From the NCBI GenBank assembly GCA_965217775.1, contig CBDCJH010000002.1:2400001-2464000 (forward strand): a stretch of DNA of 64,000 bases, given 5' to 3'. This stretch comes from Acidobacteriota bacterium. GTDB lineage: Bacteria > Acidobacteriota > UBA6911 > RPQK01 > JAJDTT01. Below are positions 1-64,000 of the stretch, one piece after another; positions within the stretch are counted from its first letter, which is position 1, and each line of letters opens with the position of its first letter. Below the pieces are notes generated by a model. The model was not told the DNA's origin. It did not search any database and worked only from the letters and a program-made list of their open reading frames with translations. The position numbers were made by a program, and so were the translations under genes.

Positions 1-1146
1 CGAATAGTAGGACGCCATGAACTGAATCAGAGTTTCCACCGTGGAGGATGCTCCGGCGCCTCGACGGAGCAAGTAGTAGATGTTGTACAGACGCTCGGTC
101 AAATAGTACTGCCTGCGCCAGGCGGTGCCTCCTGTGACGGTCACTGAACCGCGCTGGACGAGACGCCGGAGCAGAGCGCTGCAGCGGTTCGTGTCGAGGC
201 GGGCCAAGTCGGCGATTTCCTTGGTGGCCGCCGGCTTCCACAGTCTGGCAAGTGCCAGGTAGACACGCCGTTCCTGGGCCGGCAATGAGTCGAGATGACT
301 CTTGAAGTACGCCGTGTGATCATCGACAAGATCGAGCAAATTTCCCATTAGTTCACGTAATGAATGGCCCGCTCCAAACCGAGCGACGATGGTGAGCAAG
401 CGGGGGCTGCCGCCAGTGAGAATCTGGAGCGCCCTGATCGACCGCGACGCAGCAGATTCTCCGGATACGGTCTGCCAAAGGGTTGTGCACTCACTCGTGT
501 CGAGCGAATGCAGTGTGAGAATTCGAAAGAAGGTATAGAGAGCATTCTCGGGATGGTCGATCTCCTCAAACCGGCTGGTGGCGCTACCAAGAAAGAAAAT
601 CCGAGGCTCGGTCTGGAACGTCTTTCTCAACTGCCATCCCGCGTCCGGGTCGAGCATGTCCGCGAACAACATGTTCAGATTCTCGACCACCAGCACCAGA
701 CGTCGTCGGTGACGGTCGGCGAAATCCAGGAGCACGCCGAGACACCGCTCCGCCAGGATGCGGTCGTCCGGACTGGATCTCAGGTCTTCGCAGGTGCGGT
801 GCAGATTGACGCCATCCGCAGGTGGTGCTTGGTCCGCGAGACGGCCAAGACATTCCAACCAGAATTCACCGCAAGTCGTAACCTCGTAGCTCTCTTCGGC
901 GAATACGATGGGAAAGTACCGCTCCAAGTCCGAATTGCGCCGTATCTCAACTGCGACCCGCAGCAACAGATGAGTCTTGCCGCTGCCTCGCGGTCCGATG
1001 ACGATCAAATGTGGATTCGAGTTTCCGGTGCTCTCGCGCAGCGTCTCAATGATCGATTCAAATTCGTTGGTCCGCACACAAAACGATGTCACCAGTTCGT
1101 CGTCGGTCAAAAACCCCGGGTTGTATTTTTTAGTAGGTGTTCTCAT
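1..1146 (-). CDS. AAA/STAND-like P-loop ATPase with winged-helix region (runs off the left edge)
   Basis: Not in the ORF track because it has no stop in the window. Manual translation from ATG 1146: MRTPTKKYNPGFLTDDELV...IVIGPRGSGKTHLL (Walker A)...LVLVVENLNMLF (Walker B)...LTGGSPRLL...ATKEIADLARLDTNRCSALLRRL (HTH-like); open to base 1. Confidence 0.85.
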   Translation of the reverse strand, partial: MRTPTKKYNPGFLTDDELVTSFCVRTNEFESIIETLRESTGNSNPHLIVIGPRGSGKTHLLLRVAVEIRRNSDLERYFPIVFAEESYEVTTCGEFWLECLGRLADQAPPADGVNLHRTCEDLRSSPDDRILAERCLGVLLDFADRHRRRLVLVVENLNMLFADMLDPDAGWQLRKTFQTEPRIFFLGSATSRFEEIDHPENALYTFFRILTLHSLDTSECTTLWQTVSGESAASRSIRALQILTGGSPRLLTIVARFGAGHSLRELMGNLLDLVDDHTAYFKSHLDSLPAQERRVYLALARLWKPAATKEIADLARLDTNRCSALLRRLVQRGSVTVTGGTAWRRQYYLTERLYNIYYLLRRGAGASSTVETLIQFMASYYS

Positions 1147-1319
1147 CACTTCGTTTTTGGTTTCGATCGCCGCTTTTCGATCGGAATGAAGTATGCGCCG
1201 TGGCGAGCCCTCCACCAATCTTCAAGCAGACCCGAACCGATAACCGCCGGAGGTAGACCCAGTTGCCACCTGCTTTCTTGAGTCCTTTCATGATCGGTGC
1301 CTTACGCCACCCATTCTAC

Positions 1320-1353
1320 CAACAAAATCGTTGGCAACAAAATCGTTGGCAAC
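1320..1353. repeat. 15-bp tandem duplication CAACAAAATCGTTGG x2
   Basis: Exact copies at 1320-1334 and 1335-1349 plus CAAC, upstream of the ATPase start. Confidence 0.8.
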
Positions 1354-1537
1354 TGTCGGTTTGAGGACGGCGTCGTTTCGCCAGTGCAACAGACTGCATG
1401 TTCACAGTTTCTGTCCGGCGATAAGGCCATCAGCAATCACTTGGCTTCGGGTGGATCGTTCCCACGGCGATTCAGGAACCGTCCATCAAGTGCGGACTGT
1501 TTCGGGAAGGAATTCAACGATCCGGAACCCGCCTCGA

Positions 1538-2431
1538 TCACTCCACGAAGACCGTGGCGTTCGTGGCCATGAAGCCTCGATCCTTGAACTTTTCATTGAG
1601 CCACACGACCAGGGTGTAGACCCCCTTTCGGGAGGGGATGGAGATGGTCTGGGAGAAGGACCGGCCGCGGACCTCGACCGACCCCCGGGTGCCGTCGGCG
1701 TAGCGCATTATCGAGGGCAGCCGGGTCCTGTAGATCCGCTCGTCATCGGGCAATCCGTAGGAATACGTACCCATCAACTGCGCCAGGGACATTTCTTCCG
1801 GCAGGGGTTCGTAGAAGACGGAAATCGCCTGGAGTTCGTATCCGGGCTCGAGCACCTTGCCCTTCAGTTGAATGCCGGAGGTGGGTCCCTGCTTCGTGGG
1901 AATGGGCTCCAGACTCACGTACCGCCTGGCGAAGATCTGGATCATCCGCAGACCCGCCTTGCTGTAGGCCACGCCGATCCCCACGTGGGTATGGCGGGGG
2001 TCCAGGATGTTCCGGCGGTGCTGGTCATACGGCGGTTCCTCGCCAATGAGGCCTTCGTGGCGGGAGGTCATCTCGGCCTTCACGGAGTCGAAGCTCACCT
2101 CGAAACCGGTGCTGTTCAGGCTGGAGATGTTCTCCGACGTGTGATCCGTGACCCCGCCCTGCGAATACCTCATGTAGGGCTTCCAGCCGGCCCGGTTCCA
2201 GTGGCTGGCGTAACCCTCCCGAAGCATCTCCCGGCAATGCTCGTCGGCCAGCAGGGAGAGGGGTTCGGAGTACACCACCGGGGGCGCCGAGGCCTTTTCC
2301 CGGTCCTGGTTGATGAACTCCACCACCATCAACCGCAACTCCCGGATCGATTTCTCCGTCAGCTCCCGGGCGGACGCGGTCTGGTTCCCCAACAGAACCG
2401 ACAGCAGTGAAATGCCGCAGAATAGACGCAC
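1538..2431 (-). CDS. CAP (SCP/PR-1) domain protein, probably exported
   Basis: C-terminal part of ORF 1538..4039: INQDREK...LADEHCREM...SH...ENI...HRRNILDPRHTHVGIGVA. GTG 2431 chosen as start, ahead of a hydrophobic leader. Confidence 0.8.
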   Translation of the reverse strand: MRLFCGISLLSVLLGNQTASARELTEKSIRELRLMVVEFINQDREKASAPPVVYSEPLSLLADEHCREMLREGYASHWNRAGWKPYMRYSQGGVTDHTSENISSLNSTGFEVSFDSVKAEMTSRHEGLIGEEPPYDQHRRNILDPRHTHVGIGVAYSKAGLRMIQIFARRYVSLEPIPTKQGPTSGIQLKGKVLEPGYELQAISVFYEPLPEEMSLAQLMGTYSYGLPDDERIYRTRLPSIMRYADGTRGSVEVRGRSFSQTISIPSRKGVYTLVVWLNEKFKDRGFMATNATVFVE

Positions 2432-2509
2432 TGGTCCGATTATAGGTCGCCCCTTCAGGAACTGACCAACGTCATGTCGCAGGCACTTCGAGGTGCTATT
2501 CTCTGGAAC

Positions 2510-4186
2510 ATGACAAACTGGCCCCCGAGCGACCCCAAGCACACTTCGATCCTCAAGTCTCCCTCCCGCCGGCAGTTCCTGCGAGGAACGGGGTTGGCCC
2601 TGTCCGCATCTCTTGCCGGAGCGCTGACTGGTTGCGGAGGCAATCAGTCGGCGAAACTCGTAGAACAGCGGCGACAGGCTGCCTGGCGCCGGCGGCGCGT
2701 CATCCTGGACGATGACGGAGACCTCTGCTACAGCGAAGACGCCGAAAAGAGCGTGGAGGCCTTTCTGGCCCAGCGTTTCGTTCCCATCCTGGAAACCCCC
2801 GTGGACAGCATCGCCTGGTGCATCATGTGGGCCATCGCCATCGGCAAAGGCAAGACCCGCTACTGGGAGACCCAACAGCTCGGCAAACTCCTGAATCCGG
2901 TCATCTCCGACCCGACTCCCGTCATGGCGGAAGCCGCCCGCAGCCGGCAGATCGAACTCTTCGGGTCCCTGCGGATGAACGACACCCACGACTCCTACGG
3001 CATGCCGGCGGGCAAGCTGATCTATCCCCTCAAGGTGGAGCACCCGGAATGGCTGCTGGGGGACGAGAGCATGAAGGGGCCGGTTTTCAGCAGCCAGGCG
3101 GCCGCCATCTGGTCGGGACTGGATTACGCCGTGCCCCAGGTCCGGGAGGACCGGCTCTGGTGGATCCGGAACACGGTGGAAAAATACGACGTCGCCGGTG
3201 TCGACCTGAACTTCTTCCGCATGCCCTGGTACTTCAAGACGGGCAAGGAGGAGGAGGGAATGCCGCTCATGACCGAGCTGATCCGCTCGGCCCGCAAGGT
3301 CCTGGATCGGGAATCGGAGCGCAGGGGCCGGCCGCTGCTGCTGGGAATCCGCAGCCCGGGCACCGTGGCCGCCTGCCACCGCATCGGCATCGACATCGAG
3401 ACCTGGCTGAAGGAGGGGCTGGTGGACCGCCTCCTCATCGGCGGAGGCTACGTCCCCTTCACCAACCCGGCCGAAGAGCTGGTCCGGCTGGGCCACCGGC
3501 ACCAGGTCCCCGTCTATCCCTGCATCAACTGCGGCACCCAGATGTTCGGCTCCGATGCCGCCTTCCGGGGAGCGGCCTCCAACATCCTCTGGGCCGGGGC
3601 CGACGGCATCTATCTCTGGAACTTCCAATACCGGAGGGTGCCCAGGATCTCCTATGGACGGCCCACCGCCGAAGGGTACGAGGTCCTGAACCACATCGGC
3701 TCCAGCGGCGCGCTCCAATACCAGGACAAGACCTTCGCCATCGACTACGTGCAGACCGTGGACGTCATGGGCAACGTGGGCCCCTACTCCATCGCCAGCT
3801 ATCCGGGCCAGGTGCCGGTGGAGTTGGCGGGGAGTCTCGGTCAGGACCGGACGGCGGTCGAGATGCGGGTCGGAGACGACCTGCCCGCGGCCGAGAAGGC
3901 AGGACGGCTGAAAGGCGTGGGAATCGAAGTGGAGGTCCACAACCTGATGCCGGCCGAGCGCTTGGAGCTGACCTTGAACGAGACTCCCGTGGAGCTTCAG
4001 TCGGAAGGCGTCCGGCCACCTCGCAAAGAGGGAGAACAAGGGGTGCCGTTCCGGTCGGGGACACTATCAGCCGCCCAGGTCCGCCAGGGAATGAACCGGT
4101 TCAAGGTCGGCGTGGCGAATCGGGGCTCGCGGGCCGGCGGCAAACTGATCCTGAAGCAGATTCTTCTCCATGTCAGCTACAGCTAA
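2510..4186 (+). CDS. Tat-exported glycoside hydrolase-like (GHL10/DUF187-type TIM barrel) lipoprotein
   Basis: SRRQFLRG Tat motif, LTGC lipobox, VILDDDGD, GSLRMNDTHD, LDYAVPQVR, GVDLNFFR, GADGIYLWNF. Confidence 0.7.
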   Translation: MTNWPPSDPKHTSILKSPSRRQFLRGTGLALSASLAGALTGCGGNQSAKLVEQRRQAAWRRRRVILDDDGDLCYSEDAEKSVEAFLAQRFVPILETPVDSIAWCIMWAIAIGKGKTRYWETQQLGKLLNPVISDPTPVMAEAARSRQIELFGSLRMNDTHDSYGMPAGKLIYPLKVEHPEWLLGDESMKGPVFSSQAAAIWSGLDYAVPQVREDRLWWIRNTVEKYDVAGVDLNFFRMPWYFKTGKEEEGMPLMTELIRSARKVLDRESERRGRPLLLGIRSPGTVAACHRIGIDIETWLKEGLVDRLLIGGGYVPFTNPAEELVRLGHRHQVPVYPCINCGTQMFGSDAAFRGAASNILWAGADGIYLWNFQYRRVPRISYGRPTAEGYEVLNHIGSSGALQYQDKTFAIDYVQTVDVMGNVGPYSIASYPGQVPVELAGSLGQDRTAVEMRVGDDLPAAEKAGRLKGVGIEVEVHNLMPAERLELTLNETPVELQSEGVRPPRKEGEQGVPFRSGTLSAAQVRQGMNRFKVGVANRGSRAGGKLILKQILLHVSYS

Positions 4187-5972
4187 TTCTCCACTTTCGT
4201 CCATAGTCGGCCGTCAACCCCGCGGGACGGGAGCTGGACCCGGGCTCTTGCTCCTGTTGGGCTGTCTGTTGTTCGGCTGTTCGTCGCCCCCGGATCAGAA
4301 AGCCGGCCGGCCCAACATCATCCTCGTCATCACCGACGACCAGGGATGGGCCCAGTTGGGAAGCCATGGCGACGAGGTCCTCCGGACTCCGAACCTGGAC
4401 CGTCTGGCCGCCCAGAGCGTGGAACTGACTCGTTTCTATGTCGCTCCGGTCTGCGCCCCCACCCGGGCCAGCCTCATGACGGGCCGCTACAACTACCGGA
4501 CCGGGGTGGTGGACACGTACGTGGGACGGGCCATGATGCACTCGGACGAGGTCACTCTGGCCGAGACTCTCTCGGACACGGGTTACCGGACCGGCATCTT
4601 CGGGAAGTGGCACCTGGGGGACAACTACCCCCTCCGAGCCATGGACCAGGGCTTTCAGGAGTCGGTGGTCCACAAGGGCGGAGGCATCGGACAGCCCTCC
4701 GATCCTCCCGAAACCTCCTATTTCGATCCCATCCTCCAGCACAACGGCCAAGCCAAACCCTACTCAGGCTACTGCACCGACATCTTCTTCCGGGAGGCGC
4801 TGGACTTCATCGAACGAAATCGGGAGAATCCCTTCTTCGTCTACATCCCCACCAACGCGCCGCACTCCCCCTACGACGTTCCCGAGTCCTATCGCCAGTC
4901 CTACCTGGAGGCCGGACTGGAGGACAAGGACGCCCGGATCTACGGGATGATCACCAACATCGACGACAACGTGGGCCGGCTGCTCCAGGGGCTGGAGCGC
5001 ATGGAACTGGAGGAAAACACAATCCTCATCTTCATGACCGACAACGGGGCCACCACCCGACGCTACACCGCCGGTCTTCGGGGCCTCAAGGGCACGGTCT
5101 ACGAGGGAGGCATCCGGGTGCCCTTCCTGCTTCGCTGGCCGGCGCGCTTCCAGCCGGGCTCCGACGATCGCATCGCCGCACACATCGACCTCATGCCGAC
5201 GCTGCTGGAGGCGGCCGAAGTCGCGGCCCCCGCAACGGTCTCCTTCGACGGAGTCAGCCTCATGCCCCGGTTGGAGGGCGCCGGCGAGGCTCCCGAGGGA
5301 CGAACCCTCTTCATCCAGTCCCACCGCGGCAACGAGCCCCAACCCTTCCGCCACTTCGCCGCCATCGAGCAACGGTACAAGCTGGTCCAGCCGGTGGCTT
5401 TCCCCACGCGGGGTCTGCCCCCCGGCGAGACATTCGAGGACTATCCCCTCGAGCTGTACGACCTGGAGGCTGACCCCGGAGAGACGCACAACTTCTCAAC
5501 GGACCATCCCGGGGTCGTGGAGCGGCTGCGCTCGGCCTATGGGGACTGGCTTCAGGATGTCTCCTCCACCCGAGGCTATGCTCCGCCCCGGATCGCCGTG
5601 GGAACGCCCCACGAGGATCCCGTCATTCTCACCCGCCAGGACTGGCGGATGGTGGGTCCCGACGGATGGGGCGACTCGGACCTGGGATTCTGGGAAATCC
5701 AGGCCCATAGCGTGGGAACCTATCAGGTCCGATTCCTCTTCGGTCCAGCCTCCGAAGGCGGGACAGCCGAGTTGAAGGTTCAGCAGGTCCAAAGGAAACG
5801 ATCCTTCGACCCCGGCACGACCGAGGTCACGTTTGAGGAAGTCCCGCTGGAGGAAGGCGAGGCCCGGATCGAGGCCGTGCTTCAGATGGGCGGGAACCAA
5901 GTGGGCGTCCGTTACGTGGAAATTTCTGCTGCCAAGGACGGGGGCGGGAAAGCCTTACGGGAGATCCGGTAG
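4170..5972 (+). CDS. Arylsulfatase
   Basis: PNIILVITDDQG, CAPTRASLMTGR formylglycine motif, GKWHLG, TDNG, YEGGIRVP. Confidence 0.95.
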   Translation: MSATANSPLSSIVGRQPRGTGAGPGLLLLLGCLLFGCSSPPDQKAGRPNIILVITDDQGWAQLGSHGDEVLRTPNLDRLAAQSVELTRFYVAPVCAPTRASLMTGRYNYRTGVVDTYVGRAMMHSDEVTLAETLSDTGYRTGIFGKWHLGDNYPLRAMDQGFQESVVHKGGGIGQPSDPPETSYFDPILQHNGQAKPYSGYCTDIFFREALDFIERNRENPFFVYIPTNAPHSPYDVPESYRQSYLEAGLEDKDARIYGMITNIDDNVGRLLQGLERMELEENTILIFMTDNGATTRRYTAGLRGLKGTVYEGGIRVPFLLRWPARFQPGSDDRIAAHIDLMPTLLEAAEVAAPATVSFDGVSLMPRLEGAGEAPEGRTLFIQSHRGNEPQPFRHFAAIEQRYKLVQPVAFPTRGLPPGETFEDYPLELYDLEADPGETHNFSTDHPGVVERLRSAYGDWLQDVSSTRGYAPPRIAVGTPHEDPVILTRQDWRMVGPDGWGDSDLGFWEIQAHSVGTYQVRFLFGPASEGGTAELKVQQVQRKRSFDPGTTEVTFEEVPLEEGEARIEAVLQMGGNQVGVRYVEISAAKDGGGKALREIR

Positions 5973-6024
5973 TTCATTCACCTTTCGTTGAAACATGTGA
6001 GACCGCCAAGCGTATAATCATTCT

Positions 6025-7755
6025 GTGAGAAAAAAGCGCAAACTCCGCACCCTCGTCACCATCATCCTGGTCCTGGCCGTTGCGGCGGCCGGCTACCACT
6101 ACCTGGGCCCCTCCGACATGCAGCCGGGCGAAGACTACCTCACGGTCCCGGTGAGCCGCGGAGAAGTGAGCCGAACCGTCAGTTCCACCGGCCTCTTACA
6201 GGCCGTGGTGACGGTTCAGGTGGGAAGTCAGGTCTCGGGACGGATCAAGGAACTCCACGCCGACTTCAACAGCGTGGTCAAGAAGGACCAGACCCTGGCC
6301 ATCATCGACCCGGCCAATTTCGAGGCCCAGTTGGAACGGGCCAAGGCTTCGTTGGCCACCGCCAAGGCCACCGTAAAGAGCGCCGCCGCCAACCTCATCA
6401 ACCGGAAGGCCGAGCTGGAGAGCGCCCGGGCCAACGTGGAGGTGGGGGAGGTCAACCTGAAGGAAGCCGAGCGCGAGTTGAAGCGAAGCCACGAGCTCTA
6501 CGAGGCCGAGGTGATCTCGGATCGCGATCTGGAGAACGCGCAAGCCCTCTTCGACCAGGCCAAGGCCCGTCTGAGCCAGAATCATGCTCAAGTCAGCCAG
6601 GTGGAAGCCTCCATCCGCTCGGCCCACGCCCAGAACGATCAAGCCGCCGCCAACGTGCAGGAGGCGACCGCCAGCCTCAAGATGGCCGACGTCAATCTGC
6701 GTTACACCACCATCACGTCACCCATCGACGGTGTCGTGATCGAGCGCAACGTGGACATCGGCCAGACCGTGGCCGCCAGCTTCCAGGCGCCCGTCCTGTT
6801 CCTGATCGCCAACGACCTGACCAAGATGCAGGTCATCGCCCAGATCGACGAAGCGGACATCGGCGCCATCTCCGAGATGGCCGAGGTCGACTTCGCGGTG
6901 GACGCCTTCCCGGGACAGAGCTTCGAGGGGAAGATCTCCGAGATCCGTCTCAGCTCCAAGCTTCCCAACTCGGACACCCAAGGAGGAAGTCAGAGCGGCG
7001 GCGGGGCCACCAACGTGGTGGTTTACAACGTGATCATCGACGTGGAGAACATGCAGCTGAAGCTCCGGCCCGCCATGACGGCCAATGTCAACTTCGTGGT
7101 CGCCCGTGAATCGGACGTGCTGACGGTCGCCAACTCGGCCCTCCGCTTTCGTCCCGAGGGGATGAGTCCGGAAGAGATCCGCGCGCTGATGCGGGGCGGC
7201 GGGGGACGGCGCCCGCCGGGCACCGGCTCCAGCACCGCCATGGCCGGTCCCGGGCCGGATCGGGCCGGCGTTTCAGAAGCTTCGGTGGGCGGCGCCCGGC
7301 AGGAGCGGAGACGATGGGGTGGAGGTCCCGGAGGGCGCCGAAGAGGCCCGCGTGGCGGTCGTGAGGAGATGTCCCACGCCGAGGTCGGCATCTCCACCAT
7401 CGAGCAGTATGGAATCCGGCCGGGACCCAAGATCCGGTTTCCCCGAGCCGAGCGGACGCGGCCCCGGCCCGGTCTGCTCTGGGTGTTGGACGAGAATGCC
7501 GAGCCCCAACCGCGCCGCGTTCTGCTGAGCATCACCGATGGGCGGGAAACGGCCATCCTGCGCGGGGATCTGGAAGAGGGTGAGAAGATCATCACCTGGA
7601 AACTGGACGAATCGGGACAGGTCCAGCGCGGCAGCACCTCGCCGTTCAGCGGCGCCTTCGGACCGCGCCGGAGCCGGAGCACGAGTAGCCGTGGCGGCGC
7701 CCGAGGGGGTGGGACCGGCACCCGAGGGGGCGGCACCGGCAGTCGAGGCCGTTGA
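6025..7755 (+). CDS. MacA-like periplasmic adaptor subunit
   Basis: N-terminal TM, VQVGSQVSGRI lipoyl half, coiled coil, ITSPIDGVV; upstream of ABC ATPase and permease. Confidence 0.9.
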   Translation: MRKKRKLRTLVTIILVLAVAAAGYHYLGPSDMQPGEDYLTVPVSRGEVSRTVSSTGLLQAVVTVQVGSQVSGRIKELHADFNSVVKKDQTLAIIDPANFEAQLERAKASLATAKATVKSAAANLINRKAELESARANVEVGEVNLKEAERELKRSHELYEAEVISDRDLENAQALFDQAKARLSQNHAQVSQVEASIRSAHAQNDQAAANVQEATASLKMADVNLRYTTITSPIDGVVIERNVDIGQTVAASFQAPVLFLIANDLTKMQVIAQIDEADIGAISEMAEVDFAVDAFPGQSFEGKISEIRLSSKLPNSDTQGGSQSGGGATNVVVYNVIIDVENMQLKLRPAMTANVNFVVARESDVLTVANSALRFRPEGMSPEEIRALMRGGGGRRPPGTGSSTAMAGPGPDRAGVSEASVGGARQERRRWGGGPGGRRRGPRGGREEMSHAEVGISTIEQYGIRPGPKIRFPRAERTRPRPGLLWVLDENAEPQPRRVLLSITDGRETAILRGDLEEGEKIITWKLDESGQVQRGSTSPFSGAFGPRRSRSTSSRGGARGGGTGTRGGGTGSRGR

Positions 7756-8495
7756 TGGTTCAGGTGGCTGAAGCGCAGCAGAATCCCCCCCACACGCCTC
7801 AGGCGAACGGGGACAGTCTCCTTTCTCTGGAAAATGTCTGGAAGATCTACGATCTGGGAGAAGTCCAGGTCGAGGCTCTGAGAGGAGTCTCCCTGGAGGT
7901 GGTCCCAGGCGAGTTCGTGGCCGTCATGGGGGCCTCGGGATCGGGCAAGTCGACTCTTCTGAACCTGCTGGGGTGCCTGGACCGGCCGACCCGGGGACGG
8001 TATCGGCTGGACGGGATCGACGTCTCCACCTTCTCGGCGTCCCAGCGGGCGGACATCCGGAACCAGAAGATCGGATTCATCTTTCAGAGCTTCAACCTGC
8101 TGCCCCGCACCTCCATCTGGGAGAACGTGGAAGCCCCCATGCTCTACGCCGGCGTCGCGCGCCAGGAGCGGGCTCGCAGAATCGAGGAGGCGCTGGAAGT
8201 TGTCGGGATCCCGGAGAAGGCCCAGGTCATGCCCAATCAGCTCTCGGGCGGACAGCAGCAGCGGGTCGCCATGGCCCGGGCCCTGGTCAACCGGCCGGCC
8301 ATCCTTCTGGCCGACGAGCCGACGGGCAACCTGGACTCGGCCACGTCGGAAGAGATCCTGGGTTTCCTCGATGATCTGAACCAGGAGCAGGGCATCACCC
8401 TGATCATGGTGACCCACGAGGCTTCGATCGCGGCTCATGCCAAGCGCACGATCCAGGTGCGGGACGGGCTCATCATCAGCGACACGATCCACTAG
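7752..8495 (+). CDS. ABC transporter ATP-binding protein (MacB/LolD type)
   Basis: GASGSGKST, LSGGQQQRV, ILLADEPTGNLD. Confidence 0.95.
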   Translation: MMVQVAEAQQNPPHTPQANGDSLLSLENVWKIYDLGEVQVEALRGVSLEVVPGEFVAVMGASGSGKSTLLNLLGCLDRPTRGRYRLDGIDVSTFSASQRADIRNQKIGFIFQSFNLLPRTSIWENVEAPMLYAGVARQERARRIEEALEVVGIPEKAQVMPNQLSGGQQQRVAMARALVNRPAILLADEPTGNLDSATSEEILGFLDDLNQEQGITLIMVTHEASIAAHAKRTIQVRDGLIISDTIH

Positions 8496-8510
8496 TCCAG
8501 GAGAATCGTC

Positions 8511-9731
8511 ATGGGTATCTGGATGATCTTGAAAATCTCCCTCAAGTCACTGGGACGGAACATGATCCGCTCCATCCTCACCATGCTGGGGATCATCATC
8601 GGCGTCGCCGCCGTCATCACCATGGTCAGCCTGGGTCAGGGGGCGCAGCGGCAGGTCCAGGAGGAGATCGCCGCCATGGGAACCAACACCCTCTGGATCC
8701 GGGCCGGGAGCCGCCGTTCCTGGGGGATCCGGAGCGGATCGGGGACCATGAACACCCTCAACGCCGCCGATTTCGATGCCATCGCCCAAGAGGTCCCCAC
8801 GGTCCAGGCTGTGAGTCCCAGCGCCTCCACCATGGCTCAGGTCGTGTTCGGCAACCAGAACTGGAACACCCGGATCGAAGGCTACAACGAGCAGTATCCG
8901 CTACTGCGCAACTGGCCCCTGACCCAGGGGAGCTTCTTCGAAGAGAGTCACGTCAAGACGGCCTCCCGGGTCGCCGTCCTGGGACAGACCGTGGTGGACG
9001 AACTCTTCGGCGGAGGCGATCCGGTGGGCCAGACCATCCGGGTCAAGAACCTCCCCTTCCAGGTGATGGGCGTGCTCAAGAAGAAGGGGGCAAACAACTG
9101 GGGCCGGGACCAGGACGACACCATCATCGTGCCTTACACCACGGTCCAGAAGAAGTTCCAGGGCGGAGTCCTCTATGTCCAGTCCGGGCTCATTTCCGCG
9201 GTGAGCGCCCGCGCCAGCTTTGCGGCCCAGGAGCAGATCACCGCGCTCCTGCGGCAGCGCCACGACCTCGGTTCAGCCCAGGCCAACGACTTCCGGGTTC
9301 GGAACCTGAGTGAGTTCGCCGAACGGGCCGAGGCCACCAACCGGATTATGACCAACTTGCTGGCCAGCATCGCCGCCGTCTCTCTGCTGGTGGGGGGCAT
9401 CGGGATCATGAACATCATGCTGGTCTCGGTGACCGAACGGACCCGGGAGATCGGGATCCGCATGGCCATCGGCGCCCGGCCCGGACACGTGAGAATCCAG
9501 TTCCTGGCCGAAGCCATCGTGCTCTGCCTGGTGGGAGGTTTCATCGGGCTCGGAATGGGACTCGGCGGATCGGTGCTGGTATCGCAGGCCATGGGATGGC
9601 CGACGCAGATCTCCCCCAACTCCATCGTGGTCTCCATCATCTTCTCGGCTGCCATCGGGGTCTTTTTCGGATATTATCCGGCCCACAAGGCGGCCCGTCT
9701 GGACCCCATCGAAGCGCTCCACTACGAGTAG
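8511..9731 (+). CDS. MacB/FtsX-type ABC permease
   Basis: RSILTMLGIIIG; GGIGIMNIMLVSVTERTREIGIRMAIGA; PAHKAARLDPIEAL. Confidence 0.95.
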   Translation: MGIWMILKISLKSLGRNMIRSILTMLGIIIGVAAVITMVSLGQGAQRQVQEEIAAMGTNTLWIRAGSRRSWGIRSGSGTMNTLNAADFDAIAQEVPTVQAVSPSASTMAQVVFGNQNWNTRIEGYNEQYPLLRNWPLTQGSFFEESHVKTASRVAVLGQTVVDELFGGGDPVGQTIRVKNLPFQVMGVLKKKGANNWGRDQDDTIIVPYTTVQKKFQGGVLYVQSGLISAVSARASFAAQEQITALLRQRHDLGSAQANDFRVRNLSEFAERAEATNRIMTNLLASIAAVSLLVGGIGIMNIMLVSVTERTREIGIRMAIGARPGHVRIQFLAEAIVLCLVGGFIGLGMGLGGSVLVSQAMGWPTQISPNSIVVSIIFSAAIGVFFGYYPAHKAARLDPIEALHYE

Positions 9732-9768
9732 GCTTCTCGCGGGTCCGGACGAGTGATCGGGGGCACGG

Positions 9769-11544
9769 ATGGACCAGAGCAGCAACTCGACTCGAACCCT
9801 CATCGTCCGGCTGTTCCATCTGGCCGTGGAGAGCCGGAGACTGCTGGTCTTTTCGCTCCTGTGCGGACTCCTCTTCTCGCTGGTCGGACTCTTCCCGCCC
9901 CTGGTCCTGAGACGGCTGATCCAGTTGCTTCAGGAAGGGAGCCTGGCCGGGTCCACGCTGATCCGGATGGCCCTCACCCTGGCCGGACTCTTTCTCCTGC
10001 GCGGGGTCTTCCGTTACGGCTACGGAGTCTTCTCCCACGTGGCCGCCTACCGCACGCTGCACAATCTCCTGGGCCGCACCTATGCCCGGGTTCAGGCCCT
10101 TCCCCCCGGAGCCTACACCCACCGCCGCAGCGGCGCCCTCATGTCCCGGACCGTCAACGACGTGGAGGTCATCGAGGACTTCCTGGCCCACGGGGTGCCG
10201 GAGATCTTCCTGGCGGCGGTGATGCCGGTAGCCATGCTCCTGATCCTCTTCAACATCCACTTCGAGCTGGCCCTCATCGTCACCCTGCCGTTGCCGTTGA
10301 TCGCCTGGCTGGTCTACCGCCTCTCGGGTCGGACCAGTCGAGCCTGGAGAAAGACCCGGGGGCGCCGGGCCGACCTGGTGGCCGAGATTCTGGACCGGAT
10401 CGGCGGGCACTCGGTGATCAAGTCCTTCGTCCGGGAAGAATCCGAGCTGCAGCGGGTCCGGCAGGCCAGCGCCCGCTATCGCGACAGCATCGAGAGAGCC
10501 AACCGCTGGTCGCTGATCCCGGCGGGAGTGGTCGAATTCGCGGGCGGCCTGGCCTACCTCCTGGTCGTCGCCGCGGGAGGACATCTGGCCCTGGGCGGAG
10601 AGGTGGCCCTGGCCGACCTGGTGGTCTTCATCCTCTACCTGGGACAGATCTTCCAGCCCCTGTTGCGGCTGGCCAACCTGAACGACGTCATCCAGAAAGC
10701 GGCGGCCTCGGCCCGTCGAGTATTCGAGCTCCTGGAGCTGCCGGTGGAGTCGCAGGTGGCCGGCCTGGTCGCCATTCCCAGCAACCTCCGATGGTCGGTG
10801 GAATTGGACCGGGTGACCTTCGGCTACGCGCCCGAGATTCCCGTCCTTCGGGACGTGAGTTTCCGGGCCGACGCCGGCGAGGTTCTGGCCCTGGTCGGTC
10901 CCACCGGCGCCGGCAAGACCACCTCCTGCAACCTGGTTCCCAGGTTCTACGAACCCCAGTTCGGAGCGGTCAGAATCGGCGGGATCGACGCGCGGAAGCT
11001 CGCACTGGGTCCATTGCGCCGGAGCGTGGCCCACGTCATGCAGGACGTGTATCTCTTCCACGCCACGATCCGGGAGAACATCCTGGTGGGCAACCCCGAG
11101 GCCAGCGAAGCGCAGATCCGTGAGGCCGCCCAGGCCGCCAACGCCGAGGAATTCATCCTCTCCCTGCCCCAGGGCTACGACACCATGGTGGGCGAAAGAG
11201 GGGCGCGCCTGTCGGGAGGCGAGAAACAGCGGATCTCCATCGCCCGCGCCCTCCTCAAGGACGCGCCCATCCTGATCCTGGACGAAGCCACCTCCAGCGT
11301 GGACACCGAGTCGGAGGTGGAGATCCGGGAAGCCATCACGCGCCTGACCCGGGACCGGACGGTCCTGGTCATCGCGCACCGTCTCTTCACCGTCCGCAAC
11401 GCCGACCGGATCGTGGTGCTCCAGGAGGGACGGGTCGTGGAAACGGGAATCCACTCGCGGCTGATCCGCACCGGAGGCCTCTACGATCGTCTCTGGACGG
11501 CCCAGGACACGTCACGTCACTGGCAGGTGAGAACGACGGCGTAG
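9769..11544 (+). CDS. ABC exporter, fused permease/ATPase
   Basis: Multi-TM N-terminal domain; GPTGAGKTT, LSGGEKQRI, ILDEATSSVD. Confidence 0.95.
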   Translation: MDQSSNSTRTLIVRLFHLAVESRRLLVFSLLCGLLFSLVGLFPPLVLRRLIQLLQEGSLAGSTLIRMALTLAGLFLLRGVFRYGYGVFSHVAAYRTLHNLLGRTYARVQALPPGAYTHRRSGALMSRTVNDVEVIEDFLAHGVPEIFLAAVMPVAMLLILFNIHFELALIVTLPLPLIAWLVYRLSGRTSRAWRKTRGRRADLVAEILDRIGGHSVIKSFVREESELQRVRQASARYRDSIERANRWSLIPAGVVEFAGGLAYLLVVAAGGHLALGGEVALADLVVFILYLGQIFQPLLRLANLNDVIQKAAASARRVFELLELPVESQVAGLVAIPSNLRWSVELDRVTFGYAPEIPVLRDVSFRADAGEVLALVGPTGAGKTTSCNLVPRFYEPQFGAVRIGGIDARKLALGPLRRSVAHVMQDVYLFHATIRENILVGNPEASEAQIREAAQAANAEEFILSLPQGYDTMVGERGARLSGGEKQRISIARALLKDAPILILDEATSSVDTESEVEIREAITRLTRDRTVLVIAHRLFTVRNADRIVVLQEGRVVETGIHSRLIRTGGLYDRLWTAQDTSRHWQVRTTA

Positions 11545-11655
11545 GGGGCAGCCGGCAACGCTCTCACCCCATTCGCCAGTCATACACCACCAGCGGTACT
11601 CAGACTATCGGCTTCGGTGGCATCGCACGACGAAGGGGCAGGTGCTGACCGGAAG

Positions 11656-11838
11656 TCACGACTTCGTTTGGCGCGTGTAGCCTTCGAAGAGACCTTCCAG
11701 CCTGGCCATGCGATCCGTGAACGCAACTTCGAGCCGGGTGACGCGGTCTCCGACTCGGTCGATCCGCTTCATCATGAACAGGCCCAAAGTCACACTTATT
11801 CCTGCCAATCCAAGGATTCCAATCAGTTCTGGGCTCAT
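11656..11838 (-). CDS. Small membrane-anchored coiled-coil hypothetical protein (60 aa)
   Basis: MSPELIGILGLAGISVTLGLFMMKRIDRVGDRVTRLE...MARLEGLFEG; GGAGG RBS upstream. Confidence 0.6.
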   Translation of the reverse strand: MSPELIGILGLAGISVTLGLFMMKRIDRVGDRVTRLEVAFTDRMARLEGLFEGYTRQTKS

Positions 11839-11933
11839 AGGAGTAACCTCCATCGCAGAACAATGGCGGGACCTTGAGTATAACAAGGTCGTTTCGAGGA
11901 GCTGGATGTCTATTCCCAGTGACCGTAGCTCAA

Positions 11934-12044
11934 CAGTCCGTGGTGAAAGTCTCGCGAGCACCGAGACCGTTCCTGCGCCCGCCGGACAAGGCGCGATGAG
12001 GGAGCATACCGGGAGTATGTGACCGAGTCGCAACGCAGTCCGCC
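11934..12044. mobile_element. First part of a split MITE-like element
   Basis: Near-identical to the reverse complement of 40330-40440; begins with terminal repeat CAGTCCGTGGTGAAAGTC; preceded by TCAA (11930-11933). Confidence 0.9.
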
Positions 12045-12482
12045 TGACTGATTCTATAAATTCTGTAAACCATTCAACATAAACGAGTTACGAATTCTAC
12101 GGCGACGCTCTTCCCCCCATTCTTTCCACCTGAACGAAACGGATGCCCTTGGCCTTTCGTGGCCGTGAATGGACCGTGTCAGCCCCGGATCGCCATGCGC
12201 CCACGCCCCCGAGGCCTGACATTTTTGACGGCCACTTTCCTGCACTTTTGCATGGTCGGCAACAAGACCCCGATGTCGCACGATAATTCCCAGCGAACGT
12301 CCTAAATTTTTGGGGTTTATAGGGATGACGAGAGATCCCTGAAAACCTCTCCCGGTGGAACCCGACAGACACTCCTGCAACACCTCTAGAAGTTTCGTCG
12401 CTGACTTCCGAGTGAACAAGTGATCTATCACATGCGGAGTACTCGAGGGACCTATAGACTTGAATACCCCCTGAATGGACAG

Positions 12483-13451
12483 CTATTCCTGATACTCATA
12501 CTGGGGGTTTTCAACGCGTTCGAATTCGTTCGTCCTGAGATTGTAGCGTCGGCAGAAAGCCGTTGTGCGGATTGCCCCCTGCCGGTCCCGGTACTGGATC
12601 GCCCCAAGGAGGTACGCGGCAGATACACCCTGCGAAAGGAGGGCGAGATCGCGGCCATCGGTCGGTTCGGGTGTAAAGGCAATCCTGATGGTTCGACCGA
12701 CCCGAATTTCGTTAACCCGCGTCTTTTTCCACGGAGGGTCCATCACGGCCAGCTCCACATGGCGGGTGATCCTACAACACATGTAGGCGCAGAGTGGTTT
12801 GCCAGGAAGACCGCCGCTGTTGGCCACTTCAAAATAGCCTCCGCAGTTCCCCTGGAGCATGTTCTTGAGTTCGCTTGGAGCCAATATCTGGTCTTCTCGT
12901 GGGACCCATTTATGGGTAGTAATCTCGTCTCGACCGAGAACGATGTTCCTCAGTTCGAAGACGGGCCGGTGATCAGCCCTGAACCGCTCCGACTGAATCG
13001 AGAACAGTTGCGACTGAATCGCAAACAGTCGCTCGGAGACCTCGTGCTGGCGTTCCGAAAGGGTGTTGCGTTGCTTGGCGGCCTGCGCTTGCTCCCAAGT
13101 GAAATAGACCAGGGCCAGGGTTACGAGCACCAAGGCCACGGAGGGGAGGCTGCCGACGAGTTCCGTAAACCACTCATAACCCTTTGGATTAGAGGTCTGA
13201 TCTGGCTGGTCGCGATGATCCACTGCTACGCCAACGATAGAATTGTCAATTGGTTGCGCCGCAGATACGGTATCAGTCGAACCACGGCTCGAAGGCTCAA
13301 TAAGCTCGCGTACCCTCCCGTCCCGATTAGGGGCATTCTGTTTTTGCTTACTCTCTGGCCCGCCACTTGGACTTGGTGGATTTGAGGGCTCCTGGAATCC
13401 CAGGGAAAGCAGCACCAGGAAACACAGGGATGAGGCTGGATTGTGATTCAT
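12483..13451 (-). CDS. Hypothetical membrane protein (island cargo)
   Basis: GAGG RBS, hydrophobic N-terminus, second TM (VALVLVTLALVYF), coiled coil, globular C-terminus GAIQYRDRQG..TAFCRRY. Confidence 0.6.
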   Translation of the reverse strand: MNHNPASSLCFLVLLSLGFQEPSNPPSPSGGPESKQKQNAPNRDGRVRELIEPSSRGSTDTVSAAQPIDNSIVGVAVDHRDQPDQTSNPKGYEWFTELVGSLPSVALVLVTLALVYFTWEQAQAAKQRNTLSERQHEVSERLFAIQSQLFSIQSERFRADHRPVFELRNIVLGRDEITTHKWVPREDQILAPSELKNMLQGNCGGYFEVANSGGLPGKPLCAYMCCRITRHVELAVMDPPWKKTRVNEIRVGRTIRIAFTPEPTDGRDLALLSQGVSAAYLLGAIQYRDRQGAIRTTAFCRRYNLRTNEFERVENPQYEYQE

Positions 13452-13457
13452 TTCCTC

Positions 13458-13822
13458 TCACATTCCACCAGCCTTTTTAGGATGGTGGAAGTCGAGCACG
13501 TGGTCAAGCGTCAGGTGATCCTGGTCGCCAACCTTGAACCACTTTAGCAATTCGCACCTACCCGTGTTCTTCCTATGCGCCCGACCGCGGTTCTTCAAGA
13601 GGTCATTTCGGATCCTGTGCAGGTCTCCCCACAGCGATGCCTCCACACCGTGCGGCAAGGGGCTCTTTTCCCGGAGAACTCCTGTTTCTTCCGGTACTTC
13701 TCCCACGCACCGTCCACTCTGGCGATCCATCCGACGTAGGCCAACTGCACCATCCGGCCGTTGCACCCCAGTTCCGACGACCACGTAACGGGTGGATTCG
13801 GCATGGTGGAGCGTAGCTCCAT
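13458..13822 (-). pseudogene. Frameshifted hypothetical gene remnant
   Basis: Two overlapping frames (..QLAYVGWIARVDGAWEKYR.. and ..LWGDLHRIRNDLLKNRG..LLKWFKVGD..) read as one broken protein. Confidence 0.4.
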
Positions 13823-14008
13823 GGATAGCGGGGATGTAGCTGGCCGCCTCGCGGTTGCGCCACTGCCACCGGAGCGGCGATGACGCGCCGGGCCTTGAGG
13901 CCGTGGCTGTGCCCGTTGACGTCCGCAAGCCGGACCAACGGGCCGTCTGCCACGAAGTGCACCGCCGCCTCGATGCGTCGCTCAACCGACATCCCGTAGG
14001 GATATCTG

Positions 14009-14257
14009 GGACGGGAGCGACCCCCCACGGCGATGCGGCGCGTGTGAAAACAGCGCCTACCAAGATGCCGATCCGGGAGGCAAAAAGGAGGGGCGCTCCC
14101 ATCCACCTCCGCTTTCCCCCAACCGGCACCGCGGAGCCGAGAATATGTCTGTAACTGCATGAATGGAAAACAGATCGGGGAAAGCGTCTTTGTGAATCGA
14201 CGGGACCGCTTTTTGTGAATCCACCTGGCTGGTCCCATTCTCACTCCCGGATCGGCA
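14009..14257. repeat. Structured non-coding unit, copy 1
   Basis: Diverged direct repeat of 16363-16609. Inverted pairs at 14009-14026/14087-14104, 14066-14079/14244-14257 (perfect 14 bp) and 14110-14119/14177-14186. Confidence 0.85.
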
Positions 14258-14471
14258 CGAGACTCCTGTTTCGCACCCCCGAACGGCGGCCCCGAAAACC
14301 CAGGCTCCGGCTACGCGTAGCCCCGGTCGATCACGGCCTGGAAGGAGTGATCTTCTGCGGCCGGGTCCAACTCCTCGTCCAGACTGACTCGAAGCAGCGT
14401 CATCGTTCGGGCGCGTCACAGCGCCTCTTGCCTCCTAGAGAAACACCTAGGACGAGACCCGGCGTCTACAT

Positions 14472-14690
14472 TTGCGTGCCAAGCTGGACGCCGTGTTCTT
14501 CCATCTCTACGGCGTTACAGACCGTCAGGATGTCCGCTACGTCTATTCGACGTTTCCCATCGTGAAACACCAGGAAACAGGAGCTTATGGGTACTACAGT
14601 TCCCGCGATCTCTGTCTCGCCTGGATGAACGTGCTGGCGGCAGGCAAGCCCGGTGCGGAGATCAATTTGGGGTGGCAAGCAGAAATGTAA
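14472..14690 (+). pseudogene. C-terminal remnant of a type IIG (Eco57I-like) restriction-modification enzyme
   Basis: LRAKLDAVFFHLYGVTDRQDVRYVYSTFPIV resembles the C-terminal tail of such enzymes; the N-terminal bulk is absent. Confidence 0.6.
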
Positions 14691-14828
14691 CTATACGGTA
14701 GCTCCTACCAGGGATCATGAGTACACCGAGTCACGTCCAGCACCGAGATGACTTGCTTCCCACCGCAGTAGCGCCGAACCGTTCCGCGAAAACGTAGGGT
14801 AGTGCTTGAGGTCGATGAGGCTGGCCAC

Positions 14829-15977
14829 TCATTCTTCCAGCTCGTGGAACGCCTCCTTTACCACCGCCCTCCATGTTGTTTCGCGATGTTCTGTGGTGCA
14901 AGTGATCTTGAGTTGTGCGGGTTGCGGTGGGTGGACGTTGTCGGCCGTAATCTTCCCGTCGAGAACGATGTCCCCTGATGCGTGCGATCCAAGGTAGAGC
15001 AAACTGTCGATCCATTTCGTTTCATTGGGTTGGATCTTTTCGGTCCGGATCTTGACAAGGCAGCAATCCGGGAGTTTCTGGACGGTTATGTCGTCGTCAC
15101 CTTTCATGCGGAAACTCGAAAGGCTGAAAACGGGGAAAAGGTCTCTACGGGGTTCCGGTTTCTTTGGCCAGGAGTGCTCGTCGAAGAGGACAGCATAGGG
15201 TGATTGAACGGTGAGTTCTACGCGCACGTCCATGGCGACGACGGATCCAGAGTTGATGATAGCGAATTGCAGTGTGGTACAGAGATGTTTTGCCCAAACG
15301 TAGGCGGCTAGCTCCCGCAGGAAGTCGGTGTTTATGCGGCGGAACTGCAGCGTGGGGATAGGGGGACTGGGCTCCTTGTAATCGGGGATTGCTTCAGAGT
15401 CCCTTATGTCAAGACAGGTGCCGTGAATTGCTTGTGTGTCCCCGGTGAGGCGACGCTGCGTCGTGTCAGCGAACAGTAGCTCGAGATGCGGCGACGCTTG
15501 TGGGATGGGCGCGGCTCCCATGCGTGCGATCTCATCTGGTAGCGCAACCGCCGTGGAGCTGCCACGGCGCAGGTAGACGGTATTTTCAGAAAGCTTGCCG
15601 AACGACTTTATGATGAACCGGGGGCGGTCTTGGACCGGAATGTGGAGGACGCCGACATTTATTCCCTCTAGTCGTGTCGCCCTATAGGAGAAGGTGACTG
15701 GCTGGTTCGTCTTGCTGTTGACGAGTTGCTGGAGTTTGGCGTCCTCGAGGTGGCCGGTAATCCCGACTACCGTCGCGCGGCCGTTGGGGTTCTCTTTGAC
15801 GCCAATGAGGATGTAGGCATCTGCGTGACGCCAAGCGTTGGTGAACGCCAGGATATCCTTGATCAGTTCTCCCTTTTGCTCATTGGTGGCAAGGTCATAC
15901 TGCTGACTCTTGAAGTCCAATGTCGAGCCTTCATCCTCATAGAGCAGGCTTGTGAAGAAGCGGTCATCGTCACTCAT
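14829..15977 (-). CDS. Schlafen/AlbA_2-domain protein
   Basis: EGSTLDFK...IKDILAFTNA...YILIGVKE...VYLRRGSST; unassigned C-terminal domain. Confidence 0.85.
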   Translation of the reverse strand: MSDDDRFFTSLLYEDEGSTLDFKSQQYDLATNEQKGELIKDILAFTNAWRHADAYILIGVKENPNGRATVVGITGHLEDAKLQQLVNSKTNQPVTFSYRATRLEGINVGVLHIPVQDRPRFIIKSFGKLSENTVYLRRGSSTAVALPDEIARMGAAPIPQASPHLELLFADTTQRRLTGDTQAIHGTCLDIRDSEAIPDYKEPSPPIPTLQFRRINTDFLRELAAYVWAKHLCTTLQFAIINSGSVVAMDVRVELTVQSPYAVLFDEHSWPKKPEPRRDLFPVFSLSSFRMKGDDDITVQKLPDCCLVKIRTEKIQPNETKWIDSLLYLGSHASGDIVLDGKITADNVHPPQPAQLKITCTTEHRETTWRAVVKEAFHELEE

Positions 15978-16362
15978 AGGTTTCTCCAGAGTACGGCTCT
16001 TGACGCATTCTGTTGAGCTTGTGACGGGCGGGGGCAGCGGCCAAGTTGAAATACAACATAAGAGCCGCCGTGCTTCCCGTCAGCCGCCGCCAGCTCCCAT
16101 GCTGGTCCGTTTCGCCAGTTCAATCCAAGGATCTGGTGACGCCAGCGCCGTCTGTAGGATGTCTCAGAAAAGGAGCGTTTTACGAAAGGCTTTCCAGAGG
16201 CCCGGTCACGGGACGAAACCTCGGTCAAAACCGTCCTGTTTTGTTGTCTCACTACTCTGTGTATCATACTGCCGTCCTTGGCCGTTTCTCCGCCGCCCGG
16301 CTTCACTGTCCCCAGCGCCGTCTTCTTGGGCACCTTGATGGCCTTCCCGCCAGGGATTGATG

Positions 16363-16609
16363 GGACGGGAGCGACCCTCCCGGGCGATGTGGCGTGTGAA
16401 AACAACGCCGCCCGCCGATGCCGATCCGGGAGGCAAAAAGGGGGGGTCGCTCCCGTCCACCTCCGATTTCCCCGATAGGCACGGCGGACCCGAAAATATG
16501 GCCGTAACTGCATGAGCGAAAAAGAGATCGGGGAAATCGCGCGTGTAAGTCGACAGGTCCCTGCGGTGTAAGTTGCCCTTATTGTCTCACTTACGCTCCC
16601 CGATCGGCA
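16363..16609. repeat. Structured non-coding unit, copy 2 (just downstream of the integrase)
   Basis: Inverted pairs at 16363-16377/16444-16458 (perfect 15 bp), 16419-16432/16596-16609 and 16464-16476/16527-16539 (perfect 13 bp); GAAA-capped hairpin at 16391-16409. Confidence 0.85.
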
Positions 16610-16701
16610 CGGAACCCCACTTTTCATCGGTCAAAATCGATCTTCCGGAAGCTGGCTTGAACGCCATATCACGAAGCCTGTCGGGAGGACGACCCGGCGG
16701 A

Positions 16702-17922
16702 TCAACGGAGCCGACCGGACGCCGGTTGCCGACTCTCGCCAGCCAGATAGCTAGCCCATTCGTCCATGAGCCGGCGCCGCCGCTCGAACAGGTCCGTGCG
16801 CCGGTATGCGGCCTCGATCGGGTTGCGGACCTTGTGCGCCAAAGCCGCCTCCTCCACCTCGCGCGGATGATCCGTCTCCTCGGCCGCCCAGTCCCGGAAA
16901 CTCGACCGGAAGCCGTGCGGCACGGCTGCGATCTTCAACGTCCGGAGCAGACCCGCCATCGCCGTGCTCCCGAGTGGCTTTCCGTGCATGCTCGGAAAAA
17001 CGAGGGGGCCGCCACCGAGTGCCCGCGCCTGATCGAGGATCTCCAACGCACGGCGACTGAGCGGCACCCGGTGCTCCCGATTCCCCTTCGTGCGTCCGGC
17101 GGGGATGGTCCACACTCCCTCGTCCCGGCCGATCTCCGTCCACGCGGCCCCACGGACCTCGCTGGAGCGTGTCGCCGTCAGCACCAGGAACTCGAACGCC
17201 AGCTTCACCACCGGTCGCGCGTTCGACGTTCTCACCGTCCGGAGCGCGGACGCCACTTCGCCATGAGGCAACGCCCGCATGTGACGCACAACCTTCCCCT
17301 GCGCGCCGAGCACCGGACCGATCCGGTCGCACGGGTTGTCGGGCCGAAGATCCATCGCCACGGCCCATTCCAACACCGCGCGGATGCGCTGGCGCAGCTT
17401 CCGGGCCGTGGATGCCTTCTCGTGCCAGATCGGAGCGAGGATTCCGATCACGTCGGCGCTCGTCACCTCCGCAATCGGCATCTTCCCGATGTAAGGGAAG
17501 GCGTGGTGCTCCAGGCTCGCCAGCCAGAGCTGTGCATGCCGGGCGGAGCGCCAGCCCGGCCGCAACTGCTTCCAGACCGTCCGGGTGGCGTCCGCGAAGG
17601 TGGGCATCGACTCGGACCTCCGCTTCTCGGCCCGGGGGTCGCCTCCGTCGCGGGCCAGCTTCCGGTTGGCGAACGCCTTCTCACGCGCTTCTTTGAGCGA
17701 GACCAGGGGGAATCCGCCGAGCCCGAGCTCGGTTCGGCGGCCACGGATGGTGAGGCGCTGGATCCAGCCCCGGCTCCCTGTTAGCCTGACGTCGAGATAG
17801 AGGCCCTGGCCGTCGCAGTAGCGTCCGGCCTGGCTCACGTTGCGGACAAAGGCCGGTGTCAGGACATTGTGGGGATGCTGGCCACGGGGCTTGCGTTGTG
17901 GAGGTCGTTTCGAGAGTGTCAT
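16702..17922 (-). CDS. P4-type tyrosine integrase with arm-binding domain
   Basis: Arm domain GRYCDGQGLYL...LGLGGFPLVSLKEAR; catalytic TRSSE(R), TK, HGFR, ALAH, AAY all present. Confidence 0.95.
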   Translation of the reverse strand: MTLSKRPPQRKPRGQHPHNVLTPAFVRNVSQAGRYCDGQGLYLDVRLTGSRGWIQRLTIRGRRTELGLGGFPLVSLKEAREKAFANRKLARDGGDPRAEKRRSESMPTFADATRTVWKQLRPGWRSARHAQLWLASLEHHAFPYIGKMPIAEVTSADVIGILAPIWHEKASTARKLRQRIRAVLEWAVAMDLRPDNPCDRIGPVLGAQGKVVRHMRALPHGEVASALRTVRTSNARPVVKLAFEFLVLTATRSSEVRGAAWTEIGRDEGVWTIPAGRTKGNREHRVPLSRRALEILDQARALGGGPLVFPSMHGKPLGSTAMAGLLRTLKIAAVPHGFRSSFRDWAAEETDHPREVEEAALAHKVRNPIEAAYRRTDLFERRRRLMDEWASYLAGESRQPASGRLR

Positions 17923-18086
17923 ACCTACCACTATACCCCCCAACCAAATGCGGGATGCAAGGGGATGAAGCGGAACGGTATCGGACAACGACGGACGTCA
18001 GATCTCCTGATAAATCAATGAAAATGAGGTACTTATGTACATTGCTGGACATATCTGGACGATATGTCTGTCTCTCACAACGCATC

Positions 18087-18138
18087 CCGCCGGGATGCAG
18101 GGACGGTCGAATGCCGTGACGACTTTTGCCACGGGCTG
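18087..18138. mobile_element. Second part of the split MITE-like element
   Basis: Matches the reverse complement of 40283-40334; ends GACTTTTGCCACGGGCTG and is followed by TCAA (18139-18142). Confidence 0.9.
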
Positions 18139-18175
18139 TCAAGCCCAGACACCTCGCACCCCGTGGCCGTCAATC

Positions 18176-20548
18176 TCACTCCGACTCGGCCACCGCGTCG
18201 TGCAACCGCTCCAATTCGGCCGCGCAGACTTCCGTCCACTCCCCGCAGGGCGCCGAACGGATCAACGAACGCATCCAGGAGACGTCCTGGCCATACTCGT
18301 TGAGCCGGCGCCCGTAGCTCGCCCGGTTCTTGGTGCAGACCAGGGTGTAGGGACTGCCCTTTCGTTGGGTCACGTGGGACATGTCGAGCCGGTGGCCGTC
18401 AATGATCCGGTGCAGGTGCTTGCGCAGATCCTTCCGTAGCTTGAAACGCTCCGTTTTGGCGACTGGGTTCCTGCAGAAGGCCCGAAGCTTGGCGCAGTGC
18501 CGGCAATCGCAGTCGATCTCGGTCGAGATCGTCCAATCCCGAGGCACCTCGGGAGCTGTCGCGCTACGGCGCAGCAGGAAACCCACGGCATGGCGCCACA
18601 ACAGGGCGTAGGCGCCGGTCCCTGGGATGCCTTCCTGGCCGCGGAGTTGGTCCAGAGCCGCCGGAACCATCCGGTCCGGTGTGATGAGCTGCGGGTGATC
18701 AGCGATGGCGACAGCAGCCGTCTTGGCGTCTTCCGCCAATCCGAATCGCGAAGCCAGCCCGAAGAGGTCACGGATCGCTCCATGGTCGATGGATTTCCGC
18801 TCCCGTTCCCGATATTCCCACGTCTCCTCATCGTCCCACGCTTCCTCTGCGGCCCACGTTGTCCGGTCAGCCTCCACCGGCCGCTTCACCCGCTTCAAGA
18901 CGGCGGGCCAGTCGGCAAGAGCCTGCCTGGCCCCGCCCCGGAGGGCGCCGCTCCAAGCGGGACCCGCCGTCTCACCGACGCGCAGCAGCAGCAGCAGCGT
19001 GTCGCCGGTCCGGTATGGCAACTGAGCTTTGACGAATTCGACCAGGAACTTCCCGCCGGCGTCCGGACCGATCCCAACCAACGCCGCCAGCAGATCATCG
19101 TTTTCGCTGCCGTCATACCTGTGAACCACGACCTGCCGAAGGAAGTGGGCGGTGCGGGTTTCGTCTCCGATCGCAGCCAGCAGGCGAAGCATCCCGGAGC
19201 GGGCCTCTGCGTCGGAGACGTACCGTTCAGTGGGCCAGATTTCGGTCAACCGGCCCACCAGATCGCCGATGCTTTGGCCGGGAACCAAGTCCTCACGTTG
19301 GAATTGCTCGGCCACCCAAGCCACGCCGCGGTCGATGCCGCCACTACTGATGACGTCGAGCGTCTTCGGCCGTGGCCAGATCACGAAGGCAGCACGGCGA
19401 TAGAACTGCTCGATGGTCATGCCCGCGTTGCCCGTCGCTTCATGCACCCTCTGGTCGTCCGGTTCGGCGGCGTCGAGCGCTCCTTCCGGCAAAAGTTCTT
19501 GCCCCAGCAATGGGATCTTTCCAAAAGGCGGGCGGCCTCCGTCCCGGTCCATCCAGCCGTCGAGCGATCGCGTACGGTCGAGCAACTCGTCCATCTCCAG
19601 GGGATCGGAGTCCATCTCATCCCAGTCCTCTTCAACGTAGTAAAGAACGGGGATGCCTGCTTCCCTGACGTGTACGATCGCCAAGTACAATTCCCACTCG
19701 GCCAGATCTGCCGCCGCCTTCAGAACTCGCGCCACGGACGCGTCGGCATTCTTCAAGGCGTCGAAAGAGAGTCCGCTCTCGCTGTAGTCATGCTCCATCA
19801 GCCAGACGTACTTGTCGGGCGGGTGATCGCCGTCACGCCAGTCGATGAGAAAATCGGCGACACTCTCGACCCGATCCGAATAGTCGGGAGCGAGCCGGGG
19901 CGTTTCGGTGTCTCCGGGGCGAAGACAGACGTTGAAAACCAGCGACAGACGATGGCCGTGACGGATCGGCAGTGTTTCGTGGGAACAGTCGGCGTAGAAC
20001 GCAGCGAACGCCAGTTCGGAGGGCTCGTCCGCGTTCATGTCGAGAGTCATCTCTCGACCGCGATGGCGGACGATCAACTCGCCGCCGGCGCCGGCGGTCG
20101 GCAACGAAATCGAAAGTGTGGCTATCATGCCGTCGGCTTTCGCGGTGTCGCGGTGGGACGAAAAGAATCCTCCCGATGGGTAGACGAGCAATTTGTAGAG
20201 TTGCGCGTCCAACCGCTCGAGGGGGCAACCGAGACCGGTCGCGGTGGCGGCGAGAATCTTGGAAAACGTATCCGGCCACGCGCGGCCGCCCAGGCAAACC
20301 TGCGCCGCGTCGATCTGCCGGCAGTCGCGGACGGAGGTATCGACCAAGGTCTCCGTTCCCTTGCCGTAGGGAGCACGTTCGGCCACCTCCATCAATGCAC
20401 GAACCTGTGCGTCGGGAACCGGGAAAGAGAGCAACCCGACGCCGTCGACCTTCAGCACCGGCATTGGGATCAGCAGACGGCCATACGCGAAAAAGTCCCC
20501 CGGGCGGTCAATGGACTGCAGCAGCTTCTCGAGTGAGTTGTCGTCCAT
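18176..20548 (-). CDS. 2OG-Fe(II) oxygenase domain protein with long helical C-terminus
   Basis: YKLLVY..GGFF..HRD (HxD), distal H in SHE, RLSLVFN; C-terminal CDCRHC. Confidence 0.85.
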   Translation of the reverse strand: MDDNSLEKLLQSIDRPGDFFAYGRLLIPMPVLKVDGVGLLSFPVPDAQVRALMEVAERAPYGKGTETLVDTSVRDCRQIDAAQVCLGGRAWPDTFSKILAATATGLGCPLERLDAQLYKLLVYPSGGFFSSHRDTAKADGMIATLSISLPTAGAGGELIVRHRGREMTLDMNADEPSELAFAAFYADCSHETLPIRHGHRLSLVFNVCLRPGDTETPRLAPDYSDRVESVADFLIDWRDGDHPPDKYVWLMEHDYSESGLSFDALKNADASVARVLKAAADLAEWELYLAIVHVREAGIPVLYYVEEDWDEMDSDPLEMDELLDRTRSLDGWMDRDGGRPPFGKIPLLGQELLPEGALDAAEPDDQRVHEATGNAGMTIEQFYRRAAFVIWPRPKTLDVISSGGIDRGVAWVAEQFQREDLVPGQSIGDLVGRLTEIWPTERYVSDAEARSGMLRLLAAIGDETRTAHFLRQVVVHRYDGSENDDLLAALVGIGPDAGGKFLVEFVKAQLPYRTGDTLLLLLRVGETAGPAWSGALRGGARQALADWPAVLKRVKRPVEADRTTWAAEEAWDDEETWEYRERERKSIDHGAIRDLFGLASRFGLAEDAKTAAVAIADHPQLITPDRMVPAALDQLRGQEGIPGTGAYALLWRHAVGFLLRRSATAPEVPRDWTISTEIDCDCRHCAKLRAFCRNPVAKTERFKLRKDLRKHLHRIIDGHRLDMSHVTQRKGSPYTLVCTKNRASYGRRLNEYGQDVSWMRSLIRSAPCGEWTEVCAAELERLHDAVAESE

Positions 20549-20564
20549 GTTGTAATGCGAATTC

Positions 20565-20695
20565 CTAACCCAGCGTAAACGGAACAAAAATTCTGCGCCG
20601 GAGCGGTACCGGAGGCTTTCCAGCCGCCGAATATTCATTGGCCGCGCCTTGCTCTGCTTTGGAACGAAGAGGGCGCCCACAAGGGGCGCCCCTAC
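20565..20695 (-). repeat. GTAG-type REP-headed dispersed repeat
   Basis: GTAGGGGCGCCCCTTGTGGGCGCCCT on the minus strand (20670-20695); similarity to 55448-55570 continues beyond the palindrome. Confidence 0.8.
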
Positions 20696-20746
20696 TCTTT
20701 TTCCATTTGCGCAAGCCCGGCTCCCCGTCGTACACCTTGACGAAGG

Positions 20747-22189
20747 TTACGCCAACACACCCTTGACCACGTGGCCGTGGACGTCCGTGAGGCGGCGTTG
20801 AATGCCGTTGTGGTAGAAGGTGAGCTGCTTGTGGTCCAGCCCCAGCAGGTGAAGGATGGTGGCGTGGAAGTCGTAGATGGTGACCGGATTCTCGCCCACG
20901 TAGTAACCCACTTCGTCCGAAACGCCGTAGCTGAAGCCCTTCCGGACACCGGCGCCCGCCAGCCAACAACTGAACGCGTGCTGGTGATGGTCGCGGCCTT
21001 TGGCGCCCAGTCCCTCGGTGAACGGGGTTCGGCCGAATTCCGTCGACCACACCACGAGAGTGTCCTGTAGCATGCCCCGGTCCTTGAGATCCTTCAGGAG
21101 TCCGGCCAGGGGACGATCCATGGTCTGGGCCTGCTCGGTGTGGTTCTCCACGATGTCCTCGTGCCCGTCCCAGTTGATGCGGGGCCGGCCGAAGGCGCCC
21201 CCGCACCAGACCTGCACCACTCGGACACCCTTCTCCAACAGCCGGCGGGCCAGCAGGCAGTTCCGGCCGAAGGCGGCCGTCTTTTCCTGGTCCAGGCCGT
21301 AGAGCCGCCGCGTCTCGGACCGCTCCGTGTCCAGGTCCACGATCTCGGGAATGGTCATCTGCATGCGGGCCGCCAGCTCGTAGGACTGGATCCGCGCCTC
21401 CAGGGCGCTGTCGCCGGGATTGGTTTCCAGGTGTTCCCGGTTCATCCGAGCCAGCAGTTTCATCTCACTGGTCCGGCGCCGGGAGGAGATGGTGGGCGGG
21501 GTCGACAGGTACGGCAGGGGGTCGCCCGAATTCCGGAAGGCCACACCCTGGTGGGACGCCGGCAGGAAACCGGCCGTCCAGTTGATGGACCCTCCGGCCG
21601 GGAGGCCCCGGGGATCGGGAAGTACGATGAAACCGGGCAGGTCCCGGTTCTCGGAGCCCAGGCCGTAGGTGACCCAGGAACCCATGGAGGGGTATCCGTT
21701 GCGAGTGAATCCCGAATTCATCTGAAACGTGGCCGGAGTGTGATTGGAACTCTTGGCCTCCATGGACCGAATCACGCAGATGTCGTCGGCGCATTCCGCC
21801 AAATGGGGCAGCAGGTCGCTGACCCAGAGCCCGCTCCGGCCCCTTCTTCGGAACTCGAACGGACTCTTCATCAAGGTTCCGGGCCGTCCGAAGAAGGTGT
21901 CGACTTTTCCCTTCCCGGTCATGGTCTTCCCGTCCAGCCGGGCCAACTCGGGCTTGTAGTCGAAGGTGTCCACGTGACTGACGCCCCCCGCGGCGTAGAT
22001 GTGCAGGATCCGCTTCGCGGGACCCGGGAAATGAGGAGGGCGAGCTCCGAAGGGGGACCGGTCTACACTGCCGCGGACCTCGTCCTGGAGCAGGCAGGCC
22101 AGTGCAATCGCGCCCAGGCCGCCTCCCGAGTTCCATAGAAAGTGCCTCCTGGGCAGCAGGGGTGTCGCCGTCGGGTTGAATTTGTCCAT
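20747..22189 (-). CDS. DUF1501 domain protein
   Basis: RRHFL Tat-like leader, GGVSHVDTFDYKP, WDGH, EFGRTP, GRDH, YDFHATILHLLG. Confidence 0.9.
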   Translation of the reverse strand: MDKFNPTATPLLPRRHFLWNSGGGLGAIALACLLQDEVRGSVDRSPFGARPPHFPGPAKRILHIYAAGGVSHVDTFDYKPELARLDGKTMTGKGKVDTFFGRPGTLMKSPFEFRRRGRSGLWVSDLLPHLAECADDICVIRSMEAKSSNHTPATFQMNSGFTRNGYPSMGSWVTYGLGSENRDLPGFIVLPDPRGLPAGGSINWTAGFLPASHQGVAFRNSGDPLPYLSTPPTISSRRRTSEMKLLARMNREHLETNPGDSALEARIQSYELAARMQMTIPEIVDLDTERSETRRLYGLDQEKTAAFGRNCLLARRLLEKGVRVVQVWCGGAFGRPRINWDGHEDIVENHTEQAQTMDRPLAGLLKDLKDRGMLQDTLVVWSTEFGRTPFTEGLGAKGRDHHQHAFSCWLAGAGVRKGFSYGVSDEVGYYVGENPVTIYDFHATILHLLGLDHKQLTFYHNGIQRRLTDVHGHVVKGVLA

Positions 22190-22203
22190 GGAACTTTCCC
22201 GTT

Positions 22204-25200
22204 TCAGTTCAGGTAGAGAAACTCGCTCGAATTCAGCAGCGCCCAGCAGAAACTCTCCAGGCCCTGGTCGCCGGCGTGGGCCACGGCCCGGCCCGATTCC
22301 TGCGGGTTGGGGCCTCTTCCCAGGGCCAGGCGATAGGCCAGCTCGATCTGCCTCGCGCTGTCGCCGGGAAGCGCCCGGCGGAGCCGATCGGCAAGATGAT
22401 CCGCCTGGCGCAGGACGAAGGGACTGTTCATGAGCGCCAGGGCTTGGATGGGCGTCGTGGTATGGCTCCGGCGAGGCGCCTTGTCGGAGGCGTCCGGGCA
22501 ATCGAACGCTTCCAACATGGGGTCGTGCCCGGATCGGACCACGATCCGGTAGACGGTGCGTTTCCGCATCGGCGGCTCGGCGGAGTCGACCAGGTCGTAG
22601 AAGTGACTGTTGAAAAACTTCACCTCGAAGGGGCGGAATCCGGGTCCGCCGAACTCTCGATTCAGCCGGCCGCTGACGGCGAGCAGCGAGTCCCGGATCA
22701 CTTCGGCCTCCAGCCGCCGCGCGGAAAAACGCCAGAGCAGCCTGTTTTCCGCGTCGGCCTCCGCCGCGTCCGCCCGGAACCCCGACGACTGTCGGTAGGT
22801 GTTGGAGAGCATGATCTCCCGGTGCAACTGTTTCACGCTGCCCCCTTGCCGGAGGAAGGACTGTGCCAGCCAGTCCAGAAGCTCGGGGTGTGAGGCACGG
22901 CCGCCGTTGAATCCGAAATCATTGGGGGTCGAGACGATTCCCCGCCCGAAATGATAGTGCCAGACGCGGTTCACCAGGACCCGCGCCGTTAGGGGATGGT
23001 CCGGGTCGGTGATCCATTGCGCCAAGTGAAGCCGGCGCTGGCCCTCGCGCCCGTCGAGAGGCAACCCGAATTCCGGCTCCGGAGATGAGATGGCGAGGAG
23101 GCCTCCGGGAACGACCGGGTCGCCCGGCGTCGCCGGGTCCCCCCGCTCCATGACCACCGGCGGGGCAGCCCGATAAGTCCGGGCGGCGTAGACCAGGGGA
23201 ACCGGGGGAGCACCTTCCAGCAACCGTTCCTGACGAGCCACCTCCTCCAGCAGTTCATCTCTGGCGAGCCGCTCTTGAGAGCCGGCCTCGGCGTTCCACT
23301 CCTCGGGAGTCACTCGCTGGATGCCGGCCCGGAAGGAGGCGGCAATCTCCTCCGAGGTCAAGGGCCGATCGTAGAGCCGGGCTTCCTCCACCGTCCCCGT
23401 CCCGTCCCCGAAGGCGATCCTGGCCCGGTCTCGGGCATAGACTTGAAGCGCGGACTCCGGACCTTCCCCCTCGGGATCCTGGGCCGAATAGAGGAGCCCC
23501 TGACGATAGATTCGGATGCGGCCCTGGGAGTCATACGTGATGGCGAGATGAATCGGAATTCCGGTCTCGGACTCCTTGGGCACCTCAGGATCGACCGTGC
23601 GGTTCTTGAACTCGCTCAGGTTTCTCCAGGAGCGGGATTTGCTGTGGTAGTAGATGGCATCGAACCTCCCCCTGGCCAGCGGCGAATCGGTAGCCTCGAC
23701 CTTGAAGACCCAGAGTTCCTGGTGCCGTTCTGAGATCCGGACCCACGCCTCGAGGGTCCTTTCCGCCAGGTCGACGGTCAGAGTTTCGGATCGGCCCCGG
23801 GCGTCGCCCTTGAACCGGATGGCGCCCTCCTCGACTACGGCTCCCGATTCCAGAGACAAATGCCCGTCACCCAAGGAATCGGTCCCATCCAGGTCGAAGG
23901 TCCAACGAGCGATGGGCCCGGGGACCGGCTGCGGAGCGATCCCGCGCTTCCTCAGGACCCGCTCCCGGACCTCGTCCTGAAGCTGGGCCAGCCGCCGCTT
24001 CAGGCGACGGATTCCATCCCTGAGAGGCTCGGTTCGTTCCTTGTGGGCGGCCGTCTCCGCCGGCGTCAGCCAGGGCCGGTCTCCGGCACGGATTCCGTCC
24101 AGGCAGGCCTTCAGACGATAGTAATCCCGCTGGGAGATGGGGTCGAACTTGTGGTCATGGCATCGCGCACAGTTGACCGTCATACCGAGGAAGGTCTGGG
24201 CCACGGTCCCCACCATCTCTTCCATCTCCACGGCCCGGACCCGGGCTCGCATGACGTCGCTCTGCTGCGTGTGCCCCACCTCGTCCCAGGGAGCCGCGAC
24301 CAGGAAACCGGTGGCTGCGATCCCGTCCCGGGTCCGGGGCTGCAGAACGTCTCCTGCGAGCTGCTCCAGGACGAACCGGGCATAGGGCTTGTCCTGATTG
24401 AAGCTCCGAATCACATAGTCGCGGTAGGGCCAGGCATGATCCCGGATCTTGTCCCGTTCATAGCCCTGGCTCTCCCCGAAACGGGCCAGATCCAACCAAT
24501 GACGGCCCCAGCGCTCGCCGTAGTGAGGCGAGGCCAGCAGGCGGCTCACCAGATTCTCGTAGGCTCGGGGAGACGTGTCCGAGACGAACGCCTCGACCTC
24601 CCCGGGCGGGGGCGGCAATCCCAGCAGATCCAAGGTCGCCCGCCGGATCAACACCTCCCGGGACGCCGGCGGAGAAGGCTCCAACCCCCGCTCCTCCAGA
24701 GCCGCCAGGATGAAGGCGTCGATGGGTTTTCGAACCAACGGCGCCTGCTTCACCACGGGAACGGCCGGGCGGTGCACCGGTTTCAATGACCACCACAGCG
24801 GTTCGGGCAAATCCCCTCCGGCCTGGGATGCGTCCTGGTCTCCAGCCGGCCAGACGGCTCCCTGATCGATCCAGCGCCGGACCACGTCCACCTCGGCTTT
24901 CGACAAGGGATCGCTCGGGGGCATCTCGCCGGAGCGAACCTTTTCATAGAGGAGGCTTTGTCCGGACTCGCCCGGCTCCAACGCCGGTCCGGAACTCCCA
25001 CCCAACAGGACCCCCTCCCGGCTCGACAGATCCAGGCCGGCCATGGCGCCGACCCCGCGGTGGCAGACCTGACATTTCTGAAGGACTGAAGAGACTTCTC
25101 CGGCGGAAGTCTTCGGTGCGGATTCGCTCCGGAGAGGCGTTACCGCCAGGAGCAGCAGGTGAAGGCCTGCTATTACGGCCCGTGTGACCGTGCATTGGAT

Positions 25201-25290
25201 ACGACCCACGAACCTGCCGTTTCGGCATGGGAAACCGGGGTCGGAGCGGCGTGCTCCACAGGACGAAGCGGCAAGATCTGATTCAGGCAT
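22204..25290 (-). CDS. Planctomycete cytochrome c / DUF1549 / LamG / DUF1553 (PSD1) protein
   Basis: CQVCH; PHYGERWGRHWLD; CARCHDHKFDP; VNRVWHYHFGRG; QALALMN. Start uncertain. Confidence 0.9.
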   Translation of the reverse strand: MPESDLAASSCGARRSDPGFPCRNGRFVGRIQCTVTRAVIAGLHLLLLAVTPLRSESAPKTSAGEVSSVLQKCQVCHRGVGAMAGLDLSSREGVLLGGSSGPALEPGESGQSLLYEKVRSGEMPPSDPLSKAEVDVVRRWIDQGAVWPAGDQDASQAGGDLPEPLWWSLKPVHRPAVPVVKQAPLVRKPIDAFILAALEERGLEPSPPASREVLIRRATLDLLGLPPPPGEVEAFVSDTSPRAYENLVSRLLASPHYGERWGRHWLDLARFGESQGYERDKIRDHAWPYRDYVIRSFNQDKPYARFVLEQLAGDVLQPRTRDGIAATGFLVAAPWDEVGHTQQSDVMRARVRAVEMEEMVGTVAQTFLGMTVNCARCHDHKFDPISQRDYYRLKACLDGIRAGDRPWLTPAETAAHKERTEPLRDGIRRLKRRLAQLQDEVRERVLRKRGIAPQPVPGPIARWTFDLDGTDSLGDGHLSLESGAVVEEGAIRFKGDARGRSETLTVDLAERTLEAWVRISERHQELWVFKVEATDSPLARGRFDAIYYHSKSRSWRNLSEFKNRTVDPEVPKESETGIPIHLAITYDSQGRIRIYRQGLLYSAQDPEGEGPESALQVYARDRARIAFGDGTGTVEEARLYDRPLTSEEIAASFRAGIQRVTPEEWNAEAGSQERLARDELLEEVARQERLLEGAPPVPLVYAARTYRAAPPVVMERGDPATPGDPVVPGGLLAISSPEPEFGLPLDGREGQRRLHLAQWITDPDHPLTARVLVNRVWHYHFGRGIVSTPNDFGFNGGRASHPELLDWLAQSFLRQGGSVKQLHREIMLSNTYRQSSGFRADAAEADAENRLLWRFSARRLEAEVIRDSLLAVSGRLNREFGGPGFRPFEVKFFNSHFYDLVDSAEPPMRKRTVYRIVVRSGHDPMLEAFDCPDASDKAPRRSHTTTPIQALALMNSPFVLRQADHLADRLRRALPGDSARQIELAYRLALGRGPNPQESGRAVAHAGDQGLESFCWALLNSSEFLYLN

Positions 25291-25383
25291 AAGTCTATCC
25301 TGACTTTATCCGGCGTCCACAGGCAGTTCAACTGCCCGACAGGGGTGAGAGAAGAGATTTTGGGGTGATGGTACTATCTGCCG

Positions 25384-25920
25384 ATGCGCGCCAAGGGGTC
25401 GACACGGATGCTCCTTATGGTCCTTCCCGGCTTCGCCGTCCTGGGCCTCGCCCAAGTGGTGCCGCAGTACAAGGGCAAGAAGGAGAATCTCCCTCGGGTC
25501 GTGGCGCCCCAGCCGATCCCCTTCAGTCACAAGCTCCACTCCCGCCTCGGCCTGACCTGCGCAGGATGTCACGCCGGCGCGTCCAAGGGGGCGCGAGCGG
25601 GCTTTCCGGCGCCCGCCGTGTGCCTGACGTGCCACAACAGCGTCCGGAAGAACCACCCGGGAATCCAGGCGCTCAAGATCCTGCATGACAAGAAAAAGGA
25701 ATCCGAGTGGGTCCGAGTCTACCAGCTTCCCGACTTCGTTTTCTTCAGTCACGCCAACCACGTGAACGCCCAACTTCCCTGCCGGACCTGCCACGGTCCC
25801 ATCGAAACCCGTGAGGTTCTGGCCCAGGAGGTTTCCAGCAACATGGAGATGTGCATGAACTGCCATAAAGCCTCCTCCGTCTCCACCGATTGCCATCTCT
25901 GCCACGAATTGGGCGAGTAG
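25384..25920 (+). CDS. Pentaheme cytochrome c (c3/c7, ActA-like)
   Basis: Five CxxCH motifs (CAGCH, CLTCH, CRTCH, CMNCH, CHLCH); QPIPFSH; LPDFVFFSH. Confidence 0.9.
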   Translation: MRAKGSTRMLLMVLPGFAVLGLAQVVPQYKGKKENLPRVVAPQPIPFSHKLHSRLGLTCAGCHAGASKGARAGFPAPAVCLTCHNSVRKNHPGIQALKILHDKKKESEWVRVYQLPDFVFFSHANHVNAQLPCRTCHGPIETREVLAQEVSSNMEMCMNCHKASSVSTDCHLCHELGE

Positions 25921-25995
25921 GAGCGGCGGCTTTCTTGCCGCCGACTCTTGATCTGGCCGCGCCCTGTAGAAGGCGCCCACAAGGGGCGCCCCTAT
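25919..25995. repeat. Two REP-like palindromes between convergent genes
   Basis: AGGAGCGGCGGCTTTCTTGCCGCCGA and GGCGCCCACAAGGGGCGCCCCTA, one from each family seen elsewhere in the window. Confidence 0.7.
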
Positions 25996-25997
25996 GG

Positions 25998-26351
25998 TCA
26001 ATCCAGGTGGAGGTAGATATCGTCTCCCTCGACCGTGACATGGTAGGCCCTGATCCGCAGGCGGGAGTCGTAGAGGGCTCGGCCCGTCTTCAGGTCGAAC
26101 TCCCAGTTGTGCCAGGGGCACTTGAGGATCTCACCCTCCCGCTCCCAGGTGACGTGGTAGGGGCCGCTGGAGCGGACGTGGGGCCGGAGACGTCCCAGGC
26201 AGATGGGCCCCCCTTGGTGCGGGCAGACGTTCTTTACGGCATGGAATTTGCCGTTGACGTTGAAGACGCCGATCCCGCTTCGGCCGCCGAGTGGGACGAT
26301 CTTTCTGGAACCGGAAGGCAGATCCTGGACCTTGCCAACATGCCGACGCAT
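25998..26351 (-). CDS. Rieske (2Fe-2S) ferredoxin
   Basis: CPHQG and CPWH motifs. Confidence 0.9.
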   Translation of the reverse strand: MRRHVGKVQDLPSGSRKIVPLGGRSGIGVFNVNGKFHAVKNVCPHQGGPICLGRLRPHVRSSGPYHVTWEREGEILKCPWHNWEFDLKTGRALYDSRLRIRAYHVTVEGDDIYLHLD

Positions 26352-26363
26352 TCCGACTCCTCG

Positions 26364-27470
26364 TTATCTGCCCCCGTTGGACACCGCGTCCAGGCCGGAT
26401 AGCCGGTCACCGTAGAGCTCGCGGGCGTTGTCGTAGAAGACCCGCCGCCTAAGTTGCGGAGACACGCCTCGCAGCACCCGGTCCGGGTTGTCCCAATCCC
26501 AATGCGGATAGTCGCTGCCGAAGACCAGGATCTCGTCGGCGTGCAGCCAGCGGAGAAAGACCTTCAGGTCCTCCAGGCTGGGAGGCTGTTCCATCGGCTG
26601 GGACCCGAAACGGATGTTTCGGAGGATGTACTCGCTGGGCGGCCGTTTGACCCAGGGCGTGTACTCCCGAGTCGACTTCCAGTCCGCATCCATGTGCCAC
26701 ATGAGCCCCGGCACCCAGAACGTATCGTGCTCCACGAAGAGGAAACGAAGGTTGGGAAACTTCTCGAAGACCCCTTCGCAGATGAGACTCGACACATGGG
26801 CCATGGCGGTCTGGGGGCGAGCCATCCGCATCTCCAGGTAGTAGGAAGGATATCCGACTCCGGTGGGAGCGCCCGAAACTCCGGCCCCCTCGGCGCCGAA
26901 GTGGATGCATACGGGCAAGCCGTACTCCTGGGCCGCCTCGTACATGGGATGGTAGAAGCGATTTCCGAAGGGCATCCGCGCGCCGGCGGGAACGATGACC
27001 TGGACCATCCTGGGGTGCTTGCCCAAACGGTGGATCTCCTGGGCTGCCTGGAACGGGTCCGCCGCCGAAACCGATATGGAACCAAAAAAACGGCGGTCCG
27101 CCGCGACCCATGTCTCCAAAGTCCAATCGTTGAAGGCGCGGCACAGTGCGGCCGCGTAATCCACGTTCGGGTGGACCGACGCTCCGTAAACCGTCGATCC
27201 GGTCAGGACGGCCGCCACCACGCCATACTCGTCCAAGTGCCTCTTCCGAGCCATGTCGATGTTGTTGGCGGGATGAATGTCGCCGTCCCAGACATCGGCC
27301 CGGGCGCCGCCCTTCGGCATATTGGTGTAGCCGGTGGAGAATCCCCCGGGCATCATCAGGCCGAAGTCCTGGATGTGTTCCACATAGTCACGGGGAAGGT
27401 ACGGGAAGAGTTCTTCCGGTTCCGCGATCATGTGGTGGACGTCGCAATCGATGATGGGTTCTCGGGCCAT
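26364..27470 (-). CDS. Amidohydrolase family 2 protein
   Basis: IIDCDVHH; FEKFPNLR; FGSDYPHWD. Confidence 0.9.
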   Translation of the reverse strand: MAREPIIDCDVHHMIAEPEELFPYLPRDYVEHIQDFGLMMPGGFSTGYTNMPKGGARADVWDGDIHPANNIDMARKRHLDEYGVVAAVLTGSTVYGASVHPNVDYAAALCRAFNDWTLETWVAADRRFFGSISVSAADPFQAAQEIHRLGKHPRMVQVIVPAGARMPFGNRFYHPMYEAAQEYGLPVCIHFGAEGAGVSGAPTGVGYPSYYLEMRMARPQTAMAHVSSLICEGVFEKFPNLRFLFVEHDTFWVPGLMWHMDADWKSTREYTPWVKRPPSEYILRNIRFGSQPMEQPPSLEDLKVFLRWLHADEILVFGSDYPHWDWDNPDRVLRGVSPQLRRRVFYDNARELYGDRLSGLDAVSNGGR

Positions 27471-27503
27471 GGCCTTTCCCTCCCTCACTTGCGCCCCCGT
27501 GGA

Positions 27504-27623
27504 TCAGGCCCCGATCCGGACCAGGAACAGGGTGAACAGGATGATGGCGATGACGCACACCCAGGCCAGCAGAAAACCCACGACCGTTTGCTTCGAGGGC
27601 TTGCTGACTTCCAGATCCCACAT
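27504..27623 (-). CDS. Small membrane protein accessory to the symporter (39 aa)
   Basis: MWDLEVSKPSKQTVVGFLLAWVCVIAIILFTLFLVRIGA; starts 2 nt after the symporter stop. Confidence 0.55.
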   Translation of the reverse strand: MWDLEVSKPSKQTVVGFLLAWVCVIAIILFTLFLVRIGA

Positions 27624-27625
27624 GG

Positions 27626-29128
27626 TCACTTCCTGTCCAGCCGGATGCCCGCTGCCCGCAGGCGGTGCTCCTCTCCGATGGGCGTGTGCAGGATGGCATA
27701 GAAGCGGTCGAGCCGTTTCCTGTCTGCCGGCGGCGTGAGGAGACTGACGACGATCATGCAGAAAAACCCGCCCACCAGGTAGATCAGAAACTGCTGGTGC
27801 AGTTCCCAGCCCCAGACGAAGCGGGAAAGATACCAGAGAAGGGACGATCCCAGGATCCCGGCCCAGGCTCCATAGGCGTTGCAGCGCCGCCACAGCACTC
27901 CGCCCCAGAAGGCGATCCCGAAGAAGGCGACCAGAGACCAGGTCAGCTTGAGAATGCCCACCACGGTGGTGGCGTAGGTGGCGACGACGATCCCGCCCAT
28001 GACCACCGCCACTCCGACCAGCCGGCCCACGTTGAGATAGTGCCGGACCGATGCCTCGGGTCGCAGGTAGCGTTGGTAGACGTTCTTCACGAAGAGGGCT
28101 GAGCCGTCCACCATCAAGGAATCGCAACTGGACATGGCGGCCGCCACCATGGAGGCCAGCATGACGCCCACCAGTCCCACGGGCAGCAGATCCCGGGAAG
28201 CCAGACCGAAGGCGTGCTCGGAATCGGCCAGGTCGGGATAGAGGGCGATGCAGGCCACACCGGTCAGGGCCCAGGCCAGGGTGCAGATTCGCTTGAGCAT
28301 GTTGCCGAAGGTGAATCCGACCCGGCCCTCCAGCTCGGTCTTCCCCGCCCCGGCGATCTCCATGTGATGGGGCTGGGCCACGATCCCCACCAGAGCGTTG
28401 ATGACGATCATGACGATGTAAAACGGTGTGACCCGGTCGTAGCCCGCCGGTGGGTCGCCGGGAGCCATCAGGCTGAACATCTCCTCCGGGACCTTCTGAT
28501 GCAGTCCGGCGAATCCGCCCACCGCCTCCATCACGAAGGGGATCAGGAGAAAGGAGAGGACGATGATGAAGAAGCCCTGGATGAAATCGGTGACCACGGC
28601 CGCCGGGAGACCTCCCAGCAGACCGTAGCTGAGAAAGAGTATGGTCATGACGCCGATGGCCAACTCGGGACTTATGGCGCCGCCCGAGATGGCGCTGGCC
28701 GCCTTTCCGGTTCCCAGGAGCATGAGACCGATCTGCAGTGAGAGATAGAGCAGACCGTAGATGGTGTAGAGGATGGCCAGAGCCGGACTGAACCGGTCTT
28801 CGAAGTAGTCGGCCGTGGTCAGGTAGCGCATCCGCCTCAGAAGGGGCGCCACCAGCCAGTAGAAGGGCGTGGCGAACAAATAGAGCCACTGGTACCAGAT
28901 CCCCGCCATTCCCATCCTGTAGGAGGCGCCGGCCACGGTGACGGCGTGATCCGTATGGGTCCCGGTCCCGAAGGCGTGCATGACCATGAACGCCTTCCCG
29001 AACTTGCGGGATCCCATGAAGTAGTCGTGGAAGTTGGTGACCTTCCTCGCCGCCCACAGACCCGCGACGGTGACTCCCAGCAGGTAGACCAGAAGCGTGG
29101 TGAGATCCAGCCAGTGCAGTCCGAACAT
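27626..29128 (-). CDS. Sodium:solute symporter
   Basis: DYFMGSR, GGLPAAVVTDFIQG, AAAMSS; many TM segments. Confidence 0.9.
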   Translation of the reverse strand: MFGLHWLDLTTLLVYLLGVTVAGLWAARKVTNFHDYFMGSRKFGKAFMVMHAFGTGTHTDHAVTVAGASYRMGMAGIWYQWLYLFATPFYWLVAPLLRRMRYLTTADYFEDRFSPALAILYTIYGLLYLSLQIGLMLLGTGKAASAISGGAISPELAIGVMTILFLSYGLLGGLPAAVVTDFIQGFFIIVLSFLLIPFVMEAVGGFAGLHQKVPEEMFSLMAPGDPPAGYDRVTPFYIVMIVINALVGIVAQPHHMEIAGAGKTELEGRVGFTFGNMLKRICTLAWALTGVACIALYPDLADSEHAFGLASRDLLPVGLVGVMLASMVAAAMSSCDSLMVDGSALFVKNVYQRYLRPEASVRHYLNVGRLVGVAVVMGGIVVATYATTVVGILKLTWSLVAFFGIAFWGGVLWRRCNAYGAWAGILGSSLLWYLSRFVWGWELHQQFLIYLVGGFFCMIVVSLLTPPADRKRLDRFYAILHTPIGEEHRLRAAGIRLDRK

Positions 29129-29187
29129 AGGTTCAAGATCCTCTTCGGAGTTCGGGCCGGGCGGCCGCGAGCCCGGAGAGAGGTTCT

Positions 29188-30525
29188 CTAATATTCGTCA
29201 GTCAGACCGAAGGTCGGTTCGGAAACGACCCATTGTCCCCGGGTGAAGTCGGGAAAGAACACCGGTGCGCTTCCCCGGGCGATGGAGCGCTCCGACAGCG
29301 GACCTATGGCGCTCCAGGATGCCGATTCGTAGACGTCGATGGGCGTGGGCAGTCCCCGTTTCAACGCTTCCACGAAACCGTTGACGACGAAGAAATCCAT
29401 CCCCCCATGTCCCGCGCCGGCAGCCTGTTCCCCGAAACGTTTCCAGAGTGCGTGGTCATGCTCCTTCTGGTACTTCTCGAAGGGTTCCCACCGGTGTGAT
29501 TTGGGGCTGAGGTCTTCGATGTAGATCGACTTGTTGTCGCTCATCCAGATGCCCCGGGTTCCCTGCACCCGGAAGTTCAGGGAATAGGGCCGGGGAAGAT
29601 TGGTGTCATGGCTGACCAGGAGCGTCTCCCCCCGGGCGCACTTGATCACCGACGTCACCACGTCGCCCAGAGCCCACTGGATCTTGGCGTTGGGATGGTC
29701 CGCACCCCCTTTGCGGACGACGTAATCGTGAAGGCCCCGCGCCTTGGTGGCCGTGGAGGTCAGAGTCACGAATCGGTTCCCGCGGTCGATATCCAGGCAG
29801 TTGGCCATGGGACCGGCGCCGTGAGTCGGGTAGACGTCACCGTTGCGCTGGATCGAGTGCTGGGTCCTCCAATTGGCTTCACCCCTGGAGCCGGGTCCGA
29901 ACTTGGCCCCGGGATTGAATTTGACGTGCCGCAAGTCGTGCTGGTAGCCGCACTGGCAGTGGATGAGCTCTCCGAAGAGCCCGTCCCGGACCATCTTCAG
30001 AGCCGCCATCACGTCCCGCCGGTAGCAGACGTTCTCCAGCATCATGCAAGGCTTTTTCGTGGCTTCGGAGGTGTTGACCAGATCCCAACACTCCTGCAAG
30101 GTCACGGCCGCCGGCACCTCGACCGCCACCGCCTTGCCCGCCTTCATGGCCGCCACCGACATGGGGGTGTGCCAGCGCCAGGGAGTGGCGACCACGACGG
30201 CGTCCAGGTCGTCACGCTCCAACAGATTGTGGAAGTCATCGTCTTCCCCGGCATAGACGCCGGGATCGTTGCCTCCCGACTCCCGCACCAGGGCCGCCGC
30301 CCGGTTCGCGGACTCGGCTCGGAGGTCGCAGACCGCGTTCACCTGGGTGTCCTTCCGGGCCAGGGACAGCTTCAACAGGTGGGTTCCCCGCCCGCCGACG
30401 CCGATGAACCCGAGACGGACCACCCGGTCGTCGCTGCCGCGCAGAACGCTGGGCCACCCTCCCGAGAGGGCTGCCGTCGCGGCGGCACTGCCTTGTATGA
30501 AGCTACGCCTCGTTGAACCTGACAT
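29188..30525 (-). CDS. Tat-exported Gfo/Idh/MocA oxidoreductase (GH109-like)
   Basis: TRRSFI; GFIGVGGRG; ATPWRWH; EVPAA; LENVCY; YPTHG; GHGGMD. Confidence 0.9.
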   Translation of the reverse strand: MSGSTRRSFIQGSAAATAALSGGWPSVLRGSDDRVVRLGFIGVGGRGTHLLKLSLARKDTQVNAVCDLRAESANRAAALVRESGGNDPGVYAGEDDDFHNLLERDDLDAVVVATPWRWHTPMSVAAMKAGKAVAVEVPAAVTLQECWDLVNTSEATKKPCMMLENVCYRRDVMAALKMVRDGLFGELIHCQCGYQHDLRHVKFNPGAKFGPGSRGEANWRTQHSIQRNGDVYPTHGAGPMANCLDIDRGNRFVTLTSTATKARGLHDYVVRKGGADHPNAKIQWALGDVVTSVIKCARGETLLVSHDTNLPRPYSLNFRVQGTRGIWMSDNKSIYIEDLSPKSHRWEPFEKYQKEHDHALWKRFGEQAAGAGHGGMDFFVVNGFVEALKRGLPTPIDVYESASWSAIGPLSERSIARGSAPVFFPDFTRGQWVVSEPTFGLTDEY

Positions 30526-30728
30526 GGTGTCCTCCAATCCCCCGTCCGAGGGCCAACTGCCCCCGGAAGCCACCAGGGAGCGAAATTCTACCGCCTTCCG
30601 ACTCTGCCTCGCAATTGAAGCAGGTTTCGCAAGAGTGTGTGGTTGTCGTTTCCCGCGGAGTAGCGAGACGGGCGCGAACGTCAGTGCGTGGGAAAGTTGT
30701 CACGGTTTATTACCGGTGACCTCAGCGT

Positions 30729-31136
30729 CTAGCATCCCAGGACCTGCACATGTCCGTGGCGTCCGTACTCGAGCAGTTTCCGGTCGCGAGTCACCAGCGT
30801 GTACCCGAACGCCCGCGCCGTCGCTACGAGAATGCGGTCGACAGGATCACCGGGCGGCGTTCCGGGTAAGCTGGCAGAGGCGACCAGCACCGAAGGCGGC
30901 ATCTCCGCCAACGCAACGCCAGGCAGCTCGCAGAAGCGTTGGAACCAGACATCGGGACTGATCGAGAGCGCCATTTTTCCCTTGGCCACGAGCGTGGCGA
31001 TTTCCCATGCGCTGATCGAGGATACGACAAGACGCTCCACTTGGGCCCCGCGCAAGACGCTTGCGGCCGGTTCTCGCAAACGGTCCCCATTTGCGATCCG
31101 GATCACCGCGCAGGTATCCACCAGAAGGACGGCCAT
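30729..31136 (-). CDS. vapC: VapC PIN-domain toxin
   Basis: LLVDTC, SSISAWEI, GDPVDRILVATA, LVTRD. Confidence 0.9.
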   Translation of the reverse strand: MAVLLVDTCAVIRIANGDRLREPAASVLRGAQVERLVVSSISAWEIATLVAKGKMALSISPDVWFQRFCELPGVALAEMPPSVLVASASLPGTPPGDPVDRILVATARAFGYTLVTRDRKLLEYGRHGHVQVLGC

Positions 31137-31142
31137 GGCTGC

Positions 31143-31568
31143 CTAACGCGCAGCGTCCCAATCTTCTTCGAGAGGAGAGGCCAGGTCCGTACCGGGCGTG
31201 ATCGTGACGGTGCCACGGAGCGCACCGAATAGCCGGGAGAATAAGAAGGCGTTGTCCGGTATGGAAATCCGGGACCCATCTTGAACCTTCTGTCCATCTC
31301 GAGTTCCCGACAATGGTGCATCCAGCGGGAACTTTTTGAATTCGAGGGTGCGGCCCGTCATATCGACGTTCGCCGTTTTGTATCCGGCTTCGAGCCAAGC
31401 GAGGGTAATCACACTGTTGGTCGGATTGTTGGACCACCAAGCCCGATGTTTGAAAGCCGACGGTGGCAGTTCGGTTCCGAGGACGCGCTCGATCTCATCG
31501 AAGGTCATGGAAACGGTCGTTTGGCTCGATCCACGGAGATGTACGGCCAACGGCGCGTATTTCGGCAT
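31143..31568 (-). CDS. Putative antitoxin (DUF7662-like N-domain plus VapB-like tail)
   Basis: KYAPL..L...MTFDEIE..LG..LPPSA...AWWSN...AW..AGY; tail LFGALRGTVTITPGTDLASPLEEDW; 6 bp upstream of vapC. Confidence 0.6.
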   Translation of the reverse strand: MPKYAPLAVHLRGSSQTTVSMTFDEIERVLGTELPPSAFKHRAWWSNNPTNSVITLAWLEAGYKTANVDMTGRTLEFKKFPLDAPLSGTRDGQKVQDGSRISIPDNAFLFSRLFGALRGTVTITPGTDLASPLEEDWDAAR

Positions 31569-31703
31569 ACGGAATCCCCTCGAATAGTTAGTGTTGTTTA
31601 TTATCTAACAACAAAACACTGGATTCAACACGGTAGCCCGCCTTCTATCGATTTCTCCCGGGCGCGGACCGCGCCGGAGGTGCGCCCCCGGGGCGGGATG
31701 AGG

Positions 31704-32990
31704 CTAATGAGAAAAACGAACCAGGTATCGCTTGGACTTGCCGACCGACAGGACGACCACACCGGCGCCGGCACGGTGCCGGAGCAGGTCCTCGTTGGCA
31801 TCGGAAACCCGGGTCCCGTTCACGGAGACGGCGTTCTGCTTCACCAGCCGCCTCGCGGCCCCTTTGGACGGGCCAGCCCCGACCCGAACCATGGCGTCTG
31901 CGACCGGACAGGAGAGGTCAGGACTGGCGTTCAGGGTGGGCACGGATCGAGCCACCATGTCGGCGACGGCAGTGTCCATGTCGGCCGCCTTTCCGGAGAA
32001 GATGACCCGGCTGGCCTGCCGCGCGGTCTCGGCGTCGCGGGCCCCATGCACCCGGACGGTCAGCGCCGTGGCCAGCGCCTTTTGAGGCCGCCGCTCATGC
32101 GGTGGAGCCGCCGCCAACGACTCGATCTCTGCGCTGGACAGATCCGTCAGCCAGCTCAGGAATCGCCCTACGTCGACGTCCGCAGAGTTCAGCCAGAACT
32201 GGTAGAACTCGTAGGGACTCGTCAACTCCGGGTCGAGCCAGACGGCGCCCTTTTCCGACTTGCCGTATTTCTTCCCCTCCGAGTTGGTCAACAGCGGAAA
32301 GGTGAGGCCGTAGACCGTCGCTCCCGCGGCACGCCGCACCAGATCGACGCCGGAAACGATATTCCCCCACTGATCCGAGGCCCCCATCTGGATCCGGCAG
32401 CCATATTCTCGGTACAGGTGCAGAAAATCGTAGGACTGCAGGAGCTGGTAGGAGAATTCGGTGAAGGAGATCCCCTGTTCCCGGTTCTCGATCCGGGTGC
32501 GCACCGAGTCGCGCGCCAGCATCTGATTGACCGAGAAGTTCTTGCCCACGTCGCGCAGAAAGGCGATGACGTGCATGTCCCGGTACCAGTCGGCGTTGTT
32601 GACGAAGCTGGGCTCCGGCCCTTCGGTTCGGCCGAAAAACTCCGAGACCTGGCGCTTCAAACGCGCGATGCGCCGGTCGATCACCTCATGGGTCTCCAGC
32701 GTGCGCTCCCGGTCCTTGCCCGAAGGGTCGCCGATGAGGCCCGTAGCCCCTCCCAGCAACACGATGATCTGACCGCCTCGGCGCTTGTAGCGGTCCATCC
32801 CCAGAAGCGGGATGAGGCTGCCCGCGTGCAGGCTGCCGGCGCTGGGGTCGTAGCCGACGTACAGGGGCGGCAGCGATTTGGATAGAACCGGATCGGTCAG
32901 CTCGACGGTCTTCTGTGAGACGAGACCTCGGGACTCGAGGTCGGCGAGGAACGGCGTCAGGTCGGTTCCGGAACGGAAGGAAGAGGTCAT
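31704..32990 (-). CDS. tyrS: Tyrosine--tRNA ligase
   Basis: YVGYDPSAGSLHAGS, IGDPSGK, EFSYQLLQSYD, QMGASDQWGNI, KYGKS, C-terminal S4-like domain. Confidence 0.97.
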   Translation of the reverse strand: MTSSFRSGTDLTPFLADLESRGLVSQKTVELTDPVLSKSLPPLYVGYDPSAGSLHAGSLIPLLGMDRYKRRGGQIIVLLGGATGLIGDPSGKDRERTLETHEVIDRRIARLKRQVSEFFGRTEGPEPSFVNNADWYRDMHVIAFLRDVGKNFSVNQMLARDSVRTRIENREQGISFTEFSYQLLQSYDFLHLYREYGCRIQMGASDQWGNIVSGVDLVRRAAGATVYGLTFPLLTNSEGKKYGKSEKGAVWLDPELTSPYEFYQFWLNSADVDVGRFLSWLTDLSSAEIESLAAAPPHERRPQKALATALTVRVHGARDAETARQASRVIFSGKAADMDTAVADMVARSVPTLNASPDLSCPVADAMVRVGAGPSKGAARRLVKQNAVSVNGTRVSDANEDLLRHRAGAGVVVLSVGKSKRYLVRFSH

Positions 32991-33362
32991 GGTCTGGCCG
33001 CGTCGATCATCCAGTTCAGGGCGTGCGCGCCGTTCCGGACAACGCCGGGCGACCACGGTCCATGGTGCACCGCACACGGCCGAAATTCGATACTCGGTCC
33101 GTCGTGCGGAAGATTGACCCAGGCCCCCATTCAAGTCAAGGGAAGACTGGGGGCGAGGAAAGAGAAAATGGGAAAGAAAAAAGAGAGAAGATGAGGCGTC
33201 GGGTCGACGGAAGGTGGTCGATCTCCGCAGGTTGAAACGCCCTCCTGCCGCGGGTTATGCTGACCGGGCCTCCCGGGTGGGTTCCCACCGGCGTGGAGGT
33301 TCCAACTGCCGGGGCAGAAGGTGACTGTCGCCCGGCCGCGCACGAATCCCAAGGAGCACTCA

Positions 33363-33821
33363 ATGAAAGCTGAACAACGACTTGAAGAATTGAACATCCA
33401 GCTTCCGGACGCACCCCAGCCGGTGGCCATCTATCGCCCGGCGGTCCAGGTCGGAAATCTGTTGTTCGTCTCCGGTCACGGTCCCAATCGGGCCGATGGA
33501 ACCCAGATCACCGGAAGGGTGGGAGTCGAACTGACCGCCGAGGAAGCCAAGGAGGCGGCGCGGGTCACCGGCCTGGCGATCCTCAGCACCGTTCGGAACA
33601 CGTTGGGCTCCCTGGACCGGGTGATCCGGGTGGTGAAGGTTCTGGGAATGGTCAACGCCACACCCGACTTCACGGAGCAGCCGCAGGTCATCAACGGATT
33701 CAGCGAACTCATGATGGAGGTCTTTGGCGACCCGGGCAAAGGCGCGCGCAGCGCCGTGGGGATGGGCTCCCTCCCCGGAAACATCCCCGTTGAGGTGGAG
33801 GCCATTTTCGAGGTCGAGTGA
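33363..33821 (+). CDS. RidA/YjgF family protein
   Basis: LFVSGHGP, VKVLGMVNA, INGFSEL, ARSAVG..LP..IPVEVE. Confidence 0.9.
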   Translation: MKAEQRLEELNIQLPDAPQPVAIYRPAVQVGNLLFVSGHGPNRADGTQITGRVGVELTAEEAKEAARVTGLAILSTVRNTLGSLDRVIRVVKVLGMVNATPDFTEQPQVINGFSELMMEVFGDPGKGARSAVGMGSLPGNIPVEVEAIFEVE

Positions 33822-33890
33822 TTCGGGACCAAGCGCAAACCACGCCGCATCCCAGAGGATAGGCGCCGCCACTGGCTCGACCGGGCGGTC

Positions 33891-34775
33891 TCAGGGGTCG
33901 GCGACGACCTGCCCGTAGTTGATGGTGGTGTCGATAATTCCGATTTCGACCCGCCGATTCTTGGCCCGGGCCTCGGGCGTGGCCCCCGGCAACAGCGGGT
34001 TGGCCTTGCCGTGGCCCTTGGTGCTCACGATGCCGGGATCGATGCCGGCGTCCACGAGATAGTCTTGAACCGCCTTGGCTCGCCGCTCAGACAGCCTCTG
34101 GTTGTATTCGCTGCTACCGATGTCGTCGGTGTGCCCGTGAATCTGGACCCGGTATCCCGTGGAGGTCAGGAGAACACCGGCGATCCGGCTGAGCAGCTCC
34201 CGGTTCTCGGGACGCAGCGTCGCTTTGTCGAAGTCGAACTCGACGGCGTCGCTGCCCAGGTTCATCACCACGCCCAGAGCCGTCCGGCGGGTTTCGACGA
34301 TCCCGCTCAAGACTTCGTGCAGACGATTCAGCTCGCGTTCCCGTTCCGCGCGAATCCGCTCTGACTCTTCCCGGGCGGCGCGGGCATCCTCTTGGGCGAC
34401 GTGAGCCTCTTTCTTGGCGGCTTCCGCCTGCCGTCGAGCATCAGCCCGGTCTCGTTCGGCTTGGCGCCGGGCCGAGTCGGCCGCGTCCTTTCCGCGGGCT
34501 GCTTCCAGGGCAATGTGCTTCGCCTCCTGGGCCCGGTCGATGGCTTGGCCAGTCCGCTTCTCTACCTGTTCCAGGCGCTGGAGCACCGTCTGCAAAGTCT
34601 CGTTCGCCTCGGTGGTCTGCCGTTCCAGGGCGTTCAACTGATTACAACCCCGGTAGATGAAGATGCCGGCCATCAGAGCCAATATCAGGATGGCGCCGAT
34701 CGCCATCTGGGCCGGCGAAGCTCGTCCGTTTGTGCTTCCGGTGGAAACCTCGAAGTTCGGTTTTCGTCGAGCCAT
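33891..34775 (-). CDS. OmpA/MotB-domain protein with coiled coil
   Basis: FDFDKATL, GHTDDIGS.EYNQRLSERRA, NRRVEI. Confidence 0.9.
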   Translation of the reverse strand: MARRKPNFEVSTGSTNGRASPAQMAIGAILILALMAGIFIYRGCNQLNALERQTTEANETLQTVLQRLEQVEKRTGQAIDRAQEAKHIALEAARGKDAADSARRQAERDRADARRQAEAAKKEAHVAQEDARAAREESERIRAERERELNRLHEVLSGIVETRRTALGVVMNLGSDAVEFDFDKATLRPENRELLSRIAGVLLTSTGYRVQIHGHTDDIGSSEYNQRLSERRAKAVQDYLVDAGIDPGIVSTKGHGKANPLLPGATPEARAKNRRVEIGIIDTTINYGQVVADP

Positions 34776-34903
34776 TGGAATTTTAGTTTAACAAACATTT
34801 TCGCCTGGACACGCTTCGGAGTTCGGCGGCTGGAGAGAGGACTTTCCGGTCGCCCACTCCCTGCCGCGTCCTGTTGCTCGTCGCTTTATTGCAGCACTGG
34901 AGA

Positions 34904-34985
34904 TCGGCGGCAAGAAAGCCGCCGGTCCCAATCGGCGACAAGAAAGTCGCCGCTCCCGTTCGGCGACAAGAAAGTCGCCGCTCCT
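34904..34985. repeat. Three tandem REP-like palindromes (28-bp period)
   Basis: TCGGCGRCAAGAAAGYCGCCGSTCC x3. Confidence 0.85.
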
Positions 34986-35029
34986 GATCTTGCCCTTGCT
35001 CCCACGGATTAGTAGGCTTCACTCCTCAT

Positions 35030-35371
35030 ATGGACACGGCGGACACTCGATCCACGCCCGAAGACCGCTACGACCCGGTGTTTCTCCACTCCCGGCGGGA
35101 GGCCATCCTCATCGCCGGGGCGTGGGCGCTGGGCCTGGTGTGGGCCGTCCCCTACTGCTATCTGAACGGCTACGGTCTGCCGCCGGGAGAGGTCGAAACC
35201 ACGCTCGGCGTTCCCACCTGGCTCCTCTGGGGCATCCTGGTCCCCTGGATCGCCGCTGACCTGTTCACGGCCTGGTTCTGCTTCTTCTACTTTGTCGAAG
35301 ACGACCTGGGGGAGGAGCGGGCCGAGGCTGAGGGCGCGAACGGGCGAATTCGGACCGAGGCGGCGTCTTGA
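35030..35371 (+). CDS. DUF997/YhdT family membrane protein
   Basis: SRREA, GVPTWLLWGI..PW; overlaps the start of a PanF-like symporter. Confidence 0.8.
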   Translation: MDTADTRSTPEDRYDPVFLHSRREAILIAGAWALGLVWAVPYCYLNGYGLPPGEVETTLGVPTWLLWGILVPWIAADLFTAWFCFFYFVEDDLGEERAEAEGANGRIRTEAAS

Positions 35372-37311
35372 CCGACCTGGTGCCCTCCCCCTCCTACGGA
35401 TCGAACGCGGCCCTGGTCACCTTCCTCATCTACACCTTGGGCGTCCTGTTCCTGGCCTGGATGTCCAACCGTCTGCGCAAGACCAAGAGCTTCCTCTCCG
35501 AGTACTTCCTGGGGAGCCGGAGTCTGGGGGTCTGGGCCTTCGCCCTCACCTTCGCCGCCACCAGCGCGTCCGGAGGGAGCTTCACCGGCTTCCCCTCCAA
35601 GATCTACACCCACGGCTGGATCCTGGGGCTCTGGATCGGCAGCTACATCGTGGTGCCCATCTGCGGGATGGGCTTGTTGGGAAAACGGATCAATCAGATC
35701 GCCCGCCGGACGGGGGCCATCACCGTCCCGGACGTTCTTCGCGACCGGTTCGAGAGCGCGGGATTCGGACTGCTGTGCACCGTCATGATCATCTTCTTCA
35801 TGTCGGTGAATCTGGTCGCCCAGTTCAAGTCGGGCAGCCTGATCCTCAAGACCCTTCTCCTGGACGTCCCCTTCTTCCGCAGCTCGGTGCTGAGCGTCGC
35901 CGAGGTATCCCAGGGACTGAGCTTGACCGAGGGGGTCGACCCGGCCTACCTGCTCTGCCTGCTGACTTTCGCCGTGGCCGTGATCCTCTACACCACCTAC
36001 GGCGGCTTTCATGCGGTGGTGTGGACCGACGTGATGCAGGGCGTGGTCATGGTGACGGGCGTGGTCATCATGCTCCCGCTGGCTCTCATTGCCGTGGGCG
36101 GCCTGGATTCGGCGACCCAGCGTCTGGGCCGCATGGTCCCGCCCCGCTTGGGCGTCACCGACCTGGAGCTGTCCGCACCCAGCCCGGAGGACACCATCAT
36201 CCGTTCGGGAGTCTGGTTGACGGCGTCCGATGAGAAAGGCGAGCCGCGCCTCCTGCGAATCAGCCAGGAAGCGGTGATCCCCCGGGGATCCACCCAGATA
36301 CGGGAGATCCAGGCAGTGGAGATCACGTCGGAGGAAGAAGCGGCGAGTATCCGAGAGCAACTGGCGGCAGGGACTCTTCCGTCAGCCCCGCCGTCCGTCA
36401 GCGCCACGCGGATCGCCACCGAACCCTACCGCTCCGGCGCCGACAGTCCCGGCGTATACGTCAGCGGGCCCGGTCCGGACCGCTACAGCGACCTGGGGTT
36501 CCTCCCTCTGAGCCTGGCCTTCTCCTTCTTCTTCATGTGGGCCATCTCGGGAACGGGCCAGCCCAGCACCATGGTCCGCCTGATGGCCTTCAAGGGCTCC
36601 GGCACCTTGAAGCGATCCATCTTCACCGTGGCCATCTACTATTCCCTGATCTACTTCCCGCTGGTGATCATCTTCTGTTGCGCCCGCATCTTCCTGCCCG
36701 GCATGGAGCTGGAGTCGGACCGGATCATGCCGGCGACCGCCGTCTTCCTCAGCAGCTTCGCCGGCGCACCCTGGATGGCGGGGATCCTGGTGGCGGCTCC
36801 TTTCGCCGCCGTCATGTCCACGGTGGACAGCTTCCTGCTGGTCATCTCCTCCGCCCTGGTTCGGGACATCTACCAGCGCAACATCAACCCCCAGGCGCCG
36901 GAGCGCACCATCAAGAGGATGAGCTACGTCTTTACCTTCGTGGTCGGCTTCGCGGCGGTGATCGGAGCGGTGAACCCGCCCCAGTTCCTGCAGGACATCA
37001 TCGTTTACACGGGGAGCGGGCTCGCCTCCTGTTTCCTGGCCCCCGTCATCTTGGGACTCTACTGGCCGCGAATCAACACCTGGGGAGCCATGTCGGGCAT
37101 GTTGGGCGGCTTCCTGTTTCACCTGTCGCTCTACGGAGCCGGCTATCTCGCCTACGGGCGTTTCTCCTCCTACCGGCTCCTGGGGATCGATCCGGTGATC
37201 TGGGGCCTGGCGATTTCCTTCTTCCTGGTGATTGCGGTCAGCAAGGCGACGCCACCGCCGCCCCGCCATCTGGTCCGGAGGTACTTTTTCAAGCAAAAGC
37301 CGGGAGCTTGA
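35368..37311 (+). CDS. Sodium:solute symporter (PanF-like) with insertion
   Basis: EYFLGSRSLG, ASGGSFTG.P, GGFHAVVWTDVMQG, AAVMSTVDSFLL. Confidence 0.9.
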   Translation: MTDLVPSPSYGSNAALVTFLIYTLGVLFLAWMSNRLRKTKSFLSEYFLGSRSLGVWAFALTFAATSASGGSFTGFPSKIYTHGWILGLWIGSYIVVPICGMGLLGKRINQIARRTGAITVPDVLRDRFESAGFGLLCTVMIIFFMSVNLVAQFKSGSLILKTLLLDVPFFRSSVLSVAEVSQGLSLTEGVDPAYLLCLLTFAVAVILYTTYGGFHAVVWTDVMQGVVMVTGVVIMLPLALIAVGGLDSATQRLGRMVPPRLGVTDLELSAPSPEDTIIRSGVWLTASDEKGEPRLLRISQEAVIPRGSTQIREIQAVEITSEEEAASIREQLAAGTLPSAPPSVSATRIATEPYRSGADSPGVYVSGPGPDRYSDLGFLPLSLAFSFFFMWAISGTGQPSTMVRLMAFKGSGTLKRSIFTVAIYYSLIYFPLVIIFCCARIFLPGMELESDRIMPATAVFLSSFAGAPWMAGILVAAPFAAVMSTVDSFLLVISSALVRDIYQRNINPQAPERTIKRMSYVFTFVVGFAAVIGAVNPPQFLQDIIVYTGSGLASCFLAPVILGLYWPRINTWGAMSGMLGGFLFHLSLYGAGYLAYGRFSSYRLLGIDPVIWGLAISFFLVIAVSKATPPPPRHLVRRYFFKQKPGA

Positions 37312-37349
37312 CGGCGATCCCGCGCCGGCCCCTTTCGGTGCCGGCCAAC

Positions 37350-38396
37350 ATGAAGACCATGTGGAAATACCATCGATTCCTTCCGGTTCGCGACACCCGG
37401 CACGTCCTCACACTGGGCGAGGGCGCCACGCCCCTGGTCCAACTGGACGACGGACCGTTCCTGAAAATGGAGCAGCTCAATCCCTCTGGCTCCTACAAGG
37501 ATCGATTCGCCAGTTGCGCCGTCTCCTGGATGCGGGAGCAAGGGCTCGGCTCTTGTCTGGCCACCTCCTCGGGCAATACCGGCTCGGCCCTGGCCGCCTA
37601 CTGCGCCCGAGCCGGCATCCCCTGCCACATCTTTCTGGTGGAGACCACACCGGCGGGGAAGGCGGTTCAGATGCTGGCCTACGGGGCGGTCCTGAAACGG
37701 GTCCGGGGATTCGGGCTGGACCCGGCGGCCAGCCGCGACGTGATGGAACGGCTGCAGCGGGAGGCGACGGCGAGAAGCGCCGCGCTCCAGATCTCCGCCT
37801 TCAGCTTCAGCCCCGAGGGGATGGACGGGGTCAAGAGCATCGCCTACGAGATCGCCGACGAGTTGGGCGACGCCGACGACGTCTTCGTTCCCATCGGGGG
37901 AGGGGGCCTGCTGACGGCCATCGCCCGAGGATTCTCCGACTACTTCCGGGAGGGAAGGATCTCCCGCCTGCCCCGAATTCACGCCGTGCAGCCCCGAGGC
38001 TGCGCCACCGTCACCGGCCCCCTGGACCGGGGGGAATTCCAAGCGGTGGAAGTGGAATGCACCTCGGTCATCTCCGGTCTTCAGGTCCCTAACGTCATCG
38101 ACGCCCAGTTGGCTCTGGACACCGTCCTGGAGACGGGCGGCAGTGGACAGTCGGTGAGCGACCAGGAGGTCTTCTCGGCTCAGGAAGTGCTGTTCAGCCG
38201 AGGCGTTTACTGCGAGCCCGCCGGAGCCACCGCCTACGCCGGCTACTTGAAAGCCCGATCGGCGGGTTTGGCGCCGTCCGCCAGCCGCGCCGTCTGCATC
38301 GTGACGGGTCACGGTTTCAAGGACCTGGGATCGGTGGAACGCGCAGTCAGCTCCCGGTCCATCCCCATGGTGGAGCTGGACCGACTCCTGGATTGA
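37350..38396 (+). CDS. PLP-dependent threonine synthase-like enzyme
   Basis: TLGEGATPL, NPSGSYKDR, SSGNTG, PIGGGGLL, EPAGA, VTGHGFKD. Confidence 0.9.
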   Translation: MKTMWKYHRFLPVRDTRHVLTLGEGATPLVQLDDGPFLKMEQLNPSGSYKDRFASCAVSWMREQGLGSCLATSSGNTGSALAAYCARAGIPCHIFLVETTPAGKAVQMLAYGAVLKRVRGFGLDPAASRDVMERLQREATARSAALQISAFSFSPEGMDGVKSIAYEIADELGDADDVFVPIGGGGLLTAIARGFSDYFREGRISRLPRIHAVQPRGCATVTGPLDRGEFQAVEVECTSVISGLQVPNVIDAQLALDTVLETGGSGQSVSDQEVFSAQEVLFSRGVYCEPAGATAYAGYLKARSAGLAPSASRAVCIVTGHGFKDLGSVERAVSSRSIPMVELDRLLD

Positions 38397-38403
38397 GGTC
38401 GCC

Positions 38404-40257
38404 ATGGCCCTGAGGATCGATCGCAACGTCATGGTCACGACGCGGGACGGAGTCCACCTGGGAACCGACGTCTACCGGCCTGCCGATGCCTCGGGGCCCT
38501 TGCCGGCCCTTCTGGAACGGACTCCCTACGGCAAGCAGGACCTGGAGCGGATGCTGCGGGCCGAGCGCTACGCCGAGCATGGCTATGCCGTGGTGGTCCA
38601 GGACTGCCGGGGCTGCCATTCCTCCGAGGGAGACCTGGTCTTCCTGGTCAACGAACCCTTCGACGGCTACGACGCCGTGGAGTGGACGGCCCGGCAGGAA
38701 TGGTGCGACGGGAAGGTGGGAACCTACGGGACCTCTTACGTGGCCTGGACCCAGAGCACGCTGGCCACGCAGAACCCCCCTCATCTAGCTTGCATGATCC
38801 CCACCATGGGCGGTTGGAACGCCTATACCAGCTCGGTTCGCCAGGGCGGGGCCTACGAGCTCCGCTTTCTGGCTTGGGCCTTCTGGCACTCCGTGAATCA
38901 CGGGAACACCGAAACCAGGGCTCTCCCCTGGTTGCAGGAGGGGCTGTCGTCGGGTCCCGATTTTCGACATTGGCTCCGGCGGCTGCCGCTGCGCCGGGGT
39001 CAGAGTCAGCTCTCGCTGCTACCGGGATACGAACGGTGGGCCCTGGAACTGGTCCGGCACGGGGATTACGACGAGTTCTGGAAACAACCCGGGTTCGCCA
39101 TCGAGGAGTTCCTGGAGCAGCACTCGGACGTCCCCATCCTCCTGATCGGAGGCTGGTACGACTCCTACACCCGCGCCACGCTGGAGGCCTTCCAGGCCCT
39201 GAGGCGGGCCAAGAAGGGACCGGTGAAGGTCGTCATGGGTCCCTGGGTGCACGGCACCTACACCACCGAGGAGCAGATCTCCGGTGACGTAGACTTGGGC
39301 CTTGAAGCGCCTCTGGAGAGTCTGGACCGCCTCCACCTGGACTGGTTCGATCAGTGGCTCAAAGGCCGGGAGACGGACGCGGCCCGCATGCCGGCCATCC
39401 GGTGGTTCCTCATGGGAGGCGGCAGCGGGCACAGGACCCGACTGGGCAATCTGGACCACGGCGGGTGCTGGCGCGAGGGAGACGGCTGGCCGTTGCCGCA
39501 GGCGGAACCCACGGCCTACTATCTCCAACCGGACCGGACCCTGTCGCCCCGCCCCTCGGACCGGAAGGAATCCTCCACCAGCTATCTCTACGATCCGCGA
39601 CGGCCGGTCCCCACCATCGGCGGGAATTTCTCCTCACTGAGCTATGTACATCCCTGGCCCGAGGGAGTCCGGCCGGAATCGGTCCCCACGCCCACCATGA
39701 TCGAGGCCGTGACTCCGGCCGGGGGGTTCGACCAGACCGAGGGCCCGGACTTCTTCGGGTGTACGCCACCCTATCTGCCGTTGGGCTCCCGTCCCGACGT
39801 CCTGGTGTTCGAGACGCCTCCGCTGGAGCAGGACCTGGAGATCGCGGGTCCCGTGGAGGTCAAGCTCTGGGTTTCCTCCTCCGCGCGGGATACCGACTTC
39901 ACCGCCAAGCTCATCGACGTCTATCCATCCAGCCCGGAGTACCCGTTGGGTTACGCGTTGAACCTGAGCGACAGCATTCTCAGGGTCCGCTACCGCGAAA
40001 GCCGCGGCAGGGCCCGGTTCCTGGAGCCGGACGAAGTGGCGTCCATCACCATCGTCCTCTACCCCACGGCCAACCGCTTCCGGAAAGGACACCGGATTCG
40101 CCTGGACGTCTCCTCCAGCAACTTCCCGCGATTCGACGTGAATCCCAACACGGGGGAGCCGCTGGGCCGGGAACGGAGCTGGGCCATCGCCCACAACACC
40201 GTGTTCCACGACCGGAGCCGGCCGTCACACGTCACGCTGCCCCTGGTCGCCCGGTGA
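38404..40257 (+). CDS. CocE/NonD family hydrolase
   Basis: RTPYGK, GTSY nucleophile, GGWYD, GPWVH, VSSSNFPRFD. Confidence 0.95.
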   Translation: MALRIDRNVMVTTRDGVHLGTDVYRPADASGPLPALLERTPYGKQDLERMLRAERYAEHGYAVVVQDCRGCHSSEGDLVFLVNEPFDGYDAVEWTARQEWCDGKVGTYGTSYVAWTQSTLATQNPPHLACMIPTMGGWNAYTSSVRQGGAYELRFLAWAFWHSVNHGNTETRALPWLQEGLSSGPDFRHWLRRLPLRRGQSQLSLLPGYERWALELVRHGDYDEFWKQPGFAIEEFLEQHSDVPILLIGGWYDSYTRATLEAFQALRRAKKGPVKVVMGPWVHGTYTTEEQISGDVDLGLEAPLESLDRLHLDWFDQWLKGRETDAARMPAIRWFLMGGGSGHRTRLGNLDHGGCWREGDGWPLPQAEPTAYYLQPDRTLSPRPSDRKESSTSYLYDPRRPVPTIGGNFSSLSYVHPWPEGVRPESVPTPTMIEAVTPAGGFDQTEGPDFFGCTPPYLPLGSRPDVLVFETPPLEQDLEIAGPVEVKLWVSSSARDTDFTAKLIDVYPSSPEYPLGYALNLSDSILRVRYRESRGRARFLEPDEVASITIVLYPTANRFRKGHRIRLDVSSSNFPRFDVNPNTGEPLGRERSWAIAHNTVFHDRSRPSHVTLPLVAR

Positions 40258-40282
40258 CGGCTTCCCGGCTACCGGCCTATAT

Positions 40283-40440
40283 CAGCCCGTGGCAAAAGTC
40301 GTCACGGCATTCGACCGTCCCTGCATCCCGGCGGACTGCGTTGCGATTCGGGCACATACTCCCGGTATGCACCCGAATCGCGCCTTGTCCGGCGGGCGCA
40401 GGAACGGTCTCGGTGCTCGCGCGACTTTCACCACGGACTG
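40283..40440. mobile_element. Intact 158-bp MITE-like element
   Basis: Imperfect terminal inverted repeats CAGCCCGTGGCAAAAGTCG / CGACTTTCACCACGGACTG; ATAT on both flanks (40279-40282, 40441-40444); internal hairpin 40343-40381. Confidence 0.9.
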
Positions 40441-40516
40441 ATATGAGTTTTGAAGACACCTCCCATTCCGTTGATAATGAGCGTCACGTAAACCATTTCG
40501 TCGCAGGAGGTCGGGT

Positions 40517-42745
40517 TTGAGAATTCTTGGAGTCGTTTCCCTGGCTTGGATCACCATACACCCGGCCTTGGCCGCGGACTGGCCTTACTGGCGCGGTCCG
40601 ATTCAGAACGGCGCCGCCCTGGAGGAAGCCGCCGTCACCTCCTGGGATCAGGGTGGAGAGGGTCTTCTCTGGAAGTTCGATGAGGGAGGGCGGACCACGC
40701 CCATCATCATGGGCGGCCGACTCTTCGCCATCCTGCCGGTGGGGGAAGGGCCTGAGCGGGGGGAGCGGATCGTGGCGCTCGACGCCCTCACCGGCCGCAA
40801 GCTGTGGGAGAAACGGTTCAACGTCTTCCATACCGACATCGTGGAGAACCGCGTGGGATGGACCGCCCTGGTTGGAGACCCCGAATCGGGCCGGATCTAT
40901 GCCCACGCCACCGGGGGAGAGTTCTTCTGCCTCAGCCGTGACGGCGACGAGGTCTGGAAGGTCTCCATGACCGAGGAGCTGGGCCGAATCAGCGGCTACG
41001 GAGGGCGTCTGCACACCCCGATTCTGGACGAAGACCGGGTCGTAGTGAGCTATCTCAATTCGAGTTGGGGGAATCTGGCTCGGCCTCTCCATCGATATGT
41101 GGCCTTCCACAAGGGCGGCGGAGCCATCCAGTGGTGGGCGGCGCCGGGAGGGCAACCCTTGGATACCACCTATTCCACCCCGGTAGCGGCAGTGATGGGC
41201 GGCCGGCGGATGCTGGTGGCCGCGACGGCCGACGGAAACGCTTATGGAATGCTGGCTCGCAACGGCGAAAAGAGATGGACGTTCCGCCTCAGCAAACGGG
41301 GGCTCAACGCTTCCGTCGTGGTGGACGGGGACCGGGCGTACCTGTCTCACAGCGAAGAGAACCTGCACACCTCCAGGATGGGAAGCATCGTCTGCATCGA
41401 CGGAACCCGGACGGGGGACATCACGGAGAGCGGTGTGGTCTGGCGCCATGACGGTTACACCTTCGGGTATGCCTCGCCCGCCATCGCCAACGGCCGGCTC
41501 TATGCCGTGGACAACAGCGCCAATCTCTACTGCATGGACGCCGCCAGCGGCGACATCCACTGGGAATACAACATGGGCCGAGTGGGCAAGGGATCGCCGG
41601 TGGTGACCAGCGACGGCGTGATCTACGTGGGCGAACAGAACGGCATCTTCCACATTCTCCGCGACGAGGGCGATCGTTGCGTGTCCCTGGACAAGGAGGT
41701 GTTCGAGCGTCCCGACGGCACCGTGGACGAGATTTTCGGCTCTCCGGCCGTCGTCAACGGACGCGTCTATTTCATGAGCCGCTACGGCATCTACTGCCTC
41801 GGAAAGGCCGACCAACAGGTCCAGGCGCAGGAGATGGCTCCGGCTCCAGCCGAGACGGCACGTCCCGAACCCGGGTCCAAAGGAAGCCTCCGGGTGGTTC
41901 CGGCGGAAGCGACGCTGAGACCCGGACAGCAGATCCAACTAAGGGCGCTTCGATTCGACTCGGTGGGATCGACTCCCTCCCCGGCCGGCGTCGAGTGGTC
42001 GGCAAGCGGCGTCTCGGGAACAATCGGCGCGGACGGGAATTTCAGCGCCGGCAAGGAGCAGGCCTTCTCGGCGGGTCTCGTGACCGCCAAGAGCTCCAGT
42101 GGTCTGAGCGCCGCTGCTCGGATTCGGATCGCTCCTGATCTTCCGATCCACGAGGATTTCGAGTCGCTGGCCGTCGGCTCCGTCCCGCCGGGCTGGGTGG
42201 GCGTGGCCTCCAAGACGCAAGTCGTCGAGGCGGAAGGCAAGGTGCTCAAGAAGCTGGCCTCCAAGACGCGTCCTTCCCCGCCCTTCATGAGGCTTCGGGC
42301 CTATGCCACTCCCCCCATCCCGGGAGGGTACACGGTGGAAGCGGACCTGATGGGAAAGCTGGCCCGCAAACGCTTCAAGCCGGACATGGGGCTGATCAAC
42401 AGCCGCTACCGATTCGTCATGATGGGGATGAGGAAGAGGCTGCGGATCGAGACCTGGTCGCCGCTGCCCCGCCTGCGGCACGACGTTTCCTTCCCCTGGG
42501 AACCGGACGTCTGGTATCGAGCCAAGTTCTCGGTGTTGCTGGAGGATGGACAGGCCCGGGTGCGAGCCAAGGTCTGGCCACGGGAAGAACCGGAGCCCGA
42601 GGTCTGGAACACAGAGGTGCTGGATCCACATCCGAACCGTGACGGCAGCGCCGGACTCTACGGCTACTCCATCGGAACCACGTCCAAGAGCGACGGTCCC
42701 GAGATACTCTTCGACAACTTCAAGGTGGTGAAGAATGATGACTAG
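40517..42745 (+). CDS. PQQ-like beta-propeller repeat protein
   Basis: Signal peptide, DWPYWRGP, repeated xDxxxG..W and SP blades; C-terminal lectin-like region. Confidence 0.85.
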   Translation: MRILGVVSLAWITIHPALAADWPYWRGPIQNGAALEEAAVTSWDQGGEGLLWKFDEGGRTTPIIMGGRLFAILPVGEGPERGERIVALDALTGRKLWEKRFNVFHTDIVENRVGWTALVGDPESGRIYAHATGGEFFCLSRDGDEVWKVSMTEELGRISGYGGRLHTPILDEDRVVVSYLNSSWGNLARPLHRYVAFHKGGGAIQWWAAPGGQPLDTTYSTPVAAVMGGRRMLVAATADGNAYGMLARNGEKRWTFRLSKRGLNASVVVDGDRAYLSHSEENLHTSRMGSIVCIDGTRTGDITESGVVWRHDGYTFGYASPAIANGRLYAVDNSANLYCMDAASGDIHWEYNMGRVGKGSPVVTSDGVIYVGEQNGIFHILRDEGDRCVSLDKEVFERPDGTVDEIFGSPAVVNGRVYFMSRYGIYCLGKADQQVQAQEMAPAPAETARPEPGSKGSLRVVPAEATLRPGQQIQLRALRFDSVGSTPSPAGVEWSASGVSGTIGADGNFSAGKEQAFSAGLVTAKSSSGLSAAARIRIAPDLPIHEDFESLAVGSVPPGWVGVASKTQVVEAEGKVLKKLASKTRPSPPFMRLRAYATPPIPGGYTVEADLMGKLARKRFKPDMGLINSRYRFVMMGMRKRLRIETWSPLPRLRHDVSFPWEPDVWYRAKFSVLLEDGQARVRAKVWPREEPEPEVWNTEVLDPHPNRDGSAGLYGYSIGTTSKSDGPEILFDNFKVVKNDD

Positions 42746-44201
42746 CAGTCCAGCCAGGATCGTCCGCGTTCTGTCCATCCTGCTGGCGGCGGCAATTCTT
42801 GCCGCGCCGGGTCAGCCTCAGGCCCACGCGGGAGACTGGAAGATGTGGGGCGGGACTCCGGACCGGAACATGGTTTCGGATGAGAAGGGGATGCCTCATC
42901 GATGGGATGTCTCCAGCGGCGAGAACATCCGTTGGAAGGCGCCGTTGGGGTCCCAGACCTATGGCAATCCCGTGATCTCCGACGGGAAAATTTTCATCGG
43001 CACCAACAACAACGCCCATCACCGGCCCGGAATCACGGGCGACAAGGGGGTGATCGTCTGCCTGGAGGAGACCACCGGAAAGGTGCTGTGGCAAGCCACC
43101 CACGACAAGCTCCCCACGGGGCGGGTCAACGACTGGCCGGAACAGGGGATCTGTTCCTCTCCCTTCGTGGACGGGGACCGGATCTACTACGTCAGCAACC
43201 GGGCCGAATTGGTCTGCGCCGACGTGGAGGGGTTTCTGGACGGGGAGAACGACGGTCCCTTCCAGGACGAGAAATACCGGGAGAAAGAGGACGCGGACAT
43301 CGTCTGGGTATACGACATGATCGAGGAGCTGGGCGTGTTCCCGCACAACCTGGCCACCTCCTCCCCGGTGGGAGCCGGCGACCTGATCTTCCTGCTTACC
43401 TCCAACGGCGTGGACGAGGGTCACCTGGATCTTCCCATGCCGGACGCGCCCGCGTTCATCGCCGTGGACAAGAATACGGGCGAGTTGGCATGGGAGCGGA
43501 GCGACCCGGGTGAGAACACCCTGCACGGACAATGGTCCTCACCCACCTACGGGCTGGTCAAGGGCCGGCCCCAAGTCATTTTTGCCGGGGGTGACGGTTG
43601 GGCTTACGCCTACGAGCCCCAGGGTGGAGAGTTGATCTGGAAGTTCGACCTCAATCCCAAGGTCTCCGAGTGGAAGCTGGGCGGACGCGGCACCCGCAAC
43701 AACATCATCTCCACGCCGGTTCTCTATGAGGACAAGGTGCTGCTCAGCGTGGGTCAGGACCCGGAACATGGCGAGGGTCCCGGTCACCTCTTTTCCATCG
43801 ACGCGACCCAGACCGGCGACATCACCGAGAAGGCGCGGATCTGGCACGTGGGCGGGGAGGACTTCCGCCGCAGCATGTCCACCGTCGCCATTCAGGACGG
43901 TTTACTCTACGCGGCGGATCTGACCGGGTTTCTCTACTGCCTGGATCTCGCCACCGGAAAACGGCACTGGAGATACGACATGCTGGCCGCGGTCTGGGGG
44001 TCTCCCTATCTGGTGGACGGCAAGGTCTACCTGGGAGACGAGGACGGCGACGTGGCGGTGCTGGAGCACGGCACCACGATGAAGGAGCTGGCCGTCAACG
44101 AGATGGGAGATTCCGTCTACACGACTGCCGTGGCGACCAACGGCGTGCTCTACATCACCAACCGCAATACCCTGTTCGCAGTTGCCGACACGGCGAAGTA
44201 G
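42735..44201 (+). CDS. PQQ-like beta-propeller repeat protein
   Basis: DWKMWGG..RNM, SQTYGNP, WGSP..VDGKVY. Confidence 0.85.
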   Translation: MMTSSPARIVRVLSILLAAAILAAPGQPQAHAGDWKMWGGTPDRNMVSDEKGMPHRWDVSSGENIRWKAPLGSQTYGNPVISDGKIFIGTNNNAHHRPGITGDKGVIVCLEETTGKVLWQATHDKLPTGRVNDWPEQGICSSPFVDGDRIYYVSNRAELVCADVEGFLDGENDGPFQDEKYREKEDADIVWVYDMIEELGVFPHNLATSSPVGAGDLIFLLTSNGVDEGHLDLPMPDAPAFIAVDKNTGELAWERSDPGENTLHGQWSSPTYGLVKGRPQVIFAGGDGWAYAYEPQGGELIWKFDLNPKVSEWKLGGRGTRNNIISTPVLYEDKVLLSVGQDPEHGEGPGHLFSIDATQTGDITEKARIWHVGGEDFRRSMSTVAIQDGLLYAADLTGFLYCLDLATGKRHWRYDMLAAVWGSPYLVDGKVYLGDEDGDVAVLEHGTTMKELAVNEMGDSVYTTAVATNGVLYITNRNTLFAVADTAK

Positions 44202-44205
44202 AGAA

Positions 44206-44311
44206 AGGAGCGGCGATTTCTAATCGCCAAGGAGCGGCGGTTTCCTAGCCGCCGAACAGGAGCGGCGGTTTCTAGCCGCCGAACAGGAGCGGCGGTTTCT
44301 AGCCGCCGAAC
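44206..44311. repeat. Four tandem REP-like palindromes (~27 bp)
   Basis: AGGAGCGGCGGTTTCTAGCCGCCGAAC-like units with no spacers. Confidence 0.85.
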
Positions 44312-44372
44312 TCCGGAGTGACAATTTAGTGCCCAAGAATGGGCGACTGGAAATCGCCCCTCCACCCCTACG

Positions 44373-44406
44373 AAAAAGGGCCGGCACTCAGTGCCGGCCC
44401 TTTTTT
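44373..44406. terminator. Bidirectional rho-independent terminator
   Basis: AAAAAGGGCCGGCAC-TCA-GTGCCGGCCCTTTTTT between convergent genes. Confidence 0.85.
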
Positions 44407-44428
44407 CATCCACCTTTGGTGACGTGAA

Positions 44429-47400
44429 TCAGAAGTGGATCGAGAGATGCAACTGGATGAACCGGGGACGTGACGTGGAGCCGAACCGGCCGAATCCCGC
44501 CGCGTTTCCGGTGTCGGTGTTCAGGCCGCCCCAGATGTGGCGGTTGAACACGTTGAACATATCGACTCCCAAACGAACGCTCACGTCCTCGTTGACCTGA
44601 GTGTCCTTCTGGAGCGTCGCGTTCTCGTTGAAATAGCTGCACTCGCGTTCCTTGGGCAAGGTTCTGACGTTCCCCAAAGTCCAGGGAGCGGCATTCATGA
44701 ACGCGTTGACGTTCAGGAATCGCCCGCCGGGACTGTATTCCCCGCAGATGGTGTTGGTCTTGATCTGCGAGTTCAGACGCAGGACCGGCCAGATGGCTCC
44801 GAAGCCTCCCGGATACCTGACCCGGCTGGTAACGCTGATCGGCTGTCCCGAGAAGTAGTTGTGCTGAAAGCCGAGCGTCCAACCGCTGAGAAAATACCTG
44901 GTGAAAAGATTCCCACCGTTGAAAAAACGTTTTCCCGGCCCGAACGGCAGTTCATACATCCAACTCAGAGAGAGGTTCTGGGGGCGATCTTCCTGGTAAA
45001 CAAATCGGACACCCCGCTGCGAGGTGTGCTGGGCCCTTGTGAACCCATGCCCCTGCTGGGAGAAGCCGACATCGCCGATGGCCTTGGAGATCGTATGGTT
45101 GAGCATGAAGCTCAAACCGTGTCCATACCGCTTTTGCAACGACAGGACCAAGGCATGGTAGGTCAGGTTGTTCACGGGCGCAGCCCGCTGCTGGATGTCC
45201 AGCATGTGCGGGAATGGTCTGAGCGCCTGGGCGACCGGTCCCGAGAATCCTGGATAAGGAGCAGTGATCCCGGCGGCCTCAGCCTGTGGTGAACCGATCT
45301 GGGCCTGCAGAAGGCTCCCCAAACTCAAGTTTCCGACACTGAGCTGGTTTATCCGCAACGCGTCGTTGCTGGGCAGATTGTGCGAGAACTTGCCGTGGTA
45401 GTTGGCCCGAATGGCCAGCCCACCGCCCAGGTCCCGCTCCAACCCGGCGTTGAGAGTCAAGGTGCGGCCCGCCTTGAAGTCGTCCCGGTTAAGATACTGT
45501 ACCGCCTGACCGTTGGCGAAGTCCGGCTCCAGAACGGGAAGATTCGGGATGGGGTCCGGCCACCCGTTGTCCCAGTTGAAAGCCGGTGTCAGACCGCCGT
45601 CCAAACTCCTGACGGAAGGATCCAGCGTCCATCCCAAGAAGGGCGTGTTGAAGCCGCTGGTCATGGCGCCGAAGAGCGGAAAGTACATGTAGGCGCCGCT
45701 GGCCCGGATGACCGTGTTGTCATCTGGTGAATACGCGAATCCCAAACGGGGGCCCCACTGGCTCCAGAGGGTGTCCGCGACCCGCTTGAATCCGTTTCTT
45801 CCCGGACCGTCGCCCCAGAACCAGAGCGCCCCCGGCAGTCCCCCCGCTCCGGGGTTGGGTATCGTGGGGTTGAAGGCTCCGATCCGGTCGTAGGTCTCGC
45901 CCAAAGGAACGAAAACATCGTTCCGGAGACCATAGTTGATGGTCAACTTTTGGGTGGCGCGCCACGAGTCCTGGAAGTAGATGCCCCAGGCCCCGCCGTT
46001 GTGACGAAAGTCGCGTTGACTCCAGACGAATCCCGAGTCTACCTCGCCCAGCAACTTGCTGGCGAAACCGAACCCGGTGTTCGCGTTACCCGGCAAACCG
46101 GTTTCCAGGGCCGAGAAACTGAACGATCCCTGATCGAAGAGGGCCAGGTTCTGCTTGGAGACAGAAAGCAGGTAGGCGGCGCCCACCTTGAAATTGTGCG
46201 AGCCCTTGACCCAGGTCACGTCCATGTTGGCCGGGATGGTCTGGCTGGGGTCGATGAGTTTTTGGAAGATGGGCCCGTAGGCGCTCTGGCCCTGGACGCC
46301 GACTTGGGGGGCGATGGGTCCCGGCACTCCCCTGATGCCGACTTCCGCACCCGTATTGTCGTTGGCCAGACCCTGGGTGCCGATGACCCGGGGCGTCCGC
46401 GTGACGCCGGTCCGAACGTTGAATAGGACGTTGGGCCGGATCGTGTAGTGGTAATTGAAGCGATAGCGGTACTGAACTTGGTCGTTCTTGTGAAGACTGG
46501 AGATGGACTCGTCAAAGACCGGGGCGTAGTTTGACCGGGATTCCTGCAACGACTGCTCCCATCCGACCGTGAGCCGGTGGTCGCCCGCCTCGTCGAGCTG
46601 ATGATCGACCTTCAGGTAGAAAGAGGACTTGTCGACCGGTGTGGAGGTCAGGCCCCCGACCCAGTTGTTGGTCACACCCGGCCGATTGGGCAGCCCGATC
46701 CGCGAAATCAGGTTCTTGGTGACGGTGCTGAATCGATCCGCAGGAATCATGTTGTTGGGGAACGGGTCCCGAATGAACCCGCCCTGCCCGTCCGAGCGAG
46801 TGGTCATGGGGTCGTAGATGGCGCCCTGGTGGATCGGCCGGCCCAGAGAGTCGGTCCCGATCTGGGGGCCCAGAATCTCGCTGAAGTCGCCGCTGCGCAT
46901 GGCCGCGGTGGGCACGGTCCGCACCGCGTCTCCCGGAGCGGTCCGCAGCTTGTAGCCGTCGAACCCGCCGAAGAAGAACGTTCGGTTCTTCCAGATCGGG
47001 CCTCCCAGCACGAATCCGTAGTCGTTCTGCCGGGTCACGCTCTTGCTCGGGGCCAGCCAGGGCCGGGCGTCGAGAATGTCGTTCCGGAAATACCAGAAGA
47101 CGTCGCCGTGCAAGTCGTTGGTGCCCGACTTGAAGATCAGGGTGATCGCCACGCCGCTGTCCCAACCATGCTCCGCATTCGTGTTGGTGTCGAGCCGGAA
47201 CTCCTGCACCAACTCGGGAATCGGCCCCGTGTCGTCCCGGGCATTCTGGTGGGTGGAGCTGCCCGCCCGGACACCATCGATGGTGTAGCTGGGGGAAGCA
47301 TTGGGCGTGCCATGAATGAAAGCCCTGCTCATGGCGCCGTTTTCGTTGGTGTTATTGGGGTTGTAGTTCACGCCCGGCATGGTGCGCAAAAACGAGAGCG

Positions 47401-47860
47401 CCTGGCGATTGCTGTTGGAGATGGCTATCGGAAGCCGCGCGATCTCCTCGTTGACCCGGGCATATCCGGCCTTGTTCGACTGCTTCTCGATGGTGGGAAG
47501 CGTCGCCATCACCTCCACGGTCTCGGCCACATCGCCAACCGACAACGTGACGTCGATGGTCACGACCTCGCCTGAAACCACGCGGACCCCGCGCTGCTCC
47601 AGGGTTCTGAAGCCGGGCATGGTGACCGTGAGCCGGTACTCTCCGATCGCCACCGAATTGAAGGCGTAAATCCCGGCATCGCTGGTGATGGTGTCGGTCA
47701 CGATGCCGGTGCCGACGTTGGTGATGGAGACTTCCGCTCCCGGAACCACGCCGCCACTCTCATCCCGGACCGACCCGGTCACGGTCCCCACGTTCTCCTG
47801 CGCCAGCAGGGGAAGGCAGGAGAGCGCCAGAATCAGGGTCAGACTCAATACTCTACTCAT
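44429..47860 (-). CDS. TonB-dependent receptor (Oar-like, carboxypeptidase-regulatory N-domain)
   Basis: GTVTGSVRDESG.VVPGA, KSGTNDLHG, YFQDSWR...NYGLR, C-terminal aromatic F. Confidence 0.9.
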   Translation of the reverse strand: MSRVLSLTLILALSCLPLLAQENVGTVTGSVRDESGGVVPGAEVSITNVGTGIVTDTITSDAGIYAFNSVAIGEYRLTVTMPGFRTLEQRGVRVVSGEVVTIDVTLSVGDVAETVEVMATLPTIEKQSNKAGYARVNEEIARLPIAISNSNRQALSFLRTMPGVNYNPNNTNENGAMSRAFIHGTPNASPSYTIDGVRAGSSTHQNARDDTGPIPELVQEFRLDTNTNAEHGWDSGVAITLIFKSGTNDLHGDVFWYFRNDILDARPWLAPSKSVTRQNDYGFVLGGPIWKNRTFFFGGFDGYKLRTAPGDAVRTVPTAAMRSGDFSEILGPQIGTDSLGRPIHQGAIYDPMTTRSDGQGGFIRDPFPNNMIPADRFSTVTKNLISRIGLPNRPGVTNNWVGGLTSTPVDKSSFYLKVDHQLDEAGDHRLTVGWEQSLQESRSNYAPVFDESISSLHKNDQVQYRYRFNYHYTIRPNVLFNVRTGVTRTPRVIGTQGLANDNTGAEVGIRGVPGPIAPQVGVQGQSAYGPIFQKLIDPSQTIPANMDVTWVKGSHNFKVGAAYLLSVSKQNLALFDQGSFSFSALETGLPGNANTGFGFASKLLGEVDSGFVWSQRDFRHNGGAWGIYFQDSWRATQKLTINYGLRNDVFVPLGETYDRIGAFNPTIPNPGAGGLPGALWFWGDGPGRNGFKRVADTLWSQWGPRLGFAYSPDDNTVIRASGAYMYFPLFGAMTSGFNTPFLGWTLDPSVRSLDGGLTPAFNWDNGWPDPIPNLPVLEPDFANGQAVQYLNRDDFKAGRTLTLNAGLERDLGGGLAIRANYHGKFSHNLPSNDALRINQLSVGNLSLGSLLQAQIGSPQAEAAGITAPYPGFSGPVAQALRPFPHMLDIQQRAAPVNNLTYHALVLSLQKRYGHGLSFMLNHTISKAIGDVGFSQQGHGFTRAQHTSQRGVRFVYQEDRPQNLSLSWMYELPFGPGKRFFNGGNLFTRYFLSGWTLGFQHNYFSGQPISVTSRVRYPGGFGAIWPVLRLNSQIKTNTICGEYSPGGRFLNVNAFMNAAPWTLGNVRTLPKERECSYFNENATLQKDTQVNEDVSVRLGVDMFNVFNRHIWGGLNTDTGNAAGFGRFGSTSRPRFIQLHLSIHF

Positions 47861-48218
47861 TGCTACTCCTCGGACATTGAAATGAACTGACTAGTGGGAT
47901 GACGCGGCAGATCCGCAAACACACTGCAAATCTTCAAAACTCGCCGCGTAGCCAGAATAGGCGCACTTTATAACCCATCTGCCCTTCCGATACAAATTTG
48001 CTTCGGAAGAAATCTTAACCGAAGAGGATGACAACTCCGAGAGATCCTGGTGCGGGTCGCGTCAACCCCGCCAGCCGTAAACCCCGGCGACCATTTCCTG
48101 CTTCGCCCATGTGCCAGGTACAGGTCGCGGGATGCGGATACGACAGGCCCTCGCTCCGGCTCGCCAGGCGACGCTTCCAGTAGTCCTGCTGAAGGTCAGG
48201 AAAATTCTCACTGGCGCC

Positions 48219-48253
48219 AAAAAAAGAGGGGACCGGCATTTGCCGGCCCCCTC
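48219..48253 (-). terminator. Rho-independent terminator
   Basis: GAGGGGACCGGCA/TGCCGGCCCCCTC stem with an A7 tract (U-tract on the minus strand), downstream of the receptor gene. Confidence 0.75.
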
Positions 48254-48285
48254 CGGGTTCTGATCGCCTCTGCTGTTTCCGCCAA

Positions 48286-51200
48286 TCAGAAGTGAATCGA
48301 GAGACTCAGTTGGATGATCCTGGGAGGAAAGGAGACAGAACGGATGGTGCCAAAGGCCGCCTTGTTGCCGATGTCGGTATTCGGGTTGCCCCAGATATGG
48401 CGGTTGAACAGATTGAAGAAATCGGCCCCTAAGCGAACGTAGATGTCCTCGTTGACATAAGTATCTTTCTGGATGGTGGCGTTCTCGTTGAAATAGCTGC
48501 AGGCTCGTGTCGTAGGCAACGTCCTGGTATTCCCCAAGGTAAAGGGCGCAGGATTGGCAAAGGCGTTGATGTTGATGTATCGGTTCCGGGATGGGTCGTT
48601 GGGGTCGTAATCTCCACAGTCAACACCGGTCCGAACCGATACGCCGTCGACCCGGTCCGGCCAGATGGCGTTAAAGCCGCCCGGGTAGCGGACGCGGCTG
48701 CTCATATGGAGGGGCTGTGCGGAGAAATAGGCCTGCTGCATCCCAATGTTCCAGCCACCGATCAGCTTCTTCACTACCGAACTCGTGTCTGCGCCCCAGC
48801 GCTTTCCCGGTCCAAAAGGCAATTCCCACATCCAGCTCACGGCAACATTCTGGGGCCGATCCTGGTCGTACAAATACCGAAGGTGCCGTTGCGAAGTATG
48901 CTGGATGTGGCTGGCGAGCGAATGCCCCTGGTTGGCCCACCTGGCGTTGCCCAGCGCTTTGGAGATGGTGTAGTTGAGCATGAAGCTCATCCCGTGCCCG
49001 TAGCGCTTCTGCATGGACAACACCACACCATGGTAGGTCAGGTCGGTAACGGGGGCGGCGCGTTCGTTGATGTTCAGCATGTGAGGAAACGGTCTGAGCG
49101 CCTGATTCACAGGTCCTGTAAATCCCTCATAGGGAGCAGTGATCCCTGCCGCCGCGGCTGCCGGGGAATTGATGTCGGCAAAGAGCAGGGTGCCCAACGC
49201 CAGATGCCTGGGGTCAAGCTGGTTCAATCGAACGGCATCGTTACTGGGGAGACTGTGGCTGAACTTGCCGTGGTAGTTGGCTCGAAAAGCAGTACCCCAG
49301 CCCAGGTCTCTTTCCACACCAAAGTTGACGGTCAGCGTCCTGCCCGCCTTCATGGTGTCCCGGTTCAGGGCCACTACCGACTGGCCGTTGGCAAAGGAAG
49401 GGTCGAGGTCGGGCAGGTTGGGAAGGATGTCCGGAAATCCGTCATCCCAGTTGAAGCCGGGGGTCACACCACCGTCCAGACTCGCAGCGGTCACATTGAG
49501 AATCCAGCCGATAGCGGGCGTATTGAATCCGCTGGTCATGGCGCCGAAGTGTGGAAAGTACATGTAGGCGGCACTGGCCTTCAAGACGGTCTTTTCGTCA
49601 GGCGAGTAAGCCAGCCCCAGACGAGGCCCCCAGTTGCTCCAGAGGGTCGGGGCCACTCGTTTGAACCCGTTCCGGCCTGGGCCCTCACCCCAGAACCACA
49701 GGGCCCCCGGAAGACCACCGGCACCGGGGTTGGGGACGGTCGGGTTGAAGGCCCCGATGCGGTCGTAGCTCTCTCCCGCGGTTATGAAGACGTCGTTGCG
49801 GATGCCGTAATTCACCGTCAACTTGGGGGTGGCGCGCCAAGAGTCCTGAAAGTAGAAACCCCAGGCTCCGCCATCGCGTTTGAAGGCTGTTGGGCTATTG
49901 ACGGTGCCACCGTCCACCTCGCCCAGGAACTGGCTGGCAAAGCCCCATCCGGTTGCAGGGAAGCCGGGCAGACCGGTCGTGCGATCCTGAAAGCTGAAAT
50001 TTCCCTGACCAAAAATCGACGAATCCCCTTTGGAGACCGACAGTAAATAGGAGCCGCCAAATTTGAAATTGTGCGAGCCTCTGACCCAGGTCATGTCGAA
50101 GTGGGCGGGCACGGTCTGGCTGGGGTCATTGAGCTTCCGGAAAATCGGGCCATACCCGGTCATTCCCTCGGTGTTCACTCTTGGTGCATTGGGGTTGCTG
50201 ACTCCGGTAATTCCGATCTCTTCACCAAAACGGTCGTTGTCCAGACCCTGAGTACCGATAATTCGCGGCGTCCGGGTCACACCGGTGCGAAGGTTCAAGA
50301 TCACGTTGGGCCGGATGGTCCAGTAATAATTGAAGCGATAGCGGTATTGAGCCGACTCGTTTATGTGAAGGCTGGAGATCGCCTCGTCAAAGACCTGCGG
50401 ATAAGTGGACCTGTTCAGCCTGACATTCTGCTCCGTGCCAAACGTAAACTTGTGGGATCCCGCTTCATCGATCTGATGATCGATCTTGAGGTAATAGGAC
50501 TCTTTGTCGTCCGGGCGTAGAGTCTGGGTTCCGACCCAGTTATTGCTGACGCCCGGCCGGTTGGGCGCACCAACGTGCGAAAGCAGGGCCTGTGTGATCG
50601 AGCTTGAGCGGTCGGAAGGAATGATGTTTCCCGGAAAGGGATCGCGGATGAACCCGCCTTGTCCATCCGGTCGCGTGCTGGCCGGATCGAAGATCTGGCC
50701 CTGAAAAACCGGCCGGCCCAGGGCATCGGTCCCGACTTGATCCCCCAATATCTCACTGAAGTCGCCGTTGCGCATGGCAGTGGTGGGGACGGTGGCAGTC
50801 GTCCCGGAGGGGGCTGTCCGCAATTTGTAGATATCGATCCCCCCAAAGAAAAACGTGCGGTTTTTCCAGATGGGACCGCCCAGCACGAAGCCGAAGTCAT
50901 TCTGCCGGGTGACGGCTCTCCTCGCCGCAAACCAGGGTCGAGCGTCGAACACGTCGTTTCGGTTGTACCAGAAGCCAGTGCCGTGAAAGTCGTTGGTGCC
51001 TGATTTGAAGACCAGGTTGATGGCCACACCGCTGTCCCAGCCATGCTCGGCCTGGGTGTTGGTGTCGAGTCGGAATTCCTGAACCATCTCTGGAATCGGC
51101 GCCGTGTCATCGCGTGCGTTCTCGTGAGTCGAACCGCTCGCCCTCACCCCGTCAATGTTGTAGCTGGGAGAAGCAGTTGGAGTTCCCTGGACGAAGGACC

Positions 51201-51756
51201 TGGACATGGCAACGTTCTCGTTGTCGAAATACCTGAAGGGGTCGTAAGACACACCGGGCATGGTCCGCAGGAAGGACAGGGCCTGGCGGTTGTTGAACGA
51301 GACGACCAGAGGCAGACGGGCAATTTCCTCGTTCACCCTGGCATAGCCTGCCTTATTGCTTTGCTTCTCAATGGTGGGGAGTGTAGCCGCCACCTCCACG
51401 GTTTCCGTCACTTGGCCCACTGTCAACCCAACGTCGAGAGTGACAATCTCACCCGAAACGACGCGGATCCCGGTCTGTTCAAGCGTCCGGAAGCCGGTCA
51501 AGGAGGCCAGCAGCGCATATTCGCCGATGGGCACGGAGTTGAACCCGTAAAGCCCCACGTCGTTCGTCACGACGTCCCGTTGCGCGCCCGTGCCCAGGTT
51601 GGTGAGGGTCACTTCCACGCCGGGGAGAACGCCTCCGCCTTCGTCTCGCACGGTCCCGGTAACGGTTCCCACATGCTCCTGGGCCAATACCGGGAGGGAA
51701 ACCATCAAAACAAACAATGGAAGAGCACTCTTGATGGAAAAGAGGGAAGTGTGCAT
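48286..51756 (-). CDS. TonB-dependent receptor (paralog of 44429-47860)
   Basis: Same architecture; shared blocks such as ATLPTIEKQSNKAGYARVNEEIARLP. Confidence 0.9.
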   Translation of the reverse strand: MHTSLFSIKSALPLFVLMVSLPVLAQEHVGTVTGTVRDEGGGVLPGVEVTLTNLGTGAQRDVVTNDVGLYGFNSVPIGEYALLASLTGFRTLEQTGIRVVSGEIVTLDVGLTVGQVTETVEVAATLPTIEKQSNKAGYARVNEEIARLPLVVSFNNRQALSFLRTMPGVSYDPFRYFDNENVAMSRSFVQGTPTASPSYNIDGVRASGSTHENARDDTAPIPEMVQEFRLDTNTQAEHGWDSGVAINLVFKSGTNDFHGTGFWYNRNDVFDARPWFAARRAVTRQNDFGFVLGGPIWKNRTFFFGGIDIYKLRTAPSGTTATVPTTAMRNGDFSEILGDQVGTDALGRPVFQGQIFDPASTRPDGQGGFIRDPFPGNIIPSDRSSSITQALLSHVGAPNRPGVSNNWVGTQTLRPDDKESYYLKIDHQIDEAGSHKFTFGTEQNVRLNRSTYPQVFDEAISSLHINESAQYRYRFNYYWTIRPNVILNLRTGVTRTPRIIGTQGLDNDRFGEEIGITGVSNPNAPRVNTEGMTGYGPIFRKLNDPSQTVPAHFDMTWVRGSHNFKFGGSYLLSVSKGDSSIFGQGNFSFQDRTTGLPGFPATGWGFASQFLGEVDGGTVNSPTAFKRDGGAWGFYFQDSWRATPKLTVNYGIRNDVFITAGESYDRIGAFNPTVPNPGAGGLPGALWFWGEGPGRNGFKRVAPTLWSNWGPRLGLAYSPDEKTVLKASAAYMYFPHFGAMTSGFNTPAIGWILNVTAASLDGGVTPGFNWDDGFPDILPNLPDLDPSFANGQSVVALNRDTMKAGRTLTVNFGVERDLGWGTAFRANYHGKFSHSLPSNDAVRLNQLDPRHLALGTLLFADINSPAAAAAGITAPYEGFTGPVNQALRPFPHMLNINERAAPVTDLTYHGVVLSMQKRYGHGMSFMLNYTISKALGNARWANQGHSLASHIQHTSQRHLRYLYDQDRPQNVAVSWMWELPFGPGKRWGADTSSVVKKLIGGWNIGMQQAYFSAQPLHMSSRVRYPGGFNAIWPDRVDGVSVRTGVDCGDYDPNDPSRNRYININAFANPAPFTLGNTRTLPTTRACSYFNENATIQKDTYVNEDIYVRLGADFFNLFNRHIWGNPNTDIGNKAAFGTIRSVSFPPRIIQLSLSIHF

Positions 51757-51986
51757 CGTCGTCTCCTTCTTGGCGAGCGTGGAAGTCGATTCCCACCTGT
51801 TGCACTGGAATATAGACGAGGTTGTCAGAAAAAGTCAAAAGATTTCCTGGACTTGGTGTCTTTATTACGTTAAAACGCTCGATTTTTTTGACACGTGATC
51901 TGTCCGGTCGGTAAAAATTGGACTCCCTCGTCGTGTCGCCTGGTGACCTTTTCCTGCTTCGCGCATGTGCTAGGTTAGGTCACGGG

Positions 51987-53681
51987 ATGTGGATTCGACA
52001 GGCCCTTGCTCCGGCTCTCCAGGCGACGCTCCTGGGCCTGATGACCACCCTGGCGCCATCCCTCCTTTTGTTGGCCCAGCCCCTGCCAATCCTGAGAGAC
52101 GTCACCCCAGAGGCCGGTTTGAACCTGGTCACCACCTGCGGAACGCCGCAGAAGAAATTCATCGTCGAAGGGAACGGTAGCGGTTGCGCCTGGATCGACT
52201 ACGACAACGACGGATGGACCGATCTCTACATCGTCAACGGCATCTCCAGCGCCGCGCTCATGGCGGGCCGGGAGGACGCCGCCTCCGCCCCCAATTTCCT
52301 GTTCCGCAACCGTGGGGACGGCACCTTCTCCCAGGTGACCGTCAATGCCGGAGTCGCCGGGACCGGCTTGGGCAACGGCGTGGCGGCGGCCGACTACGAC
52401 AACGACGGGTGGATCGACCTGTTCGTCACCAACTACGGCCGCGATCTTCTGTACCGGAACAACGGCAACGGAACCTTTACCGAAGTGGGAGCCTCCGCGG
52501 GAGTCGCCGGCGCCGGGGAATGGAGCACGGGAGCCGCGTTCGGAGACTACGACGGCGACGGGTGGCTGGACCTTTACGTGGCGCGCTATCTGGAGTTCGA
52601 CGTCGACGACCCTCCACTGGGAGGGGAGTTCTGCGGATACCGGGGCATCCCGGTCATGTGCGGCCCCAAAGGGCTGACGGGAGCGCCCGACGTCCTCTAC
52701 CGCAACAACGGCGACGGTACCTTCACCGATGTGACCCGGGCGACCGGGGTGCAGGATGAGAAGCTCCTGTACGGATTCACCCCGGTCTTCGAGGACTTGG
52801 ACAACGATGGCTACCCCGATCTCTTCGTCACCAACGACGCGGGCCCCAATTACCTGTACCGGAACCGGCGGGACGGGACCTTCCGGGAGACGGCGCTGCT
52901 TGCGGGGGTGGGCTACAACGCCCAGGGGACGGCCCAGGCGGACATGGGCGTAGCGGTGGGTGATGTGGGGGGTGACGGCCGGATCGACCTGTTCACCACC
53001 ACCTTCTCCGAAGAGTACTACCCCTTCTTCCGAAACCTGGGAGCAGGCGGGTTCGAGGAGGTCTCACAGCCGGTGGGACTGGCCACCCGCACCCTGCCCT
53101 ACCTGGGATGGGCGACCTTTTTCCTCGACTTCGACAACGACGGAAACCTGGACTTGTTTGTCGCCAATGGGCATATTTTCCCGCAGGTGGAGGCCTCGTT
53201 GGAAAGCTACCGGCAACCCGATCTTCTGTTTCGGGGGAACGGCGAGTTCGGATTTCAGGATGTCACCGATGAGGTGGGACTGGACCAGGCGCCGGTCCGG
53301 TCCAGCCGGGGAGGCGCCTTCTGCGACTACGACAACGACGGGGACCTGGACCTGCTGGTGCTGGCCATCGACGACGCCCCCACGCTCCTGCGCAACGACG
53401 GAGGAAACCGGCAGAACTGGCTCCAGTTCCGGCTCACCGGCAGGCGCGGCAACCGGTCCGCCATCGGGGCCCGGGTTCAGGTCGTGACCGGTTCCAAGAC
53501 TCGGACCGGCCGCATCAGAAGCGGCGGAGGCTTCCTCTCCCAGAACGACCTTCGTCTGCATTTCGGCTTGGGTCAGGCGGCCGCCGCCGACCGGGTCGAG
53601 ATCAGTTGGCCCCGCGGAGGAAGCCAGGTTCTGATGAACGTTCAAGCAAACCGGATCATCCGCATCGAGGAGGCCGAATGA
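51987..53681 (+). CDS. CRTAC1 family protein (FG-GAP/VCBS repeats plus ASPIC/UnbV)
   Basis: Repeated DYDNDGW.DL; NRSAIGARV; SQNDLRLHFGLG. Start uncertain. Confidence 0.9.
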   Translation: MWIRQALAPALQATLLGLMTTLAPSLLLLAQPLPILRDVTPEAGLNLVTTCGTPQKKFIVEGNGSGCAWIDYDNDGWTDLYIVNGISSAALMAGREDAASAPNFLFRNRGDGTFSQVTVNAGVAGTGLGNGVAAADYDNDGWIDLFVTNYGRDLLYRNNGNGTFTEVGASAGVAGAGEWSTGAAFGDYDGDGWLDLYVARYLEFDVDDPPLGGEFCGYRGIPVMCGPKGLTGAPDVLYRNNGDGTFTDVTRATGVQDEKLLYGFTPVFEDLDNDGYPDLFVTNDAGPNYLYRNRRDGTFRETALLAGVGYNAQGTAQADMGVAVGDVGGDGRIDLFTTTFSEEYYPFFRNLGAGGFEEVSQPVGLATRTLPYLGWATFFLDFDNDGNLDLFVANGHIFPQVEASLESYRQPDLLFRGNGEFGFQDVTDEVGLDQAPVRSSRGGAFCDYDNDGDLDLLVLAIDDAPTLLRNDGGNRQNWLQFRLTGRRGNRSAIGARVQVVTGSKTRTGRIRSGGGFLSQNDLRLHFGLGQAAAADRVEISWPRGGSQVLMNVQANRIIRIEEAE

Positions 53682-55375
53682 AAGAACTATCTCCAAGTCG
53701 AGTTTCCTGGAGCGCCATTTTCCTGCTCTGCTTGTCTCTGGCGTTGCCTTCCGTGACCCCGGCCGGAGAAGCTTCCGGAGCCGGAGAGAGCGCCCGGTTC
53801 CTGGACCTCACCCTGCTGGTCTCTCCCGACCATCCAGTCAACTGGCCGGACATCTTTCCCTACGTTCAAATCAACCACTATCTCCGGATCGGTCCGCGCG
53901 GCCCTTACAACAGCGACATCATCACCATCGACGAGAACACCGGGACCCAGTTCGATTCGCCCGCTCACGGTCCGGTTCCCCGGGAGACGGCCAAGATCAC
54001 GCCCGAACGGGTGCCGGTCTGGCAATTCCTGGGGGAGGCCTGCGTCATCGACGTGCGCCCCCTGCTGGACGATGCTCCAATCGGCCACAGTCCCCTGATC
54101 CGCAAGCAGCACGTCGTGGATTGGGAGCAGCGCCACCGGCCCCTGGGCCCTGGCGACGTGGTCCTCTTCCGGAGCGGCTACAACGACAAGTATTTCAAGC
54201 CGCTTCCGGAGGGACGGGGTTTCGTGGCCGAGGTCGCGGCGGGCGAGAAAACGGCCTGGCCGGCGCCCGAGGCCGAGACCATGGACTACGTGGGGAGCCG
54301 GGGCGTTCTGACCGCAGGGATCGACAGTCCCAGCATGGGACCGCTTCCACCCCCGGGGGGCATGGAAACCCACGGCGCGGGGCTGAAATACGGAATGCTC
54401 TGGACGGAAGGGGCCCGGAATCTGGGCGACCTCCCGGCGACGGGAGCCGTCTACGTCCAACTGCCGCCGAAACACGGAGGGGGCATCGGCGCCGAGGTCC
54501 GGGCTTTCGGCATCGTCGGGAACCCGCTGGCGTCGTGGTTGATCAAAGCTGCGCGCAAACAGAGGGTCATCGATCTTTCCGTCCAGCTCTCCGAGGACCT
54601 GCCGGTCTGGTGGCCCGGTCCCGGAGCCGGCAATTCCCGTTACCCATATTACCAGCATGTGCTTCCGCTTCCCTATGTTCCGGCGCAACACCAACGCGCC
54701 TTTGACAGCCACACGGGCACGCATCTGGTGCCACCCGCCTATGCCCTGCCCCGGAAGCGATTCGACCCTGGCGACTACTCGCCGCAGGTGAGGGAGTGGC
54801 TGGGTGAATACGAGAAAAGCTACGGACCGAGAGGGTTCACCGACATCACCACCGAAAAGGTGCCTCTTTCCCAGACCGCCGGCTGGGCCCGGGTCATCGA
54901 CGTGAAGCACCGGATCGGTTCCACCCGCGAGTCTGACTGGCCAGCCTCCCCGGTCATCCGTCCCGATGACATCCGGGAGTACGAGAAACGGTCCGGCGAG
55001 CTGCAACCGGGGGACGTGGTCATCTTCCACAGCGGGTACAGCGACCGCTACCTGAAGCCGTTTCCGGAACACAAGGCCTGCATGGCGGATCCGCTCAACG
55101 GGAAACGGGAGGGCTGGCCGGCGCCGGGAGTGGACGCCATCCAGTACTTGGCGGACCGGGGAATCCGCTGCGTCGCGACGGACGGTCCGACGCTGGGAGG
55201 CGTCGATCCCAAGAACGCCATTATGACCTACTGGGCCCTCGGCAGCCGCGGATTGGTGGGCGTCGAGTACCTGACCCGCGTCGGGTCTATGCCGCCCAAG
55301 TCGTACTTCATCTTCGCCGCGCCCAGGCTCGAGGGAGCCCACGGCGGTTCCGGCCGGGCGATTGCGGTCTATTGA
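53678..55375 (+). CDS. Exported tandem cyclase (kynurenine formamidase-like) family protein
   Basis: Two repeats of DL...TGT...GDVV.F.SGY...G..RA; signal peptide. Confidence 0.8.
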   Translation: MKELSPSRVSWSAIFLLCLSLALPSVTPAGEASGAGESARFLDLTLLVSPDHPVNWPDIFPYVQINHYLRIGPRGPYNSDIITIDENTGTQFDSPAHGPVPRETAKITPERVPVWQFLGEACVIDVRPLLDDAPIGHSPLIRKQHVVDWEQRHRPLGPGDVVLFRSGYNDKYFKPLPEGRGFVAEVAAGEKTAWPAPEAETMDYVGSRGVLTAGIDSPSMGPLPPPGGMETHGAGLKYGMLWTEGARNLGDLPATGAVYVQLPPKHGGGIGAEVRAFGIVGNPLASWLIKAARKQRVIDLSVQLSEDLPVWWPGPGAGNSRYPYYQHVLPLPYVPAQHQRAFDSHTGTHLVPPAYALPRKRFDPGDYSPQVREWLGEYEKSYGPRGFTDITTEKVPLSQTAGWARVIDVKHRIGSTRESDWPASPVIRPDDIREYEKRSGELQPGDVVIFHSGYSDRYLKPFPEHKACMADPLNGKREGWPAPGVDAIQYLADRGIRCVATDGPTLGGVDPKNAIMTYWALGSRGLVGVEYLTRVGSMPPKSYFIFAAPRLEGAHGGSGRAIAVY

Positions 55376-55447
55376 CCCGAATGGTAAATGGGGACCTGAT
55401 TAGTCCCTTACTCTCAAAATCGTGTGCAAATGGACGAAGAATTATTG

Positions 55448-55570
55448 GTAGGGGCGCCCCTTGTGGGCGCCCTCTTCGGTCCAAACCGGAGCCAGACGCG
55501 GCCAATTGAATGTCAGGCATCTGGAACGCCGGCGGCGAAGAAATTTTGGTTCCGGCTACGCCGGGTTGCG
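55448..55570 (+). repeat. GTAG-type REP-headed dispersed repeat
   Basis: GTAGGGGCGCCCCTTGTGGGCGCCCTCTTCG followed by sequence similar to the reverse complement of 20565-20669. Confidence 0.8.
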
Positions 55571-55932
55571 GGGAACAACACAAGGGCAAGTCCGGAACAC
55601 TCGCCGGCGGGTCCCTCTATTCCACTATTGGTATCGTGCCGGAGGAATAGCGTGGAAACTGCAGCGATGTCCCGACGGGAATAGTCTGGAAGGGAGACTG
55701 AGCAGCGAACCGGCGTGCACCGCCAAGCGGTTCAGGTCGCTTGATTCAACAACTCAGCAAGTCGTTTCTTGTTCCGGATTTTTCCTTGCGGCATTCTTGA
55801 GTTTCTGAAGACGAGCCTGCCGAGTAGTGGCGTACTCGACAGGCCCTGAGCCAACTCGTCCTATGCCGGAGGACGAGCCAGCCTAAAAAGTATTGTACTT
55901 CACCAACACCCCTGGTTTCAGTCCGGCAATCG

Positions 55933-56080
55933 AGAGCGACCCGGGTCCGGACGAACGGCAACGCCGTCATGATCGTTCCCAACTCCGAATTCATCGAGGG
56001 ACGGGTGACGAACTGGACTGCCAACGGCCGGAACGTCCGCATCAAGGTTCCGTTGGGAGTATCCTACGGGAAATGACCCG
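55933..56080 (+). pseudogene. MscS mechanosensitive channel fragment
   Basis: RATRVRTNGNAVMIVPNSEFIEGRVTNWT...RIKVPLGVSYG then stop; no start or TM region. Confidence 0.7.
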
Positions 56081-56142
56081 GATCCAAGCGGAGGGACAAG
56101 GTACCGGGAACCCGGCACCGACTCTTTGAAGGAGTTATTGTA

Positions 56143-58404
56143 ATGGCTCAACACCCGCGACCGGCCGCTGCGAGCGCCGCCACACCCTCCGTTGCAGGAC
56201 ACGGGTTCGGCACAGCACCGGTTTTCCTGGCCTCGATCAGCACCATCCTGGGGGCGATCCTCTTCCTGCGCTTCGGCTACGCCGTCGGCCATGTCGGCCT
56301 CTGGGGCAGCCTCATGATCGTCCTGATCGGACATCTGGTGACCATCCCCACCGTCCTCGCCGTGTCCGAAATCGCCACCAACCGCCGGGTGGCCGGCGGC
56401 GGCGCGTACTACATCATCAGCCGTTCCTTCGGCACCAACATCGGAGGCGCCATCGGGATCGCACTGTATTTGTCGCAGGCGATCTCGATCGCTTTCTATC
56501 TCGTCGCATTCGCGGAAGCGTTTGACCCCGTCTACGAATGGGCCGCCACCCAGTACGAAGTGACTCCCGACCCCCGCTGGATCAGCCTTCCCTGCACCCT
56601 CCTGCTCATGGTGATGATGCTTACCGTTGGGGCCAAGCTGGGCGTCGGAGCACTCTGGGTCGTCAGCGCGATGCTGGGGGTGGCGATCTCAACCTTCCTC
56701 CTGGGACAAGGGCCCGAATCGATCCGGCCCGACGGGCTGAATCTCACGACTCGAATCGAAGGCGCCGACTCTTTCGGCATTGTCTTTGCGACCTGTTTCC
56801 CCGCCTTCACCGGTATGATCGCCGGCCTTGGGCTCTCCGGTGACCTGAAGAATCCGCAGAAGAGTATTCCGCTGGGCACCATCGGGGCGACGCTGGCCGG
56901 CATGGTCGTCTACGCCTTGGTCGCGATCAAGCTCGCCCAGAGCGCCACCCCGGAAGCGCTCGCTGCCGATCAGTTCATCATGGCAAAGATCGCCTTCTGG
57001 GGCCCGGCGATCTACGTGGGGTTGGGTGCTGCCGCCTTCTCCTCTGCCCTGGGTTCGATCCTGGTGGCTCCCAGAACGCTTCAGGCGCTGGCCCGGGACA
57101 ACGTGCTCCCGGTTCCAAAACTGAATCGCGTACTCAAGCGGGTCCGTGGCAGAGCTCACGAACCCGTGGCCGCGACCTACGTATCGGGCGCCATCGCGAT
57201 CCTTTTCGTGGTCATTGGAGACGTGGATTTCATCGCACAGATCCTCAGCATGTTCTTCATGGTGACCTACGGCGCCCTCTGCACGGTCTCATTCCTCGAA
57301 TACTTCGCCGGCAATCCCTCCTACCGTCCCACCTTCCATTCCCGCTGGTACCTGTCGCTTCTGGGAGCCGTGATGTGCGGGTTGATGATGATCCAGATGA
57401 ACCTACTCTACGCGTTCCTGGCGATTTCGCTGATGGTGGCGGCCTATTACGGATTGAGTCGAACCCGCAAGGGGGAGCGCGACCTGACGGCGATTTTCCA
57501 AGGCACCATGTTCCAACTGACCCGGCGCCTCCAGATCACTCTGCAAAAGAACCAGGTGGAGAAGTCGGAAGGAGGCTGGCGTCCGTCGATCGTCGCGGTG
57601 ACCCGTTTCGGGGAACGTAGACTCGGCCACTTCGACCTGATGCGCTGGATCAGCCACCGCCACGGATTCGGGCATTTCATCCAGTTCTTTCAAGGAGACT
57701 ACACCTTCGCGGGGGAGATCCAGGCCCGGGCTCACGTGGGCAAGCTCATTGAGCGTAGCGAGATCAGCGGTGCCGGTATTTTCGTGGACTCCCTCATCTC
57801 TCCTTCCTTCGAAATGGCGCTGGCCCAAACCCTTCAGATGCCGGGTATCTCGGGACTACCCAACAATTGTGTCCTGCTGGAATTCGACAACGAGCATCCG
57901 GAGGAGATCGAAGAAACCTTGCGGGGTGTGCGTCTCGCCGCCGAGTCGCAGTTCAATGTCCTCGTATTGCGTTCCGCCAAGTACCGTTTCGGTTACCGGT
58001 CTTCGATCCACATCTGGGTGACCGAGGACAACCTGTCGAACGCTCCGCTGATGTTGCTGCTGGCCTACATCATCGTGGGGCACCCGGAATGGAGGCGGGC
58101 CCAGATCCGATTCTTCGCCTGCCTCGACTCGGAACACGCCGAACGGGAGACCCACAATCTCTCCAACATGGTGACCGTGGGCCGGCTTCCGATCTCCAGA
58201 CAGAATGTCACTTCAGTCTGCTGCGCGACGCAGGAAGCCCTGGAGCAAGAGGTGTCGGACCGGTCGTCCAAGGCCGATCTCGTTATCGCGGGGCTGACGG
58301 CCGACGCCCTCCAGTCGGAAGCGGCGGAGCAATCGCTCCGTGTCTTCGGCGGAGCGAACGACGTGCTCTTCGTCCACGCCAGCGAATCCATAGTGATCGA
58401 GTGA
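56143..58404 (+). CDS. Cation-chloride cotransporter-like APC permease
   Basis: TILGAILFLRFG, GGGAYYIISRSFG, FPAFTG..AG..LSGDL..P..SIP.GT, WRP C-terminal domain. Confidence 0.9.
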   Translation: MAQHPRPAAASAATPSVAGHGFGTAPVFLASISTILGAILFLRFGYAVGHVGLWGSLMIVLIGHLVTIPTVLAVSEIATNRRVAGGGAYYIISRSFGTNIGGAIGIALYLSQAISIAFYLVAFAEAFDPVYEWAATQYEVTPDPRWISLPCTLLLMVMMLTVGAKLGVGALWVVSAMLGVAISTFLLGQGPESIRPDGLNLTTRIEGADSFGIVFATCFPAFTGMIAGLGLSGDLKNPQKSIPLGTIGATLAGMVVYALVAIKLAQSATPEALAADQFIMAKIAFWGPAIYVGLGAAAFSSALGSILVAPRTLQALARDNVLPVPKLNRVLKRVRGRAHEPVAATYVSGAIAILFVVIGDVDFIAQILSMFFMVTYGALCTVSFLEYFAGNPSYRPTFHSRWYLSLLGAVMCGLMMIQMNLLYAFLAISLMVAAYYGLSRTRKGERDLTAIFQGTMFQLTRRLQITLQKNQVEKSEGGWRPSIVAVTRFGERRLGHFDLMRWISHRHGFGHFIQFFQGDYTFAGEIQARAHVGKLIERSEISGAGIFVDSLISPSFEMALAQTLQMPGISGLPNNCVLLEFDNEHPEEIEETLRGVRLAAESQFNVLVLRSAKYRFGYRSSIHIWVTEDNLSNAPLMLLLAYIIVGHPEWRRAQIRFFACLDSEHAERETHNLSNMVTVGRLPISRQNVTSVCCATQEALEQEVSDRSSKADLVIAGLTADALQSEAAEQSLRVFGGANDVLFVHASESIVIE

Positions 58405-58428
58405 GCAGTTGACGGGTCCGGATCGAAT

Positions 58429-59985
58429 TCAGAAGCTCACATGGACCCGAGCTCCGACCACTCCCTGGGTTCCCTTGGCCGATCTTCCACCTGAACCGAA
58501 GACCAACTGAAAATCAGGAGTGAAGGCGAAATTTCGTGTGACCTGCCACCGGTAGTAGGCCTCCATCACTTTCTCGGAGGCCGCGTCACTGATCCCGAAC
58601 GCTTGGGAGAAGGCGAGACCCAGGGCCGAGTCTTGGACGCCTTCAGCAGCAAACCGCCACTGAATCCCTCCCGAATACGATGTCCGCACCGGCCCGAAGA
58701 CGAGCGCCCCCGGACCCGAATTCCCAACGCCGTAGCGTCCGAATACCCCGACCCTCGGACTGACCCACTGGTCCGCACTCACGTAGATTCCGCGCACCCC
58801 CCCTTCACCAGCCACATTGCCAAGCGTCATGCCCAAACGCCAGTGACCCGGGTAGTTCTTGAGGACCGTCCTCAGTTCCGCCTCGGTCGTCCAAAGGGGA
58901 GAGGTGAAGGCTCGTTCGGTCCTGGAAACAGCGTAACCGACTCGAAACGCGACCCCGCGGAGCCGGTCGTAACTCAGTGGCCGCTCATATTCTCCGACCA
59001 GTCCCGGAGCGACGACTCCAGTCTTGTAGGCGGCCCCGTTTACGAAGGCACTGTTGACGAACTGCCGCACCTCGTTGTTGGCGAATTGGTTGGTATCGAA
59101 GTAGTCGGAGACGTCGAGCACTCCAGCTCTCGCGCTCAGGCGGCTGCTGCCCCACCGGATTCCCTGCTCATAGAAGGCCTTGCCGAGATAGAGATTGCCT
59201 CGGGCGATCGGCTCGTTGAATCGGCTGCGGTCGCTGGCGACGTCGTTGAAGCTGCTGAACGACTCGGGACCGCCCACCACTGAGCTGTCGAAGGGTCCCC
59301 CCGCAGCACCGATCTGGAGAAAGAAGTATCCCTCGTCCCAGACCTGGCTTCGAGCCGGCAGTGCTCTCAAGGTAAAGTTCACACGTGTCCTTCCAAAAAC
59401 CGACGTCAGATGTGGCGAATCTCCAGGTACCGTGGCCATCTGAACCCCGGAGGTCACGTCACCGGTCATGACCATCCGCTCCGACATGGGCAACTCCTGG
59501 AATTGCTCGATCGCCTGGCGAAAGCCTTCCTGACCCTTGGTCAAGCTCCTGGCCTGGAGAGAATCTTCCGGGGAGGGCTCCGGATCAGGTTTCCGGGGGG
59601 CCGCCTTGTCGACTGCGCAAGTCTTGGACATCTGACCTTCGGAACCCGGCAACTCGGCCCCCAGAAGCGCGAGGCTCGCTATGTGACGGACCGGTACCGC
59701 GCTGACACCCGATCGCGCCAAGCGACGACCCAGCTCTCGAAAGAGGCGATCCAGCCGCCGTTGGCGTTCCTCGGCGGTGGGGTCGGGCGTGACTTCTTCC
59801 TCCAGGTAGGTACTCGAGAGTTCCCGCAGCAGCACGGTACGCCAGTCATCGTCTCCTGTAGCCAAACCGGATCCGGTTGAAACCCACGTCAGCAGGAAAC
59901 CCGTCACCAGGAGGCGAATTCGTCGCGTTTCTCGCCGTCCATCGATACACTTTTCCGAGGCAATCAAACGACTATCTGAGTGCAT
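58429..59985 (-). CDS. OprB-like carbohydrate porin
   Basis: YFDTNQFANNE..QF.N..F; E...EAYYR......TPDFQ; terminal F. Confidence 0.75.
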   Translation of the reverse strand: MHSDSRLIASEKCIDGRRETRRIRLLVTGFLLTWVSTGSGLATGDDDWRTVLLRELSSTYLEEEVTPDPTAEERQRRLDRLFRELGRRLARSGVSAVPVRHIASLALLGAELPGSEGQMSKTCAVDKAAPRKPDPEPSPEDSLQARSLTKGQEGFRQAIEQFQELPMSERMVMTGDVTSGVQMATVPGDSPHLTSVFGRTRVNFTLRALPARSQVWDEGYFFLQIGAAGGPFDSSVVGGPESFSSFNDVASDRSRFNEPIARGNLYLGKAFYEQGIRWGSSRLSARAGVLDVSDYFDTNQFANNEVRQFVNSAFVNGAAYKTGVVAPGLVGEYERPLSYDRLRGVAFRVGYAVSRTERAFTSPLWTTEAELRTVLKNYPGHWRLGMTLGNVAGEGGVRGIYVSADQWVSPRVGVFGRYGVGNSGPGALVFGPVRTSYSGGIQWRFAAEGVQDSALGLAFSQAFGISDAASEKVMEAYYRWQVTRNFAFTPDFQLVFGSGGRSAKGTQGVVGARVHVSF

Positions 59986-60241
59986 GGTCAGTTTCCTCAA
60001 TGACACACCGGATGACTTCCTTCCGCGGCCGGAGCGAACCGGGAGGCCAAACTCCGATCACGACGAATCAACGTCCCTCAGTACTCCCCGCTTCATATGG
60101 CAGATCCCGACGGAACAGCTCCCCTGCCATCAGATTGTATTGGTCGACGTCGCGCGAGTCCTTGATTCTGGCTGGAGTTAGTCTGAGGGAACCCGGTAGA
60201 CGGCTAGCCGCCTGCCGTTCTCTCGGGTAGAATCCGGCCCC

Positions 60242-61825
60242 ATGGGAAGACTCCTGGTCCCGGCATGCCTGCTCTGTCTTGTGATCCTGCCCGGGTGCGG
60301 GCCGGCAGACGACGGCAGCCCCAGCCCAACGGAGAGGCAGACTGAACTGCCCATCCCGTCAGTCACCCTCAGCCTGAGCTCGAAGCTCACCAATCTGGAC
60401 ATTCTGGGCTCCACCCATCAGCCGAGCATCGTCACCCTGTACCTGATCTCCGGACGGCTTTTCCGGTTGAATCACGACTGGACGGTGGAGCCGGAGCTGG
60501 CCGAATCGATGGAGATCTCCGGCGACGGCCTGACGGCCACCGTGAGTCTCAAGGAGGGACTGGTCTACTCGGACGGCACCCCTGTCACCAGCCGGGACGT
60601 CGTCTTCGCCTACACTCGGAACCGGGATCATCCGGGGCCGTACTTCTCGACGTTGCTGGCGCCGATCCGGCAGGTCGAGACGCCGGATTCCAAAACGGTC
60701 GTTTTCCACTTGAAGGAACCCTATCTGGATCTTTCGCTGGCTCTGACCCACATGGCCATGGGCATCCATCCGCAGTCCCGGATCGAAGAGGATCCCGAAT
60801 ACTTCCGCCATCCGGTCAGCTCCGGTCCATACGTGCTGAAGGAATGGATTCCGGGGGCTTCGAAGTGGGTGATCGAAGCCAATCCCAACTATGTCCGAGG
60901 GCCAATGGCCATCCAACGGATCGAGCTGGTGGCGGTGCCCGATCCCACCTCCCGGGTGTTGCAACTGTCCGCCGGGACCATCGACTACGTGTACGACCTG
61001 CCGGTGACGGCGAGGGCTTCGTTGCCGACCGAGGTCGAGGCCTACCCGGCCCCTCACAACGGCCAGTACCACGTTGCCTTCAACGGGGGATTGCCCGACG
61101 GCCACCCCGTGCGGAACGCTCAGGTCCGGCAGGCGATCTCGCTGGCCATCGACCGGGATGAGGTCAATCAGAAGGCCTTCGGCGGAATTTCGCCTCCGGC
61201 CAGGGGATTCCAGTACGCGGGACCGCCGGAGAGCTTGTTCAACCTTCCCTACGGAGGAAAGCGGAATCTGGCGGCGGCGCGCGAGCTGCTGGCGGAGACT
61301 CCCTTCAGGGACGGCTTCAGCGTGAATCTTCAGACCTGGGGCCAACGCAGCGGTTGGACCGATGCCGCTCTGGTCATTGCCGCCAACCTGGGCGAACTGG
61401 GAATCCAGGTTCAGGTGGTCCCCCTGGAGGATGCCGTGGCCAGCTCCAATCTTCGCTCCGGCGGTTACGAGATGCAGTTTTCGGGCCTGGCCGCGGGTCC
61501 CATGAATTTCTTCAGGAGTCAATGGATTCCGGGGGCATTCTGGACCGATGCCCTCCGCTACCGCAACCCGGAGGTGATCCGTCTGGTGAACTCGGCCTCC
61601 GTCGCCATTGATTTCGACCGGAGAATCGAGCTCATCCATCGTGCGCAGGAACTGGCGCTTCAGGACATGCCGCTCGTCCCGATCTCGGAGCGGGTCGTTC
61701 TGGTAGGGAGCCGGATCGACCGGAAGATCCTGTTCGAAGCCAACCTCCCGCCCGGCACCAATCCCATGGTGGCGACGATGGCCGAGTTGCAGCGGCACCC
61801 TGGCCAATCATCCGCCGGTGAGTAG
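60242..61825 (+). CDS. ABC transporter substrate-binding lipoprotein (family 5)
   Basis: Lipobox LPGC; PELAES, SDGTPVTS.DV, SGPY, VRQAI..AIDR. Confidence 0.9.
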   Translation: MGRLLVPACLLCLVILPGCGPADDGSPSPTERQTELPIPSVTLSLSSKLTNLDILGSTHQPSIVTLYLISGRLFRLNHDWTVEPELAESMEISGDGLTATVSLKEGLVYSDGTPVTSRDVVFAYTRNRDHPGPYFSTLLAPIRQVETPDSKTVVFHLKEPYLDLSLALTHMAMGIHPQSRIEEDPEYFRHPVSSGPYVLKEWIPGASKWVIEANPNYVRGPMAIQRIELVAVPDPTSRVLQLSAGTIDYVYDLPVTARASLPTEVEAYPAPHNGQYHVAFNGGLPDGHPVRNAQVRQAISLAIDRDEVNQKAFGGISPPARGFQYAGPPESLFNLPYGGKRNLAAARELLAETPFRDGFSVNLQTWGQRSGWTDAALVIAANLGELGIQVQVVPLEDAVASSNLRSGGYEMQFSGLAAGPMNFFRSQWIPGAFWTDALRYRNPEVIRLVNSASVAIDFDRRIELIHRAQELALQDMPLVPISERVVLVGSRIDRKILFEANLPPGTNPMVATMAELQRHPGQSSAGE

Positions 61826-62827
61826 GTGAGAAACGGAGCGCCCCCATCCGATAACGGCTCGCTCGTACCCGCCGCCCGTGTCCCGCCCCTTCTGGGCAGA
61901 ACCCTCCGCCACCTGGCCCGGGCCGTACTGGCCGCCCTGGGCGTGCTGCTGGTCACCTTCACTCTGATCCATCTGATCCCCGGCGATCCGGTGGAGATGC
62001 TGCTGGGCGACGCCGCCACCCAGGAACTGGTCGCCAAGTACCGGGAGATCCTGGGACTGGAAGGCAGCCTGTTCCAACAGTTCACCAGATACCTGGCGTC
62101 GGTGCTGCGGGGCGACCTGGGAACCTCGCTGCAGACCGGACAGAGCGTCAACTCGGTGGTCGCCCGGACGTTTCCCATGACTGCCTGGCTGATCGGCGTG
62201 ACCGTGGTGATGGCGCTGCTGATGGCCGTCCCGTTGGGGGTCGCCGCCGCCCTGCTTCGCGGCACCTGGTTCGACCACGCGTTCCGGGTCGCCACGTCCG
62301 TCTCGCTGGCCACGCCCACCTTCTATTTCGGGCTGCTTCTCATCCTCTTGTTTGCGGTTCACCTGGGTTGGGCTCCGGTGGCCGGCTATCGGCCCGGGTT
62401 CCCCGGAAACCTCCAATATCTGTGGCTTCCGGCCCTGGCCATGTCCGGCGCACTGGTCCCGATCCTGTCCCGGGTCCTTCAGAGCTCCATCGCCGAGACC
62501 ATGGAGCAGGAGTTCGTCGAGACGGCCATCGTCCGGGGACTGCCGGCCCCGGTCCTGGTCTGGCGCTACCTGCTGCGGCCCTCGCTGGCCCCCACCATCA
62601 GCCTGCTGGGCTACATCCTGGGACAGCTCCTGAGCGCCACCGTGGTGGTCGAGATCGTGTTCAATCTTCCGGGCATGGGGACGGCCCTGGTGGTGGAAGG
62701 GGTCCTGCTGAGGGACTATCCCGTGGTCCAGGGCATCATCCTGATCTTCGCGCTCATCGTGGTCGCCGTCAGCTTCCTGTCCGATACGGTCAGCGGCTGG
62801 CTCGACCCGCGGACCCGAGTTTCATGA
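61826..62827 (+). CDS. ABC permease (DppB/OppB-like)
   Basis: IPGDPV, GDLGTS, FV.TA..RGL, E.VF.LPGMG, RDYPVVQG. Confidence 0.92.
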   Translation: MRNGAPPSDNGSLVPAARVPPLLGRTLRHLARAVLAALGVLLVTFTLIHLIPGDPVEMLLGDAATQELVAKYREILGLEGSLFQQFTRYLASVLRGDLGTSLQTGQSVNSVVARTFPMTAWLIGVTVVMALLMAVPLGVAAALLRGTWFDHAFRVATSVSLATPTFYFGLLLILLFAVHLGWAPVAGYRPGFPGNLQYLWLPALAMSGALVPILSRVLQSSIAETMEQEFVETAIVRGLPAPVLVWRYLLRPSLAPTISLLGYILGQLLSATVVVEIVFNLPGMGTALVVEGVLLRDYPVVQGIILIFALIVVAVSFLSDTVSGWLDPRTRVS

Positions 62828-63654
62828 AGCGACTACGGCGGCTTCCAACCATGGATCTCAACCGTTCCGCCCTGGTCGGGATCGCCATCCTCCTGCTCGT
62901 GATCATCCTGAGTGTTCTGGTTCCGCTGCTCAGCCCTCACAATCCCATTGCCACCAGCGGGTCTCCGTTGTCGCCACCCGGCGTCGAGCACCTCTTTGGG
63001 ACCGACCAACTGGGACGGGACGTCTTCACCCGGACCTTCGCGGCGGGCCGTCTGGACCTGATCCTGGCGCTCATTGGGGTTTCGGTGCCGCTCCTCATCG
63101 GGACCTTCCTGGGTGCCGTTCTGGGGACGACCCGAAACCGGCTGGTGGCCTGGTTGTGGCTGATGCTGATCGACGCCATCAACGCCTTCCCTTTCGTAGT
63201 GTTGGTCATCGCCATCGTGGCGGTGGTGGGTCCCGGAGTGACCGGTCTCCTGATCGGACTCGCGGCGGTGAACTGGGCCCGCTACGCCCGAATCGCCCGT
63301 TCCCGCGCCTTGATCCTGAGGAACGCCGAGTTCGTGGAGGCGACCCGCGTCCTGGGGTACTCCCGGCTGCGAGTCCTGATCCGGCACATTCTTCCCAACG
63401 TCTACAGCGAGACGGTCGCGTATGGACTCAGCGACTTCGTCATCGTGGTGCTGACCGTGTCGTCGCTCTCGTTTCTGGGAGCGGGGGTCAACCCGCCCAC
63501 GCCCGAGTGGGGCGCCATGATCGCCGATGGCCGCCTCTACCTGCAGACGCAATGGTGGATCACCGTCTTTCCCGGATTGGCCCTCTCTCTGACCGCCATC
63601 GGCGTCGCGCTGCTGGCCCACGGCGTGTCCGGCCGGTACGCGGGGGAGAATTAG
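62824..63654 (+). CDS. ABC permease (DppC/OppC-like)
   Basis: HLFGTDQLGRD, FVEA...G, HILPN, LSFLG.G..PP.PEWG. Confidence 0.92.
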   Translation: MKRLRRLPTMDLNRSALVGIAILLLVIILSVLVPLLSPHNPIATSGSPLSPPGVEHLFGTDQLGRDVFTRTFAAGRLDLILALIGVSVPLLIGTFLGAVLGTTRNRLVAWLWLMLIDAINAFPFVVLVIAIVAVVGPGVTGLLIGLAAVNWARYARIARSRALILRNAEFVEATRVLGYSRLRVLIRHILPNVYSETVAYGLSDFVIVVLTVSSLSFLGAGVNPPTPEWGAMIADGRLYLQTQWWITVFPGLALSLTAIGVALLAHGVSGRYAGEN

Positions 63655-63738
63655 TTGATATCACCAAGTAAACACGGAACGGGTAAGCCGTTGGCCACCC
63701 CGAATCGGCCGCGGGGATGTCAACTGAGGCGGAGAGCA

Positions 63739-64000
63739 GTGGACGTAGATTCCCCCATACTGCGAGTGGAGGGCCTGCGAATCGGTGTGCCGCGGCGACG
63801 GGGAGATTTGTTGTCCATCGTGGACACGGCCGATTTCCAGTTGCTCCGCCGTCAGGCCCTGGGAATCGTGGGGGAATCGGGCTCCGGCAAGACCATGCTC
63901 TGCCGCGCCTTGATGGGGACGCTCCGGCGCCACGGAGCCATGGTGGCGTCCGGCAGAATTCTCTATCGGGATCGGGACCTGGCCGGGGCCGACGAGAAGG
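63739..64000 (+). CDS. ABC ATP-binding protein (DppD/OppD-like), partial
   Basis: Manual translation: ILRVEGLRI...LGIVGESGSGKT; runs off the right edge. Confidence 0.85.
   Translation, partial: MDVDSPILRVEGLRIGVPRRRGDLLSIVDTADFQLLRRQALGIVGESGSGKTMLCRALMGTLRRHGAMVASGRILYRDRDLAGADEK

Follow-up and report, generated by a model that had tools for sequence, protein, structure and literature searches.

The window (the whole 64,000-nucleotide stretch of DNA analysed here) contains a 6.03-kb segment, 12045-18091, that lies between two parts of a MITE and ends in an intact gene for a P4/CP4-like tyrosine integrase (16702-17922, minus strand; 406 aa from the probable start M23 of an ORF open to 17988). 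The protein matches the Pfam domains Arm-DNA-bind_3 (PF13356, E 2.2e-17, residues 43-124), Phage_int_M (PF22022, E 1.6e-24) and Phage_integrase (PF00589, E 4.8e-14), as well as the PDB entries 3jtz (E 4e-7) and 3ju0 (E 3e-6), both CP4-like integrase N-terminal domains, and 2khv (E 1.2e-13); against NCBIfam PRK09692 it scores 143.3 bits, below the cut-off of 434. Its translation contains the motifs TATRSSE, TKGN, HGFRSSFR, LAH and AAYRR, which may hold the catalytic R..K..HxxR..H/W..Y residues, to judge from these motifs rather than from a structural alignment. The remaining cargo comprises a 322-aa ORF with no family match in profile searches (12483-13451, minus strand) and a 382-aa protein (14829-15977, minus strand) with an N-terminal Schlafen AlbA_2 domain (E 5e-14) and a match to PDC-S50, a candidate defence family of PADLOC (E 2.5e-15). 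Two minus-strand copies of a repeated structured module, here called E2, are also present: the first, 16342-16640, is directly downstream of the integrase gene and begins on the plus strand with CCTTCCCGCCAGGGA; the second, 13992-14283, is 82.6% identical to 16345-16536 and matches other loci in the genome. Profile searches found no excisionase-like family among the ORFs scanned.

Junctions of the window island

The interrupted MITE is bounded by the target-site duplication TCAA (11930-11933 and 18139-18142), and the orthologous empty site of genome G003 carries one TCAA and no repeat. BLAST of an intact copy (40283-40440, minus strand) against the junction regions matched MITE positions 1-111, the left part of attB (B) up to CCGCC, to 11934-12044 (plus strand, 94.6% identity), and positions 95-158 to 18075-18138 (95.3% identity), from which positions 112-158, the right part of attB (B'), are assigned to 18092-18138 (plus strand). 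The two matches overlap by 17 nt as a quasi-repeat, TCGCAACGCAGTCCGCC (12028-12044) and TCACAACGCATCCCGCC (18075-18091). An earlier note on this DNA had read the two ends as contiguous parts of the element at 40283-40440 enclosed by TCAA, with the junctions sharing CAACGCA(GT/TC)CCGCC, the GT version in the intact copy, and an insert of ~6 kb ending in an intact tyrosine integrase; the sequence, the BLAST matches and the three Pfam domains bear this out in full. Its statement that no tRNA is visible at the junctions likewise holds, as ARAGORN predicts 0 tRNA or tmRNA genes across all 64 kb of the window, and an RNA-family scan against Rfam gave no match. The empty landing site that it placed 22 kb away is the same intact copy, whose canonical core, CAGTCCGCCGGGATGC (40323-40338, minus strand), is unoccupied.

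The attL overlap, CCGCCTG (12040-12046, plus strand), differs by one change from CCGCCGG, the form seen in the MITE and the sister islands (by comparison to L025, L140 and L142), and the attR overlap (18087-18093, plus strand) reads CCGCCGG; attL and attR share the core, and joining them restores the MITE target. Inside the junctions lie two arms. The integrase-distal P' arm (12045-12265, plus strand) is conserved among islands with different cargo, with 79-90% identity to the corresponding ends of the sister loci L140-L144, and also matches the same island ends in genome G004. The integrase-proximal P arm (17923-18074, plus strand) has two direct CTGGAC repeats (18045-18050 and 18055-18060) as candidate arm-type sites, and every family member compared has kept the motif ATCGTCCAG-N4-GTCCAG.

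Could the assembly of this metagenome-derived genome (estimated contamination 7.47%) have joined the island wrongly to a repeat? The MITE is indeed a high-copy repeat, and public contigs bridge neither junction with at least 31 nt on both sides. However, a misjoin would leave whole repeats and not complementary halves with a core of only 7-17 nt in common. Five further assemblies, including four that consist of a single contig, show this arrangement too, and contigs of unique sequence end at 18085-18093, where the repeat starts. We thus regard an assembly artefact as very unlikely.

The MITE and its split copies across the genus

The MITE is a short, non-coding element of 158 bp with terminal inverted repeats (CAGTCCGTGG.. 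and ..CCACGGGCTG), and in folding of the intact copy at 40283-40440 the whole element forms a single hairpin (dG -60 kcal/mol, z -9.2). Genome G000 has 277 BLAST matches to it, 212 of them full length, and contig C1 (144 kb) holds 5 of the full-length copies. The copies are flanked by 4-bp target-site duplications (TCAA, GTAA, TTAA, CTAG), and their insertion is polymorphic, with empty sites present at the window locus and at the locus of the sister island L026. An IS110-family element has 4 of its 4 copies at a single position of this MITE, the inserts being 1.5 kb long; these inserts, lying within four MITE copies, were considered as the parent element of the MITE and rejected on account of their IS110-family identity.

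Searching with a 29-nt pattern at up to 3 mismatches, for which a reversed-pattern control gave 0 in every genome, we counted 191 unoccupied canonical sites in G000 (beside one island), 84 in G007, 52 in G006, 40 in G005, 20 in G008, 18 in G002, 17 in G003, 7 in G001 and 6 in G004, one of the last being an island junction. The 12-mer GTCCGCCGGGAT is nearly confined to the MITE in G000 (194 of its 197 occurrences fall within MITE matches), and the junction match is therefore far from chance.

We then considered the 17 integrase genes with at least 80% identity found in the genus genomes and G023. Eight of them (the window island, L021, L022, L023, L025, L026, L027 and L036) lie next to a MITE whose break falls at positions 111-120 or 102-104, with both MITE halves within 20 kb at six of the eight and island lengths of 6.0-16.0 kb. 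Five more junctions, L140-L144, consist of a MITE half fused to one of the conserved arms and have no integrase, which brings the split-MITE loci to 13 in six of the nine genus genomes (G000, G002, G003, G004, G005 and G007); they become 12 if L022 and L023, with flanks 97-99% identical, count once, and, coming from related genomes, they are not statistically independent. The other nine close integrases use a related core, CTTCCCGNAGG, instead of the MITE, several of them within a second repeated element. The earlier note would have been refuted by homologues at tRNAs or at unrelated CCGCC sites with no enrichment for the MITE; this check came out in its favour, with 8 of the 17 beside the MITE broken at the same position and none of the 17 at a tRNA.

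The arms of these islands are conserved and the cargo varies: L027 carries a type I restriction-modification system, L026 a type ISP restriction-modification system and a kinase, L023 two LRR proteins and L022 a PD-(D/E)XK nuclease, as compared to the Schlafen/PDC-S50 protein of the window island. Five islands lie in the MITE copies of G004, although that genome has only ~15 of full length. Its canonical-core copies are occupied about as often as empty. The MITE halves that flank L022, L026 and L027 have different private variants, each matching a different intact G004 copy (L150, L153 and L148), which indicates that their targets were different copies of the MITE.

These data bear on the proposal that the integrase normally targets a tRNA or any CCGCC site and met the MITE by accident. 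The non-MITE core of 9/17 close homologues and the commonness of the bare 7-mer CCGCCGG (6439 occurrences in G000) would suit it, but it is already contradicted by the 13 split-MITE loci with one break position in six genomes, by the occupancy of the few G004 copies and by a scan of 19 homologue loci, 18 of which have no tRNA or tmRNA, the exception being a tmRNA beside the 46%-identical L009. We accordingly give a chance secondary site next to no credence.

Probable exchange region, orientation and integrase phylogeny

Comparison of the junction sequences points to the 7-bp CCGCCGG at MITE positions 107-113, palindromic apart from its central base, as the probable exchange region; the earlier note had given CCGCC, here refined to these 7 bp. 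The two ends of L023, L026 and L027 share the 12 bp CAGTCCGCCGGG exactly, and those of L025 are identical over 7 bp and no more (CCGGCGG), being mismatched on either side. The attB core would be GCAGT-CCGCCGG-GATGC (MITE positions 102-118), with strand exchange within CCGCCGG. Entry of the island by RecA-dependent homologous recombination through a MITE-like stretch of its own, with no role for the integrase, could draw on the up to 17 nt that attP and attB share at 82% similarity in the window island. It is nonetheless highly improbable: the identical block is only 5-12 bp (exactly 7 bp in L025), a length too small for homologous recombination to work efficiently, all loci break at the same base, and the distance from integrase gene to junction is always ~90-150 bp.

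Reconstructed in the orientation of the integrase, attP reads ..AATCAGT-CCGCCGG-GCTGTAG.. in the forward islands and ..GATCAGT-CCGGCGG-GCTGCAT.. in the reverse island L025, and the central base is the sole difference within the 7-bp overlap. An attP with central C goes with one orientation of the island in the MITE and an attP with central G with the opposite one. We propose that the two orientations arise because the overlap is near-palindromic and its central base picks the MITE strand, a C-centred attP pairing with one strand and a G-centred attP with the other; the exact cleavage points and this role of the central base are put forward as probable.

In a tree of 64 rows, all seven MITE-linked integrases of full length group in a single clade (SH-aLRT 86, below the 95 mark), within which orientation changes at least two times. 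This clade is sister to an 11-row clade of CTTCCCGNAGG users (support 98), and the two together are supported at 98. L009, the relative at 46% identity, lies 158 bp from a tmRNA gene. The cores of the two close groups are alike, CCGCC-GGGAT in the MITE versus CCGCCAGGGAT in the E2 element. Specificity for the MITE would be a derived state within a P4/CP4-like family whose other close members use CTTCCCGNAGG.

Origin of the islands and comparison with known systems

At both loci with comparable orthologous sites, relatives or the population show a site without any MITE. At the window locus, metagenome contigs join 11929 to 18139, sharing 4 nt, in 4 of 4 runs examined, and G008 has the only MITE-only allele, inverted relative to G000; at the L026 locus, G001, G005 and G008 are without the MITE. 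The order of events, MITE first and island second, consequently draws on the nested anatomy and the private MITE variants and not on an intermediate allele. A different history, in which a few integrations were followed by transposition of composite units (MITE half, island, MITE half) to TA-rich sites by a MITE transposase acting in trans, the many split-MITE loci then being a product of transposition rather than of repeated targeting by the integrase, would account for the intact terminal repeats and 4-bp duplication at the outer ends, for the MITE-free comparators at both tested loci and for the lack of a same-orientation MITE-only allele at the compared loci. That the halves in L022, L026 and L027 match different intact copies of the same genome, that both orientations in one integrase sub-clade need separate integrations, and that the only insertion sequence seen inside MITE copies is an unrelated IS110-family insertion make this composite history improbable.

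The anatomy, the repeated single position, the use of both orientations, the conserved arms around variable cargo and the single integrase clade are direct observations. We estimate at about 85% the probability that 12045-18091 is an integrative island, brought into an attachment site in the MITE by site-specific recombination of its tyrosine integrase. The MITE appears to serve as the landing site in its own right, and the earlier proposal that attB is a mobile, multicopy repeat is supported by the 212 full-length copies and the 13 split-MITE loci in six genomes. As the MITE has multiplied, it would provide the island lineage with many equivalent landing sites. The short public metagenome contigs, which end at the repeat, show neither a circular attP, a restored MITE at the window locus nor a back-joint of ~18090 to 12045 among the joints listed. 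Counting against the proposal, G000 holds a single island beside its 191 empty sites, and nine of the 17 closest integrases use another core. The mismatch between the attL and attR overlaps should hinder excision, and the window island may thus be fixed in place; because of the point change in attL, the circle junction predicted in the earlier note may also differ from the ancestral attP.

More tentatively, and at somewhat less than even odds, the MITE hairpin may be a shared safe harbour for nested elements. A lineage that normally enters the structured E2 leader of sister islands would have been re-targeted to the host MITE by exploiting the near-identical core CCGCC[A]GGGAT, and its orientation would flip by a change of one central base in the quasi-palindromic 7-bp overlap. 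The MITE would be shared with an unrelated but equally specific IS110-family element, its proliferation would set the number of cargo islands (with defence systems and eukaryote-like proteins) per genome, and, as neither transposon end is lost from the split MITE, a second, transposase-driven mobility may be open to the island as well.

Site-specific integrases are prized in nature and engineering for one safe target, and the window island appears to be a natural case of a self-amplifying target, with landing sites ranging from ~5 to ~190 per genome within one genus. The MITE islands offer a testable example of integrase specificity shifting between short related cores, and a natural attP pair one base apart within the 7-bp overlap should insert in opposite orientations. 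A selfish repeat could in this way control the amount of accessory DNA (restriction systems, LRR proteins) that a genome accumulates and, should the integrase be active, it and the MITE together would amount to a landing-pad system already available in many copies. Full-text literature searches, which missed most subscription journals, found no paper on a tyrosine-integrase island with a MITE as attB.

The closest likeness is to the P4/CP4-57-type islands, with which the window island shares the three-domain integrase (Arm-DNA-bind_3, Phage_int_M and catalytic), an integrase gene beside one att junction, conserved arms at both ends around variable cargo, and a 46%-identical relative beside a tmRNA. 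It departs from them in an attB within a non-coding, multicopy mobile repeat rather than a tRNA or tmRNA, in the occurrence of both orientations and in an integrase below the PRK09692 cut-off. In loxP, FRT and lambda att, a 6-8-bp overlap lies between inverted recombinase-binding sites, and its asymmetry fixes the orientation of the partners. The overlap asymmetry of the window family is probably tied to orientation in a like manner; here it amounts to a single central bp, with natural attP variants of either base in one clade. REP13E12 is a low-copy repeat that gives several phiRv1 sites per genome. In Mycobacterium tuberculosis, the prophage-like phiRv1 lies within REP13E12 and uses a serine recombinase; like the window island, it is a site-specific integrating element with its attB within a repeated chromosomal sequence (PMC9317374). 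The window island differs in its tyrosine integrase and in its 158-bp MITE of ~200 copies. Finally, the IS110-family elements ISPpu9, ISPpu10 and IS621 (the last with a bridge RNA) are reported to insert into REP sequences, so that their specific target is likewise a palindromic repeat present in many copies (PMC12288879, bioRxiv 10.64898/2026.03.19.712850, PMC11208160). These are 1.5-kb insertion sequences with an RNA-guided DEDD recombinase, in contrast to the window island with its cargo, heterobivalent tyrosine integrase and att arms.

An integrative island within a split MITE

The source genome assembly comprises 6.43 Mb in two contigs (C1 and C2) with 62% G+C. Using the intact copy of the 158-bp MITE at 40283-40440 (minus strand) as a BLAST query, we recovered MITE positions 1-111 at 11934-12044 (94.6% identity) and positions 95-158 at 18075-18138 (95.3% identity), bearing out an earlier note that had placed MITE halves at both junctions of the island. 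As it also described, the two matches overlap by a 17-nt quasi-repeat, TCGCAACGCAGTCCGCC (12028-12044) and TCACAACGCATCCCGCC (18075-18091), and the outer ends are both bordered by TCAA (11930-11933 and 18139-18142). The intact tyrosine integrase that it saw at the island end is a P4/CP4-like ORF (16702-17988, minus strand; probable start M23 at 17922) with Arm-DNA-bind_3, Phage_int_M and Phage_integrase domains, whose PDB sequence matches are CP4-like integrase domains. This is the one clear recombinase of the island interior, and no excisionase-like family was found among the island ORFs scanned. The interior also holds a 382-aa protein with a Schlafen AlbA_2 domain (14829-15977, minus strand; also the PADLOC candidate family PDC-S50), a 322-aa ORF without a family match (12483-13451, minus strand) and, by repeat comparison, two copies of a ~300-bp module, E2 (13992-14283 and 16342-16640). 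A 72-aa ORF (14472-14690) matched nothing in NCBIfam; its candidacy as a type IIG/ISP methylase C-terminus was dropped, as BLASTP found no similarity to the type ISP protein of a sister island (locus L026). ARAGORN detected no tRNA or tmRNA gene in the 64-kb window, in agreement with the reported absence of a tRNA at the junctions, and Rfam gave no match for the whole window at gathering thresholds and none at E up to 1 for 11800-18300. A tblastn search of the source genome returned the full-length integrase once and two fragments (C2:3927019-3927420 and C2:807486-807680), with no MITE near either.

The repeat is a genuine MITE and, as claimed, multicopy: the source genome has 277 BLAST matches, 212 of them full length and five on the 144-kb contig C1. 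It folds into a single long hairpin (dG -60 kcal/mol, equalled by none of 200 shuffles), and its copies are bordered by 4-bp duplications such as TCAA, GTAA, TTAA and CTAG. A short form of ~100 bp (C2:985933-986027, 3579131-3579227, 4889634-4889730 and 5007959-5008055) lacks positions 53-106 through a deletion between two direct repeats of CCGCCGG, the att overlap being one of them. There are also solitary right halves of ~56 bp (C2:1252802, 3843155, 4331667, 5738896, 5917972 and 5929142), beginning at MITE position 102-107 with an internal CAGTCCG that equals the MITE-terminus heptamer. We considered these as island scars and rejected the idea: because they have no island arm beside them, start at the terminus heptamer and abut TA-rich sequence, they are assigned to a second short form of the MITE and not to junctions. 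Separately, all four copies of a 1.52-kb IS110-family element (DEDD_Tnp_IS110 and Transposase_20 domains) in the source genome lie inside MITE copies outside the window (C2:1656568-1658241, 3134809-3136482, 5760147-5761892 and 6039542-6041287). They are 99.7-99.9% identical, all inserted between MITE positions 64 and 71 and facing the same way within it; a second, unrelated recombinase thus has the MITE as its specific target, too.

The window's locus is polymorphic in the population. The sister species G003 has a single TCAA and no repeat there, and G001 likewise lacks the repeat. In the Logan contigs of all four public runs examined (X5-X7 from one study and X9 from another, possibly including the assembly's own sample), position 11929 is joined straight to 18139 with 4 letters in common; in X9 one 432-nt record spans 343 nt on the left (3 mismatches) and 89 nt on the right. 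By crude contig depths, this allele without MITE and island stands at 38, 30.5, 27.2 and 53.6 in the four runs, and the island-unique contigs at 13.7, 21.1, 10.2 and 2.7. Skips of 6.0-6.1 kb in public contigs were discarded as evidence for a locus-specific restored MITE, being simply other intact MITE copies. In G008 an intact MITE occupies the same TCAA (L132, G008:C329:4200-5100), inverted relative to the source genome; because the conspecific population is mostly without a MITE here, this is best read as an independent insertion, which suggests recurrent MITE insertion at a TCAA hot spot.

Related integrases and the sites that they occupy

The integrase family is present in 19 of 41 related genomes, including all eight sister species of the genus (G001-G008), often in many copies (25 matches in G004). 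We fetched 20 kb around each integrase copy at about 80% identity or above, obtaining, with the window's own, 17 integrase genes (those in L021-L036, of which L031 and L034 overlap). Eight of these adjoin a MITE half broken at positions 111-120 or 102-104, namely those of the window's island, L022, L023, L025, L026 and L027 of G004, and L021 and L036 of G005. Both halves are kept at six of the eight loci, enclosing 6.0, 8.7, 9.8, 10.8, 11.8 and 16.0 kb; at L036, where the integrase is truncated, 6.1 kb is enclosed. L022 and L023 can be taken as one locus since their flanks are 97-99% identical on both sides; the flanks of the remaining loci are unrelated among themselves. In five further loci, the conserved island arm abuts a MITE half, with the join at the same position: L142 of G007, a 3.5-kb remnant with both MITE halves and both arms, and L140 (G002), L141 and L144 (G005) and L143 (G003). 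No integrase gene lies in the fetched stretch of the latter four, and L142 has a 45-residue remnant only. Leaving out the G004 half-copy pairs 4556130/4560773 and 5258829/5273306, which may likewise be short MITE forms, the split-MITE loci total 13 (12 with L022 and L023 taken as one), spread over six of the nine genomes of the genus. Thus, the flanks of close integrase homologs support the claim of the earlier note that the attB is itself a multicopy repeat, with a tRNA beside none of them.

An assembly artefact, with the island misjoined into the MITE at the repeat, is compatible with the public contigs, which break at the repeat and bridge neither junction; however, a misassembly would leave whole repeats and not complementary halves with 7-17 nt in common, and the same split-MITE architecture recurs in five other assemblies. 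Homologous recombination is an unlikely entry route, as the identity extends over just 5-12 bp.

L022 (G004:C1:561072-581071) and L023 (67135-87134) share their 97-99% identical flanks over 700 bp on both sides; their islands differ (8.7 vs. 16.0 kb) and the host MITE halves are of different subtypes, so that either the segment was duplicated and its island later turned over, or two paralogous MITE copies each received an insertion. The islands vary in cargo: L027 carries a complete type I R-M system together with an AAA_13 protein. L026 has a type ISP R-M enzyme plus a TPR-repeat Ser/Thr kinase, and L023 a methyltransferase besides two LRR proteins of 1100 and 1230 aa; a PD-(D/E)XK nuclease is present in L022, and DUF4357 and T5orf172 proteins in L025. 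Conserved arms with differing cargo are as expected for one integration module with exchangeable genes.

In a wider collection, the best 80 loci include these G004 and G005 sites; a MITE is absent from the remaining 74, whose MAGs are titled Acidobacteriota, Longimicrobiales, Ca. Palauibacter, Ca. Versatilivorator, Vicinamibacterales and Gammaproteobacteria. A tRNA was found at none of the 19 homolog loci scanned, and L009, with 46% identity to the integrase, lies 158 bp downstream of a tmRNA gene. The integrases of L051-L130 are 75-92% identical to the window's, and their genomes (Acidobacteriota, Longimicrobiales, Ca. Palauibacter, Ca. Versatilivorator and Gammaproteobacteria MAGs) often hold several copies each, which points to recent cross-phylum transfer and to a family that has proliferated in the manner of transposons. 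Another multicopy group of integrases, ~60-68% identical to the window's (L007 and L037-L050 in G001, G004, G005, G007 and G008), has a different junction, either G-rich (..GGGGGGTAGGGGGGACGGCAACA/..) or, at four of the loci, ..TCCCTGCGGATACA.. or close to it, with neither a MITE nor a tRNA nearby.

The proposal that the MITE offers the island many landing pads is likewise supported. CCGCCGG occurs 6439 times in the source genome, 430 of these within MITE matches, and the 12-mers CAGTCCGCCGGG and GTCCGCCGGGAT fall in the MITE in 113 of 116 and 194 of 197 occurrences. Counting unoccupied canonical sites by a 29-nt pattern across the site, with up to 3 mismatches, we found 191 in the source genome, 84 in G007, 52 in G006, 40 in G005, 20 in G008, 18 in G002, 17 in G003 and 7 in G001; the reversed-pattern control gave 0 matches in every genome. 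G004, with about 15 full-length MITE copies in all by BLAST, has six matches, one of which is an island junction, and hence five empty canonical sites vs. five occupied. Of the 11 intact copies that we fetched from G004 (L148-L158), five have the right half-site GGATG, just right of the overlap, changed to GCCTG. This variant is in none of the island-bearing G004 copies, numbers that are too small for a test, and may be a target form that escapes the integrase.

Crossover site, orientation and origin of the specificity

The forward islands L023, L026 and L027 have the exact 12-mer CAGTCCGCCGGG at both junctions, and in the reverse island L025 attP and attB share precisely CCGGCGG, bordered by a mismatch on either side. 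Together, these bound the exchange region to the 7-bp CCGCCGG at MITE positions 107-113, 7 bp being the usual overlap of tyrosine integrases. This heptamer is its own reverse complement save for the central base. In integrase orientation, the attP of the forward islands reads GGAATCAGT-CCGCCGG-GCTGTAG and that of L025 GGGATCAGT-CCGGCGG-GCTGCAT; the two are alike in architecture, and their overlaps differ at the central base alone. The forward attP would pair with the MITE as written and the L025 attP with its complement, matching the two orientations observed: L021, L022, L023, L026, L027, L036, L143 and L144 are forward, and the window's island, L025, L140, L141 and L142 are reverse. We infer that the central base of the overlap would set the orientation, by analogy with other tyrosine recombinases, where overlap asymmetry determines it. 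Of the junction core that the earlier note had described as shared, the MITE target stands, the exchange region is narrowed to the heptamer, and the two orientations are added. The window's reverse-type island has CCGCCGG at attR and CCGCCTG at attL, with sister reverse islands having CCGCCGG or close variants at the equivalent place. If the attL change arose after integration, the mismatch between attL and attR should impair excision, and this island copy may be immobile.

We computed a tree of the integrases (64 rows, quick LG+G4), with the root set on the three distant homologs L008-L010, which no single branch separates from all other rows. All seven full-length integrases linked to a MITE group in one clade (SH-aLRT 86). 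The most serious rival explanation is that the island did not enter a resident MITE at each site: as the split MITE retains both transposon ends, a MITE transposase could move the whole unit of MITE half, island and MITE half. Consistent with this, the comparators have no MITE at the site at both testable loci (the window's and that of L026), and in the sole MITE-only allele, which G008 has at the TCAA of the window's locus, the MITE lies in the opposite orientation to that of the source genome. However, the MITE halves that host L022, L026 and L027 differ in their private variants, each of which recurs in a different intact G004 copy (L150, L153 and L148, respectively), and orientation switches at least twice within the integrase clade. 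Hence, composite transposition may add to the spread of the islands; it cannot replace repeated targeting of the MITE by the integrase. A supposed intermediate allele of the L026 locus in G001 and G008 was set aside, its ~157 extra bases being an unrelated insert at a site without a MITE.

The MITE-linked clade is sister to an 11-row clade (98), with a support of 98 for the joint node. In this sister clade and most relatives of 75-87% identity, the junction reads ..CCTTCCCGCAGGG/CT.. next to the same conserved arm, and in a further integrase group ..GTTCCCGCGGGG/CT... Several junctions of these two types lie inside E2 modules in Acidobacteriota genomes. In L006, L030 and L034, the proximal flank matches E2 on its gene-start side; L032, L034 and L035 have a second core copy on the same strand, followed by the E2 body; and the E2 copies at C2:801401 and L030:8996 run directly into distal-arm-like sequence. 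As the E2 core (CCGCCAGGGAT) and the MITE core (CCGCC-GGGAT) are short and similar, a target shift between them would be the simplest history. Targeting of the MITE by the integrase is supported as first proposed, and refined by the related non-MITE specificity of the sister clade.

In this island family, E2 itself (200-300 bp) immediately follows the integrase gene; it also precedes the start codons of various genes, with further copies in the source genome (C2:801401, 814175, 816229, 1551122, 2752043 and 4835264) and at many sister loci. It has a 19-nt perfect inverted repeat (GGACGGGAGCGACCCCCCC and GGGGGGGTCGCTCCCGTCC) around two hairpins, and its terminal hairpin bears the core used by the sister integrase clade; across 27 aligned copies, 8 of 30 predicted pairs are changed on both sides, and E2 has no Rfam match. 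E2 may act as a structured leader RNA or, alternatively, as a recombination site in DNA. The segment C2:801401-817000 is a cluster of island debris: it holds three or four E2 modules besides the integrase fragment of 807486-807680, and at C2:801678 the body of an E2 is fused to distal-arm-like sequence.

Relationship to known systems

Taken together, the split of a MITE by the island is confirmed as originally observed, and the MITE itself as attB is supported; the points of cleavage and the function of the central base are proposals drawn from sequence comparison, and the activity of the integrase is likewise putative. A search of the available full-text literature found no report of a tyrosine-integrase island with a MITE as attB. 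The window's integrase resembles the P4/CP4 family in domain content, but it is without the habitual tRNA/tmRNA target of that family and falls below the NCBIfam cut-off for PRK09692. Palindromic repeats are known as specific targets of IS110-family elements (PMC12288879; bioRxiv 10.64898/2026.03.19.712850; PMC11208160), and a precedent for a repeated attB is provided by phiRv1, which pairs a serine recombinase with the REP13E12 repeat (PMC9317374).

Follow-up and report, generated by a model that had tools for sequence, protein, structure and literature searches.

A family of repeated DNA elements in Acidobacteriota islands and conjugation modules as a candidate origin of transfer

Two diverged copies of a short element rich in inverted repeats lie near a tyrosine integrase gene in an Acidobacteriota genome. 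A preliminary description of this locus offered two readings, an undescribed structured noncoding RNA and a folded or multi-site DNA recombination locus. Here, we ask what kind of site the element is, starting from the 64,000-nucleotide stretch of DNA that contains both copies (the window). No part of a conjugative element is annotated less often than its transfer origin (oriT); mobile elements that hitchhike with an oriT alone are believed to be common and are hard to find. Our best reading (probability roughly 0.6) is that the element acts in cis, as DNA, in the DNA-processing (transfer) module of a group of related integrative conjugative elements, and that it is most likely their oriT. With the same confidence, we regard the window copies as oriT-type sites on a mobilizable island that lacks a relaxase and has a Schlafen-like gene as cargo.

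Results

Two copies of the element in the window

Both copies are full length and lie on the forward strand in direct orientation, ∼2353 bp apart and ∼80% identical to each other. Copy A (13989–14260) has no integrase gene at its right flank, and copy B (16342–16612) ends ∼90 nt from the stop codon of the integrase gene (16702), in agreement with the preliminary description. The diverged direct copies with inverted pairs in the order A-B-A′-C-C′-B′ were both recovered, as were the C/C′ strings (CGCTTTCCCC/GGGGAAAGCG in the first copy, CGATTTCCCC/GGGGAAATCG in the second) and the small hairpins (GGCGC..GAAA..GCGCC and GGCGT..GAAA..ACGCC). Both elements are thus real as first delimited, except that their left edges lie ∼20 nt further out, at 13989 and 16342.

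The element combines a nested inverted repeat with four copies of an 8-bp motif, three in the same sense and one inverted. The outer inverted repeat of copy A, P1, spans 14009–14104 (arms ∼14009–14026 and ∼14087–14104, the 3′ arm being imperfect) and encloses the inner hairpin P2 (14040–14057). In copy B, P1 spans 16363–16458 with arms of 19 nt (16363–16381 and 16440–16458) that are 95% complementary, and P2 occupies 16392–16409. The motif array of copy A (14191–14243) comprises TGTGAAT at 14191–14197 and 14214–14220, 23 bp apart, followed by the inverted ATTCTCA at 14237–14243; a fourth motif, TGTGAAA (14043–14049), sits inside the P2 loop. Copy B carries a different motif variant in its array (16543–16596), with GTGTAAG at 16543–16549 and 16566–16572, again 23 bp apart, and the inverted CTTACGC at 16590–16596. 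A coding function was rejected, because the reverse-strand open reading frames over the two copies begin at non-equivalent places and have no Pfam match, and indels of 1–2 nt separate the copies.

A family of elements

The element had been described as twice repeated, but it belongs to a family with seven full and three partial copies in the source genome. It was found in seven of the eight other genomes of the genus, with dozens of copies in congeners, and in two genomes of other families; diverged homologues occur in other phyla. Its left and right halves are mosaic in the alignment, and arrays of elements with C-terminal integrase fragments exist. Solitary elements are embedded in larger repeated modules rather than being free-standing short insertions, and some of them are followed by a second type of tyrosine recombinase. 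Partial copies were considered as markers of crossover or nic positions. Four right halves have one common flank and two of three left halves another; since the members of each group share their flanks across genomes, each group represents one inherited rearrangement, and the idea was dropped.

No known family had been recognised at first sight, and the Rfam search proposed with the preliminary description gave no matches at E ≤ 1 for positions 13000–19500 and none at the gathering score for five related loci. The element had no blastn match in the PLSDB plasmids. A limited literature search on oriT, Replic_Relax/relaxase, and MOB-C/TraX met no earlier description of it.

The element lies between geneX and the coupling-protein gene of conjugation modules

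In complete conjugative elements, the element makes up the whole gap between a gene for a 310-aa protein, here termed geneX, and the type IV coupling-protein gene, with the flanking genes co-oriented. The oriT2 of pAD1 is reported to be placed similarly, flanked by its relaxase gene and by one for a TraG-like protein, with direct repeats that set specificity (Francia and Clewell 2002). In a complete element, a candidate conjugative helper (genome G003), VirB2, VirB4, VirB9, VirB10, VirB6, VirB8, and geneX precede the element, which lies on the coding strand, and the coupling protein, a VirB11-like ATPase, and ArdC follow it. This element aligns over its full length with the window copies, to which it is homologous. 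We compared 80 geneX loci; the titles of their records name Acidobacteriota, Gemmatimonadota/Longimicrobiales/Palauibacter, Gammaproteobacteria, and Dehalococcoidia. VirB8 lies upstream of geneX in 70 and the coupling protein downstream in 56. A match to the element starts 11–62 nt past the geneX stop codon in 57 of these loci, always in the identical orientation. By the probes used, conjugation modules with the element had no integrase within their 3.5-kb flanks. A Pfam search of heuristically picked open reading frames over ∼57 kb around the G003 element found no known relaxase family, which fits geneX as the relaxase and would also fit an unseen one, because heuristic picking could miss such a gene.

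We found at least 3235 homologues of geneX. The protein matches no Pfam family at E ≤ 1 (hmmscan), PF13814 (Replic_Relax/MOB-C) included, and it has no tblastn match in the PLSDB plasmids. Residues ∼1–95 model as a winged helix (VIA Z 8.4, in the range that the tool calls middling; rmsd 2.4; 75 aligned residues), and residues ∼14–91 align to MarR-type winged helices at the level of the fold (Foldseek probability 0.96, E 0.04). In a separate model of the C-terminal domain (pLDDT 76), the top rows were mostly restriction-type nucleases and their relatives, going by the titles of the entries, led by CdiA-CT (VIA Z 7.7, likewise middling), SdaI (6.9), a Pyrococcus abyssi repair endonuclease (6.9), BstEII (6.3), and N.BspD6I (6.2), with AgeI, BglII, and others also among them. 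We take all of these nucleases to share the PD-(D/E)XK fold. Foldseek searches against the PDB returned nothing at E ≤ 0.001 for either model. GeneX models as an N-terminal winged helix followed by a putative C-terminal PD-(D/E)XK-like nuclease domain.

This predicted domain order resembles that of MOB-C systems. PMC12857230 describes MOB-C relaxases as PD-(D/E)XK-related and TraX of pAD1 as having an N-terminal winged helix-turn-helix and binding five direct repeats 70–120 bp from nic, and PMC5357655 equates PF13814 (Replic_Relax) with MobC. Like the MOB-C oriT systems of pAD1 (TraX) and CloDF13 (MobC), the element would be served by a protein with a putative winged helix and restriction-endonuclease-like domain, and its short direct repeats are arrayed some tens of base pairs away from a large inverted repeat, beginning ∼85 nt past the P1 3′ arm in the alignment. 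A further shared feature is the occurrence in many phyla, on conjugative as well as mobilizable elements (PMC12857230 for MOB-C). Unlike MOB-C proteins, geneX is missed by PF13814 and by the PLSDB search; unlike the five direct repeats of pAD1, the motif occurs as three direct copies and one inverted copy. The hosts also differ from those of the MOB-C prototypes, being uncultivated Acidobacteriota and Gemmatimonadota, and nicking is here a prediction.

The same position would suit a control region, in which a geneX-bound operator array is joined to a leader of the coupling-protein operon and which islands would have copied to express their cargo while the conjugative element is active. The co-orientation of the genes on either side agrees with such a role, and in many copies the element ends, at its left edge, in a ribosome-binding-like GGGAAGG with an ATG 5–8 nt on. 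A small hairpin, P0, overlaps this GGGAAGG site and shows changes from TCCC/GGGA to TCCT/AGGA. Phased repeats would suit a repressor or an activator too, and the presence of several elements per island fits a promoter or leader. However, a consensus scan detected no σ70-like promoter in either window copy, and a promoter and terminator scan of the element gave nothing beyond chance. One would not expect a plain regulator to carry a nuclease-like domain at its C terminus, and the P1 core (GGGAGCGAC/GTCGCTCC), which is invariant across phyla in an alignment of 45 distant copies and consists of 9–10 bp with halves ∼70 nt apart, would be an unusual operator layout. We consider it unlikely, although worth keeping in view, that transcriptional or translational control is the main function. 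OriT regions often contain promoters, so that this reading and an oriT are compatible.

Repeated motifs change in concert

Both strands of both window copies fold better than dinucleotide shuffles (z −3.7 to −4.2; 0 of 200 shuffles as good). In 53 distinct copies, pairing at the proposed positions reaches 84.5%, compared with 39–51% when the partners are slid by 1–3 columns, and two-sided changes occupy 124 cells, whereas shuffling predicts 63 and none of 500 shuffles reached the observed count. P1 is 96% and P2 81% paired across copies, and C/C′ and B/B′ reach only 78% and 72%. For B, a third copy of its partner, inside the element, is an equally good or better match (82% paired), and direct repeats #1 and #2 both “pair” equally well with #3 (93% and 95%). 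Because B and repeats #1 and #2 have these alternative partners, the compensatory pattern reflects concerted change of repeated motifs and is no evidence for one fold. Of the compensatory changes noted earlier, the joint change of both arms stands, and a single fold does not follow from it.

The motif triple is present in 74 of 98 elements. Of these 74 typed elements, 70 space #1 and #2 at exactly 23 bp, over at least four motif variants, and 56 of the 74 have the fourth copy at the apex of the inner hairpin. All copies of the motif change in concert, including the direct repeats that are unable to pair with each other. With respect to motif type, the six geneX columns of highest mutual information are residues 46, 48, 40, 54, 69, and 73, and 12 of the top 30 lie within residues 40–76, the recognition helix and wing according to the predicted secondary structure; since geneX and the element are neighbors, their common descent confounds this signal.

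A transcribed structured RNA, either an intergenic mRNA element or an antisense small RNA with alternative pairings as a switch, would account for the folding of both strands, for the many two-sided changes, and for the two possible partners of each inverted segment. Wobble pairs provide a strand test: on the forward strand, G·T exceeds A·C in the left hairpins P1 and P2 (48 versus 18 among distinct haplotypes), but not in the right arm (18 versus 19). The asymmetry favors the forward strand in P1/P2 alone, is neutral or opposite elsewhere, and is not decisive. An 8-bp word with three same-sense copies and one inverted copy, at 23-bp phasing and with joint change of all four, is a poor fit to the RNA reading of the preliminary description, and the element has no Rfam family. 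The only RNA library found (share 0.05) contains a 199-nt contig covering 16086–16284, a 35-nt piece matching 14692–14726, and a 47-nt piece matching the copy A motif array (14184–14230) with six mismatches and loose ends on both sides, which we attribute to another copy of the element family; being contigs, these are weak evidence and give no usable information on the expression or strand of the element. Overall, a function as RNA appears improbable.

The phased short repeats, adjoining the gene of a winged-helix protein, could also be the iterons of a vegetative replication origin with geneX as its initiator, and an Atlas search led to Replic_Relax-bearing clusters (score 0.84, rank 16; a lead only), the one link of geneX to PF13814. 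No AT-rich unwinding region was seen in the sequences inspected, the element having a G+C content of ∼60–65%. In addition, 56–70 of the 80 loci have geneX within the T4SS operon, with VirB8 on one side and the coupling protein on the other, and its C-terminal domain models as nuclease-like and not as a second winged helix. A replication origin seems improbable.

The window island integrates elsewhere than at the element

The integrase next to copy B is a P4-type tyrosine integrase of 428 aa (16702–17988, reverse strand; Arm-DNA-bind_3, Phage_int_M, and Phage_integrase domains). Between the two elements lies a cargo gene of 382 aa with a Schlafen/AlbA_2 domain (14829–15977, reverse strand). These genes are part of an integrated island of ∼6 kb and lower G+C (12045–18049), bounded by 40-bp imperfect direct repeats on the forward strand at 12005–12044 (left att region) and at 18050–18089, the latter 62 nt upstream of the integrase start. 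The left repeat ends the left part (11921–12044) and the right repeat begins the right part (18050–18145) of a split 170-bp repeat, of which the source genome holds 214 near-full copies; intact copies were used in mapping att. Positions 11925–18147, repeat and island, are absent at the syntenic site of the congener G001, which represents the empty site, and G006 and G007 have other content there. The island junctions (∼12044 and ∼18050) therefore lie within the split 170-bp repeat and both elements are internal, so that the element is not the recombination site of the window integrase. The idea that it serves as attP with tandem accretion was dropped once att had been mapped elsewhere.

Linkage to integrase genes does exist, since at least 12 of the 29 integrase homologues of near-full length have the element directly after their stop codon, but it is secondary, and the linkage that crosses phyla is to the conjugation module. 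Of the initial recombination-locus reading, it stands that the DNA locus has multiple sites, can fold in part, and is linked to integrase genes; its role as the att of the integrase does not stand. An att or cassette site of a tyrosine recombinase, or a MITE or IS end, for which the integrase linkage, the arrays with integrase fragments, the mosaic halves, and the second recombinase type might speak, is the least probable reading, given the att mapping against the G001 empty site and intact targets, inspected half copies whose shared flanks mark a single deletion passed on by descent instead of repeated breakage at a specific site, solitary elements inside larger modules, and conservation in conjugation modules without a detected flanking integrase.

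Imperfect inverted repeats flanking co-oriented cargo beside a tyrosine recombinase, and a possibly strand-biased folding of the left hairpins, recall integron attC and other folded single-stranded DNA sites. Unlike attC, the element is ∼270 bp long, has phased direct repeats, and forms part of conjugation modules, and the window integrase is P4-type with an arm-binding domain and an att mapped elsewhere.

The island contains no recognised transfer gene of its own. Pfam searches of five selected open reading frames (11659–17988; 13 scanned in the window) found only the integrase and Schlafen/AlbA_2 domains and no relaxase or T4SS domain, and tblastn gave no geneX or T4SS match in the window range. 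Full elements are also kept without conjugation genes in a 3.7-kb island of G007. A tblastn search of the source genome (completeness 97.9%) with seven T4SS proteins, including VirB4, the coupling protein, and VirB11, detected no T4SS genes; geneX, ArdC, and DUF1376 were included in the same search. The elements of this genome may therefore be relics.

An integrase with its own att, no relaxase or T4SS, and two elements with different motif variants together point to an oriT-only mobilizable island. Islands with an oriT alone are described in PMC5357655, and PMC11389934 names them iOriT. Like such elements (Vibrio MGIs, MTnSag1), the window island combines integrase, att, a copy of the putative transfer region of a conjugative element, and cargo, and lacks relaxase and T4SS (PMC11389934, PMC5357655). 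Unlike them, it carries two elements of different motif type, resides in a 170-bp genomic repeat and not in a tRNA or protein gene, and has no helper element in the source genome.

Discussion

The distribution of the element, its synteny, its repeat architecture, the concerted change of its motifs, and the fold-level similarity of geneX are directly supported by our data. If the element is an oriT, the geneX protein would bind the four phased 8-bp motifs via its winged helix and nick a single strand. The nick would fall within the nested inverted repeat P1/P2 or close to it, and this repeat may extrude or refold as single-stranded DNA. The nicked strand would then be exported by the coupling protein and the T4SS. 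For the window island, an incoming conjugative element whose specificity matches would supply mobilization in trans, and the Schlafen-like gene would travel along with the island.

A broader proposal, which we put forward tentatively and rate at somewhat below even odds, is that geneX founds an unannotated clade of relaxases with the element as its oriT, a four-site code, and swarms of islands served by multiple helpers. Such a clade would be invisible to Pfam and, by extension, to Pfam-based MOB typing, and its conjugative elements would circulate among uncultivated bacteria of four or more phyla. The winged helix would read the four-site, 23-bp-phased code and so determine specificity. Islands without a relaxase but with P4-type integrases, present in swarms, might target the 170-bp genomic repeat, use their element variants as “tickets” for different helpers, and thereby carry defence cargo through the community.

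For the interpretation of similar loci, our reading shows that “compensatory” changes in inverted repeats beside an integrase gene can stem from a DNA site read by a protein and not from RNA. If our reading is true, an unannotated conjugative-element family with thousands of geneX homologues gains a candidate relaxase and an oriT model that can be used in searches, and the natural series of motif and recognition-helix variants could serve studies of relaxase specificity. It would also explain the possible spread of small defence-gene islands among uncultivated Acidobacteriota and Gemmatimonadota.

Architecture and distribution of the repeated element

The repeated element (EL) occurs in the window as two directly oriented copies of ∼270 bp, copy A (about 13989–14260) and copy B (about 16342–16612), which lie 2353 bp apart and are ∼80% identical. 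Both contain the inverted pairs reported in the preliminary description, and the sequence strings quoted there are found in the window. What had been taken for a “twice-repeated” element belongs to a family: BLAST and nhmmer searches of the whole genome (G000) gave seven full and three partial copies, whose surroundings are lower in G+C and carry defence, toxin–antitoxin, and transposase genes. Of eight other genomes of the genus, seven also contain EL, as do two genomes from other families. Candidates reach dozens in some genomes, and the per-genome counts, based on 18 scored candidates in each, are to be read as “at least.” No known family had been recognized, in agreement with 0 Rfam matches at E ≤ 1 over window 13000–19500.

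Alignments of ∼100 copies define the anatomy of EL. At the left edge lies a small hairpin overlapping the sequence GGGAAGG of the opposite strand, which is followed by the start codons of varied downstream genes. One small ORF recurs directly after GGGAAGG, encoding the zinc-ribbon-like, often decayed MTPVTGKMGRMSVPDIHEQRLE...RCPECGY...C.RCG (downstream of many ELs, for example, in loci L017, L036, and L040 and at G000:C2 ∼814150). Next to the hairpin lies a large nested inverted repeat, composed of the outer repeat P1 (19 bp in the window EL, 96% paired), with a core of 9–10 bp, GGGAGCGAC/GTCGCTCC, conserved without change even among the distant copies, and the 13-bp hairpin P2 enclosed by it (81% paired). 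The center is variable and contains short palindromes. The right arm features an 8-bp word in two direct copies and one inverted copy, a triple that automatic detection recovered from 74 of 98 ELs. Of these 74, 70 have a spacing of exactly 23 bp between the direct copies; the inverted copy follows 20–28 bp beyond, and 56 carry a fourth copy (≤1 mismatch) at the P2 apex. The word differs by lineage (TGTGAAT, GTGTAAG, GTGCACA(T), GTGCGCA, or GCGTGAA), as it does between copy A (TGTGAAT) and copy B (GTGTAAG), and the copies within one EL vary in concert. A second word, GATCGGCAC/GTGCGGGCGC, present in one inverted and two direct copies, likewise varies in concert.

EL in conjugative elements

A full conjugation module of the related genome G003 includes one EL. 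Its genes, which share one strand, encode a DUF1376 protein, TrbC/VirB2, a VirB4-like ATPase, CagX/VirB9, TrbI/VirB10, TrbL/VirB6, VirB8, and a 314-amino acid protein without a Pfam family (geneX), followed by EL and then by a TrwB/TraG-type coupling protein, a VirB11-like ATPase, and ArdC. The region (G003:C1:1976001–2031900; loci L067/L068/L069) is a large integrative conjugative element with a VirB/Trb-type T4SS and ArdC. Its cargo comprises two C-5 methylases, Vsr, a RES-domain protein, RadC, and a GHKL ATPase, and near its far end it encodes a cI-like repressor, an HTH_17 protein, and a P4-type integrase fragment. Among the ORFs examined in this element, none matched a known relaxase Pfam family.

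At least 3235 homologues of geneX exist, ∼310 residues long and almost all unnamed. A scan of species-representative genomes yielded 80 geneX loci, from records titled Acidobacteriota, Gemmatimonadota (Longimicrobiales, Palauibacter), Gammaproteobacteria, and Dehalococcoidia. VirB8 lies upstream in 70 of the 80 and the coupling protein downstream in 56, and in 57 an EL begins 11–62 nt past the geneX stop in fixed orientation (nhmmer, E ≤ 1e-3). By synteny, EL thus fills the gap between geneX and the coupling protein in a family of conjugative elements that crosses phyla. We consider it probable (roughly 60%) that EL is the oriT region of this family, and it may additionally serve as a control region of the coupling-protein operon.

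Many solitary ELs are flanked on the right by a remnant of the geneX C terminus, which suggests that they descend from complete elements through deletion. The sole long geneX-like sequence in G000 (G000:C2:4828441–4829371; L015 ∼1440–2370; 40–49% identity) is broken into two reading frames and located ∼6 kb from a left-half EL (4835268–4835416); its neighbors are IrrE/M78 peptidase, DUF4411, and HicA genes. In G004, a second type of tyrosine recombinase (L060:4732–6243, minus strand; 504 amino acids, Phage_integrase with a SAM-like N-terminal domain) is found ∼750 nt past a “solitary” EL, with a 143-amino acid ORF in between, and several solitary ELs of that genome have as much as 2.3 kb of the flank in common.

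Predicted structure of geneX

In the full-length model of geneX (pLDDT 73.8), the first ∼95 residues assume a MarR-like winged helix (VIA Z 8.4, rmsd 2.4, 75 aligned residues), for which Foldseek gave a probability of 0.96 but an E of only 0.04. The C-terminal 215 residues, modeled separately (pLDDT 76), show an α-β-β-β-α-β core. Their best VIA rows are, by entry title, mostly restriction-type and related nucleases: CdiA-CT (Z 7.7), SdaI (6.9), a Pyrococcus abyssi repair endonuclease (6.9), BstEII (6.3), and the nickase N.BspD6I (6.2), with AgeI, BglII, BsoBI, NgoMIV, and FokI further among them. We take all of these nucleases to have the PD-(D/E)XK fold. Because the Z scores are middling and Foldseek returned no significant match for this domain, the nuclease likeness is a fold-level lead.

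A 2025 review describes MOB-C relaxases as PD-(D/E)XK-related and as present in conjugative plasmids, ICEs, and mobilizable plasmids, and TraX of pAD1 as having an N-terminal winged HTH and binding five direct repeats 70–120 bp from nic (PMC12857230). A further publication equates PF13814 with MobC (PMC5357655). Neither PF13814 nor any other Pfam model matched geneX at E ≤ 1, and tblastn found no geneX match in PLSDB. With the Pfam test failed, the case for MOB-C lies in the predicted folds and their middling scores. If EL is the oriT region, geneX would be its MOB-C-like relaxase or, at least, its site-specific DNA-binding protein.

Concerted change and strand folding

Compensatory changes had been read as a sign of a structured RNA or of a folded or multi-site DNA recombination locus. 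The changes are real: doubly changed cells number 124–136, whereas ∼63 are expected, and none of 500 shuffles reached the observed level. They connect direct repeats to the same degree, however, although such repeats are unable to pair with one another, and this favors sites recognized by a co-evolving protein more than a single RNA fold. In keeping with protein-read sites, the word type is tracked best by the geneX columns for residues 46, 48, 40, 54, 69, and 73, and residues 40–76, the predicted recognition helix and wing, account for 12 of the top 30 columns, a tracking that is confounded by shared descent. For the second word, arm B of the preliminary description pairs at 72% with its proposed partner B′ versus 82% with the internal copy.

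Both strands of copies A and B fold better than shuffled sequences (z −3.7 to −4.2; 0 of 200 as good). With distinct haplotypes of the near and distant sets counted once each, G·T exceeds A·C by 48 to 18 in P1 and P2 on the window plus strand; the counts are 18 and 19 in the right-arm hairpin. The excess is weakly compatible with one strand of the left inverted repeat extruding or refolding in single-stranded DNA, as happens at transfer origins, and might fit an antisense RNA as well. A 199-nt sponge metatranscriptome contig matches window 16086–16284, between the start of the Schlafen-like gene and copy B, with one mismatch; its strand cannot be read from the contig, and DNA carry-over is possible.

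Integration site and the window island

The P4-type tyrosine integrase (16702–17988, minus strand; Arm-DNA-bind_3, Phage_int_M, Phage_integrase) has its stop ∼90 nt from copy B, as first described, and a Schlafen/AlbA_2 gene (382 amino acids) lies between copies A and B. A linkage of EL to this integrase clade holds as far as proximity goes: among 29 near-full-length homologues counted in five genomes, an EL match begins within ∼170 nt of the stop in at least 12, in constant relative orientation. In seven integrase-bearing loci, the window included, EL lies 46–93 nt past the stop in five and ∼1 kb further in two, and an integrase C-terminal fragment followed by EL is a recurrent arrangement.

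EL is not, however, the recombination site of the integrase. In the congener G001, the site is cleanly empty, without window 11925–18147 (175 unrelated bp stand there in G006 and G007). On either side, this block ends with one part of a split ∼170-bp repeat (11921–12044 and 18050–18145), and the two parts overlap in a 40-bp imperfect direct repeat (12005–12044/18050–18089). Intact repeats match the left copy exactly and the right copy has diverged, the usual signature of site-specific integration. The ∼170-bp repeat has 214 near-full copies (≥150 nt; 93–99% identity) in G000, such as the intact one at G000:C2:2480135–2480304, and many in congeners; a further match to its right part lies at window 40283–40346. 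Since the repeat part is also found upstream of integrase homologues in G004, G005, and G007, the repeat looks like the target of the integrase family. By coordinates, the layout of the window island recurs in G004 and in a 3.7-kb island of G007: repeat part, integrase, EL, cargo, conserved left arm, and repeat part. The flanking core genes (window 20747–25290) encode DUF1501 and PSCyt/PSD (“planctomycete cytochrome”) domains, Pfam names that are no guide to taxonomy here, as related records are titled Acidobacteriota.

Under the oriT reading, the window island, with its integrase, two ELs, and Schlafen-like gene and no relaxase or T4SS genes seen in its ∼6 kb, fits an oriT-only mobilizable island. 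Islands with an oriT but without a conjugation protein are noted in one study (PMC5357655) and termed “iOriT” in another (PMC11389934). Because tblastn detected no T4SS genes in G000 (97.9% complete), the ELs of this genome may be relics; otherwise, any mobilization of the window island would require an incoming helper.
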